NCBI RefSeq assembly: GCF_037042905.1
Contig: NC_087247.1
Location: 13,330,001 to 13,394,000 of the forward strand
Reading direction: 5' to 3'
Source: Lytechinus pictus
Lineage: Eukaryota
DNA length: 64,000 bases
The notes under the pieces are model-generated. The model did no database searches and was not told the DNA's origin. It was given only the letters and a program-made list of their open reading frames with translations. Positions within the stretch are counted from its first letter, which is position 1. The number at the start of each line of letters is the position of its first letter. Positions 1 through 64,000 of the stretch are shown here, piece after piece. Made by a program: the position numbers and the translations under genes.

Positions 1-647
1 TGAAATTTTCAGTGTTATGTTTGTTGGATTTTTCTCTTTTTATTCAAACCAACTTTTTGTTGGGGTGGACATGTCCTTTAATGATAATAATGTTAATATA
101 CTATTTCATATCATTTTTCATTGTGTTTTTAAAGTGTGAAAATAATTGAATAATTTCTTTGATTGAATTATTTTGGGGGTCAAGTCATTGCTGTTAAAGA
201 AAATTGGTTAAAAGTCAATTTTCCTCAATAAAAGATGATTTGAATTTGTAAACAAAAATCCAAGAAAACAGAGTGATTTTTTTATTTTTTTTGGGGGGTG
301 GTATTTTTGGCATTTTGACAAGAAAGAGTCACAACCTGACAGCCACACATGTGCATCATGTTAACTGAGACAACAGAGTTGGCAAAATGGCCACTCTAAA
401 GGTCACCTACACAGATAAGCTCATGTGGGACAGTGTATTATTATTGCTTGTAAGAAGACCTAAAATCTGGGTGGAATGCCATGCTGATTTGGCCAGTTTC
501 TCTGCAATTGAAACATTTTCAGAATCATGTGGCACACAATTTTTATACATACAAACACTTGGATATTCATTTTACTGGATTCTGCTTGAAATCAATTTTA
601 GATTTTAACCACAACTGGTATTTATTCATTTCTCTCCTGTCCTGCAG

Positions 648-2141
648 CTGGTGTATTCTGTGCTGTCGTATCCCACCCTGCTGACACCGTCGTTTCCAAG
701 CTGAACCAAGACAGGGGAAGCACTGCCATTGAGGCTGCAAAGAAACTCGGCATGGCTGGTAAGTTACATTTTACTCCTGTAGTTGGGATAGGAGTACTCA
801 ATCCCATTTTATTTTTTCAAGTCTCTTCTGTGAAATCCATGAAATTTGGAATATGGTATATGTTTTGAGAGAAACACACTTCCTTAGATCCGCTTCCAGG
901 GTGGCGTTCTTCATCTTGTACACACGCTACACACCCATCTCTCACTTGACATGGAGGCACCCTGGTTCTTTGGTGTCCTTTCTACTGCGCGTGAAGCATC
1001 CATCGTGATTCAAGTGAATCCCTTGCATGTTTCCTGTATCGGTGGATCATGGACACCTTAGTTCCATTGGTGCTTATGTGTCTTGTTATTGTATGGCTGT
1101 GTCAGTGTTTTGTGCAAGGTGTTGTAGCCACCCAGCAACGCTACAACGTTGTGTACCATTGGAAGTGCTTGAGTCATTGGTGTGTGAGATCGATATACCT
1201 CCAGTAGGAGCACTCTGTCAATCTTGTTTGATGCTAACAAGTTTGCTGCTCTTGATGGGGACATTATTCTATTCACTTTGGATGTATGATTATCTTATGA
1301 CAACTCAGGTCCAATTTGTAAAGAATTACCACTATTGATACTTTGGCACCATTATTGTAACTTCCAGAGAAACCTTGATTGTGATTGGCTCAAGGTCTGT
1401 TACCATGGTAGTTGCCATAATGGCAAAGTTACCTTAGTTTAACTCTATGAAATGGGCTCAGGTTCATTTGCTGGAGAAATGGTATAGTAAACACTTCTCT
1501 TCATCAATCTTCATATATACCAAGGACGGCCCGGCTGTGGAATTCACTTCCCGCCAACACATTCCCTTTAGCTCCCAACATGGACAGATTAAATAATAGT
1601 GTTAATACATATGTAATTAGCTTGATGTAAAACCTTGTACTTTTGATGTAATTATGGTTTATTAAGTGGCAGTCATGGGCCACTTTTCATCATTTTATGA
1701 TGGCAACATCAGGCCCAAAGAACATTAAAAAAAAAAAGTGGGAGCTATACTTTCAGGTATTTGCTTGTTATCAAGTTCTATGGCAATGACTAAGTACATT
1801 GGAATCCAGTTGTATGGACCTTATTCAACCAAATTCCTATTTTATGCTGATTTAATATTTCCTTGTAATCATCATGAAGTACTCACGGTCAAGTGTGTCA
1901 TTTTGAAACGAAGATTACTATGATCAGTGTATTGATAATGTGCAATTCAATTAATTTTTTTTATCTTATCTGTCTAGGTTTATGGAAGGGCTTGGCGCCA
2001 CGTATCATCATGATCGGTACCCTGACCGCCCTGCAGTGGTTCATCTACGACTCTGTCAAGGTCTTCTTCCGTATGCCCCGCCCACCCCCACCAGAGATGC
2101 CTGCTAGCCTCAAGGCCAAGCTTGATGCCAAGAATCAATAA
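648..2141 (+). CDS. SLC25A3: Mitochondrial phosphate carrier, last two coding exons (648-758, 1978-2141); the 5' part lies upstream of the window
   Basis: Spliced translation [37 protein letters not shown]|[54 protein letters not shown] is the characteristic PiC C-terminus. Splice sites are cag|648, 758|gtaag and tag|1978, and the phases match. Confidence 0.96.
873..1266 (+). ncRNA. SNORA53: Intronic box H/ACA snoRNA, probable SNORA53 orthologue (expanded)
   Basis: Lies in an SLC25A3 intron, the known host gene of vertebrate SNORA53. Blocks CTTCCTTAGATCC, CCAGCAAC and GTGCTTGAGTCATTGG..ATATACCT match the human RNA as I recall it. Basal stem ACACAC(874-879)/GTGTGT(1180-1185). The 3' hairpin (1198-1260) is followed by ACA(1261-1263)+3 nt. 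The H box is degenerate (AGATCG). Confidence 0.82.
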
Positions 2142-3386
2142 ACAGATATCATATGGACCATCCTCAAACAAAATAGCATTAAGTAATACAAATTTACCGA
2201 ATATGTTTAGGAGGCATACTATCTTATTGGAACACTAACTTGTTATATTTCTGTCTGGTTTAGTACCATTTAAAACTAAAAAAATCCTTGTCATTTGTTA
2301 ATAACAAAATATACTATTGAAAACAAAAAGCAATATCATCAGGTTTAAGTATTGCTCAACATTTATTTTGAAAAAGGACGATTTTTAAAGTGATATCACG
2401 TTATACAATATGAAAGGGAAAAAATATAATATATATATGTATTACTTGTATATCATGGGTATTATGACTATAATATTGGGTGTTATCATCCACGGGTATT
2501 TGGATGAGTACACCTAATATTAAATAAAGACAAGGTCTTATATCACATTTATGCATATTGTGAGACATTCTATGTGATGAATAAATGGCATCATGCATTT
2601 TCACGATCTCTAGTAAACTTCTACATGTATTCATATGATCACTTTGTATTTATCATCAGCTCATAGGATGGATATTATTCTTAGATATTAGAATGAATAA
2701 TTGATTTGATCACATTTTACATAATCTTGCAACATTTAGCTGAAATCAAACTTGATAACAGTAGATTGATTCAATAAGAATTAATATTCCTACAATCAAA
2801 AGGAAAGCGAAAGTGTGCCCGTGTGGGGCACTTTTTTAATGTAGAATAAACCAGAAAATGTCTGTCTATTTTTATAGAGAATGTTATATAAAGACCCAGA
2901 AAGAGTTTTGTGAAATATGCTTAAAATACCACAAATTGTCTTGTATTGCTGTGAATACCCATGAAATGCTAGTTATTCCACAAGAAGACAAGACTAGTGT
3001 GATAGTAAGGAGAGAAAGAAATTAAATTTTGCTTATAATGATCTTTGTGATAATTGTGTAATTTGCAGTGGTGATGATAGTGAATGTTTGAACCTCTCTG
3101 CACAATCTGTGGAACAGTGAATGTGTGTCTGTCTGAAAATATGCATAAATAAATCGACCACATGGTCATTCTTGAAGAACCATATTCCTTGTTCAAATCA
3201 TTGTTTATATTCCAAGTCAACCTTGTGTAATCCAAAGTTAAGTTAATGCATTGGCTTGATATGTTTTTGTTAGCATTATTATAATCAATTTTTAAACATC
3301 GATGTTGGTCATATTGATTCATCCATGAAGTTGTGCCAAGCTAAGCCATAGAATGAATATCTTTATTATGGGTCGGTAGATTTATT

Positions 3387-3863
3387 GGTAAATTGCCAAT
3401 TCGTCTACTGCCAACTTGTCCACTCGCCACATGATCTACTTTCATTTTGTCTAATGCCATTTCGTCCATTCATCACTACGTTTAATCACCAGTTTGTTTA
3501 TGACTATTCGTCTCATAACCAGTTGATCTAATATCCATTTTATTTTCTTCATTTCGTCCAATTAACAGTCTATTTAGAACAAATGGTACATGGTGGGTGT
3601 TTCATAAAGGTGTTCGTAAGTTAAGAACGACCGGTGAACCTTCCTTACGTGCTAAATAATCACCAATGAACATTTAATTTACCACAAGAAAGGATCACCA
3701 GTCGTTCTTAAAGTCGACTAAATGGCTATTGGACCAACTACTCTGGTTATTAACGAAATGGCAATTAGATCATATGGATAATGGACGAACTGGTGGTAGA
3801 CCAAATGATAGTAGACAAGTTGGTAATTGGACCAATTGGCATTAGACCAATTGAAAGTAAACC
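3387..3863. mobile_element. Miniature foldback-type DNA element (GGT...ACC termini, 8-bp TSD) with a nested MITE fragment at ~3591-3717
   Basis: GATTTATT is duplicated at 3379-3386 and 3864-3871. The arms are degenerate ~15-bp repeats in inverted orientation. Confidence 0.7.
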
Positions 3864-4071
3864 GATTTATTAAAGGGGTACTGTAGTTTGAAAGATGGTT
3901 TATAGATAAACTAAAATGAGATGGACAAAATACTGACAACTTTCATTGAAAATGGGACAAAATTATGACATTTCAAATGTTTGCATTATTTTGGTGAAAC
4001 AAAAGTTATTTCCTCAAAAAGAAAAAATGACTTCTGATTTAATTTGTAAAATAATCACTGCTGCAACTTAA

Positions 4072-4368
4072 TGGCCCGTATTCTGAAGTCAGGTTTAAAG
4101 TTGTGGTTTAAGTATGGACAGCCAAACGTATCAATTTTTTTTATCAAGTTGTACGTTTCTTATGTTTGCTGTGCTCTTTCCTGATTCATCGATGGTGAAG
4201 ACAGTAATCTATATATACTTCCTAGACAATTATGAATGATTTGAGAGCCAAATGAGCTGAAATATTATATCCCTACTGTTAGTGATTTATGTAACAATTG
4301 GCTGTCCATACTTAAACCACAACTTTAAACCTGAGTTTAAGTTAAACCCGACTTCAGAATACGGGCCA
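4072..4368. mobile_element. Palindromic MITE
   Basis: TIR TGGCCCGTATTCTGAAGTC / GACTTCAGAATACGGGCCA plus long internal inverted arms. Decayed relatives at ~22935-23232 and ~28555-28845. Confidence 0.75.
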
Positions 4369-4933
4369 TTTTGTTCAAGGAGACATATACACATTAATAT
4401 GAAATAAGTATGATTTCATTCAAAAACTTTAAAAAAAATATTAGTATAAGTCCTGAAGGATATATTGGTCAAAATTCTCGGTAGTCGCCCGTAGCATGTT
4501 TTTTCCATTTTTATATTTAACAGGCGCCAAGAAGAACACCCCTTTGCTTGCCATTTTGGGCAACCCCAAAATGGCTGCAGGGCGAAAAAAAAAATCGTAT
4601 ATTCCAATTTGAACACTTTGTCCTACTACTCATCCTGTTTTAAAGTTGGTTTCAATAAAAGTCCCCAAAACAAACGAACAAAAAAAAAATTATATAAAGC
4701 TTTTGATGGATTAACATGGAAATTTAAGTATTCTTTTTTTATTTCACGTGTGAGCAGCTCCCCCTATGTGTCATGTGATGTAAATTCCATAAAATGCAAT
4801 ATTCTCAGAAAAATGAACTTATATTTTTGCCTGTTATTTTGTATAGAATGTGGGAACGGTCCCCAAAACACAAAGTGCATAGCTCTTTAATTGATAGTAG
4901 GCCAAAAGCAGGTGGTTATAATTCCGGTGACCC

Positions 4934-5530
4934 GACAATTGCTCCGCCGACATCTGCTCCGCCGACAATTGCTACGCAAAATAAGACAGTTGCTCCGCCG
5001 ACAATTGCTCCGGACAATTGCTGCGCCGACAATTGCTCCGTCGACACTTGCTCCGCCGATATGTGCTCCGTCGACACTTGCTCCGCCGATATTTGCTCCG
5101 CCGATATTTGCTCCGCCGACATGTGCTCCGCCGACATCTGCTCCGCCGAAAATTGCTCCGCCGACAATTGCTCCGCCGATAATTGCTCCGCCGACATCTG
5201 CTCCGATTATACGACAATTGCTCCGCCGAAAATTGCTCCGATTATACGACTATTGCTCCGCCGACATGTGCTCCGCCGACATCTGCTCCGCCGAAAATTG
5301 CTCCGCCGACAATTGCTCCGCCGATAATTGCTCCGCCGACATCTGCTCCGATTATACGACAATTGCTCCGCCGAAAATTGCTCCGATTATACGACTATTG
5401 CTCCGCGACAATTGCTCCGCCGATATTTGCTTCGCCGAAAATTGATCCGATTATACGACAATTGCTCCTCGACAATTGCTCCGCCGATATTTGCTCCGCC
5501 GACATCTGCTCCGATTATACGACAATTGCA
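4934..5530 (+). repeat. 15-bp tandem array (left arm of the foldback element)
   Basis: Consensus ttgctccgccgacaa. It produces the spurious TIAPP/CSAD/LLRRQ ORFs. Confidence 0.92.
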
Positions 5531-8417
5531 TGAACATCTTATTTCTCCAAGTTGGTCTATGTTAAATGATAAGAAATTCATCCTGATACAAATTGTTTTG
5601 TTCTTGTTATTCGTTAATGTTTTATTTATTTTATTCTCCCCCTATCATCACAGCTTTCTGCTTAAAAAACAAAACAAATTGTTCTCCCTGCCGCTGCCAC
5701 TTGACAAATTGTAACAGAGAAGGGGAATGACACACTCCCCATTGAAATTGTGAATCTGGATTTTTGTTCATAAATTATTATCATTGGTTTCACTCCGGTC
5801 TTGAGCGGGGAGAGAATTTGGGGGGGGGGGTGCTGGACACAATATCTCTTCTGCTTTCCAGCAACTTATACACCATACATTCGCGCGGGCTCTCTCTCTC
5901 TCTCTCTTTCTCGTTTTGTTCTTTCACGTTGTTTATTTTTATTGGTGACCGCTTGATTTATTGTATATTTATCAGTATTATAATTATTAATATTTGTATC
6001 AATAATTTTTATTTACGTCTTCGGCCTTATCTACCCTTGCACTTTTTTTCCTTCAATTTGTTTCAAACGAAAGTATGATCATCACTGGCGTACAGATGGG
6101 GGAGGGGCGTGCTAGGGGTCACGGATCCCCCCATTCTCCCTGCCAATGAAAAAAAAAGAATAAAGGAAAGGAAAATAAATGTCATCCTTGTTTCGCCCCC
6201 TCCATTTGTTGTTGTTGGCTCATTACGCTACTGGTGAGTTACTATAAAACTAGACTTCGGTTGTATTTTTGTTCTATTCTGTGCAAAGCGACAATATAAA
6301 TATATTATAATAAATTAATATATGTATGTATCTCTCTCATTACGTCTAAACAAATAATGTTCTTTTTAAAAGACAATAATATATATACCAGCAATAATGT
6401 AGTTACAAATTCATGAAACCCAATACGCATCTCACTGAATTTATAATGCGAGCACAAAGCACGAGCTGTTATTGACATGGAAAGGGGACATTTATACGCC
6501 TTTTTTAAATTGTAAACATGAAGCATATCTCGGGGGGGGGGGGTATCTCGTAAAATAAATGAGAGCACGATGCGTTAATTTAATATTTTGGATATATTTA
6601 CCAGAGTTACAATTCTATATATTTCTTTTTCTTTGTGTTATTTCTTTCGACAAACTGTAATTGAAGTATTGAAGAGTATATAGGCTGTTATGCCTGCTGA
6701 TCATGATAGAATGTGGATTATTTTGCTGATTCATTAGATCTTAACATTTGTTCTTTAAATTGGGTAATTTGGGTACATGTTAGAAACACAGGCATTGTGC
6801 ATTCAGATGCACATTGTGGAAATGAGATTCAGTATTCCTTGCAGCTAAGAAAGGTTTTGAAAATGACACTACTCTCAATTACATGTATACTGTGTCCATA
6901 GTTGCGAGTGTGTGAAAATGAAGGTGCTTGCAGTCATTAAAGTGTAATTTTGGTTGGAAAACGTTAATAAAACTGTCGAGAACGTACAGTCTTCATGATT
7001 GCATTTATCTCATGTTCTGATCAGTAAATCAAATAAAAAATTATAATGACAAGAACTTGTTAAGTTTATCCTTCTATTTCAATCCCATGATTAAACAGAA
7101 ATCGCGATAGTCAGAAATAATAAGTCATACACCTCCTTTTTTCCTCAAGCTCTCACTCACTCCCCCTCTTTCTCTCTTTCTCTCTCTCTTTCCCTCCATA
7201 ACCCTTTTCACAATCATCTTTGTTTGATTTCCGCATAAGCAAAACGACGACGACAATGATAATGATGGTGATGATGAAGATGCTGATAATGATGCTGATG
7301 AAGATAATGGTGGTACAATGATAATGATAATAAGTACATGAACACACGTTTTCTTCTCATATAGTTCATTCTTGGAAAATAAATAGGCGGCCATATACAC
7401 ATGAAGGTATATCATTTATAGAAGAAAATCTTGTTTGATTTATTTTTTTTTATTTTTTGAAACTACGTGTAAAATTATATCCCCCATCAACAACAAATTG
7501 TTACTTACATTATAACATCATAATGAATATAATTCGACTATTGGCGGACCATATTTAGATTTAGATTAAGATTTATTCATTTTCCGTTCACAAAGCACAA
7601 CAAAATCAAAGTAACAATACATAGTCAAATTTAAAGTACAATATCAATCGGTATAATGCATAAGAATTAGAACGTATAAACAATGAGAACTAATGCGAAC
7701 TAAAGTAACCTTGACTAATAACTATATAAAACAGAACATATGGATTTTATTTTTGGATTATTAAAAAAAATTTAATTATCCTTTTTCTATCAGTGAAGAA
7801 AACAATCATGATCAACATAAAACAAAAAAGCAACTCACTATTATATACAGTATTATCATAATCTAAAAACCTACGGTGTGTATGACATGATGTGGAAGTG
7901 GAGACCAGACTGAGAGCACTGTGTGTACGAGAGGATATGGAAACCAGAGTGGAGGGGTGTGCCGAGAAGGTGACACGACATGTAGCCTTTCACAAGTTGG
8001 TATTTTCTTGAATATTAATTTTTACTTACTGAATGTCTTGGTCATGTTTGTATGGCACAAAATTTGCCGACAGTAAACATTTTGCGTGACTACAGTACAG
8101 GTTTTCGACAAAATAAGGTGGGGTATACCGTTGAATTTCACCTGGAGCAAATGTCTCCACTTCGGAGCATATTTCGCCAGTCTGAGCGATTTTGACGCTA
8201 AGAATGGGGTATGTCTAATTTGTTTCTACTGTTATAACATGGAGCTATATGGTTATAATAATTACATGAAAACGCGTTTTTTTTTGCATTTTAATCGCCA
8301 GGCACGTAATAAAACTTACACAAATGCTCCCCCCCCCCACCATGAATAAGCATTAAGAATATCTATCCCTCCTTTGTGCTTACCCCTTTTTTTCTATTTC
8401 TTTCTATATGCATGTAT

Positions 8418-8567
8418 CAGGGGCCGCGGAGCCGGGGGGCTTTATTCCCCAATTTTCCAAAGCCGTGTACAAAAAACGTAAGAATGACCATATGATTGTG
8501 ATTTTTAGCATGGACAGCCCCCACTTTTGACTCAGCCCTCACTTTGAAAACCGTTCCGCGGCCCCTG
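8418..8567. mobile_element. GC-rich MITE, CAGGGGCCGCGGA TIR, 5-bp TSD
   Basis: TIR CAGGGGCCGCGGA/TCCGCGGCCCCTG; TGTAT is duplicated on both sides. Same family as 19837-20010, in opposite orientation. Confidence 0.8.
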
Positions 8568-8711
8568 TGTATGACATTTAATATATCATGCAAGCATAGT
8601 TTAAGTTTACTTTGTAAATTCATGGAGCTATGCTCCATGGTAAATTGACGCCTTCAGCCTGTGCTAAAATTGTTATGCGTATGAAAGTACGAATAAAAAA
8701 ATAAATAAATA

Positions 8712-9190
8712 ATTGTCGCATTATCGGAGCAATTTACGGCGGAGCAGATGTCGGCGGAGCAATTATCGGCGGAGCAATTGTCGTGGAGCAATTGTCGTAT
8801 AATCGGAGCAATTTTCGGCGGAGCAAATATCGGCGGAGCAATTGTCGTATAATCGGAGCAGATGTCGGCGGAGCAATTATCGGCGGAGCAAATATCGGCG
8901 GAGCAATTGTCGTATAATCGGAGCAGATGTCGGCGGAGCAATTATCGGCGGAGCAATTGTCGGCGGAGCAATTTTCGGCGGAGCACATGTCGGCGGAGCA
9001 CATGTCGGCGGAGCAAATATCGGCGGAGCAAATATCGGCGGAGCAAGTGTCGACGGAGCACATATCGGCGGAGCAAGTGTCGACGGAGCAACTGTCGGCG
9101 GAGCAACTGTCCGGAGCAATTGTCGGCGGAGCAGTTGTCGTATTTTGCGTAGCAATTGTCGGCGGAGCAAATATCGGCGGAGCAATTGTC
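8712..9190 (-). repeat. 15-bp tandem array (right arm of the foldback element)
   Basis: Reverse complement of the left array. Confidence 0.92.
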
Positions 9191-9639
9191 ATGGAACCAT
9201 AATTCCTAGGCTTCTATGGGATTCCTTTTCCCCCTTTTGTTATGTCATGGTAGAGTGAATCTCTACTCAGTCGATTGGGAAATGGGCACCTTGGAAAATG
9301 CATGCAAACAGCTTTAGAGGCGCAATTTTCATTGCAAGAGCTTTTGATGAGCTGATCGGTGGAGCTGTAAGATTTGGAAGCAGTATAATCCATACTCTTG
9401 ATCAGGACAGGCATTGGATGAGAGCATGTGGTTAGAGTGAGCAGAACTTTTCCAGTCAGACTGCCGGTAAGTTGTTTTGTCGTTTGGAGTAATAAACCAA
9501 AAGACTGGTTTAGAAATAAAAAAAAAGAAGAATGATTTTTATTATCATGAGTCACTAAGAAATAGTTAAAATATTAGTAATGATCGTGCAGGCGGGAATC
9601 CATGGGGGCCGAGAGGCACCTTGCCCCCCCCCCCCCCCC

Positions 9640-10310
9640 GAATAAAGGGGGAGAATGGGAAAGAAGGGGGAATGGGGCAAAAAATGAATAGGTAAAAAAT
9701 AGAGGAAAGACAATTGAAAAGAGAGAGAATGAAGAAGATGAAAAGATAGATGAGAAGACAAAGAGGGAGGGAGAGAGGGAAGAGAACGTGAGGAATGGAA
9801 AGGGAGATGAAAATGGAAAAAAGGGGAATAGAAAGAGATGGAAAGGGGAGATAGGTGGGAGAAGGAAAGGGAAAGAATGGAAAAGGAGTGGGAAAATAAA
9901 AGGAAGGGAAAATGATAAAGGACAATTAGGGGGAAGAAAAGAAAAGAAGGGGGAAGGAAAGAGAATGACAGATAGAAAAAGGAGGAAAAAAGCGGAAAAG
10001 GTGAGAGGAAGGAAAGAGAAGTTAAGAGAGAAGCTAAAAGGAGGGAAGAAAGAATTAATTCAAAAAGAGAAAAAAAAATGAAGAAAATAATGGAAAGGGG
10101 GAGGAAGGAGAGAGAGAGAGAAAAGACGAAAATATAGGGTATGGAGAGGGGAAAGAGGAAAAGGGAAAGGAGTAGAAGCAAAGGAATGGAGAATGAGAAG
10201 TGAAATACATGGTATAAAAAGAGGAAGACAGAGAGAGCAAAAACAAAGGTAAAATGAAACGGAGAAGGAGAATAAAAGCCCAAAAGAAGGGGAAAACTGA
10301 AATTAAAAGG
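9640..10310. repeat. Polypurine (GA-rich) low-complexity tract
   Basis: Almost all A/G on the + strand; gives spurious F/L/S-rich ORFs on the - strand. Confidence 0.85.
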
Positions 10311-11284
10311 GGCTGACTCTGCTCTTCAACGTTGGTTGATAAGCGTGGGTGTTTATTTTTATATATCATGTAACTCACTAAGGTGACAGATGTGAGCGCG
10401 AGCTTATATTTTCAGATGTCATATTTTGATGCAACTTATGAGTGGTTTTCTTATTATTTCCATATAATCCCTGAAAACGGTAAAATGTGTAATACTGAAA
10501 ATGAAAAGATCTCCGGAATATGTCTCATCAAAGTGGCACAAGAGTGACTATATTTTTTGTGTACTATATATAGACAAAACAATAATATATAACGTACTGC
10601 CTACCGCCCTCTTTCAAATTTAGCACCTGTGTGATGTTTTCATCTGCATACATCTTTTTGAAAAGGATTCTATTATTACAGAGGACTGGGTGAATAGACA
10701 ACTTTTAGTGCTTATATCGATTCATTATCCTCTGACCACTGAAGCGAACAACTCAAACAGAGTAAGTGTACTGTTATCTCGGTTACCACGACGCAGTGAC
10801 GCACTGTAGCAAATATAGGCCTTCTCACTCTCTCGGACGTAAGGTGACCATCAGCTCTCAAGATTTATGTATATGAGGCCTATATGGATTAAGTAGTGGA
10901 ATAGACTGCAAAAAGGAGTAGTTGGAAAGGATTTGACAATGTAAGTATCTATAACATTTTTTATTATATGAAGTATATTAAATAATAATGTCCCCGATAG
11001 TTGTGTATTCAGAATGATGGACAGATGGAGAAATTGCCAACTCAGTAATATTTGATTTCTTGGATTTATATGCACCATGTCTGCCACAGATCATAGACCA
11101 AAAGTATTATTGATGGTAGCTAGTGGAAACCATGTTTAATCTTTCCAGTCATGAACAATTTCACAATATCTGAAATAGCCTACTAGAACTATGCTCCGTT
11201 TTCTTTTAAAATGTATTTTATGTTTTAATGGTATGCTTTTACCACTGGTGATACTTCTATTAAACGGCAATCAAACCTATTTGT

Positions 11285-11292
11285 AGACAGAT

Positions 11293-11323
<31 letters not shown>

Positions 11324-11485
11324 TAGATCAATAGAAAGAACGAAAGATAGATAGATCAATAGAAAGAACGAAAGATAGATAGAATGAAATATAGATAGAT
11401 AGATACATAGATAGATAGATACTTAGATAGATAGATCAATAGAAAGAACGAAAGAAAGATAGATAGATAGATCAATAGAAAGAAC

Positions 11486-11523
<38 letters not shown>

Positions 11524-11960
11524 ATGAAATATAGATAGATAGATATATACATAGATAGATATATAGATAGATAGATAGATAGATAGATACTTAGATAGAT
11601 AGATCAATAGAAAGAACGAAAGAAAGAAAGATAGATAGATCAATAGAAAGAACGAAAGATAGATAGATAGATAGAATGAAATATAGATAGATACATAGAT
11701 ACATAGATAGATATATATAGATAGATCGATTGATAGATATAGATACTTGGAAAGATAAATCAATCAAAAGAACGAAAGAAAGAAAGAAAGTTAGATAGAT
11801 CAATAGAAAGAACGATAGATAGATAGATAGAACGAAATATAGATAGATAGATAGATCAATAGAAAGAACCAAAGAAAGAAAGATAGATATATAGATAGAT
11901 AGATAGATAGATACTTAGATAGATAGATAGATTGATGGATGGATGGATAGAGATATATAG
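11285..11960. repeat. Compound (GATA)n/(GAAA)n microsatellite with higher-order units
   Basis: Recurring atag/agat units interleaved with caatagaaagaacgaaag. Confidence 0.92.
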
Positions 11961-12593
11961 TTTTTCTTTACTCTAACAATGGAATGTTATGAAAGACATG
12001 GATGTAATCATAATGTCAATGGACACGAGTCAATCGAAAGAATGAACCTATTTGTTTTTGGATGAAGAGAATTTCAGATTATCGAACCATATTTCATTTT
12101 CAGAATAAAACATTCCGATTAACGAAACTTCGGACTAATGAACCTTTCAAGACTTAATTCGGAATCGGTTTATGAAAGATAATTGTTTCCGTGTCCCATA
12201 TGCCTGTTCGTATAAATAATGGCATAGTATAATATTACACGACCCTGGGAAGCGGGGGGGTTATTGGGATGCTGGGGGCGCTTCTGAAGCACCCCAGGAT
12301 TTCTGGGATGCTGCGAATGACCTTCAATTTGGTGCGATGTCCCTTTTTCCTTGCCTTTCAAGTGTCCTTTCAAACCAGCACCCCCCGTTCGAAAAACGTT
12401 CCCACTTCCCAGGCCCCTAAACATATATAGGCCTATCCATGTTTATACTTTTTTTCGAAAACATATTACCTCTATGCCTAGCCTATATACTCCCGTCTAT
12501 GCTTGAGAATGTTCTTATTTTTTTCTAATTTGCTTTTCTTATGTTTCCTTTCATTTTTGTTAAGCTGGTTGTGATCATAGTGTGCTTTAAACA

Positions 12594-15500
12594 ATGAACC
12601 CGCCCGGACAAGGCTATCCACCGCCCCAACAGGGATACCCTCCACCTCAGCAAGGGTACCCACCGCCCCAGCAAGGGTACCAACAGCCACAGCAAGGAGG
12701 GTACCCTCCACCACCCCAACAAGGAGGGTATCCACCGCCACAACAAGGGTACCAGCCGCAACAACAGGGAGGGTATCCTCCGCCCCAACAAGGTTACCCA
12801 CCACCCCAACAGGGAGGGTACCCACCGCCACAACAAGGTTACCCACCACCACAACAAGGAGGGTACCCACCACCACAACAAGGGTACCAACAGCCACCTC
12901 AACAGCAGCAACCGGTGCCAATGGAGGTTGGCCAAGCACCTCCTCCACATCAACCTACTGGACCACTGGGATCAGCTGCTCCTACTCAGGATAGGGGTAA
13001 TGCTGTGTTACCAGGGGGTGTAGATCAAGGCACCGCCCAACCTGCTGGGGGTGCTAAACCCCCGATGGCCAAATACGTTGGTGATATTCCCGATGAAGAT
13101 GTATCGGGAGATTCCGATGATGAAGTAAGCAGATATGACTTAATTTCACCCCCCCCCCCGGAAAGAAGTGAACGTACGATTTACAAAGCGTTAATTTGCT
13201 ATTGCGTTGTAGTGTTGCTTATAATAGACCACTATCACTAAATTTCTTTCTAAAAACAGGAACGCTTGAAAGTGTGCAAGATGCGATCCATTTTCGAAGC
13301 AAATTTTGGTGTGAATGTTATTTACTATAGGGAAATATATCATTCTATACAAAGGGATAATAGATGGAATTATTTTATCATTTACGTCAATATATTTGTA
13401 ATATGTTCTTTCATTTTTATCGTATATTTATAATAAATCAACTTGAAGGATAAGACTAGTTTTAGCGCCATAGTACTACATCCGTGGTCATATAGCACGG
13501 ACAAAGGAACGTTTAGCGGCCACTTAACTCCATCACAAATTAATGCAAATTAACTTTTTATTACAAAAATAGAAATGTAATATCATTTTTCCTGTTTATG
13601 ATGACAGGTTACGGACGCTCCCACTACCGAATTAGCATATGATAAGATGGATAAGGTCACTGGATATGATGATGTGATGGGGGTCAACTTTTTACCACCC
13701 CCTCCACCTACGTATGACGAGGCTGTCAAACGCCCCACCCATCAGACCGACGGGGTGTAAGTATATTCCAAAATGGTATAACTCTCGATTTAAAAAAAAA
13801 AACATCGTGTGTACATTCCGTTTGACTGTACAGTGCGTATCAAAAAAAAGTTTACACTTTGAAAAAGCCGTGGGAATTAAATAATGTACAACATGTGGGT
13901 AATTTTTTCACATATAATCTTGGGTTTGGTTGTCATCTATCCAATGAAAGTAACAGTTTTGACAGAATGTTACACTTGAGTGAGCACTGTCCATTTTTGT
14001 AAAGCTCGCAGAAATCTGTTTGCGCAGAAATGCTCGTTTTCACTCTGTGTCAAGGGGTAAGGGAGAAATCAAACTTACCCTGCGAAATATTTCTCATACA
14101 TTTCCCTTGCACTTTTGGTCAGTTGAAATAAAACGGATACATTCAAGCATTTTTGCCACCCAAAGTGAAATTTCAACACTTAGTAAGCACAACCTTTACC
14201 CTTTTTGCGCCAGCTGTATCTGAGGACATACTGAATCTGAACAAAAGTTTATATCAGACATCTCCACTAAGTTTTTATCATTTAAAGTGAGTTTACATTT
14301 TATTTTTCATTAATACTTGTTTCTCCACACTTTTCCCAAGCTTGACAATGATTAACAAAATGAAAATCAAGCCTAAGCCATTTCATGTAAATCACAGCTC
14401 AGTGTAAGCAAATATCGTCACGATGGCCTCGGTATGTGGGGGAGTGGGGTAGGGCGCAATACACTCTTCGAAGTGTTTTGGGCAAGGAAACAAGTTTAAA
14501 AAGGTAAAAGATCTCTTCAAATCAATTTTACTAGCTAAATTCAATGTGTTCTTCATGATTAAGGTCTACTTTTATTCGCATAACTATCTCAAAGTTCTGC
14601 GCAAATCATTTTTCAATAACTTTTCAAAAGTAAGTGGTGCTCACTCAAGCGGAAATATTTTTCAACAGTTATATTGTCATTTGCTTAAATGGATCTGTAC
14701 CAATGTTAAAATGTGGAAAAATCTTCAGGATATTACAAATGTATAATTTTACCGGATTTTTTCTAAGTGTAAATTTTTTTTGATACGCACTGTAGAGAGA
14801 GGGGGGGAGGAAAGATACAAGTGGTGATGATGATGATAATGATGATGACCACGACAGTGATGATTATCTTGAATCTCTCGAACCTTTTTTGGCTTTATAA
14901 CATGTTTTTAATTGTCTTCTCTCAAATCAAACAAATTATACAATAACTGAAACACGTATCACAGAATTATACATTTGTACAATGGTCATTGAGAATGAAA
15001 AAGAAAGTAAATGATAATAAAGAACATGCAACTTGTCTCTAACACAGATTGAAATTCATAAAAATCTAAAAGATAAGAGAGAAAAACAAAGATAAAAATG
15101 AACATCTTGATGATGATGATCGATTTTGATGATGATAATATAATAATAATATAGGGTATTTATATTGCGCAAATATCCACCTTGTTAGGTGCTCAAGGCG
15201 CTCCTATATTACCCGGCTAAGCTAGGCGTTCATAGCGCACACAGCTTTATGATTTTGATATAAGATGGAAACAATTTTTGTACATTTTCATATGGCTTCA
15301 ACAAACGAATGATAATGATCGGATGATCTATGATGATATTGATGATGGTGATGATGATGATGATGATGGTCGTGAAGATGACGATGATGGTGGTGGTGGT
15401 GGTAGAAGTAAACATGTCATCTTGCATGGTGCCGACTCATCCTGCACGCTTCCTCTAAACAGAATTTAACGGAGTCTATTTTAAGGTTGTTGATGAATAT

Positions 15501-18500
15501 AAATAGCATAAGCTTGTTTGTTTGGGTGATCTATTTTTTTTATTACGTTTTTTTTTTTACTATGGATACCATGTTATAAGTATAGATTATATAAATTTTG
15601 ACACAATTATGAGTGTGTTTTTTCTTCCCATTTTTTCAGGTTACCTACACTCTCTGACTCTGAAGCTCGCGAGGCGTTGTTATCCCACATAGCTGAGCAG
15701 TGTTGCTGGGGAAAGAGAGCTGCAGAGGGTCTCACCTTCACTAATATTGAACACAGCGCAGCTTTTCATGTGAGTAGAAGAATCAGCTTTAACATTATAC
15801 CAAGTTTCAAGTTCAACTGATCAATGCAAAGTCTGCAAAGTCATATGTTACATTAGTACACACCATTCGTTTGTTGAAGCCATATGAAAATGTACAAAAA
15901 TTGTTTCCATCTTATATCAAAATCATAATTGGTTTTTGCCTCTTCCGCCGTGCCGCTTTTAGGCCTACACATTTAAGATTATTTTCGTATTTAAACGTTT
16001 GCCTTTTTAGCTCTTCCATGTTTGTAACCTAGATGTGAATGATAGAAATATTAATATTTATGAATATGAATTTAAAAAACCAAAATCGCTCAATGTGTCA
16101 ACAAACATCTCTCTCTTTCTTGATCAAAATTTATTTTGGAAATCGTCGACTGATCAGCATTCATACGTTAATGATCATACTTTTTTTTCCTCTTTCAGTA
16201 CACACTGGAGACCTTTAGTGAAAGGCGAACAACTAAATGGGTTCATACTCCTTATGTTGGTAAGTTGCACTTTTAACCGAAATCATACTGGTCTCCTTTT
16301 ACTACCACACTTCACTCCCATTGACCCATCTAGCTATGAACATTGATTTAATAAATGAACTAAAGTAATTGTTCACAAACAGTGATCTAATAATGCAATG
16401 GGTATGAAAGCGATATTTTGTAACAAAAAGGAGTTATTTAGTAACAGGAATATAACGTATGTTCTGTACTGATCAAGACGTATTAAAGGTAGTCCTTAGT
16501 GTGAATAGTGCTGTTGTAGAGAATATTACCATATTCACTGCACCACAACATTGGTCCAACAATGTGCAACAGTGCCGTCATAATGAATTGCAATATATTA
16601 AAGCTTTGACACAGACCACGTTGAATATGATGTACCACAGTGTACTTAAAATAAACCACTTCAATTACACAATGTACAATAATACTTTAAAACATCAATG
16701 ATTCCACAAAGTTTCCAAAATGTACGTACTACAGTTAAATTACTCACATTGAACCACACAATTCATTCATGAATCACATTACAGCAATGATTCACAAACG
16801 TGCCACAGTGAAATCATGAGTCACATCAGTCTCACAGAGTACAGCATTCTTTGTACCGCAACAATGATTCCACAATGTGTCATAGTGCACTCATAATAAA
16901 CCACACCAAGCCCACAATGTACCACTTTACTGTTCCACAGTAATATTAAACCACATCATTTCCATGATAATTTCTACAACAATTTGCCACGGTGCACTCA
17001 TCTACGAACCAAACCTATCCCACAATGTAACACACCATTTTAATCTACTCCACAGTGTGCCACAGTGCATTCATGACCACATCAATCCCATATAATGAAC
17101 CACATTTATTCTACAGTGTGCCACAGTGCGCTCATAACGATCTACATTAATCACATAATGCACTATATTCACTGTATCACAGTAATTATTCCCACAGTTC
17201 AATTAATAATGAACTACATCAGTCCCATAATGTACCACAGCAATGATTCCGGTGCCACACATACTTACCAGTCTGTGGGATTGATGTGGTAGCTTACCAC
17301 ATCAATCCCACAGCTAGTGCACCACATTTACTGTATCACAACATATACTCCACAGTGCACCACAGTGTGAAACACATAATGAACATCTACTACATCAACT
17401 TAACCACAATTATTCCAGTGTGCCACAATGCAATGACAGTGAACCAACTCAATCCAACATTGAATGAATTACATTCTTTTTCTTCTTCTGATAAACATTC
17501 ACACTAACAAATAATTCAATACTGTTCCACATTGGCCTTATGAACCAATAAATAATAATATTTACTGTGCAATGCAATAATTTCAGTGTGCCACATTGAT
17601 TTCACAATAAATCACATTAATCCAATATTGTGCCACAAAAATGATTCCACAGTGTACCACAGTGCACTTTTGATTAACCACAGAAATACCATAATGCACC
17701 ATGCTCACTGCACCACAAGGACTCCTGTGACACAATGCATTTACACAATCACCCACATCGATCCCATAATGATGCCACAGTGTACGTACCACAGTTAACT
17801 TGCAACGAACTACATCAATCACATAATCATCATTCATACCAACAAATAATTCAATATTGTTCCTCATTGGTCTTATGAACCAATAAATAACCATATTCAC
17901 TGTGCAATGCAATAATTTTAGTGTGCCACATTGATTTCATAATTAACCACAATAATCCCATATTGATCCACAAAAATGATTCCACAGTGTACCACAGAGC
18001 ACTGGTGATTGAACACAGAAATCCCACATGCGCCACATTCACTGCACCACAATGATTCCTGTGCCACATTGCATTCACAATAACCTACATCGATCCAACA
18101 TATCACATTCAGTGTACCACAATAATGATTCCACAGTGTACCACAGTTCACTTGCAATGAACTACATCGATCACATAATCATCATTATGTACCATATTCA
18201 ATGTATCATAACAATAAAATGAGTCCACAATACAATTCACAATGATTCCACAGTGTACCACAGTTCACTTGCAATTAACTACATCGATCACATAATCATC
18301 ATGCACCATATCCACTTTACCAAAAAAATTGAATTAGTCCACAGTGCAATTCAGAATAAACCGCATCAATCCTGATTATTCACTGTATACCACAGTGCCA
18401 CAATACACTCATAATGAACCAAATGAATTGCAATAATGTACTACATTCACTCTACTTCAACAATTATTCCAGTCTCACAGTGCACACATAATATAACTGA

Positions 18501-21500
18501 ATTACTCTCATAATGATCCACAACATTGATTCCACAGTGTGGCACAGTGCCCTCATAATGAACCACATCAATCCTTCAACAATTTAATTTTTTACAGTCA
18601 ATGTATAACCTTCTATTTAATTAAGAACACACTTGAGAATAACCTTTTTTCTTATTTTCTCTGCAATTATCAGGTCAACCTATTGATGGACCTCACAATG
18701 GACCAGCTCCACTCCCATGGGCCATCACTGCAGATTTCCCGGCCCTCTTTAAAAATCACACCAGGAAGATTGAAGTGCCCCATACAGCATCAGTAAAAGT
18801 AAGTTCATATACCAGCCTCTTAAAACAAACATTTTATGATGGAAAATTAAACATGACAATTTATCATACTTTCATCTAAAATTAAAAAATATATATATAT
18901 TGTGGAAGAGCCGTGGTGTAGTGGTTCTGACTCTTGCCTTGAAAACAGAGGGTCGTGTGTTCATTAATCCACACTTTGCCACTCTCTAACCAGGTGCTAA
19001 ATGGGTACCCGGTAGGATGCGAAAGCCTATGTAATATGCCTAGCAATTGAGTCTTAGAACTCTTGATGGAATGCTCCCCAGGTAGTGGAGAAGGTGCATA
19101 AATTGTATGCAGGCATGCAAGGATCCGATGGCCATCATGGGAAAAGCGTTATATAAAAATAGCTATTATTATTATTATTATTATATTTTCAAGAGAATAC
19201 ATTCCTGTCCCAGACAAAGCGGAATCCTAGAATTATCAATGCTTCAGCATAACTTAAACCAAATTTAAATCAAGTAATACTTCTTGATGCTCCTCTCACA
19301 TCTGATTCAACTTATAATATGGGTACTTCACACATGAGTGAGTACAAAGAATTTTGATAAGGATAGAACATTCTCTAATGGTTTACGCGACCAAAGTAGG
19401 CCCCATCAACAAATCACAACTGATAAAATCCTGCTCATTTTAAACATGATAATAACAATAATTAGAAATTTCCTGATTGACTATGTGATGTAAAATGTGG
19501 AAATACCCCCATTATATCATCACTATATCAGGGTCACTTTTTAAAAGTCACTTTGTAGCTTCTAAAAGTAAGTTTTTGCTTCTTATACCTTCCAGTTTTT
19601 CCACTTTATACTTTTTCCAAGATACTATATTTTATGATTTTAAAAATTGACAATTAAAAAAAGAAATATCCCGTTTGTCTCCTAATTGCAGCCTTGTCAC
19701 AACTGTCGTGTGACTGGTTATATTCGCTGCCCAAGGTGTTACGGAAGAGGAAATGTGAGTAACCATTTATTACCATTCATTTTATCTGAATTGCACTATG
19801 AATTTCAGAAGTATAGACTTTTCTGTACTTCCAAATCAGGGGCCGCGGAACGGTTTTCAAAGTGGGGGGGCTGAGCCAAATGTGGGGGGGGGGCTAACCA
19901 TGCTAAAATCACAATCATATGGTAATTTTTACGTTTTTGTACACGGTTTTTGAAAAAAGTGGGGGGGGCTGAAGCCCCCCAGCCCCCCCCCCCCAGGTCC
20001 GCGGCCCCTGCAAATGCACTGAGATATTTTTATGGATAACAGTCATGTTCATTCCAGGTACAATAGTCAGTAGAAAATAAAGAGAATTTATATGTCCACA
20101 GTTGGAAATATATGGTGATGGCTGTTTTCTATAAAGTGTGCATCCAACAACAATTTCATGCGATGACATGACTCTAGAGAGTGGGCCCGTTGTCTTATAA
20201 TCAGGGAGAAGTTATGTATATATTTACCCAAGGAAACTATTCCCATTCAATGTTGTTAAAGTACCACAAATGTTCATTCAATATACCAAGTTCTTGGCTA
20301 AATAAACAATGCAAATTCATCTTTTCTCAGAGATATATAGTCATTTTATTACTTGGTCAAATGGCAAACCCCCAAAATCCATCCCATTCATAATACAGCA
20401 AGGGCACACTACAAACTTCACATGAATAATTATGCAGGACATGCATGAGACAATAAAATATTTATCACATCTTTTTTTCTTGTGGTTTATAGGTTCGTTG
20501 TCGCCGTTGTGGTGGTGACGGTAGGAGGAGGGTCAGACGTTACAATTCCAACACCAAGCATCATTACTATACTACGGTTACATGCCATAGCTGTGGAGGG
20601 GATGGCAGGAGAACGTGAGTACAGTTCCATTATTGAAAAAAAAAAAACTTGCAATAGGAGTCACATGACGAGTCACATGACCTGCTAGCTGATCACAAGG
20701 CTTGAAGTCATATTATGAAAAAAGGGCTATTTTAATAAAGTATTCACAAGGATAACCATGCAGAAGAGGATGAACAATAGCTATTCATTATCAAAGGAGA
20801 TGGTCACCACAGCCATAAAATAGAATCATTTAAGAGTCTCTATAAATCAAATAAGATTAAAGGTGAATATTCTTATCAGATTAGTGACCCTCTTCTTAAA
20901 ATATGAGTAGTCTTCCATTATAGCTACCCTCTTTATAAACATTGACCCTTCAAAATTCGTAACCCCAGTGGGTCAGATGCATAAAAAGTAGCCATTGCTT
21001 GCAAGCAATTGCTTCGTCAAGCACAAGTAATTGCTAGCCAAGCAAATTATCAAGCCTTAGCGATTGATCTTTTTTAATTTGCATAACCCTTTGCCTGTGC
21101 TTCAACCCTGTTCTTGCCTTCAGAAAGCCATTGCTAGCGTTTTGAACAATAGCGACGTCATGCTGGTGCAAACACGATTAGAACAAAGGCGAGACTCGGA
21201 TGCAAAGGTGTACATGTACTTGGCAGTGCAAAATAGCACATCTCCCATGTAACATCTTTCCCTTAGATAAGGTGTCAAAAAATTCCTTGAACTCGTTTCT
21301 AATTAATAAATTTATATTATTAGCAGACGATTTGCACTTACTAGGAAGAAAACATTACATGTAGGCTACTGTACACTCTCTCGGGGGGCATAAACATGAT
21401 AAATGTGAACACACTGGTCAAGCAAACGCTCAAGCTGCTCTGATGGTGCTTTAAAAAACGCCGAGCAAATGCTTAAATACACAAGTAAAAGGTTCGCTTT

Positions 21501-24071
21501 ATGTATATGCTTTTTAGCAATAGCTAATGCTAGCGGGCAGTTAACAATTGCCTGAGCTTCTGAGCGAAAGCATTTGCTTGCTCATATTAACACGTAAAGA
21601 ATCAAGCCAAAGCCAAGCAAAAGCCTCGCATTATGAATAGCGACCTCCATTTAATCACATGAATAGAAGACGTTATGAATAATGGACCTTCTGACTTTTA
21701 TGAATAGTGATCCTTTTCCTTATATCGCAAGTGGATCGACCTTTGGGTAAAAAATAAATGAGCTGAACATGCATTTTACGTGTCAAGCCAGACTGGTGTG
21801 GGAATATGAGAAAAAAAATCATGTCTGTTACGCTTTATGCGGGCTTTCCTTTTTTATTTTATAGATGTTTCCGTTGTAGTGGCTATGGCCAGATCACATG
21901 TCCAGTATGTGAAGGCAACACCCAGCTCAAATGTTACATAGAACTCACAGTCGAATGGTAAGCATTCTTTCAAATTATTCTCTCTGTATGCTCTGTTAAT
22001 TACATGAGGTTGAACAATCAGCATCATTAGGAAAACTAGGCTATATAAGATAAGCCAAAGCTAGAGCCCTGTTTGATGAATATTGGTTAATAGACACCAT
22101 CACCATATATTATGTATACCAACAACTTTACAGTAATAAAAACTTCTTAATTAAATGGACCTAAGGATACTATGCTATCCTTAAAATTATTCAAGAAATG
22201 CATTTTATGGAAGATTTTTGTTGTTGTTGTTGTTGAGACAGAATATCATTAACTTGAAAACTACAAGCCTACAAGGCATTTCAGGGGAGAGTTTCATCAA
22301 TATCTATCACCCGACAAGTTGTCAAATCTGACCACTTTTCTAGGTTGTGATTGGCTGAGAAGCACAGGTGTATCTGATTGTTGCTAGGGCCAGATAAATG
22401 GCAACTTGTTAGTGGTGACAACTTTCAGTAAACGGTCCACCCACCATAACATAACATAAAGCTTTGTGGTGATGGTGATTTTCATGCTTGATTAGATAGA
22501 TTGATAATTGTGTATAATCTATTGCAAAAATCAGCCTCATTATCAATCGCTAAACTGTTTTAAGTTTCGGTGATCAGTTCTTATCACAGTCCTGCTTTTC
22601 CTGACTACTTGCCATATATGCAACTAATTGGAACTGATAGTTTGTAGCACACAGTTTATTTCCTTTGACCGATGAACAGGCTTTGTCCTACAAGCATCGT
22701 TGGATTCAAGTAAAGTTAGGTAAAGATAAGTGATATATGTAATTAATGTTTATTTTTTCTTATTTGTCTGTGCAGGATCAATCACGTTGAGGACAATATC
22801 GTAGAGAGGACTGCTCTACCGGATGAACTCATCCGTAATGTCACAGGCAAGATGGTGTTTGAGGAAGAACTTCCAAAGGTACAAGACATTCTTAAAAATC
22901 ATTATTCAAAATAACCAGTGTTGTCGGTCAATAAAGCCCACATTCTGAAGTCTGGCTTAACTTACACCATTGTCTACCTCTGTGCAAAAATTATGGGAAG
23001 CCAAAAATGTTAAAAAGTTTCATTATGCACCTAATATTTATTGTGTTCTTTTTACCAAGCATTTAAGGTGAAGAAAATAAAAATATTCAAAGAATTATTA
23101 ATAAAATGGGCACCAAATGTAGTGTCAAATCGAATCAATACTGCTCGAAATTTTTAATGCAATGCCTATCCATTGTTAAACCACACCTTTAAATCAGAAT
23201 TTGAATTAAATCAGAGTTCAGAATACAGGCCTAAACAATGTGTCCCACCAACAAAATGGTCAAAATCGACCAATTTATTGGTTAGAATCTACCAAACCTT
23301 TCGTTGATATTGACAATTTTTATTGGTTGAACACATATATTCACTGATAGCCTGGTTAATTTGAGTGCTTTCTCTCCTGCATTCCTTTGTATTCAATCAC
23401 ATCTATAAGTAAGAGGGAGCCCTTTTTTTTGGTAACCTAATGTCCTAATACTACATCTTTACAGCAAATGAATGGCAAATGACGGTGAGATTTGTTAAAC
23501 AGCTCGATTTGGTTTGTAATAGATGTGAAATGTGCAAATATTTTCACTTTCTCGTTTGTAGGTGTGGCCTATAACACATTTTCCGGATGAAGCCATCAAC
23601 CAGGCATCTCAGAGAATCGTCAAGAGACACGAGGACTCATTCAAGAATGAGAGATTGCACAAGCAGGTAAGGAAATCATGCTTTAAGGGTGATATTATTT
23701 TCATTTTGCATTTCAAAGCAAAGACAATATCAGAGGTATTTATCATGCATCAACACAATCAAAGAGAAAACATTGATCACGGTATAGTATGCAGCATTTA
23801 GAATCATTTGTTGTAAGTCCTATTAATTATGTGAGCCGCATCTGATCTGCATCCAAATATAATTATTCATGAAAGGGGTATTAGTTTATAGCTCAAAGTA
23901 AAAAAAGTTGTATTTCCTCTACAGCGTCATCATGTTCGGATCATCCCTGTGGCTGAACCAAAGTGCCTGTATAACGACAAAGCATTTGTATTCTTTGTCT
24001 ATGGCTTTGAGCATCGGGTGTATGCTCCCGAATACCCCATGCAGTGTTGCTGGGGTTGTAGCGTGCTTTAG
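12594..24071 (+). CDS. SSUH2: SSUH2-like protein (DnaJ-type CxxCxGxG zinc-finger repeats), 11 coding exons, 542 aa
   Basis: Exons 12594-13124, 13608-13756, 15640-15769, 16199-16259, 18674-18798, 19692-19754, 20493-20614, 21865-21957, 22776-22878, 23562-23666, 23925-24071. All introns are GT-AG and the total is 1629 nt in frame. Motifs [37 protein letters not shown], repeated CxxCxGxG and [21 protein letters not shown] possible non-coding exon ends at ~10761 (ga|gtaagt). Confidence 0.9.
13831..14792. mobile_element. Non-autonomous Tc1/mariner-type DNA transposon
   Basis: TIR CAGTGCGTATCAAAAAAAAGTTTACACTT / AAGTGTAAATTTTTTTTGATACGCACTG, flanked by TA on both sides. Confidence 0.88.
15137..15248 (-). 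mobile_element. 5'-truncated SINE (3' tail only)
   Basis: Nearly identical to the tail of the SINE at 62597-62867. (TAT)n tail, inserted in a (GAT)n tract. Confidence 0.8.
16540..18580. repeat. Degenerate satellite-like tract (ccacagtgtaccacagt motifs) in an SSUH2 intron
   Basis: Recurrent CCACAGTG/CCACAATG motifs and a ~334-bp internal duplication (copies start at ~17507 and ~17841). Confidence 0.7.
18901..19185 (+). mobile_element. tRNA-derived SINE (diverged)
   Basis: A-box-like GTGGTGTAGTGG, central CCAGGTG..AATGGGTACCCGGTAGGA shared with the SINEs at 61-63 kb, and an (ATT)n tail. Confidence 0.75.
19837..20010. mobile_element. GC-rich MITE, CAGGGGCCGCGGA TIR, 5-bp TSD
   Basis: CAAAT is duplicated at 19832-19836 and 20011-20015. 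Confidence 0.82.
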
Positions 24072-24260
24072 GGAGATACCCCATGAAGTGTTGATGGGGT
24101 TGAAGTGTGCTGGAGGGGTTGTAGGGAGATACCACATGCAGTATGTCTAGGGTTGTAGCATGCTGTAGGGAAGGTTCCTCATGCATTCCTGGGGTTATAG
24201 CTTGTTGAAGGGAAATATCCTGATGCAATGTGGCTGGGGTTGTAGCATGCTGTAGGGAGG
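24032..24260 (+). repeat. ~44-bp tandem repeat derived from the SSUH2 C-terminal coding segment
   Basis: About five diverged copies of ataccccatgcagtgttgctggggttgtagcgtgctttagggag; the first copy is the true CDS end. Confidence 0.8.
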
Positions 24261-27200
24261 GCAAGTAGTTTGTTTCCACTTGGTCTACAACAAGCAGTTG
24301 ATCTTCTTCTCACACAGTCAAATACCACATGGGCTAAACCCCTTTGGTCTATGGTCAGTTTGAACTAATTACCGGTACCATTCGTCTACACTACACTTTG
24401 CCAAATTCTCATTTTACTCTAATGCAAAGATGGTTTAATTTTCACTTACATGTAGTCTACTTTTTATTTTGCACTTTGTCAAAGAAAAGCTTAGACTAGA
24501 GAGACAAAACATTGTATTGTATTATATTGCATTGTATTCCAAATTATCAAAACACTACTTTTCAGCTGTCTTATATTTCTGCCAAATGATAGTAAGAGTT
24601 ATACATTTAATAACAATGACTGGTGGAAATATCATAGAATTTTCCATCCTACCAGTAGATTTTCTTAGAAATGGTACTACACATTATTCATATAATACTG
24701 GGAATAAGGCTTGACTATTGAGGTCAAAATATATGTATTTTAAATACATACTGTATATAAATTGTATATATTTCAAGAATGTGTGTACATGCATGAGATT
24801 GTATAACAATCATTTCATCTCCCATATTTGATGGATTCAGAATATTTAGGTCTTTTCAATCAAATTTCTATATTTCATATTTGTATATTATTGTAGGATT
24901 GACATTGATATTGTATTTTATAAGATATTGTATGATGTGATTGGATCTCTCATTGCAAGAACAGTTTTTTACATTACAAGGAATTTAATTTTTTTAATTT
25001 TTGATTTTCTAAGGCGATAAAAAATCAAAATCTCAATCTGTTAAACTTATTTTTTACATTATATTATACATATATATATATAAGGTCATTAATTAATGAG
25101 ATGATTACTTTCAAATCAATTCCTACAAACCTGTTGAGCATACTAGTATATACTTGTTCGTTATTTAACTTAACTCTTTTACATATGTGAGTGCAGTAGA
25201 TCTTTGCATGACATAAATCCTCATATTTCTTTTCATTACAACATGAAAACTACAGAAATTTGCTTTATTTATTGAAATCATCTCATTATCTAAATAACCA
25301 ATCAAGTGTGAACATTGTAATAAATAAACTATCTTCTATTTTCAACTTTAATCTGTTCAAATGTGCCTCCTCTGTTGTAACATGGTGTATCATAGATAAT
25401 AAGATAATGATGTTTTAGGTTAATGTTTTATTAAAATATACTCTAAATGTTCAAATTTGGAGGTTCATGTACCTTGGGCCAAGTGGTCAATGGCATCTGA
25501 CAACACTTAAAAAGTCCTGGGTTCGAAACCTGGCCACATTATCATTGCTCTTTCAAACCTTTCGGATGGTGAGGTTAAAAGTCGGTCCAAGATGTAAAAA
25601 AAAATCATATCTCATTCATACACGTCTGTAAAAACTCAATAACACTCATGGATCCCTCAAAGACATTAACTAAAAATGGGCATGGGTGCCTTAAAAGATG
25701 AAAGGTAGTCACTTTGTCCAGGATTCAATTTCACCTTTCAAGCTACTGCAAAACTTTAGGTCAGGCAGGTTTTATATAGAGGTCTACCATACACAGTCTA
25801 TCCTGTCTATTATAGCCACACAAGGGAAACAGAAAAAGTAACAACTGATAACGGGTGGACTTTATAGACGGGTTCTTGTAACACATATTCCTTCCAATGG
25901 GAGACAATTATGGTGGCCACTAAAGACAGGTTTGTATGATGTAGAAAGGTAGCCGTTTGGACTGTATCAAGATATTTATGATAGAAATTCACTTCTCAAT
26001 AGCATACCACCATACTTCTGGTTGACATACATGTAGTTCTGTATGTTTGAGTGTGAGGGTGTGTGTGTTTCACATTGCTGCTCCATCTTTCATGTGCTCT
26101 ACCTGCTGGGCACTCTCATGCATGGTGTATGTCAAACCTCTATTATATTTCTTCTTTTTCACGCAGTTCAATGACTTCCATTTTGTCTAAAACTTTGATG
26201 TACTGTTGATTATATACTTGGAATAATACATGTACCTTTCATTCCTTCACAAGCTATAATATTAATTAATATAACTACAAGAATTATTGACAAAAACACA
26301 TAGTTTGATTTTGGTTAATTGGTTAAACTATTTATTAATTATACCTTTCTTCCAAACTTATTTCATTGAGTAGTTTGCATCAGAAAAGATCTTTAACATA
26401 TATAGTATATCTCAAATAAAATCCATTAGTACAATTAGCATGATGCTGGGCTTCGCACCGTAATACTAAAATCATTTTAAGTCATGAATCACGATCACCA
26501 CAAGGGTCAAGTTTGATTTTGAATGTCAACATCTGATTTAAATTACGGAAGTGCATACCATCTTGGTTTCAATCTGGCTACAAACTATGATCGCTGTCAA
26601 GCCATGAAGCTACATTAAATGCTAGTAAACATTAACGTTTCCTATCATTTGCTCTCTGACCATCTTGATACTGATGATACCAAAACGACGATAGGCCATC
26701 TATTATCAATGTAATCAATGAAATGTATACTTGTATTTTTAACTTTGTAATTCACATGCAATTCAGTTTATTAACTGCAATATGTAGATAATTTTAATGA
26801 ATACCATTTATCTATCTACCTTCTATCTATTATTTCAGCTTGAGTCAAGCCAACAAATATGTAGTGATAATATTATGCCATTAAAGAATGATAGGCTTAT
26901 CCCTAAGTAAGTCTCAATTAATGTTGGTGGTTTTTAATAAGATAAATGGAAGACATGAAGTAGATTGTACATATGAATTTATTCACATGATATTTACAGG
27001 TTCCAGTAAGAGAAGAATACCAACAATAATTGGTTAGTAGTACTGTAGAATATAGTAGTGTACAGCCAATTTCATTGTCCATGGAACATACTTTTAATAG
27101 TGGAATTTCTATTTTCTAACATCTATAACTTGTTTCTAATTGATTGCAAATATATTGTAACTGTCACACCAATGGAACAAACTATAAAACCGACTGTGAT

Positions 27201-27778
27201 ATATCATATGGTATATTGAATTTGACATAATGGCTTTTGTCAGTCAGTACTTGATTTCACCAGTGGAACTGTGCATGTTAGCATTGCACAGTTTAAACAA
27301 CCTTCTGAAGCTTTCCATGGCTGGTAAAGAAGCTTCACGGTACATCAAGTATTCCTTTGGGGATATGTGTTTGGTTCTGAAAAGGACCATCCAAACTCAA
27401 TGATTCAACAGTACGTTCTTGTCCTTTTCAGGAGAATGAGCACGGTTTGTAAAAGCAAGGTAGCTATTGCATAGTTTTGCAGTTAGCTTTGAAGTCAGTC
27501 AGTTGGATTGAATTTTACAATGTCGAGAGTATGTTGACTTATTGTAATTCAAGCAACAGTATGGAATACTGTACAGTACATACCACATATTCAACCTACA
27601 GATATTTTCACAATTGAGAAAAACAGGGGAGTGAGTATGGATTTAATTTCAATGCACTTTTAATGTTTCCATTACTATGAATAAGCATAAATTGATGTGG
27701 AAACTTAAGCATTTTACAGACTCCCGAAGTTTGTGATAATAGAACCACTGCAAAAAATTACCATGTATACAGTAACTG

Positions 27779-27951
27779 GGGGCCGTTTCATAAAGCTGTT
27801 CGTAAGTTAGGAGCGACTTTAAGAACGACTGGTGAACATTTCTTACGTGGTAAGCCATATCGCCGATGAATTTACCATTTACCACAAGGAAAGATCACCA
27901 GTCGTTCTTAAAGTCGCTCTTAACTTACAAACAGCTTCATGAAACACCCAC
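27779..27951. mobile_element. Palindromic MITE with CWG target (PIF/Harbinger-like)
   Basis: ~55-bp inverted arms, CTG on both sides. Relatives at 3591-3717 and 62316-62494. Confidence 0.8.
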
Positions 27952-28888
27952 CTGGAGTTGTAAGTAATAAGGAATGTTTTGTTACTGGTATTTTTTTAAT
28001 TGCAAAATAAATGAACTTCAAATACATGAATACAAAAGATATAAATAAATATTGTTTGAAATATTTTCTAGTTCTCATACAATTATCCATTGTATAATTG
28101 GTACAATTTTGATTCATTACTCAAATAGCATTCTGAAACATATCCAATATATAACCAGCCACATACTACAAGCGCCATTCATGTAGGCTAACCTTTTGGA
28201 GTGACTTCAGTCCCATTTTCACTTAACATGCATTTGATGCATTGACAAGACATATTACATTCAAGAAAGTCTTGACCTAAGACACTGATTTGAAGTAAAA
28301 ATAGTACAATTCTTATACCACAATGCGGCTGGCCCAATGATGACAGTCAATCTTACTCTATTGGTTTTAAAAGTGGCCAGAACAATTTAAAGCCTCTTAC
28401 ATGTAAGTGCTATGCAAAGTAAAGCATGAAAAAGGCCCGGCTCCTCACATTATAAACCATCCCTTGTCTACATGTTAAGCAGCTTAGGGTGCAAAATATA
28501 CATATCAAATATTTTAAACATTATCAGTAACAAAGAAAATGATAATCACTAATCTGTCGTCCGGTTTAACTTAAACCAAGGTCTAACTCGGTGATAAAAT
28601 TATGGGAAGCCATTTATCTCAAAATTCTATTCTCACTGTATGTTTCCTAAATTTACCTGCAGATTTTTCCTCAAGCTTATGGTGAAGAAAACTAGTTTGG
28701 TGATTATTCCTAGACAGTCATGAATGATACAACTGATAAATCCAACCTGTAATGTTAGAGATATGTATCGCAATTAGCTATCCATAGTTACACCACATCC
28801 TAAGACCAGAGCTAAAATTAAACCCGACTTGAGAATATGTGGCAATATGATTAGAAAAATAAAAGATAAAACAGTACAAACATTGACG

Positions 28889-31800
28889 CTACCTCTCCAG
28901 ATTGGCTTTCTGTATGGCATCTTGTACGCTGCCTCTCAGCGATTGGATCACCTGTTTTGGGTTGTCACTCTTCATAATAGCGCTGCCTGACACGATCATG
29001 TTAGCTCCCGCCTGCATGAGAGGAATACATATTGAGAAATTGAAAGAATCTGCAATACATTATCTTCTGTCTTTACCTTACCTTGAACAGAATAATATTG
29101 TAACAATTTTCATGTGTCTCACTGTCAAAACGGATGAAAACAAAAAATCTTTAATGTTTGAACTATACTATTGGATGTCGAGACTGAAAAATATTTAAGT
29201 CTTAAGAGTCTCATCCAATTCCTTAGATATCTTTTTTCATAATAGTATTCAAAATTAAATTTAATCACATACTTGTAGCCATCAATAATACCTGAAATAA
29301 CAAAAGCTTAACTTTTGGATCCTCTTGGGACAGTGACGATTTAAAAAATGGGATGATATGAAATGATGTTTGAATGTTTGTATGGTGGTACAGAAAATCA
29401 CTTGAGTGGTTTATGGTACACCATGCGGTGAGTCATAGAAGGACTGAGAAAAGTGGATAGAGGTACATGTAGATATGAAATGGAGAGATGAGAATATGGA
29501 AGGTTGGAAAGTTGAGCATTCTTTTCTGAAAATGAGGGACTGTAACCCAGAAAAGTTGAGACTCTTGAGTAGTTGGAGAGATGAGAGCAGGCTGGCTTGA
29601 GTTGGCGTGTGGAATTGCAGAGCAGGAGAGAAGAATTAACGATTGGGTAGGTTGAAAGATCGTCTCAAACTCCGAATACAGTCTCCAACTTCAGGACTTG
29701 ACATCCGTCTCCAAATACTCAAGCCTTGTTAAAGCCTGATTCTATTTATCACAATGAGCAACATTTATGAGAGACAATTTTTTGAATCAAGGTAAACTGT
29801 AGTTATGTCGACATAGGAACAATAACCTAGTTTTCAAGAATAAAGGATCTCACCTCTGCTACGGTGTCAATAGTAGAAAGGCCTACTCCTCCATCCACTT
29901 CAATGTCTAGACTCTTGTACATCTCTCTCAATTTCTTCACCTGTAAGTAAATGCAAAGATTGAATTATACACTACAGATACATGAAGTAGTGGCAGTGAA
30001 CAATGATTTCACAAGAATTGAGTAAGATTAACTGTCACGATATCATTGTGGATCTAGATCCAGGATAGTGACATCAACTGAACATTGTGATCTCATGAAA
30101 TCTTAGCTGAAAAGAGATCAGACTGTAAATCAGAAACACAGATAAGAACATGTCAGACAGTGTAATATCATTACTTAACTAGAAAAAAACTAATATGCTT
30201 GAATCACATGCTCATTTTGCTAAAATCTAAGCAATTAATTAATTTCTTCCAGAATCCTTAGTTTGATATACTATTTTTTATTTATGCACACAGACACTTG
30301 AGTGATCACTTGATTTGGGAATTTATCTTTAAAACAAAACAAAAGAAATGGTAACAATGGCTCCTTGTGCATAATATAATAAGGATTACCTCCCCACTCC
30401 CCCCTTAAAAAAAATGTTGGATGCGAACAAAAAGGGAATCTGAACTCTGATTTGCTTTTCCTTTACATTGCTGAAGGTCAATCAAAGTTTCAATTTACTA
30501 TTAAGTTAACATAAGCTAAAGAAATTATAAAGTCAAGAAACCATTCTTTATATGGCAAAGGTACGATACTAATTTAACTTTTACATGGGTAAAGATATAG
30601 TAATGTTGGTTTTTAACAATACCTTGGGCATCATATCACCCATGAACTTCTGTCCTCCGAATCCAGGTTCCACCGTCATGACAAGAACCATATTAACGTC
30701 TTCAACATAGGGAAGAACTACATCTATAGGGGTAGCTGGCTTCACTGCTATACCAACCTATTAGAGAATGGAAGTATTTAGATGCTTCATGAAGGCCATG
30801 TTGACATTTTCTCCCAATGGCAATATGATAGTTATGGGAGTATCTGATGTTAGCAACCTAAAACAGCATTATTCTGGAAAATGAGGATAAAGATCTAAAG
30901 CATAGGACATCAACAGGAGGGCTGCATGATATTGAGTAGTGTGGTATTTCATTATTGTCAGCACTAAGCAGAATCAAGGCAATATACTGTCCCAAATGAA
31001 CAGTTGGTCAAACAATGACAAGTAATATTCTCAATACAATACTACTTTTTAAAGCCAAGACTATCATGTGCAGAAAAGGGGAATATAATATTGATTAGGT
31101 ATGACATTTGTTTGACCCTTTTCCTAGGACCCAAGTGAGTTGGATTGGGGTAATGGAATGTCTGCATTTCACCACAATTCAAGGCGGATTTCTTGTCGGA
31201 AACACATCAAAACCTCAACTGTTACAATATCGTAATGGGCGATATAGCATGGATCCAATATCATGGTAGGACGGTTAGTTCGACATTTGGTTTCTTTTTT
31301 AAGTTTGGTCATTCACTAAAATTATAAAGTAAATTATAAAGTTGCAGCTTTGCAATTACATTTCTATGTTATCATCACATCTTTCAGTCTACATCAGAAG
31401 CAAGGTAACTCCTGGGGGGGGGGGCAAAAGACAGTACACGGCGATAGGTTTGCATTGAAAATGAGTAGAATTACATTAACAGTCATGGATATGTGTACAT
31501 ACCTTCATGCCAGCCTCCTTGATACGATGAATAACCATCTTAGGATCATCTGTGGCTTCTACATGGAAGGTATATTGATCAGCTCCAGCGCTCCTCATTG
31601 GCTCTATCCACTAAAGAATAAAAAAAGATAAAAAGATACAAAGGAAATTAAATCATGCATCATGTATAAACAGGTAAAAAGTGCTTTATAAATCCAGCTA
31701 CATTATTATTGTTATCATTATTATCAAACACATGCGGGCAAGCAGCGGCGTAAATCTGGAAGGGGGGGTGATAGCAATATATCCCGCAGAAAAATCCAAA

Positions 31801-34800
31801 CTTCATGGGCACCCCCATATCAAGGACAATGTACAGTACACAGGGGTACATAAAACATGCACATAATACTATATATCATAATTTTGGTGATGGCAATTAA
31901 GGAGAATCATAATTGTTCATTTTCAAAAGCTGTTTTAATGGTTTGTTGTGACATGAAACTACATTTACATTTAGAGGGCTGACCATGACTCTGAATATGC
32001 AAGCGAGCAAAACAAGGGAGAAAATTTTTGGTAGTTGAAAAACTGGATTGTGTCCAGTATGTGAGAAAGTGAAAGCCTTCAAAATATACCTCCAATAATG
32101 CGAGCAAGCGTAGTGAGCGAGCCTTTAAAAAGTTGCTTCAGTCGTCTTTGATAATGTGCACCTATTAAGCAGGAAAACAAGGGGTCACTTAACAATGGGA
32201 AGAAAGAAAAAAAGGAAACAGAAAAATTGTACTCTGAAACTGCGCAATTAAAGGAGAATGAAACCCTTGAAACCAGCTGAATCCATATCAAAGAGAAAAA
32301 TCAAAGAAACATATTGTTGAAAGTTTGAGGAAGATTGAATGAATAATAAGAAAGTTATGAGCATTTGAATATTGAGATCACTAGTGCCATGTAGATCCTC
32401 CCATCGGCAATGCGACCAAGATCTGTGATATCACACACGTACAACTCCCTCATTACTTTAGTACTTATTTCACGTATATTCTCACTTTTATAGAGTCTAT
32501 CACAAGGTGAGGTGTTCTCTTTATGAGATGACAAGTACAGAGGTTTCACAACATTATATCATTGATGAATCGTTTGTCATATGATTAGAATGAGCAAAAA
32601 GATATGTTTTGGGGTATATTTTCAGTGTCCAAATGGGAGAGTTGTACGTGTGAGACATCACAGATCTTGGTCGCATTGCCGATGGGAGGATCTCCATAGC
32701 ATTAGTGATCTCGACATTCAAATGCTCATAACTCTTTTATTGCTAGTCCTATTTTACTCAAAGTTTTGTTGATCTTATTCTTTGATTTTTCTGCTTTCAC
32801 AAAAGCTAACTTGCTCCAAGAGTTTCATTCTCCTTTAAGGACTTGACAGCCAAAAATTGTCCAATGAGAACCCATTTACTCAATGGTTCAAGGTAAGACT
32901 GAGAATGGAAGATGGGCTCACAATTATCAGGAATAAGTGTGATTCATGAAAGGAATCATAGAAAACATTACAAAACTTCCCAAAAAAAGTGGATAAAGCA
33001 CATTGATTATGCGTCTAGGGGTGCAAAATTGGGCCAATTGAAGCACTTTATCAGCATCTAAAGTTAAATTCACGCATTACAAGTAGTTTATTAGTGTCTT
33101 GAAAAGTTGAGGATGTTTAGACAGGCTACCCCCTCCCCCCAGATTTACACCAGGCAAGATCCAAAGGTAAGTGAGGGTAACATATTTTATCATAAAAAAT
33201 ATTAAGAATGATAGACTTTACTGGGAAGACAACAAATGTGACAGATTTATCATATTAATCCCATTGGGATTTTTCAGACCTTGTTTTTCAGGTGCGGCGG
33301 GATAAATCTCATAAAGATCCTAGGATATTTCAAATTAACCTAGCCTCAAATGTATTTTTTAATTCTTACAAAATTGTTTGAAACTCAATTAACTATACCT
33401 TTTCTGGACTGAGAACCATCATATGCATGTCTGCAAAAGAAAAATAGATTGACAAAGTGAATTAGGAAATGAGCATGATGAAAATGCAGGAAAATTAAGA
33501 GTTTTCTTGACCACAACCCCCCCCCCCCATCCTCTCTAATGTCCACAGCATGCATGACATGCATTGATAGCACACAAATCAATGTAAAGAAAATAATTAT
33601 TCATATTAATTATTAAGACTACATTCAATAATCAAAGATAAGTTAACAAATACTTACCAAAAAATGCACTGGTGATCTTTTCTCTCAGACACTTGACAAC
33701 AGGATGGCCAAATGTTAAATTTGGAACAAAATGGCTGGAAAGCAAACGTTATAAAGCAATTATTCTGGGATGTAGTAGAGGCCAGCCTTAAGGCCAAATT
33801 ATGCCGGCCTTGAACTTCTTGGGTTCCAAGGTTCCCAATAATATCACCCTCAATTGATAAACCACAGCGATCACCAGTCTTAAGGCCTTATCTCTTGTCT
33901 GACATGCATGTATAAAATCATCAACTTCAGAACTGCAAAGTGCATAACCCAGGCAAGTCAAAATTTGTTTCTAACATTGTGTGAGACAAAAAAGAAAAAA
34001 AGTAATGAAACATTGTTCAAAGCAAATTGTTGGAATTCAAACCTCTTGCATGATACATCATACAAATGAAAAAGGTTTCCAGTTATAATGCACCATCTAC
34101 CCATCATCGTTTCAGAACTTCTTGACACTCTTCCCAGTGGTTCACTTAATTATCCCAGAATAGCAGCTTCCTGCATGAGCTGCAAAAGAGATTACTGGGT
34201 AAGTCCACCATGCTGGGTTAAAAAATACAAGATGTCGATGTAACTTGGCTATCAACTATTCTATTTCACAGTGAAGACCAATCCAGATGTGGCTCAGATT
34301 TCATGTGTCAACGTGAGGAAGGTCTCCAACCATAATAATTCATCTCTACTGGATTTGTTGAACTTAGAATATCTTTTAACCAACGTTACATGGATATCAC
34401 ATTTATATATCATTGGCAATAGATTTTCAGGTCTGAAGGTGCAACTAGGCCTGGGAGTAAACAACGATTGATCAAATGGTTCGATTCCAGATGTCGACTA
34501 GTCTCCCAAAACAGACCCAGTTATAGGTTCAAATGATAAGAAATTGTAATTCTGAGAGGTAATTCAAATGAAAAATATTTTGCAAAATATTTTTAACATC
34601 GTGGGCAGTATCGCAGGTGAGGGTTGGGGCATGGTGTGGGCAATGGATGACATTTTACAATTTAAGTAAAAAGCACCATATACGTGTCTGTCTACAGAGA
34701 CGTAAATTGGACACAAGACTGTAGGCTGTTTCATTCAAATGCAGGGGTGTTGCACTTGGAGGGATGCATAATTGATATGGGATAGATTTTTCATGGGAAC

Positions 34801-35274
34801 AATAAAGTGAAAGTTTTAATCTCATTTCATATAGTTTCTTTTGAAATAGAAATCAAAGAGAAGGGGGAATAAAAGGCTTACTTTTTAGGCATAGTACTCT
34901 ATGTTCAATAATTGAAAAAACCTATTCGGGAGGTCTTCACAAGTAGGTCAAGTGGTCAACTATTGGCTTAGAAAACGTGATTCCTGACGAACAATCGACT
35001 GATTCGATTGTTTTTTCAGGAAATAATCGAATGGTAAAATTGACATTCGTCCCAGGCCTAGTTGCAACACATCATGATGTTTAATTAGTAAAATTTTTTG
35101 CTGAAAGAACTTTAGACGAGAGTGAACAAACAACTAAAGTTACCCATCCATGACATCAAGATGTAGATAGTCAGCTCCACTGTCCATCATCCTGTGACAT
35201 TCATCAGCCAAGGATGAAAGGTCAGAGTTCAATATAGAAGGTCCAATCTTGCACTCATAGTGGGCACTAGCCAT
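28889..35274 (-). CDS. RPE: Ribulose-phosphate 3-epimerase, 7 coding exons, 230 aa
   Basis: Exons 35274-35144, 33734-33658, 33430-33399, 31610-31503, 30757-30623, 29940-29854, 29011-28889 (693 nt). Motifs [56 protein letters not shown] and [12 protein letters not shown] probable non-coding first exon ends near 38089. Confidence 0.96.
32252..32834. mobile_element. Kolobok-like MITE with TTAA TSD and ~200-bp inverted arms
   Basis: TTAA|AGGAGAATGAAAC ... GTTTCATTCTCCT|TTAA, with inner arms gatcctcccatcggcaatgcgaccaagatctgtg and its reverse complement. A related right end lies at 1-80. Confidence 0.82.
34446..35060. mobile_element. Non-autonomous hAT-type element
   Basis: TIR TAGGCCTGGGA/TCCCAGGCCTA; 8-bp TSD GGTGCAAC/GTTGCAAC (7/8 match). 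Confidence 0.75.
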
Positions 35275-36730
35275 CTTTCACCAACCTTGATCAGACCTGG
35301 TCCTGGAATGGGAGTTTAAAACATTTAAAACATGTTACATGGCGAACATATCTAACAAATCTAACAAAGTTCATTTAGATTCATCAGTCCTATAGAGTGC
35401 AGTGTACGAGTATGGGTCTTACTTTAATAGTCTTAGCATTTGACATCCCAGTTACATCCAAGGCTTGAATGTCAGGGTCACAAACTCAAGACAATAGAGA
35501 AACATTAATGTAATTTTTTTTAGATCATTGCCAATAATTGCATTGCAATGAACTCTCAATAGCTATCTGTATTACTACATGTACATATCAATATATGCAT
35601 TTCTGTGTGTAGTATGTTTAAGAAATTTTAGAACAAAAAATATTGCTGAAAAGCTTAACATGTCGAATCTTGGGCATGTTACTCTACTTTTTTATATTTC
35701 TTTTATATTTGTTTAAAAATCAATTGTCCTTCAATCCTTATAATCCTCTTTCATTTTTCTTACTTTCAATTTCCTTTCCCTTTCATCTTCCCTTCCTTCT
35801 TTCATTCTTTTTCATTTCTCCGCTTTTTGTTTCTTTCCTTTCAATTTTTCTTTAGATTCTAGCTATTTTTATTTCTTTTCTTTTTTATTACTTTATTTAG
35901 ATCGATTTATCTATTTTGTATCTATTCTATTTATTTATTTATTCCTTCCTTACCAGACAACAAAAATCCCCTTGTAAAGTCAAAGAAGAGTTTTTCCAGT
36001 GGTCCCAGCTCCCCTACCGCTCTCCTTACAAATTCTAGATGACTAATTGCTCCCCTCATAATTATAAATATAAAAAACAAGTCCCTGATGAGTCAATGGA
36101 AAGGCAAGTTAATACAGTATGTTAAGGTCTATTATTTTTTAGAGGCGCAGATATTTTTTGACGTCTTGCGAGGTTGTTCCAAAGAGACAAAATATTCAAA
36201 CTGAATATTTTGCCTCGCCCACAAGCTTATCATTGGTTAATAAATGTGTGCATGAAGCTATTGTTACGTCACATGCATTGCGTATTAGTTGCCAGGTGTG
36301 GTCAAGGAGCGACAATTTATTGAATTCAAATTCGCTTGCACTATACGCTAGCGCAACTTTACTTTATTCCAGAGATTTCTTTTATAAATGACAATACTCA
36401 GGCGCCATGCTCATGATTTACAGGATTGCCATAATTTAATGGTTACTAAGTACATTTTTTTTGCATCATTACTTTATGTTTAGCTTTGTGAGGGTAGACT
36501 AGGCCTATTAATCGGATGACCAATTTTCGAGGGATGCATAGAAATAGTTACTTGCTGAAGAACATTAATATTTCTTCAGCTTGTACCATATTTCTTTGCA
36601 TCCCACTCAAGGCCATCCAATATTCCCTAAACGTTTTATAGGCAATTGAATTTGTGGCGTTTTTCTGAATAAACGTGTGATAGCGCAGCCTAGCCGTAGA
36701 CGTAGTAGCGGATATAGCGTAAACGTTCAG

Positions 36731-37801
36731 GGGCCCGTTTCTCAACACCGTCATAAGTCTAACTTCTTGACTAAATCGGAGATAGTGAGCTACTTGTCCG
36801 CTAACCGTTTCACGAAGCCCTCTTTACCAAGATCGGGTACAACAACCTCACTAAATATTTATGACACCTCGGAACCTGTCTTAACTTCTTTCTTAATGAC
36901 GTAGTGGCATTACGTGGGTAGACTATGACATGCGAAAGTGCCTAGAAATTTTGAAATTATAATCTTACGTAAACAATCATAGTGGTTGAAATTATATCAC
37001 AAAACAAGTGGGTTAATGCATTCAATGATAATTGTAATACAAAGAAACTATAAAAACTGTTGGTAAACGCCACAAAACCATTCATTTTGAAATAGTAAAA
37101 TGATTTAATCGATAAAGATTCTACCACATCAGGCCATCCATAACTGAACTAGTATTTGTTGTTTTCAGACCCCTATTAACAGTTGGATGAATTCTATCTC
37201 TAATTTATGCATATAATTTGTCCAATATCGTATCTTTCGGTATCAATGATTAAAAATGTTTCGTTAAAACTATATTTTGACGACGTTTGGAATCGTAAAA
37301 GTCTGTATAATTATCACCATTTTACAAAGAAAACCGTTATGGTTTACTTTCGTAAACTATTAAAATTGGGTCTGCCGGCTGCCGGGGGTACCCATCTCAA
37401 CGTCCACAGACCACAAGTGATTTTTAGTCATGAAATGAATTATTCATAATTTAATTTTCTCTGCAATTGAATGCTCCAGTCTTCATGGTCTAAATATGTA
37501 TGATGCATAATTCACCTGTGCTATTATTTTGAAAATATTTATTTCCCAATTCATCATAATATTTGCAATTTTGTCATAATTTTTCTTTTTGAAAATTATG
37601 CTATTTTGTGACTATGTCTATGGCTACATGAAAAAGTACATCTCGTCTGCTCTTTTTACCGATAGTATCGATATCAAGGTATTATTATTAATTTCTAGTT
37701 AGGAAGCCTTTCGAGAAACAGGTTTAGTAAGATTGGAACTAAACTCCGTGGTTGGTGGATAAATAAAGATATGACTTGTCCATGTGTTGAGAAACGGGCC
37801 C
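36731..37801. mobile_element. Non-autonomous PIF/Harbinger-like element (1.07 kb)
   Basis: Perfect 18-bp TIR GGGCCCGTTTCTCAACAC/GTGTTGAGAAACGGGCCC with a 3-bp TSD CAG. Confidence 0.85.
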
Positions 37802-38129
37802 CAGACAGTGAACTTCCGCGATATCGCAGGAGATGCGAGGTAACCTCGCACAACAACTCAGCGATATAGCTCCTTGGCAAATTTGAACGATGTTATCACG
37901 GAAACGTGACTTGTCAATGCAACATGTGTGAATAAAAATCTCACACGTCGATAATGCAGATAGCGTCCATCTTGCGCAGCAGTGAGCTCAGCGGAAACAA
38001 AGTCTCACAGGCTTTTGATCTTAATGTTAACTTAAACTGTAGATGTAACCGTACGGTACCGGTACCTGTAATAGGGTGACTTTACTTACAACAGCAGAGA
38101 ATGAAATGAAAGCTTAGTTCCCCGCGCGG

Positions 38130-38670
38130 CTCGTAAGAAATCGACAGTCGTCAAAAACAACTCCTTGGTCTTGGACGATAGCTAACTCAAACAGTACCGT
38201 ATATACCGGTACCAGCCGGCGGTGTACGCCGGCGCACTGTACCGTGTACTTGGAAATGTAGCCGGCCGGCCGGCCGGCCGAGCAGCTAGCGCCGCACCAG
38301 CCGATCGACCGATCGACTGTGGAAAACACGTGGAGGGTTAAATCAGGAAGTTGGGTAAATCGAATATTTTGTAGGGGTGTAACTCTAATTTAACAATTTG
38401 TGTTTGTAATGAATATTGATTAAATTCTATATGATTCATTTATTAATGAAAAATATTGTACATTATCAGTTTTTCGCCGTATTCATTTTAAAACATTCAC
38501 ACAATTTTGTTTTGTAATGCATAAATAAAAACACCATTAATAGATATACCTATATAATTGCGCAATGTACGAAATGGAAACTTCCGACCAAACATTTGAT
38601 TTCGCAATACCGTACATGCATGCAGCGGAACATAAAGAAGAGTTATTTTGCTTCGTCAAGTTCGTGATCA
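38130..38670. promoter_or_regulatory. Probable bidirectional promoter for RPE (-) and DHX30 (+)
   Basis: CpG-rich patch (GCCGGCCGGCCG...) between the divergent first exons. ETS-like GGAAGT motifs in opposite orientations at ~38346 and ~38580. Confidence 0.55.
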
Positions 38671-38672
38671 AC

Positions 38673-41600
38673 ATGGCCACAACAGGATTCTGTCGTCCAA
38701 TTTTGGCTAGAAAGTGTAGGATCTTACAGTCAGATTTATTCAGTAATCCTGTATGTTTTTGTGTTCGGAATGCCTCAAGAAACTCTCGCAGATCCCAGAA
38801 GAAAAATAAGAATTCAGGTAAGAAACTAAGGCCAGTCCCACTCATTTCAATGAATGACATTTGACAAGGCAAGGTTTGGTTGGTTGGTATTGGAGTTAAG
38901 TTGGCGCTCTTCAATCTGGTAGATTATCTGCGCCAGGTCGTTTCCGAGTTAGTTGCTTAATTCCCGCATCAATGTCCTCGGCGTTGGACTAGTCTGACCT
39001 GTCATATAGCGAGGTGCAATATAATTATGATTAGTTACCACCACCATTAAATTGTGCGTTTTTGTACTTCATAGTAATAGTTAGACCAAAAGCTTCGGTC
39101 TCTGTTAATAATGTTGGTTGTTCAGCTGAACTCCGTTGGCTTCACTCACCAAATAAAAAAAATAAAAAAATGTTAAAAAACTCCTCGAAACAGACGGCTG
39201 CCAGCTGTCTAAGTAATAGTATGCAAACTTATATAAGAAGCTAGGTCGAAGCTCAATTTTAGTAGTATCACTAATCATCAGAACAAAAGGATGAGAGAGA
39301 GATGGAGAGAGATCAGTGGAATATTCTTATTCGAATCTCTTTGTTTTTTTCACGTAATTCAGGATGACTTTATAATCTGCATTTCTTCCCAATAATGTTG
39401 CTAGATCTGATAGTGATATTGGCTTGTTTAATTTCAGGCTTCTTTGCATAATTCTTCTTTCTCTTTCATATTTCTTACATTGTAGTAAAAAATGTTCTAT
39501 TGTCTCAGGAACCTGACAATGGGAACATAGACCATTTTCATGTTGATTAAATTTATACAGATAATAATTCAATTTACATTTTCCGAGTCTTAAACGGTGT
39601 ATCATAGTCTCTTCAAACCGAATGAGACCTTGATAACTAATTGTATCTGCCACGTTGGGTTGGATGCTAAATAAATGTCTTCCTTTAGATGAGGATACCC
39701 ATTGAGCCTGCCAGATTTCTTTATAAATCAAAGACATGTGGGTTTTCCATTCCTCATTGATATATGGAATGTTTAATTCAACTTGTTCTTTTGATGTGTC
39801 GTGTAGCTGCCTTTCTTAAACTACACGTGGAAATTCTTAATTGCTTAGTTCGAACACGCTAATTGAAGACTCAAACAACGGCTTTACAGTTACTTGTCTG
39901 TTTATTCCTTCTTCAACTTCTTCCGTAATAATGACGACACATAAATCAACAACTTGACATCAAATACGGCCTTGTAATGAAGTTTCTAGGTCGACATAAC
40001 CAACGACCAGCGAAGAAACCTTTAACCATGCAGCATCAACTGTCAACAACCAGTACTTCAACAATTGCACGACGATTGAGCGATTGAGCGGTAATTGAGC
40101 GATTGAGCGGTAATTGAGCGGTAATTGAGCGGTTCGCTGAATAAACAAATAAACATATAAACACAGTGTTAATATTCATTTGCCAACAGTAACATAATTC
40201 AAACATGACTGAATAACTTGTAAATAACTTCTTATATACCCACAGGGAATAAGTCTCAATGATACTAATGCAATATACAACGGTCAAGGATATTAACGTG
40301 ATTAAAGGAAACCTCAATAATTGATCATATTATTTGAGTTGAATAATTGTTTGGTAAACAATAATAAATTGGTAATCAATAACTGTAATCAATATCAGAT
40401 TAAATCTGAATATGTGCAATATAAACTCATTATCTTGTTGGCCTAATAATTGTAATTATAGTTAATAAACATCTTCATCCCTTTAATGCCCTTATTATCT
40501 TAAAGCAAATAATACTGAAATTAATATAGGCAAACAGAAAATATATAACAGACACTTACTAATAACTGGTTAAATACTAATAAACCATGATGAATCATAA
40601 TATATGTGATTCCTAAACTAAACCAAACAGTACTTAGATATGTTTATAATAACATAATATAGTAATAGAGTAATAACCCAATGATCTCATGCCTAAGCTA
40701 GGAGACCCTACCACCCTACACAATATATAACACCAGTTGACTACTTACAACTAAATGAAGTGAGCATTATATCACTCTCAGAAAATAAATGCAATATAAT
40801 CTTCTTGTGTAATCAAATTAAGAATAAGTTCATGTGAACATAATAGCACACAATAATACGAAGCATAATTATCTCTTTATAACATATTAATAGTAATTAA
40901 ATCTGACTGAACACCAATCACCTTCTATTGGTTTGTGTGTACATGTATACATTATGAAGTAATGCTCGATAGAGAGCAAAATGCCAAATTCCATCACTCA
41001 AATTTGAGCCAAAATTACATAAATGTGAATGACTTATGAAACCCAGTATTATGGAATAATTGACAGCACATATATAAACTTTGAAAATAATGCAATTTAA
41101 ACTTACCAACTGTTTGCAATCCTGGAGAATTTCACAATTTATAGGAATAAATACAATTTCTTGACTATCTTCTTCTGAATCTTTGCGACTTCTGAATCTT
41201 ACTTTCTTTGTTCTATACTTTGGGTGATGCTTCACCCATATGACTCATCTTCTCCTGGACTTCTTGGAATCAAGGAGCACAATAAGCAATGCGCTGTGTA
41301 CAATCTGGCATTGACATTTTTTACTTTCTTTTTCCACTGACTCTGTATACAAGATACATGCATGTAAACAGTACATAATAATGGCAAATATACCAAATTA
41401 TATTCATGCCGCTACATACCCGGCCCCAAATGAGGCAACCACCAGTTACTCATTTCATTAAACCATAAACATGTAAAGCGGCATCATTAACCAATACCAT
41501 ACTTAACGATATAAACATAACATAGTAATAAAAAACAACAATGAAATTAAAATATACATCAAATCAATCTTACAACAATCATTAATGTAACAATAATAAG

Positions 41601-44600
41601 GAGGGTGTGGTCCCTACTAGGTCTTATGTCGGGCGTATGTCAATGTATCCTAATCGTTGCTCTCTAAAAAACATAATTTAGAAATTGGTCGTTTATAGTA
41701 TTTAGATTCTACCCTAACTTCAACTTGTCTAACGAGTCTGTGTCTGTCTGGGTAGGTCATAGTCACTCTACCTAGTGGCCAGTGCCCACGAGGAGCAGTG
41801 TCATCAGCTATGAGTACAAGGTCGTCAGTCTGGAAGTTTCTTTGTGGTTTAAGCCACCTTTGGCGTTCTTGGAGCAAGGGAAGGTATTCCTTTGTCCAAC
41901 GCCTCCAGAACTGTCCGGCCAGATATTGAGTTTGTCTCCATCTTCTTCGAGTATAACAATCACTCTTATCAAATACCCCTGGTGAAAGTGACTGATTTCT
42001 TCTCATGAGAAGAAGATGGTTCGGAGTTAGCGGTTCCTCATCTTTTGGATCCGCGCTTAAGGGTGTCAATGGCCTAGCATTGAGGATTGCTTCTACTTCA
42101 GACATGAGTGTGCTGAGAGTTTCGTCGGTTACAGTCTGAAGCTTGAGAAGATTTCCCAATATCTTCCTAACTGACCGGATTACTCTTTCCCAAACACCAC
42201 CCATGTGGCTCGCACCCGGAGGATTAAACGCCCATTCAATCCCTCGCTGAGTTAGAAAGCGACCCACCTTTGTTGAATTGAGCTCTGCTAGGCTCTGTTT
42301 TAGTTCTTTATGTCCTGCTCTGAAGTTTGTGCCATTGTCGCTAAAGATTTTCTCAGGTAGCCCCCTGCGATTTACAAATCTTCTAAGAGCGTTAATGAAT
42401 GAATCTGTATCCAAGGAGTTGGCTATCTCCAGATGTACAGCCCTAGTTGTCAAACAAGTGAATATACAGCCATACCTCTTTGGCTGGCTCCGTCCTTGCT
42501 TAACACTGAATGGCCCGAAGTAGTCGACTCCGGTGAAGGTAAATGGCGGCCTGCCAGGTGTCACTCTTTCTTTCGGCAAGTCAGCCATCATTTGCCTTCC
42601 TCTTGGTGCATTCCTCTTCCTACATTGAATGCATTTCCCTATGATCCGTCGAACAGTGGAACCCCCCTTCAGGATCCAATATTTCGACCTTAGTGCCGTC
42701 CATGTCATGCCTGCACCAGAGTGACCAACTTCATGATGGTGGTGCTCAATGAGCAGTCTGGTCACATGATGGTTGCTTGGCAATATCATGGGGTGTTTGG
42801 CATCAAAGTCAATAGGTGATCTGTCCAGTCTCCCTCCTACCCTCAGGACATCATCAACTAGGGTAGGGTTCAATTTCTTCATGGAGGACTGTTCAACCCT
42901 TGACTTCTTGTTCTTCTCAAACTCAGCTGGAAAGGCATCCTTCTGAATGTACTTCACTATTTCCAGCTCAGCTTCCGACAACTCGGAAGGTGTCAAATCT
43001 GTAGTCTTCTGAGATGTACCTTTCTTTGTGCGGGCTATCAAGTGTGCCTTGAAGCGAAGGATCCAAGCTACTCCTCTCTTTAATCTATTCCAGGATGAAT
43101 AGCGACTGATCAGATTACTAATGCTGTCTTGAGGCTTGATTGATATGGCATTAGTCCTCTTCATCTCAGGATCATCCTTGAGGTCCTGAGCGGGCAATAC
43201 TCTCTGGTCAGTCGGAGTTAGGAATGCTTCCGGCCAGTCTTCTTCTTGCTTCAGAAGGAAGTTTGGTCCTTGGATCCATCTTGATAGCTGTCCTGCATGC
43301 AATCCTCTTGAGCCATCATCTGCTGGATTGCTCTTGGTATCAACGTAGCGCCACTGTGAAGTGCCACTCTTTTCTTGAATGACAGCTACTCTGTTTGCCA
43401 CAAATGTACGGAATCTCCTACTGGTATTCCTTATGTACAGCAGCACTGAGGTAGAGTCAGTCCAGTATGTGACGCTCCTCACTGGTAGCCTGAGTTCTTC
43501 CATGATGGTTCGACCCAGCTTTACCGCTAGTACTGCTGCTGGCAGCTCCAATCTGGGAATTGTCATCTTCTTCAGAGGACAAAGTCTTGTCTTCCCCATC
43601 ACAAGTGCACTGTGGGTGCGACCAGAATCCTCTATCCGTAGATAGGCACATGCTGCATATGCTCTTTCTGACGCATCACAGAACACATGGAGATCATAGA
43701 CAGGGTCCTTGAAGTCAGATGGCTTGAAACATCTGGGGATGTGTACTGAGGTTAACTCTGGTAACTCAGCCAGCCAGGCTCGCCAGCGTTGCAAGTCCTG
43801 GTCCTTGATCTTCTCGTCCCAGCCAAGACCTTGGGCGCAAAGATCCTGCAAAAGAAGCTTTGCATTTACTGTGAAAGGTGCCACAAATCCAAGTGGATCA
43901 TACAAGGAGCTTGTGGCGGACAGTATACCCCTTCTTGTTGCTGGTACGTCCTTGGGAGAAACCTTGAAGCTAAACATGTCAGAGTCCATGTTCCATAAGA
44001 CTCCAAGTGTTCTCTCTATTGGAAGATGATCCAAATCTAGATCAACTACCGATGCAGCCCTTTCTGTAAGAGGGACTGTTTCCAACACTTCCTTGTCATT
44101 GCTGACCCACTTTGTTAGTCTGAATCCTCCTTTTCTTAGAAGGCTGCATAACTGAGGAATGAGCCTTATCGCTTCCTCTGTAGAGCGAACAGACTTCAGG
44201 CAGTCATCGACATAGAAATTGTCCTTGACTATCTGACAAACTTCTGGCTCAAAGTCCTGCCTGTTGTCTTCCTCAGTCCTTTGGAGTGCAAAGCCTGCAC
44301 AGCTTGGAGACGAAGTCGCTCCAAACAGATGGACTTGCATCTTGTACGCCTTAGGCGTCGTGTCCGTGTTGCCGTTCTCCCACCACAAGAATCTGAGCGC
44401 ATCAGTGTGGGCGGGTGTGACCCTCACTTGGTGGAACATACCCTCCACATCTGCCACCAGTGCTATCTCCTCTTGTCTGAAGCGAAGAAGCACACCAACA
44501 AGCTTATTTGTGTAATCCGGTCCACTCAATAACTGGCTGTTAAGGGAGATTCCTTGGTATTTGGCAGCACAGTCAAATACTACACGCACCTTTTCCGGCT

Positions 44601-47600
44601 TGAAGGGATGAGTCACTGGGTGGTGAGGTAGATACCAGATAGAGCCCTCCTCTTGAGGGTCCTCGTCCACCTCCCTTGCAAACCCTTCGACAAATAATTT
44701 GTCATAGTTTCTGTGTACTTCTGGTGAAGGCTGTCATCCTTCTCCAGTCTTCTCTTTAGAGATTGTAAACGTGACTCTGCTATCTTGTGGTTGTTTGGTA
44801 GAGACGGAGGGAATTGACGCCAAGGTAAACCCATCTCATAATGGCCATCCATAAGACGGATTGTGTCTTCCATCATGGCACGAGCCTTCCTGTCTTCTAC
44901 CGAGTCACCTAATCTTTCACTCTCATCACCAGGAGCATAGTCCAGTTTCCAGAATCTCTGGACTTGCTCTTGCAAATGGTCATCCATTGAGATGTTGTTC
45001 ACCTCAAATGCTCCTTTCCTTCTGCGTCCGGTGGGGCCCATGACTGTCCATCCCAGTGGAGAACGGATAGCATATGGTTCTTTCTTCTTTCCCCTCCTTT
45101 CTTCCTGGACCCAGAAGGCCTCTGGGGTGTCACTCCCTATGAGCAAGGTGATATCCTTCTTGGCAGCTGTTGGAAGCTCTATTCCCTTCAGATGGGACCA
45201 TCTATCTACGTCCTGTTGCCTTGGTATACTTCTATGGGTTGTTGGTAGTGATTCTACCGTCCACACCCTGGGCATATCAATTACATCCCTGTCCTTAATT
45301 CCTTGAATGGAGAAACTAACCTCCTGTCCTCCCCTTTGGGTATTAGTGTTGTTCACCGTGGTCAGTCGGAAGTTTGTCTCCTTACCTTGGATGCCGAGGT
45401 CATCTGCAAGACGCTGTTCGCAGAGGGAAACATCGCTGCCATGGTCCAGCAAAGCCCATGTTGTCACCTCCCTGCCATTGCCTCTAACCTTGACAGGTAA
45501 AACTCGGAGACAAACCTCTTTCTGACCACCAACAGCATTAGTGTCGGCCTGGTTATCTAAGTCAGATCCTTGCCCGGCCCCAGTTTGCTTACCTGTTTCT
45601 TGCCCTTTATCTTTGCCCTTGGTGTACCACTCCATGTGAAGAAGGGTGTGGTGTCTTTTCTTGCACCCATCCTTGCTGCACTTAGGGGTAGCTGTACAGC
45701 CCTTTGCCATGTGCGACCCTTTGAGGCAATTGAAACATAGCCCCTTAGACTTGACAAAGGCAAACCTTTCATCTACTGACTGACCTTTAAATTTGCGGCA
45801 CTTATCAAGCTCATGCTTCTCTGAGCAGCATGGGCATGAGCTCGATTCCTTAGGTTTCTCAGACTTGCTTGTTGTAGTATTAAAGGTCGAAACCTTTGGC
45901 CTAGGCTTCCCCGCAGATGCCTTCTTGTCTTGCACGGCTGGACGCCCTACGCTCTTACCGAACACATTACTCGCCACCTTAGCAGACTCTTCGATGAAGT
46001 CTGTCAGATGGGAGAAGTTGGGCATCACTGATTGCTCCATCAGTGAATGTGCTCGGCTGGCCCACTTGGATTGAATGTGGACTGGGAGAAGATGTTGAAT
46101 CTTCAGTAGGGTATCCGTTGTACTCATATCAGCCGAGTACCCCATCTGAGAAGTTGTCATCTGACACCTCCTCATGTCTCTGGCTAGATCCCACAGACCT
46201 TGGCTGTCCGTGGCCCTGAGTGGTGATCTATTGATGACCTTCTCCATGTGAGCTCTAGCCACTATGTAGTTCCGTCCGAACTGGTCCTGTAGTATTATCC
46301 TAGCTCGGGAATAACCTGTATCGGGATCTAATAATACACAATTTTCTATGGCCTCTCTGGCCTTGTCTGAGGTAAACTGAATTAAGTAAGACAATTTTAA
46401 CCTACTGTCATGAATTCTGTCAGCAATATTAACTTCAAAACTATTCACAAAATTCCAATAATCAATCGGATTGCCTGAGAAAGTTGGCATGTCTGGCTTT
46501 GGCAAACTTAGAGCCATTGCCATCATATTATGATTATACATGTTATTAACTGGGGTCTGAAATGGATTGGGTATGAAGGGTTTCTGTTCTTGTGCTTGGC
46601 TATTAACTTGGTGATTACCATTGTATCCCCTGCTTAACCCTACTCCTTCATTACCCGGCTTATGAATTGTTGTAGTACCTTCACCTACTACACCAGTACT
46701 TACATGTTCATTACCTTTAACATATACATTATCCTTTCGAACATTTGGTACATTACCCTGATGATTTGATTCTCCTTGGGTGGAGAACCACCTTTCTGTA
46801 ATTTGTGCATTGTCCAAGTCCTTGTTAGGTAAGGGCGGAAATCCTGCTTCTGCCCTTTCTTCATTTACTTGTTCTTGCCACATGGTGGCTTCAACCTTGG
46901 CATTTTCCTTGTCATGGTCGATCTTGAGAAGTTCTATTCTTTCATTCAGTTCAAATTGTTCCTGTTGTAATTTAAACTGTTCTCGTCTTAGTCTTTGTTC
47001 CTGTAAGAACTGCTCCCTTTTCTTATTCACCAGCTCCTCCTTCACCCTCGCTGCTCTTAGTTTCACGCTTGATGTATCGCTTACACAAGACACTCTGGAC
47101 ATGGCGCTCCCCCGAGATGTGGTAGACTTTACATCATCCTCGTCGTCTCCAGCTCCAGGTCCAACTCCAGCAAGGGCTTCTGAATTTGGTTTATTTGAGG
47201 GATCCATAATGCAGTTGCGAACTGTCGTGTAGCTGCCTTTCTTAAACTACACGTGGAAATTCTTAATTGCTTAGTTCGAACACGCTAATTGAAGACTCAA
47301 ACAACGGCTTTACAGTTACTTGTCTGTTTATTCCTTCTTCAACTTCTTCCGTAATAATGACGACACATAAATCAACAACTTGACATCAAATACGGCCTTG
47401 TAATGAAGTTTCTAGGTCGACATAACCAACGACCAGCGAAGAAACCTTTAACCATGCAGCATCAACTGTCAACAACCAGTACTTCAACAATTGCACGACG
47501 ATTGAGCGATTGAGCGGTAATTGAGCGATTGAGCGGTAATTGAGCGGTTCGCTGAATAAACAAATAAACATATAAACACAGTGTTAATATTCATTTGCCA

Positions 47601-50600
47601 ACAGTAACATAATTCAAACATGACTGAATAACTTGTAAATAACTTCTTATATACCCACAGGGAATAAGTCTCAATGATACTAATGCAATATACAACGGTC
47701 AAGGATATTAACGTGATTAAAGGAAACCTCAATAATTGATCATATTATTTGAGTTGAATAATTGTTTGGTAAACAATAATAAATTGGTAATCAATAACTG
47801 TAATCAATATCAGATTAAATCTGAATATGTGCAATATAAACTCATTATCTTGTTGGCCTAATAATTGTAATTATAGTTAATAAACATCTTCATCCCTTTA
47901 ATGCCCTTATTATCTTAAAGCAAATAATACTGAAATTAATATAGGCAAACAGAAAATATATAACAGACACTTACTAATAACTGGTTAAATACTAATAAAC
48001 CATGATGAATCATAATATATGTGATTCCTAAACTAAACCAAACAGTACTTAGATATGTTTATAATAACATAATATAGTAATAGAGTAATAACCCAATGAT
48101 CTCATGCCTAAGCTAGGAGACCCTACCACCCTACACAATATATAACACCAGTTGACTACTTACAACTAAATGAAGTGAGCATTATATCACTCTCAGAAAA
48201 TAAATGCAATATAATCTTCTTGTGTAATCAAATTAAGAATAAGTTCATGTGAACATAATAGCACACAATAATACGAAGCATAATTATCTCTTTATAACAT
48301 ATTAATAGTAATTAAATCTGACTGAACACCAATCACCTTCTATTGGTTTGTGTGTACATGTATACATTATGAAGTAATGCTCGATAGAGAGCAAAATGCC
48401 AAATTCCATCACTCAAATTTGAGCCAAAATTACATAAATGTGAATGACTTATGAAACCCAGTATTATGGAATAATTGACAGCACATATATAAACTTTGAA
48501 AATAATGCAATTTAAACTTACCAACTGTTTGCAATCCTGGAGAATTTCACAATTTATAGGAATAAATACAATTTCTTGACTATCTTCTTCTGAATCTTTG
48601 CGACTTCTGAATCTTACTTTCTTTGTTCTATACTTTGGGTGATGCTTCACCCATATGACTCATCTTCTCCTGGACTTCTTGGAATCAAGGAGCACAATAA
48701 GCAATGCGCTGTGTACAATCTGGCATTGACATTTTTTACTTTCTTTTTCCACTGACTCTGTATACAAGATACATGCATGTAAACAGTACATAATAATGGC
48801 AAATATACCAAATTATATTCATGCCGCTACACTCCTTTTTTTGCTAAAAGGTCTGCCACATCGTTCCCGTGAATACCACAATGGGATGGTATCCATTCAA
48901 AATTGACATAAATATCTGATAATTGTAAAACTTTGATTTTATACAAGATATCAACAATAAGATTGTTTTGTATACGATTGCTTTCAAGTGCTTGAAGAGC
49001 AGACAACGAATCTGTAAAAATTACCACGGATATACCTCTGTTATCTCCTAGCCAATCAAGTGCCATTACTATTGCTGTTAATTCGGCTCTCATTATACTT
49101 ACAGAATTTAATCTATAGAATCTTTTAATATCCAGTTCTGGTATATAAAAAGCAGAGCCGGTTCTCTTGTCTTCTTGTTTTGATCCATCAGTGTAGATAT
49201 TTAAGTAACCTTTCCATCTTGTATGTATCCTTTCTGAGACACAGTTTTTCATATCTTGTACTAAGTTACGTTGTTTATTGATAATCTTATGGATATAGTA
49301 AGATATACTAGGTATTTCATATGACCAAAAAGGTTCTCGTAATATTCTTTGGCTTAGTTGTTCAATTTGGATCTCTTCATTTGGCTTACATGCTCTGACT
49401 ACAAAGGGTCCACGACCTGATTTCCAAGTAAATTGATCAATATACCAGGAAGGTTCAATAATTTCTAAAGTAGGATGATGACTATCTCTGTTTGTTAAAA
49501 GATAAAACATGTATTTGTCAACAGACAGTTCTCTTCTTAGTTGTAAAGGTCTTTCACCACATTCTACCTGTAGTGCTTCAAGGGCAGGGTTATATACTGC
49601 ACCAGTTATTATTTTCAGTGACTGATATTGGATTGAATCTAATTCTTGTTTTAGCGAAAGGCTAGCCGAGTCGTATAACTCACATCCGTAGTCTAATATG
49701 GATCTAATAAGACCTTTGTATATTATATAAAGAATCGTTTTATTATTTCCCCAACTTGTTCCTGCTATACACCGTAACAAATTGATTCTTTTTGAACATT
49801 TGAGTTTTATATAATCGATGTGCTTTTTCCAGGTGAGTTTCACATCAAACCAAATACCCAGAAACTTATATTCTTTGTATTGTGGTATAGAGTTATCTTT
49901 AACCTTAATATTTACCTCTATATGCTGCCTATTGGTAAAAATCATAACAGCAGACTTTTGAGGAGAAATAATCATACTCCAGGTTGAGCACCACTGTTCA
50001 ATTTCTTTTATAGCTTTCTGCATTTTCTTTTGTAAAAAGTCAAGATTTCTGCCTGAGCACCATACGGCAATATCATCGGCATACATAGAGATTTTAACAG
50101 ATTTTTTCATCAGTTTTAGATCATTTAACATTAAATTGAACAAAATTGGACTAATAACACTACCTTGGGGCGTTCCATTTTCCAGAACAAATTGTGAAGA
50201 TAACTGGCCATTAATTTTTACCTTGCAATATCGATCTTGTAAAAATGAATTAATCCACTGTAACATTTTTCCTTTTATACCAGCTTGATGACATTTAAAT
50301 ACTAATCCCTTTCTCCATAAAAGGTAGTATGCCTTTTCAAGGTCAATGAAAATAACTAGGACATACTCCTTGTTAGCTAATCCTTTCTGTATGTCCGTTT
50401 CTAATCTAAGGAGTTGATCTAAAGAACTTCTATTTTTTCTAAATCCTGCCTGTGTTGGTGTCAGGATACTGCATCGCTCCATGAACCATACAAGTCTATT
50501 TTTAACCATTCTTTCCATCAGTTTGGAGAAAGTTGATGTCAAGGAAATAGGTCGATATGAAGAAGGGTTTGTTGGGTCTTTACCTGGTTTAAGTACAGGG

Positions 50601-53600
50601 ATCTGGGTAGAATAATGCCAATCTGAGGGTAGAATTGAGGAATTCCAAATATTGTTTACTAAAACTAATATGAACTGAAGAGCTATTTTCGGTAGGTGTT
50701 GTATCATAATTGATTTGATACCATCTGTTCCTGCTGCAGAATTTTTCATTTCTTTAACAGCGCTTGTTAATTCATAAATTCATCATCAAGAGGTGATTCA
50801 GAGGAGCAGCTTTCTTTGATCGTATTTTGTATTAAATTTTCAAATGAATTTCTTCTAATAATCTCGTCATTGTCTAATTCTGCCTTTTCTTGAGCATTAG
50901 CTACTGGTGTATTGTTTTCTGTTAATAAATTGGGAAATATATGTTTTGAGACAGAACCATTTTGTAGTCCTTTTACCATTTCCCATACTTTTCCTAAGTT
51001 GAATGTTCTCCTTAAAGACTGACAGTAATTTAACCAGTATTCCTTTTGTGTTCGTCTCTTTATTTTTGGGGCATATGCTTTCTTTTTCCTATACATTTCC
51101 AAGTCCTCCTTTCTAAAATGTCTATTTAATCGATTTCTATATTTATTTATTTCTTTAATTGCTTCTTGTATTCTAGTGTCCACCAAGGAACTGGGTTTTT
51201 GGCTTTTCGATTTCGGCCTGCTTTGCGAAGGGTTTCTTCTGCCACTTCGTTAATTATCTGCAAAATCAAATTGTATTTATCTTGAATATTCAGATCGTGT
51301 GAAAATTGTAATATCTTTATTTTACTAAATTTATGTTTCATTTTTTCCCGATATATTTCCCAGTTTACATGCTTGAAGGACCAATTCTTTTCATGATGAT
51401 TGATATTATGATCTACATATTCTATTTCGTGCAGTGAGCACTTGATGACATTGTGATCACTCCCAAAATTTCCTAGCACGTTCCATTTTAGTTTGCTGGC
51501 AATTTCCTTCGAAGCAATTGTTAAGTCTAGGCAAGACCTTGTCCCTGTATGGATGTCCATTCTTGTAAATGTCCCGTCATTCAATACTACTAAATCATGT
51601 TTTGTTATAAAGTTTTCAACTAATGTCCCATTACTATCTCGCTTTATGCTACCCCACAGAGGGTTGTGTGAATTGAAATCACCTGTAATTATTATGTTTT
51701 TTGAACAATTTTCAATCAAATCTTCTAAATCGCGCAATTCTATCTTTTGACAGGGATTATAATAATTGATTAATGAAATGACCTTTTCATAAGTGAAAAT
51801 GTCAATTCTTTGATATTCCTTGATTTGAGGGAAATTAACTTCTTTGAAAGTAACTGTTTTATGCACATATATTGCAATTCCTCCTCTTCCTCCTTGGCCT
51901 CTATTTTTTTATTACGGGGATGAAATCTGGAATTGCTAATATATTGAAATCAGTGAACCACGTTTCTTGTAAACATATCAAGGCAGGGAGTGAGTTTAAT
52001 TCTACACTTTCTATTAGCTCTTTGTAAAAGTCTGGACCGTGGGCATTCATGCTTTGGGCATTCCATTGTAAAATATTGAAAGTCCGAGCGTTGATAGTCT
52101 TTGAGCTGTCTTTATTACTGAAGACGATCGTGGATCATCTCTGGAGACACCTCGTTGATGTCTAAGCACCTCGCTTGGCTGCATCAACTACTAATCTAAT
52201 TCTGTTTGAATGTGAAGTTTCTTTGTCAAGGTTATTTACAATAAAAGTGATGAAAGCCAAAAAGTCGACTCTAGCATTTTCTGTGGATGCGGGAATTACA
52301 GGCCCAGATTCTTCTGCTTCATTAGGCTTTTGATTAGAAGTAAATTCTTGCGCATCTGTCTGAACAGACTTTTCCGCCGTTTCTGTTTGTGTGGACATGG
52401 TCGCCGTTTTTATGGTCGACCTCTTTACCGTAATTGGTATTTGTTCTACGTCAGCTTCCGAAATATTCGGTTGATCAGGGATTTTCTTTCTTTTGAGGGG
52501 TTTGATTATATTCTTGTTTGATGAATCACGATCTTTTGAATGATTTTCTTCTCTTTTTTCTTGATGGTATATTTTTGTTGCTTGAGCATAAGTTAAATTA
52601 TTTTGCAAGCTGACATGTTGAATATTTTTTGCTTCCTTATAATAGGTACATCCTTGATAGGCCGCTGAATGATTAAGGTTACATCTCAAGCATTTTGGGT
52701 GATCTTTATTGGGGCACATTTCAAAAGTGTGGGCCTCACCACATCTTAAATGACCCTTGCAATTCTTTTGGATGTGCCCAAATTGCTGGCATTTGTGGCA
52801 TCTTGTTACAGTAGGGACAAACTCATCAACTACATATTTTTGGTATAGAAAGGAGACATGGTGTGGAAGATTTGGCCCTTTGAATACTAGTAGAACAGAA
52901 GGGGTTGGTGATAATTCACCGTTTATTCTTTTATTGAATCTCTTTACATACGTCACACCTTGTTCTTTCAGGAGCTCATTTAGTTCTTCCTCCGTGATTA
53001 GGGTATCTACTTTATGAATAACACCGCGGATTTGAGTTATGGGCAGATATTGTGCAACCTTTACAGGGGTGTGAATTAGTTCAGTCATTTCTAAAATCTT
53101 TTTCATCTGTGTTTCATCAATACAAGTAACTTTCAGGCTTCCCTTTTCTTTCGTAATTTTACTCACCTCTCCATACTTCGAGGTAATTTCTTTAATGAGT
53201 CTTGCTGGGCTTATTTTGCTTATGCATGATTTCTCACCAACATCTCTTATTTCTACTATCATAGATTTTTTCTCATTTCTGATATTCTGTTTCTTACCTT
53301 TTTTACGATTTGAACACGACCCTTCTTTGTTTTCGAAACTTCCTTTCCTAACTCTTTTGTCATCTTCATTTATAGTTCTTGTACTTGCCTTTCTCTTTTT
53401 TCTCTCCACTTTTCGCCACTCCATTTCACTCTCAACTTCTGTAGAACTCTCTCTATCATTTGTTTTATTGAGATGAGATTGGAATATACCTTGTTTTCTA
53501 TTACTGCTCGGGGTATTCGTTACCTTACCAATTGCGGCTTGGTAATACGCTTCTTCTCCAGAAGAAATATCTGTCTCTTCCGTTTCCATTACCTCTGTTT

Positions 53601-56600
53601 GGATAGTTTGAATATTATTAGAAGTACCGTTAACATTGGGTTTTGTTAGTATGCTGGTTAGTTTACTGTAAATGTGCTTTTGAATTTCGCTGACAGGCTT
53701 ACCAATCCGCTGTCCGAATCGAAAGAGTTGGTTCATAAGCTTCTCAGACGACTTTCGCTTTTGCTGAACTAAGATTCGTATATTCCAAATTCATATATAT
53801 CCACAGATAATATAGCTCAGATCAGTGCAGCTTTGTTGACTCCAGCCTAGCACCGTTGACATTCAGCCAAGTTGTGAGTTCTGTATACAGCTATATACAG
53901 TAACTAGGCCGAGGCTTAACTTGTCTTAGACTAGATCTAACGGGCCTACTCCATACTCCCTGTGTCATGTGTGTAGCAAAATAAGGTTGGCAATGTTTGG
54001 TTTATTTTTTCTTGTTCTTGGGAACCAATGCTTGATTGTTTTACACTGTCAGTTTCTATATAACTTGGCTCTTAGACTTAGACTTAACTTAAGAAAATTT
54101 AATTCTTTTAATTATTTTTTATGAAAAATATAGATTAACTTTAATCTTTATACACTAACAGCATGAACAGTTAGACAGTGTTGTTTTTTACTGGAAAAAA
54201 AAGAGAACGTGATAAAATGGTTGCACTGCACCCTGATTTACTGGAAAATTATCCTGTCTAAGTTCGGTGATTAGGGTAAGATATCTTCATTAAAAATAAT
54301 GTGGTTGTGTATAGTCTTATTAGTTATAGACTGTATTGGAAAATGTATGTAATCAAGTGAGTTTGCGCTTTTGCGTAGGTATTTTGAGTTAAGATTGAAA
54401 TCTCATTTCCCCAGGTACTAGATTTAAAAAAATCTTAAAAATCTTGGCAAGTGTGCGTCCGGATATTAGAGAGATCCGGATAAGAGTAGGCCGGATAAAA
54501 GAGGTCGGACCCCGGGGGGGGGCACTCGACCAAAAAAAAGTAGTAGGTATGTGCCGCGGGCGAGACAAAAAATGGGAGCCTTGGAGCGGGCTTATCGTAA
54601 AAAGGAGGGTCCTCGGAACGGGCTTCGGAACTGCAAATGTTTGTGAAAACGGGGGTCCTTGGAACGGGTCGCCTGCGTGCGAGTGCGTATGCATCCCTAT
54701 GGAACGTGCGTGCAGCTAGCCCGGCGGCACGACTACTGGGCGCGCTAGCGCAGAGCCGGTGGTCGGACAGCGCTCTGTGGCCGCTTTTCACCAAAATTGT
54801 GACCGGAACAGCGTAACGGAAAATATGCGAAGCTTTGGAGCGGATTTCTTCTTTTTTTCTCGATAAGAAGAAAATGCTATGCTTTGGAGCGGCTTTCTTT
54901 GTTCTTTTGCTCAATAAGACAAAAATGCTATGCCTTGGAACGGAAATTTGAGTGTAAAAATGGGGGTCCCCTCCGCGGCACATAACCACTATGCATTATA
55001 TACTGAGTGCCCCCCCCCCCCCCCCCCCCCCCGGGGGTCGGACTGTATGTGCGACTTTTCCCCAAGTATTCACCAATTGGTGATATTTAAATGTCCATTT
55101 TGCTTCTCGTCGACAAACATGGAGCTAACCAGGCAGGAGGCTCCTATAACATTAACGTTAGAGAGTAAAAATTAGGTTTTCACTACTGTGTGCTTAGATA
55201 TCTACCCTTCACGGAGCCAGGGATTGTACCCCTATCCTGTGCGCATATTGAGGTCAAAATTGAAATTTTCTCCACCCACCCCCCCCCAGATTTCTACTTT
55301 CCCTGTTAAAGATCTAGCCCTAATCATGTAAATGGGTTAGAACTTAATTTCCGACATTTATACAGTATTGATTTCATTTTTAGACAAATAGTCTATTCAT
55401 TAAAAAACCAAGAAAAACATTATGAGTAGACATGAAAAAACTGGCCGTTGTTTACGTGGCCATCTTATTCTCCTTGTTAGAAGCTTAGCTACAAGATGCA
55501 TATAGAGGGCGGCAGATATCTGCTACTGCAACAACAAAAAAAGGTGTTTGGGTGCAGCCCCCCTGGATCCACCAGAGCATCCACCCCCTATTGCAGTAAT
55601 TGTTCAGGGAATGATTTGAAAAGCAAAATGGAGAAATAAAGAACAGGCCACCATACTTCTCACGGTCACATTATATCCAGGAGAAGAATAAATGTGAACA
55701 TTTTAGTTAGTCAATTGATTCATTTCAAATGATGAGCAACTGTGCAGCCCACAAAGTGGAGAGATCCTTTGCTGTATGGACATTTTAAGTTAGCATTTTT
55801 TTTTTTTTGTTGAGCCAGGTAGATCAAAAACAGGTATTTTTTTAATCGGTAATGATTTATTTTACGATTATGAATAATTCTTTAAATTACTACCGGTAGT
55901 TCATTACAGGTGCAAGACTGCACTATTGGCAGTGCCCATTGCCATTATTGTTACGTGATGAAGCTTAGTGTTGTTAATGTTAAATCAAAAAGTAAAATAT
56001 TCTCAACACATTAAAGAGAGTGATTGAGTTTCTTATCACACATGTTTATCATAGACTCCCACCTGCATAATGCAGGCCTTGTCTCCATTGGGTTAAAATC
56101 ATTGAGAAGAGATTAAATGATATTTTCACCAATTGATATAGATATGACCTTAATTAGGATACTTGTTTTTGTTCGTTTGATCTTTCTGACATGATGATAC
56201 CAAAATACCCAATCATAGATGATGAAAAGTGACCTACTTTTACCAACTTACAATCCATTAAAAAATAAAAAGAGAAGTTCTTACAACAAGCTACATAAAT
56301 ATGAATTAAGACAATTCTAAATCTGTCCTAAAGGAAAATACTAGTACATGTATTTTGACAGGTCACAGGAAGTGAGTCTAACAGCTGAGCCATCCTTGGT
56401 ATGTACAAAACTAGTGTGTTTCAGGCAGCCCCTTCCTGGAGCTCCTTGGATAGGCTGCAAAGTTATTTAAAGTTTTCCAGAAACAGAACTGGTTACTTAA
56501 TGAAGGCTATAATTTCTCTCATTTGTTTTTCTTAACAGGCAATGCAGGAATCAGTGAAGAACATCAGCTTTTGCTGAAGACATTCCCCAATCCCAAAGGA

Positions 56601-59600
56601 ATCCTGAACAATGTGATCCTCAGCAAAGCGAAGTGCAGTTCTATCCAAGATGTCCTCACATACAGCACGCAGGATGTACCCGGAGCTGCCAAGAAGGGTG
56701 GTTCGGTCCTGAAGAAAAGCATCTTGGCTCTTAGCTGGCCTCAGGTCATGGAACTTGAAGGATTCGGTCGAAAGAAAAAGGATGCAGAACTTGTAGCAGC
56801 AGCACAGGCTTGTGCTAGATTAAAGGTATGTCAGACATACACATGTATAGGCCTACCCATCCAATACATTAATAAAGTCTTGCTTAAATTTTGTAATGAA
56901 TCTATAATGTGAAGGATATTGGACTCTCAGTATTTAAATCTCCAAGGCCAGTAAAGGGGCATTGGGGCCAATCAAAAGGTAAGTGGCAGCTATGGCTTTT
57001 TATGCCCTTGATTTGTTCAAGTCCTGGGGCCTATTTCATAAACTTGTAATAACAAATTTGCATTAACAGTTAAAAGCTACTGAAATCCTTCAATCTGATT
57101 TGGCTGATCGAGTGATCTAATATTTGTATAGAAAATGTGCATTTGTATAACAAATCTTGATGAATTTTTACCCTGTTGTGTGCATTTTGTGGTATCTTAT
57201 CCATGGTCTCTTGATTGGTGCTGTCAACAGCAGACTGGATGCTGTCTTTTATCATTTCTAACTGGACACAGCTTAGGTATGCATAATGAGAGGTATCTTA
57301 CAAACTTACATTCCTGTGCACCAAGTTCATATCATTACCCATTGAAAGTTCATTTGATCTTCTGTGGAAGCTTCCAGTTATGGCTGCCATTAATTGCAGT
57401 GCTCTTAAGTCAAATACCCATCCTTCTTCCTTTCTTTTTGACAGGAGCTTGGCCTGATGGATGACAACAACAACCCTTTACTTCCAGACAGGGTGGTTTA
57501 TAAGAAAGAAGATATCCGTAGCTTCCTGAGGAAACAAAATCAACCAGATATAATTGAGACGGATGAGAACATCAACAAGGAACTCTCCACCTTCTTGAAA
57601 ACTCTACAGGTAAATGTTACCAAGATTTTTGCTACAGTCATACCAATGTAGCCGACTACAAACCAGCCAACGGTATGTCACTATGTCATTGGAATAATAC
57701 ATGATAGCTTTGGTTGGTATTGAGTAGGTTTCACTGTTGTGACTGTTTCCTTGTTCTATGTTTATTAATCCACGGTGTGTGTGTATATAACGGTCCTGTT
57801 TCACAAAGGATAGCGATTGATAACACACTTGATTTTCTCGATTGATTGTACATTGTAGTCATTCAGTTGTAAAGCTATTCTATGATGTTTGCTAAGCTTT
57901 GTGTTGCAGGCCCCTGATAAGACTTGTGAAAAAAACCAAGGACCTTTATACCACCGTTTGCGATGATGCAGTCTTCAGGTTTTCATTGATTCAATTCAAG
58001 ATTGCATCAGTTGAACATTAAAGGATTTTACGGTCATTGCAGTTTCCTATGATTATTCATAATTGTTACATTGAATTATTTTAGGATTGTGATTAGATCT
58101 TTCACATACATCTGTTTAAAATAGCTTCAGTTATTTTTTTGTTTAATAAGCATAAGGTACAACATTGGTACTATTTCTTTAATAATAATGATAATATTTA
58201 TCAGGCACTTTATACAGGTGTTTCAAAGCGCAACACTGACACTGATCTCCAAACTTTGTTTAAGACGTCTGTATATTGTAGTTCTTTAGTTGTAAATTGA
58301 CAAATTATAGTAACTATCAAAATATATCAGAGACAAAGCATGAATTATCATTGTGGTGATGATGACAATAAATCAGACCAAATGTGAGGAGTCTCACAAT
58401 TTCTCCTTTTTTTCCCCCTCAGGACCAAGATAAGAAGAAGTCTGAGGATGACAGGCAAGCCCAGGAAGATCATTCATTCTACTCAATGCTCATGTCGGAG
58501 GAGGAGATGCCGGAGAGGGTAATGGACATCATCTCTGACAGACCTTACCAGCATCTTTCAAGATCCAAGAGGGATGTTAGGAATGGTGTTTTACTGCAGA
58601 GGCTTATCAACCAAAGAAACAATCCCGATGTTGCTGAAATACAAAAGAAAGTGCAGACCCTGCCCATCATAAATATGAGGTGATTTACCATTTTTATTGT
58701 GTCTGGATTTTGATGTTTTAATGTGTGTGAAGCAAAAATATGAAGGAGGAGTAAGAGAAGGAGAAGAAGAGGGAGAGGGAGGAAGAATACTTGCATATGT
58801 AGCACTTTTCAATACTTTATCAGAAGTCTCGAAGTACCCTTCAAGAATGTATCATCACAACAACTTTAATCCTAAGAACACTTTGGGGGGCTTTTACTTT
58901 TAAGTCTTGCATAACTTTTGAGATCAAATTGGGACCCCCGGGTATGCGGTTCTGAAATTACGCAACATTTTGTAAGTGCATGCAGACCCAAAATTGCTCA
59001 AAAACATGAATTTGTGTACAAATCCAATGCAAGTAGTGTTTTTAGCCAATATTCATAAATGTATCATTAATTTTCATTTTACTGATTAAAATAAATTAAT
59101 TCCATCTTATTTATGGTCAAAATAAAGTCCTTGACAATTCCCGTTGAAAAAACAATAAAAAACAAAAAGTAAAAAACAAAGAAATACATAAGTATTTTAG
59201 GGGCATCATTTAGTTAAATAATAAATTAGCAATGAGATTTTTCGCATATTTTTATTTATCTTAGAGTTTTGTAGATTATACCATGGGAAATGCGTGTGCC
59301 AATTTTTGTTGTGATCACACGATCAACGGCTGACATCATAAGGGGGGGGGGGCTGAATCAGCCCCCCCTCCCCCACAGTCTTCTTAGGTGTCGAAATAGC
59401 CCACTCTATTTAGGGTAAATGGCTGACGTTGTAATTTGCAGCTGAAAACCAATCATGCATCATATATAACTCCAGTGTATGAAAATTTAGATCAGTTCTT
59501 CAAGCACCCTTGTAACAAAAAGGGCATGATATATTGAAATGTCAAAGATTATATGAAAAATCTGCTCTTGACCAATAAAATTCTTCATTATCTATTATTT

Positions 59601-62600
59601 CAGTCACTATTCAACAGTTATTCCAGTTATGAATAAAAAAAAGCTTGTGAGTTTTAAATGTACATGTAGCTCAGAAATATTTAAATCCACAATTTTTTTC
59701 TTCCTTTTACAGAGAGGAGATATTATCTCTGATAAATGCCAACCAAGTAGTGGTTCTGTGTGGAGAAACGGGCTGTGGGAAGACTACCCAGATGCCTCAG
59801 TTCATCTTAGATGATTGGATTCAACAGGATAGGGGATCACAGTGCAATATAGTCATAACTCAAGTATGTACATGAAGGGTTTATAGTACACAAACTATGC
59901 ACATTATTGAGGGCGTTAGTAAGAATTACACACATGGGGTAGCTATCGGATAGTTCTTACACACCAGGGGAATAGCTGAGGGTGTTTGGATTTTTTCAAA
60001 TGTAACAAGTGTGTGTTATTATTCTAATGCCTGAAAAAAGTTATTTATATTATGTTTTAGAAGAAAGTGGTGTGGATCCTTGTTATTTTATCAACCTTCC
60101 TCATCTCAAAGTCATGATGTATTGTTGCATAGAAAGAGTACAAAATTTTAGATAGAGATTCTTTAAAATGGTAAGCCTTATAGAACTTGTTTGTGCCATT
60201 TTTCTAGCCAAGGAGAATAAGTGCAATATCGACGGCGGAGAGGATCGCATTAGAAAGAGGTGAACAAATGGGCAAAACAATCGGCTACCAGATCAGACTC
60301 CATCGAAGAATGCCTGAGAATCATGGGTGTATGTTGGTCTGTACCACTGGTATCCTACTAAAAAAATTGCAACAAAACCCAGATTTGACAGGTGAGAGAA
60401 TACAAGTGATAATAGATTTTGATTTTGTTCATATAAACGGGTGACTTGCATTTAAAACAATGGAGCTGAATACTGAAATGTGCTGAGTTCAATCAAAGCT
60501 TTGGTGAAGGGTCAGCACTAGCGTACCTACGGGGGGGGGGGGGGCAGAGGGGCAGTCTGCCCCCCCTGACGAGCCACCACCCATGCATGTATCCCTGCCC
60601 CCCCTGACGAGCTAGAAAGACCTTTTTGCCCCCCCTGACGAAAATCCTGGAAAATCCTAGGTACGCCACTGAGGGTCAGTAATATAAATTGTACTCCACT
60701 ATCATTCCAATCATTATGATATAATTATTATAATACACTTATAATCAATATAAGAGTAGTGGCCATTACATTTTTTTTTTAAACCATTCAAATTCAAATT
60801 TGGTATTGTGGTGTATCTAGCACCCTCTCTTGGATATGTTTTTTTAAGGGCTTCTTTGGCGCTTATCTCACAAATTTAGTGATTGGATATCAGAAAACTG
60901 CAGATAAATATTTATATCCTTAGATTTTCAGTCCATTCCATGCTTTGGAATTTTTTTATATAAAAAAAAATTACAAGCACGCAGTGATTTCATTTTGGTC
61001 GGGCTCCCAATGAAAATAGTTTTTCATGTCAAATCGCAAAATCCATCCAAGGTCAAAGAGTTAAATTGTTCTTGTAGGTATCAGTCATGTGATTGTGGAT
61101 GAGGTTCATGAGCGGGATGTCAACACAGACTTCCTTCTTGTTCTGTTAAAGAACGCTCTTGAAAGGAACAAGAATGTCAAGCTAATCCTCATGAGTGCTT
61201 CCATCAACCCTGGATTGTTCTCAAAATATTTCAACAAGTGAGTAGATTGGCTTGAATACTTTGTCAGGAGCTTCTATTGTAATTCTTGTACGGTTTTGGC
61301 TCATGTTGTGAACAGTTGAAACCAGTTAGGATTATGTGGAGTTATGTGGAGTGTTATGGCCCAGTGGATTAGTCTTCTGACTTTGAAACAGAGGGTCATG
61401 GGTTCGAATCCCAGCCATGGCGTAATTTCCGTCAGCAAGAAATTTATCCACATTGTGCTGCACTCCACCCAGGTGAGGTGAATGGGTACCCGGTAGGAAG
61501 AAATTCCTTGAATGCTTGAGCGCCTAGGCAGCCCAGCTAAAGCCGGGGTAATAGCAGGGCCTGCTGGGAGAACAGTTTTCAGAACTGAAGTGGCTTCCTT
61601 GGGCAAATATACCTATATTATTATTATTATTATTATGATTTCCACTTATCAAACTTAATTTAGTAATAATAAGTGAATTAGTACTTGTTCATATTGAGCA
61701 GTCTTGTGTTAGTAAACATTCTTGATAATTTGTTTTCTGCTTTTCCATTGTAACAGGGCAACTACACAGTAGGTGTACTTTAAGTCCATTGTTGAAAGAA
61801 ATTGAAAAAAAATTACAGAAGCATAATAATGTCATAATGTCATAATAGTTGGATGTAAAATCGCGAAAGTTGGGGCATTTTGAAGTTGTACTAAATTTTA
61901 CAAACCTAAGTAGTGGGCAATTGAGGGAACTGGTAATGTTACAATCACCCTCCCTTTTATATTTTCTCGTTTGGAATATGAAACAGCACACTTTCCACTC
62001 CCAAATGATCCTTCCCATTTAATTATTGTTTATGATTTTGTTTACTTGATCCCTTAGTGCACATTCCAGAAACCATGTCACACTTTCCCCAATCCCCTAA
62101 CCTCAATGAGCTATGTAGCCAAAAAGACCATGGGGTGTATCATACAGATTTAAGTATGATTTCGAGTCGCACTTAAATGCTGACGCGTATATGTTACACA
62201 ATTCACAATCTTATCGATTTATACACAGTAGTGCGCGTCCTCTTGGCATGATCTGACCAATGCGGTCGTGCCTTGAAACTAAGTCATATCAAAATCTTTG
62301 TGAAACACCCCCCAGGTGGGTGTTTCATGAAGGAGTTTGTAACTTACAAGCAACTTTACGAATGACTCGTGATCCTTTCTTGTGGTTAATGATACACACC
62401 AGATTTTATCTATGATGATGCAATATCTAAGAAGCAGTCACTAGTCGTTCATAAAGTCACTTGTAATTTACGAATAGCCTTGTGAAACACCCACCTGATA
62501 GCTGCTAATATGAAGGCTGTGTAACTTGCCAAGTTCTGGCTATATATGTGATATTCATTTTTACATGTGGACACAAAAGAAAAAGTTTGCAGTGATTAAT

Positions 62601-63215
62601 AATATAGGGTATTTATATTGCGCACATATCCACCTTGTTAGGTGCTCAAGGCGCTCCTATATTACCCGGCTAAGCTAGGCGTTCATAGCGCACACAGCTT
62701 TTTAAGGAATTACTTCCTACCGGTACCCATTTACCTCACCTGGGTTGAGTGCAGCACAGTGTGGATCAGTTTCTTGCTGAAGGAAATTACGCCATGGCTG
62801 GGATTCGAACCCACGACCCTCTGTTTCAAAGTCCGCAGACTAATCCACTGGGCCACAACGCTCCACATTAACATTCATCTCATTCATTCAGTCCGTGTCA
62901 ATGTCATTCTAGCCTTTTTAGGTGTGTTTTTATCGGAGGATGTGATGTGACAAATGTCTTTCAATGTCCATCCTATTCTTTAGCTGCCCCATGATCAATG
63001 TTCCAGGATTCATGTATCCTGTCAAAGAATACTTCCTTCCTGAAGCTTTAGCAGACCTGGGTATCAATCCCAACAAACACAAGAGCCCGCTCTTTGAGGA
63101 GGGATCCACCGCCAAGGAACAGTCCAAGAAGAGGAAGAAGAATCGGAAAGCGCCACCAACTAACGTTGACCTTGTGGTAGAGGTCGTCAAAGCCATAGAC
63201 AAGAAAAAGCCACTG
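38673..63215 (+). CDS. DHX30: DEAH/RHA RNA helicase DHX30, 5' part (continues beyond the window)
   Basis: Exons 38673-38817, 56539-56825, 57445-57609, 58423-58679, 59713-59863, 60208-60391, 61078-61237, 62984-63215, with consistent phases. ds[31 protein letters not shown]; Walker [10 protein letters not shown]; TQPRRISA; [14 protein letters not shown]; [10 protein letters not shown]. The assignment of exon 1 is less certain than the rest. Confidence 0.9.
39327..39796 (-). pseudogene. C-terminal remainder of LINE ORF2
   Basis: [27 protein letters not shown] motif; continues the frame broken at 48832. Confidence 0.88.
39797..41416 (-). repeat. 3' LTR (1620 bp)
   Basis: Direct repeat of 47223-48831 with one extra 11-bp taattgagcgg unit. 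Confidence 0.95.
41650..44680 (-). CDS. BEL/Pao RT-RNase H-integrase portion (-1 frame relative to gag-pro)
   Basis: [58 protein letters not shown]. Confidence 0.94.
44613..47207 (-). CDS. BEL/Pao gag-protease portion of the polyprotein
   Basis: [13 protein letters not shown] gag motif, three Cys/His knuckles (CPCC..H..C, CFNCL..H..C, C..C..HHTLLH) and the aspartic protease motif ALLDHGS. Confidence 0.92.
47223..48831 (-). repeat. 5' LTR (1609 bp)
   Basis: TGTAGCGGC...CACGACA on the - strand; the gag ATG follows after a 15-nt spacer. Confidence 0.95.
48832..52100 (-). pseudogene. LINE ORF2 (endonuclease-RT-RNase H), broken by several frameshifts
   Basis: ILQWNA, LQETW, GDFNSH and GSDH (APE); [18 protein letters not shown] and YADD (RT); YTDGSK, FTDS and [15 protein letters not shown] (RNase H). 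Spread over track ORFs 51147-51866, 50767-51186 and 48827-50749. Confidence 0.9.
52162..53736 (-). CDS. LINE ORF1 (gag-like nucleic-acid chaperone)
   Basis: [15 protein letters not shown] and [16 protein letters not shown] knuckles; the middle knuckle looks partly deleted. Confidence 0.85.
   Translation of the reverse strand: MNQLFRFGQRIGKPVSEIQKHIYSKLTSILTKPNVNGTSNNIQTIQTEVMETEETDISSGEEAYYQAAIGKVTNTPSSNRKQGIFQSHLNKTNDRESSTEVESEMEWRKVERKKRKASTRTINEDDKRVRKGSFENKEGSCSNRKKGKKQNIRNEKKSMIVEIRDVGEKSCISKISPARLIKEITSKYGEVSKITKEKGSLKVTCIDETQMKKILEMTELIHTPVKVAQYLPITQIRGVIHKVDTLITEEELNELLKEQGVTYVKRFNKRINGELSPTPSVLLVFKGPNLPHHVSFLYQKYVVDEFVPTVTRCHKCQQFGHIQKNCKGHLRCGEAHTFEMCPNKDHPKCLRCNLNHSAAYQGCTYYKEAKNIQHVSLQNNLTYAQATKIYHQEKREENHSKDRDSSNKNIIKPLKRKKIPDQPNISEADVEQIPITVKRSTIKTATMSTQTETAEKSVQTDAQEFTSNQKPNEAEESGPVIPASTENARVDFLAFITFIVNNLDKETSHSNRIRLVVDAAKRGA
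54511..55035. mobile_element. Non-autonomous DNA transposon with CCCGGG(G)n termini and an 8-bp TSD
   Basis: TIR CCCGGG(G)nCACTC/GAGTG(C)nCCCGGG; GGTCGGAC duplicated at 54503-54510 and 55036-55043; internal GGAACGG/GGAGCGG subrepeats. Confidence 0.82.
58866..59419. mobile_element. Decayed piggyBac-like MITE
   Basis: TTAA-TCCT...AGGG-TAAA ends with G/C-run subterminal motifs; imperfect. Confidence 0.35.
60516..60671. mobile_element. hAT-type MITE
   Basis: TIR CACTAGCGTACCTA/TAGGTACGCCACTG; perfect 8-bp TSD AGGGTCAG. Confidence 0.85.
61346..61635 (+). mobile_element. tRNA-derived SINE
   Basis: A box TGGCCCAGTGG, B box GGTTCGAATCC, central CACCCAGGTGAGGTGAATGGGTACC and an (ATT)n tail. Confidence 0.88.
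62132..62494. mobile_element. Two abutting PIF/Harbinger-like MITEs
   Basis: 62132-62312 (GGGGTGTATCA...TGAAACACCCC) and 62316-62494 (GTGGGTGTTTCA...TGAAACACCCAC), joined through CAG. Confidence 0.65.
62597..62867 (-). mobile_element. tRNA-derived SINE
   Basis: Same head as 61346-61500 on the opposite strand, with a different 3' tail. Confidence 0.88.
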
Positions 63216-64000
63216 GTGAGTTGTTAGTTTGGTTGGGGAATTTGAGAAAATTTTCTCAAAATCTCAATATCTCTCAAATTTCAATATCTCTCTGTAATAG
63301 GAACAAACCCAGCTGTATTTAGAGAGGCCGCACTGCCATTCATCCGCGCGATGCGGCCTCCTGTTGGGTCTCTTATGCTGTAAACCAAGAGGCAGTTTTT
63401 ACTTGCACGGTGCACATTCACTTTTAATGTATATAAGTGAAATTTCAAATGACTTCACCATGGCACCTCGCACTGATACACAGAATGTTTTCATCCAGGG
63501 ATAGCTTTAAAGCTGCTGTAAGGGATTACTATTCAAGGATTCTAGGGCAATTGTCAGTCTCTTCTGGGGCATGTAGCAGAATGAGTTGGAATCAAATGTA
63601 TCTCCAAAAATCAATAACAACTTGAGTTTCCATCCTTGATTATTACCATCTTTACCACAATATTCTTTTTATTTCAAAAGTGATTACCTGATGCTTAATG
63701 TTCCTTCATTATATGAAAGACTATATTCATATTTTTTTTTAAAGATAATATTTTGCTTGAACTTTGAAATAGTCTTGCTACTTCATCCAATCGAATTTTT
63801 AATAGCTGATTAAATTTTTTCAATTTCCTATTTAATATATTTATACTAATATATCACAGTTGTAATTTGCCTTCTGTTGCCATAACAATGCAACTGGTAG
63901 TAATGTTAATGTCTCACAAACCAGCCATATTCTTTCTTATGTGTCTGAACTGATATATTGTTATTGTTGCATTCAGTTGCCATAGCAATGTCTTTCCTGG

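Follow-up and report, generated by a model that had tools for sequence, protein, structure and literature searches.

The closest described relative of the RNA considered here is vertebrate SNORA53 (ACA53; RF00563). A 2015 review still gave it no listed target; by knockout, rescue and mutagenesis, Jady et al. 2022 then established that its 5' pocket directs the formation of Psi3747 and Psi3749 in human 28S rRNA (PMC8763049). In particular, the human upstream element CCUUAGA pairs with 28S UCUUAAGG at 3749-3756, with U3752 bulged, and the downstream element GUCAU pairs with A3742-C3746; the target uridine lies 14 nt from the H box, or 16 nt for the second site, and a CUU bulge is required for the second pairing configuration (PMC8763049). 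In the same study, the 3' hairpin carries no conserved antisense sequence, deletion of the distal arm leaves both pseudouridines intact, the gene is assigned to the 'fifth intron' of SLC25A3, and SNORA53 sequences from distant species are figured in the supplement (PMC8763049). A literature search combining SNORA53 with invertebrates found no paper (the distant-species supplementary figure of Jady et al. lay outside that search), and a search on echinoderm snoRNA host genes found nothing relevant.

The homologue and its host intron in Lytechinus pictus

The window, that is, the whole 64-kb stretch of DNA analysed, comes from the sea urchin Lytechinus pictus, and all coordinates are window positions. 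We consider it highly probable that positions 873-1266 of the + strand are the sea urchin orthologue of SNORA53, an intron-processed RNA acting as a dual 28S guide with a dispensable long arm. The host gene is SLC25A3, which encodes the mitochondrial phosphate carrier: its C-terminus is encoded by the two exons flanking the intron, and the protein of these exons is 95.6% identical to that of the sea urchin Diadema antillarum. The snoRNA segment lies between these last two coding exons in sense orientation (+) and has a GC content of 47% vs 34.5% in the remaining intron. A previous sequence-only reading had described a GC-rich, self-complementary island in an AT-rich intron and had assigned it to a sense SNORA53 homologue within an invertebrate SLC25A3; the base composition, the urchin host exons and the family match bear out both descriptions. 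The features of the locus are collected in Table 1.

Table 1. Features of the SNORA53 locus, in window coordinates
Feature	Position	Strand	Basis or remark
Penultimate SLC25A3 coding exon	648-758	+	Translation; tblastn locates the homologous exon at 12 further animal loci
Last SLC25A3 intron, snoRNA host	759-1977	+	GT 759-760, AG 1976-1977; splice-site context
Whole predicted SNORA53-orthologous H/ACA RNA, ~394 nt	873-1266	+	Ends predicted: 5' from the 5'-hairpin base, 3' from ACA + 3 nt
Basal stem of the sequence-only reading	ACACAC 874-879 / GTGTGT 1180-1185	+	
Basal (proximal) stem, 5' strand	874-880	+	MFE fold; pairs with 1179-1185, 7/7 pairs standard
5' pocket strand CTTCCTTAGATCC	879-891	+	Sequence
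Upstream antisense element CCUUAGA	882-888	+	Identical to human 10-CCUUAGA-17
Upper stem of the sequence-only reading	CGCTTCC 891-897 / GGAAGTG 1161-1167	+	
Upper (distal) stem, 5' strand	891-898	+	Pairs with 1160-1167, all standard
Expanded main arm of 5' hairpin, long imperfect helix, 235 nt	899-1133	+	Fold
Pocket-like decoy CCTTAGTTCC... in the arm	1052-1082	+	Rfam alignment with many non-pair marks
Side hairpin GCAACG...CGUUGU off three-way junction	1135-1152	+	Fold and Rfam alignment; all orthologues
Upper (distal) stem, 3' strand	1160-1167	+	Cross-species comparison
3' pocket strand GTGCTTGAGTCATTGG	1165-1180	+	Sequence
3' pocket strand, functional residues	1168-1177	+	CUU bulge 1168-1170, GUCAU 1173-1177; identical to human 131-CUU-133 and G136-U140
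Basal stem, 3' strand	1179-1185	+	MFE fold, cross-species comparison
H-box position AGAUCG	1187-1192	+	ANANNA with G for A at position 6; 14 nt after first GUCAU base
Short 3' hairpin, ~62 nt, no obvious pseudouridylation pocket	1198-1260	+	Fold, -23.1 kcal/mol
3' hairpin of the sequence-only reading	AGGAGCA 1206-1212 / TGCTCTT 1247-1253; CTTGTT 1223-1228 / AACAAG 1236-1241	+	
ACA box	1261-1263	+	Predicted mature 3' end 3 nt downstream, at 1266
Last SLC25A3 coding exon	1978-2141	+	Stop codon 2139-2141 included

All the elements named in the sequence-only reading are present in the sequence where it placed them, and its stems are recovered by an unconstrained MFE fold of 870-1270 (-160.1 kcal/mol, z = -7.3 against dinucleotide shuffles); the opposite strand folds far worse (-115.8 kcal/mol, z = -2.7). 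The layout is that of a 5' hairpin (874-1185), a hinge (1186-1197), a 3' hairpin (1198-1260) and an ACA tail (1261-1263) with a predicted 3' end. The 5' hairpin is branched, with basal stem, pocket, upper stem, main arm and side hairpin, both in the MFE fold of the window and in the folds of 10 orthologues. The basal stem is also present in every orthologue compared. The upper stem has 8-9 pairs, is fully paired in the window and covaries across species (T-A/C-G, C-G/T-A, A-T/G-C/C-G), double compensatory changes being seen within a set of 11 copies as well as in comparison with the vertebrate consensus. A compensatory change is likewise found in the side hairpin of Tubulanus (AUAAC/GUUAU), and the 3' hairpin can be aligned with that of Diadema, compensatory changes included.

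Both pocket strands, CTTCCTTAGATCC and GTGCTTGAGTCATTGG, occur once each within the 64-kb window, and they agree with the Rfam SNORA53 consensus and with the residues singled out by the functional work in human, as the sequence-only reading had stated of the human sequence. CCUUAGA, CUU and GUCAU coincide exactly with the human functional residues; CCUUAGA is unchanged in all of the ~25 copies examined, and CUU and GUCAU in all copies compared. The spacing is also kept, as G1173-G1186 places 14 nt before the hexamer at 1187, just as G136-A149 precedes the human H box at 150-155. Since the guide elements, the CUU bulge and the 14-nt spacing match human SNORA53 and both stems are intact, the RNA is assigned to SNORA53 as an orthologue. 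The same reading had treated SNORA53 as an orphan, a view outdated since 2022, and had predicted that a real conserved target should exist, which was right: in human, the target is 28S Psi3747/Psi3749 (PMC8763049).

In the mechanism that we propose, the urchin RNA would be transcribed within the SLC25A3 pre-mRNA, and the spliced last intron would be trimmed exonucleolytically to yield a particle with dyskerin, Nop10, Nhp2 and Gar1. The AUGAC-U-C-U-CUUAAGG stretch of large-subunit rRNA is universally conserved. This conservation, taken together with the human work (PMC8763049), suggests that the urchin copy matches the same target: the 5' pocket would pair with this stretch, and two alternative pairings would lead to pseudouridine at two neighbouring uridines that correspond to U3747 and U3749 of human 28S rRNA. 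In this scheme, the role of the 3' hairpin and the ACA box would be limited to assembly and stability. The urchin RNA is expected to have an ordinary function and to bring no new functional biology, its target having been known since 2022.

The H box deviates from the consensus, and the sequence-only reading was correct in calling it non-canonical. AGAUCG at 1187-1192 matches ANANNA at five of six positions, and no alternative hexamer in the hinge fits. Orthologues in seven lineages have canonical H boxes (ACAUCA, ACAGAA, AGAGUA, AGAGAA, AUAUAA, ACAUAA and AGAGAA), the crinoid hexamer ACAUUG being the sole one to share the deviation at position 6; in the literature searched, no functional H box with G at this position is documented. 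Because AGAUCG departs from ANANNA, canonical anchoring of the 5' hairpin by dyskerin is not assured, which lowers our confidence in canonical binding of this hairpin.

The enlarged arm, model scoring and alternative readings

The sequence-only reading was also accurate in that this RNA is much longer than the ~250-nt vertebrate one, the main arm contributing 235 of ~394 nt. Folded alone (898-1133), the arm reaches -109.8 kcal/mol (z = -10.3); homologous arms measure 179-180 nt in Diadema (z = -7.8), 158 nt in Apostichopus (z = -5.4) and 20-64 nt in most other measured lineages, the value for Amphiura being unreliable. The window arm contains 10 G.U pairs and no A.C mismatch and its antisense folds 32 kcal/mol worse; on the sense strand of the expanded arms, G.U pairs number 8-12 and A.C mismatches are absent. 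Apart from a common arm base, GGGUGG/CCACCC, the arm is not alignable between the window and Diadema. The helix is kept on the sense strand in three echinozoan lineages although its sequence has turned over completely: the long arm is fast in sequence and stable as a sense-strand helix. Between the two Diadema copies, the arm changes at about the rate of the intron, while the 157-nt core is unchanged and the flanking intron differs by 5-9%. Some of the differences between copies A and B break predicted arm pairs, so that constraint on individual pairs is weak. The extra ~150 nt would represent a lengthening of the 5' hairpin in its distal main arm, the region dispensable for guiding in human, and the arm may behave like an expansion segment, its sequence drifting while a self-contained sense-strand helix is kept so that the pocket is undisturbed. 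It is unlikely, in our judgement, that the arm is instead a selected echinoderm-specific module (for protein docking, as a pre-ribosome scaffold or as a source of small RNA) and that the H-box change reflects altered particle assembly.

The length of the arm also affects detection. The SNORA53 model of Rfam (RF00563) has a curated gathering cut-off of 38 bits, and a gathering scan of the whole window reported nothing. A permissive scan returned SNORA53 at 1052-1265 with 37.7 bits (E = 3.6e-7), 0.3 bits under the cut-off, with the 5' strand placed on the decoy at 1052. The model falls on this chance decoy because it cannot span the 235-nt main arm. Profiles built only from the copies of other species give unique matches for the 5' strand at 873-899 (E = 3e-7, 26.8 bits) and for the 3' strand with the H region at 1158-1203 (E = 1e-15), and the 5'-strand profile has no match at 1052 even at E = 100. 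A partial duplication of the core was considered as the source of the decoy at 1052-1082 and rejected; its resemblance to the true core falls short of significance (p about 0.04 and 0.33) and is put down to chance. Likewise, Diadema copy A is mis-registered at 30.2 bits, whereas the near-identical copy B is correctly aligned at 78.2 bits, and copies longer than ~335 nt (Diadema A and those of metagenome contig L014) are mis-registered as in the window. Thus, the covariance-model check proposed in the sequence-only reading narrowly failed on threshold (37.7 vs 38 bits) and succeeded in finding the family, the shortfall being technical and not biological. This points to an annotation gap, as the standard gathering scan misses the window copy and enlarged copies (the window, Diadema A, L014) are mis-registered or under-scored. 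As a result, this guide will be under-reported in Snoscan-style inventories of echinoderm genomes.

Taken literally, the sole Rfam alignment, which starts at 1052 and takes CUUAGUUCC as the 5' pocket strand, would describe an RNA of ordinary size (~214 nt, 1052-1265) preceded by an unrelated structured intron segment at 873-1051. This is extremely improbable, given that in that alignment the 5' strands of the basal and upper stems are deleted or unpaired, with many non-pair marks, that the guide element at 1052 mismatches a 10-mer invariant in every other copy, and that 873-899 alone matches the 5'-strand profile and 874-898 alone pairs with 1160-1185; the same mis-registration recurs in Diadema copy A, which scores 30.2 bits vs 78.2 bits for the correctly aligned copy B, and in the long copies of L014. 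A near-continuous 235-nt hairpin is what inverted-repeat elements form, and together with the failure to align with the Diadema arm it could suggest a foreign insertion (such as a mobile element that folds into a hairpin, or a nested gene for a small RNA) in place of gradual elongation. We regard this as very unlikely: no part of 873-1266 has a second copy in the 64-kb window, the arm matches no Rfam family, microRNAs included, and its G.U pairs without A.C mismatches and its sense-strand advantage are unlike a decaying DNA palindrome. Moreover, the arm base is shared with Diadema, and other echinoderms also enlarge distal arms, Apostichopus in the 5' main arm and Acanthaster and Amphiura in the 3' hairpin. 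A mobile-element origin was rejected on the single copy in the window and the asymmetry between G.U and A.C.

The deviating H box and the greatest length among the copies found would also fit a decaying, non-functional copy with a damaged H box and a bloated arm, the guide being supplied by another locus, and SNORA53-family copies outside SLC25A3 do exist in eukaryotes. Decay is nonetheless distinctly unlikely, as the guide nucleotides, both stems, the side hairpin, the hinge AUAUACC, the base of the 3' hairpin and the ACA are all intact and the copy occupies the ancestral host intron. In the same lineage, the absence of any difference over the 157 nt of the Diadema core, against 5-9% in flanking intron, indicates purifying selection, and the crinoid orthologue combines the same kind of H-box deviation with an otherwise strong match (82 bits).

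Distribution across animals

SNORA53 lies in the last SLC25A3 intron at 9 further invertebrate loci. With scores of 62-89 bits, the RNA is found in the homologous intron of Diadema, Apostichopus, Acanthaster, Amphiura, Anneissia, Saccoglossus, Liolophura and Tubulanus, and the hosts thus comprise an urchin, a sea cucumber, a starfish, a brittle star, a crinoid, an acorn worm, a chiton and a nemertean. Among echinoids, the genomic comparison consists of Diadema alone, as identified by protein searches, since the closest other proteins (P0275 and P0278) lie on intron-less transcript contigs; the Diadema 5' strand (model positions 2-25) is identical to window 874-897. The comparison of this intron across echinoderms and a hemichordate, as suggested by the sequence-only reading, places SNORA53 in the same last intron with an invariant core. 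In the SLC25A3 loci of amphioxus and jellyfish, no SNORA53 was detected by Rfam at E up to 0.1 or by motif search; an occurrence of CCTTAGATTG in the jellyfish last intron was considered as SNORA53 and rejected, as it has no partner strand. For the long tandem SNORA53 copies of metagenome contig L014, the search for a host gene yielded open reading frames without an informative Pfam match.

The claim of conservation across deuterostomes was accordingly too narrow, as the chiton and the nemertean also have the RNA, and too broad, as none was detected in the amphioxus locus. Conservation of the host holds for the gene SLC25A3 and fails for the intron, which is the last one here, the third-from-last (two introns upstream) in a bird and the 'fifth' in human. 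Echinoderms share the use of this last intron with a hemichordate, a mollusc and a nemertean, so that the association between SNORA53 and SLC25A3 predates the protostome-deuterostome split. The locus offers a clean case for studying both the retention of an intronic snoRNA by its host gene and its relocation inside that gene. It also provides a parallel in nature to the deletions made in human SNORA53, with a frozen guide core and distal arms of ~20 to 235 nt.

Comparison with known systems

Vertebrate SNORA53 shares with the window copy CCUUAGA, GUCAU, the CUU bulge and the 14-nt spacing, as well as the branched 5' hairpin, the hinge AUAUACC, a 3' hairpin without conserved pocket, the host gene and the orientation. 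The two differ in total length (394 nt in the window vs about 240-250 nt), main arm (235 vs ~70 nt), 3' hairpin (~62 vs ~90 nt), H box (AGAUCG vs AGAGAA in human and AGAuaA in the Rfam consensus) and intron (last vs third-from-last in a bird and 'fifth' in human). SNORA57, SCARNA8 and SCARNA1 have the same proposed mode of action, in which one pocket uses alternative pairings to position two uridines that lie close together; their sequences are unrelated, the dual pocket is in the 3' hairpin and the targets are different (PMC8763049).

Invertebrate orthologues resemble the window copy in their use of the last SLC25A3 intron, in the invariant pocket core and in architecture. A long main arm is also present in Diadema and Apostichopus, whereas in the starfish and the brittle star it is the 3' hairpin that is enlarged instead; the window copy is the longest (394 vs 203-347 nt), and its H box is non-canonical while that of all the others except the crinoid is canonical. 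In yeast, the corresponding uridines of the same conserved stretch (25S Psi2264 and Psi2266) are modified under the guidance of snR3 and snR84. Unlike the dual guide SNORA53, each of these two RNAs serves a single site and has a gene of its own. A precedent for enlargement is provided by yeast snR30 and vertebrate U17/SNORA73, a family different from SNORA53 that acts in rRNA processing and not in modification: these RNAs differ several-fold in length, with non-essential hairpin parts enlarged and the functional core fixed.

Identification of the SNORA53 copy and its 5' strand

The feature at 873-1266 is real, and its assignment to SNORA53 by the sequence-only reading is correct. Indeed, the stems and motifs described there are all found in place, each of the two pocket strands occurs once within the 64-kb window, and an unconstrained fold of 870-1270 recovers the basal stem, the upper stem and the 3' hairpin at a minimum free energy of -160.1 kcal/mol (z = -7.3), against only -115.8 kcal/mol (z = -2.7) for the opposite strand. 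The segment is a GC island (47% GC vs 34.5% in the remaining intron), and no further copy of it is present within the window. The 90 residues encoded by the flanking SLC25A3 exons are 95.6% identical to Diadema antillarum, diagnostic tail included, and 90.9% to the sea cucumber, with starfish, brittle star, crinoid and acorn worm likewise below Diadema, which identifies the window as sea urchin DNA.

The covariance-model search by which that reading proposed to check itself fell narrowly short of the curated threshold: at default settings, Rfam reported no match in the window, whereas a permissive scan of 750-1400 found SNORA53 (RF00563) at 37.7 bits (E = 3.6e-7), below the cut-off of 38 bits. 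This alignment starts at 1052, takes the imperfect CUUAGUUCC as a pocket strand and leaves the 5' strands of the basal and upper stems deleted or unpaired. What captures the 5' end of the model is a decoy inside the long arm (CCTTAGTTCC...TGCTT...GTGTC), a chance motif whose likeness to the true core is without statistical significance. The true 5' strand is the one originally proposed, as window 873-897 agrees with the RF00563 consensus at 19 of 26 positions, including the 13-nt run CUUCCUUAGAUCC, pairs perfectly with 1160-1185, and is matched by a profile. In particular, a profile HMM trained solely on 5' strands taken from 15 further SNORA53 copies gave a single match in the 64-kb window, at 873-899 (E = 3e-7, 26.8 bits), leaving the decoy unreported; a companion profile of the 3' strand and hinge matched 1158-1203 (E = 1e-15).

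The same misregistration affects Diadema copy A (337 nt, 30.2 bits vs 78.2 bits for the nearly identical 336-nt copy B) and the ~430-nt copies of metagenome contig L014; we infer that the Rfam search has a maximum match length near 335 nt. Scanning metagenome contigs with the 20-mer GTGCTTGAGTCATTGGTGTG returned 13 contigs (L014-L026), none with SLC25A3 exons near the 20-mer; the seven scanned with Rfam all carry SNORA53-family copies, most at 52-71 bits, with lower scores for the L014 copy and a truncated copy in L015. In L014 (WLWD01000387.1, a eukaryote), where the interior of the 5' hairpin reaches ~310 nt, Rfam gives one tandem copy 39.7 bits and misses the other, and no SLC25A3 exon lies within 14 kb.

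Features of the window and of the loci compared
Feature	Position	Strand	Remark
Last two SLC25A3 coding exons	648-758 and 1978-2141	+	mitochondrial phosphate carrier, read from sequence
SLC25A3 intron holding SNORA53	759-1977		between the two coding exons
SNORA53	873-1266	+	
Decoy	1052-1082	+	
Probable dispersed repeat	1514-1701		same intron, 3' of the snoRNA
Diverged inverted copy of it	56212-56405	-	72-79% identity, 55 kb off
Long ORFs	41650-47207 and 48827-50749	-	1006 and 864 aa
Acanthaster SNORA53	L001:7857-8203		
Amphiura SNORA53	L002:17524-17782		
Tubulanus SNORA53, tandem	L012:3362-3564, L012:3653-3856		last SLC25A3 intron
Lophotis (bird) SNORA53	L013:8153-8392		200.5 bits
Metagenome tandem copies	L014:10915-12535	-	
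Amphioxus last-exon matches	L009:4844-4984, L009:6202-6360		
Diadema tRNA-like matches	L004:9067-9134, L004:9394-9461		39 and 50 bits
Head-to-head neighbour of SLC25A3	L001:1-968, L003:1-1129, L008:1-839, L009:1-492, L012:1-397		starfish, crinoid, acorn worm, amphioxus, nemertean

SNORA53 copies in SLC25A3
Copy	Rfam bits	Main arm (nt)	H-box hexamer
Window	37.7	235	AGAUCG
Diadema (urchin)	78.2 (copy B)	179-180	ACAUCA
Apostichopus (sea cucumber)	76.6	158	ACAGAA
Acanthaster (starfish)	62.0		AGAGUA
Amphiura (brittle star)	63.6		AGAGAA
Anneissia (crinoid)	82.4		ACAUUG
Saccoglossus (acorn worm)	89.4		AUAUAA
Liolophura (chiton)	64.6		ACAUAA
Tubulanus polymorphus (nemertean)	88.7 and 87.1		AGAGAA

Enlarged arms in echinoderms

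The main arm, the distal part of the 5' hairpin, measures 20-64 nt in the other lineages measured (Amphiura excluded). Folded alone, the long arms form one helix each, with z = -10.3 (window), -7.8 (Diadema) and -5.4 (Apostichopus) vs shuffled controls, and beyond six initial base pairs no alignment is possible between the window arm and the Diadema arm. The two Diadema copies agree at every position of the 157-nt core, while their identity is 94.4% in the arm and 91-94.5% in the flanking intron; the arm sequence therefore changes about as fast as the intron, with some of the differences breaking predicted arm pairs. A decaying DNA palindrome or inverted-repeat element was considered as the origin of the arm and rejected, as the four long arms hold 8-12 G.U pairs and zero A.C mismatches on the sense strand, an asymmetry not expected of such an element; their antisense folds are 13-32 kcal/mol worse. 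We conclude that the arm is an elongation resembling an expansion segment, which might be tolerated because its position is dispensable, folding on itself being the sole filter.

Acanthaster and Amphiura have short 5' main arms and 3' hairpins of ~190 and ~147 nt, respectively; their Rfam matches are truncated, and the canonical GGGGACA ends lie well downstream, after the enlarged 3' hairpins, resulting in RNAs of ~347 and ~259 nt. Since these 3' hairpins are also long, echinoderm SNORA53 is enlarged in general, with the distal arm differing by lineage, and among the copies seen none is longer than that of the window.

Host gene and intron history

Orthologues were collected from the last-exon peptide through SLC25A3 proteins to genomic loci, which were scanned with Rfam, and all matches are on the sense strand. 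All the invertebrate copies listed share the last intron, being flanked by the exon homologues of window 650-758 and 1980-2138, while none was detected in the amphioxus and jellyfish loci. The bird copy sits two introns upstream of this position, in agreement with the 'fifth intron', between E5 and E6, reported for human (PMC8763049). Thus, the host gene is the same from lophotrochozoans to vertebrates and the intron is not, and SNORA53 has apparently changed introns within SLC25A3. The deuterostome-wide host conservation initially proposed holds from urchin to vertebrates, but it also extends to chiton and nemertean, and amphioxus yielded no copy.

Other observations concern these loci. The two amphioxus last-exon matches may reflect either duplication of the terminal exon or an alternative one. 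The tRNA-like matches, present in the last intron of one Diadema copy only and where it aligns poorly with the other, may be tRNA-derived repeats. A gene whose products (~254-368 residues) have transketolase pyrimidine-binding and C-terminal domains and resemble a 2-oxoacid dehydrogenase E1 beta subunit stands head-to-head upstream of SLC25A3 as a conserved gene pair, and the window starts 3' of it. Downstream of SLC25A3, the 1006- and 864-aa frames carry Pao/BEL peptidase, reverse transcriptase, integrase zinc-binding and DUF5641 domains, and reverse transcriptase together with RNase H is found in a separate 640-aa frame; all three are retrotransposon insertions.

H box, guide core and the human counterpart

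The non-canonical H box noted from the sequence was confirmed: it differs from the canonical Diadema box by A to G at position 6, and the window hinge holds no alternative ANANNA, the H box of the H/ACA class. It is mainly this that holds down confidence in function. Our literature search turned up no report of functional H boxes that vary at position 6; from nemertean to vertebrate, the hinge keeps the sequence AUAUACC 3' of the H box. All SNORA53 copies examined share an unchanged 10-mer (CCUUAGAUCC) and 12-mer (GCUUGAGUCAUU). In the 11 invertebrate copies compared, both sides of the upper stem have repeatedly changed together (T-A to C-G, C-G to T-A, A-T to G-C or C-G), with all pairs kept in the window, and the basal stem is near-invariant, its few changes being compensated. 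Yeast and human have the same rRNA target stretch, which is therefore expected in the sea urchin as well.

Relative to the literature found, the enlarged echinoderm form overlooked by the standard model, the position-6 deviation, and an SNORA53-SLC25A3 association reaching protostomes, with an intron change in the vertebrates examined, are new; specialists may already be aware of part of this phylogenetic breadth. The 'orphan' framing from which the sequence-only reading drew its high interest is obsolete, since SNORA53 function is already established. Indeed, human SNORA53 was deleted, restored and mutated by Jady et al. 2022 (PMC8763049), who showed that its 5' pocket directs both 28S Psi3747 and Psi3749. 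The upstream element 10-CCUUAGA-17 pairs with 28S 3749-UCUUAAGG-3756, with U3752 bulged, and the downstream element G136-U140 with A3742-C3746; the bulged 131-CUU-133 is required for the second configuration, and a distance of 14 nt from U3747 to the H box is obligatory (PMC8763049). Sea urchin SNORA53 would act by this mechanism, transferred by homology, and its function would almost certainly be the established one: CCUUAGA (882-888), CUU (1168-1170) and GUCAU (1173-1177) are identical between human and the window, where the stretch leading up to the hexamer at the H-box position (1173-1186) is exactly 14 nt long.
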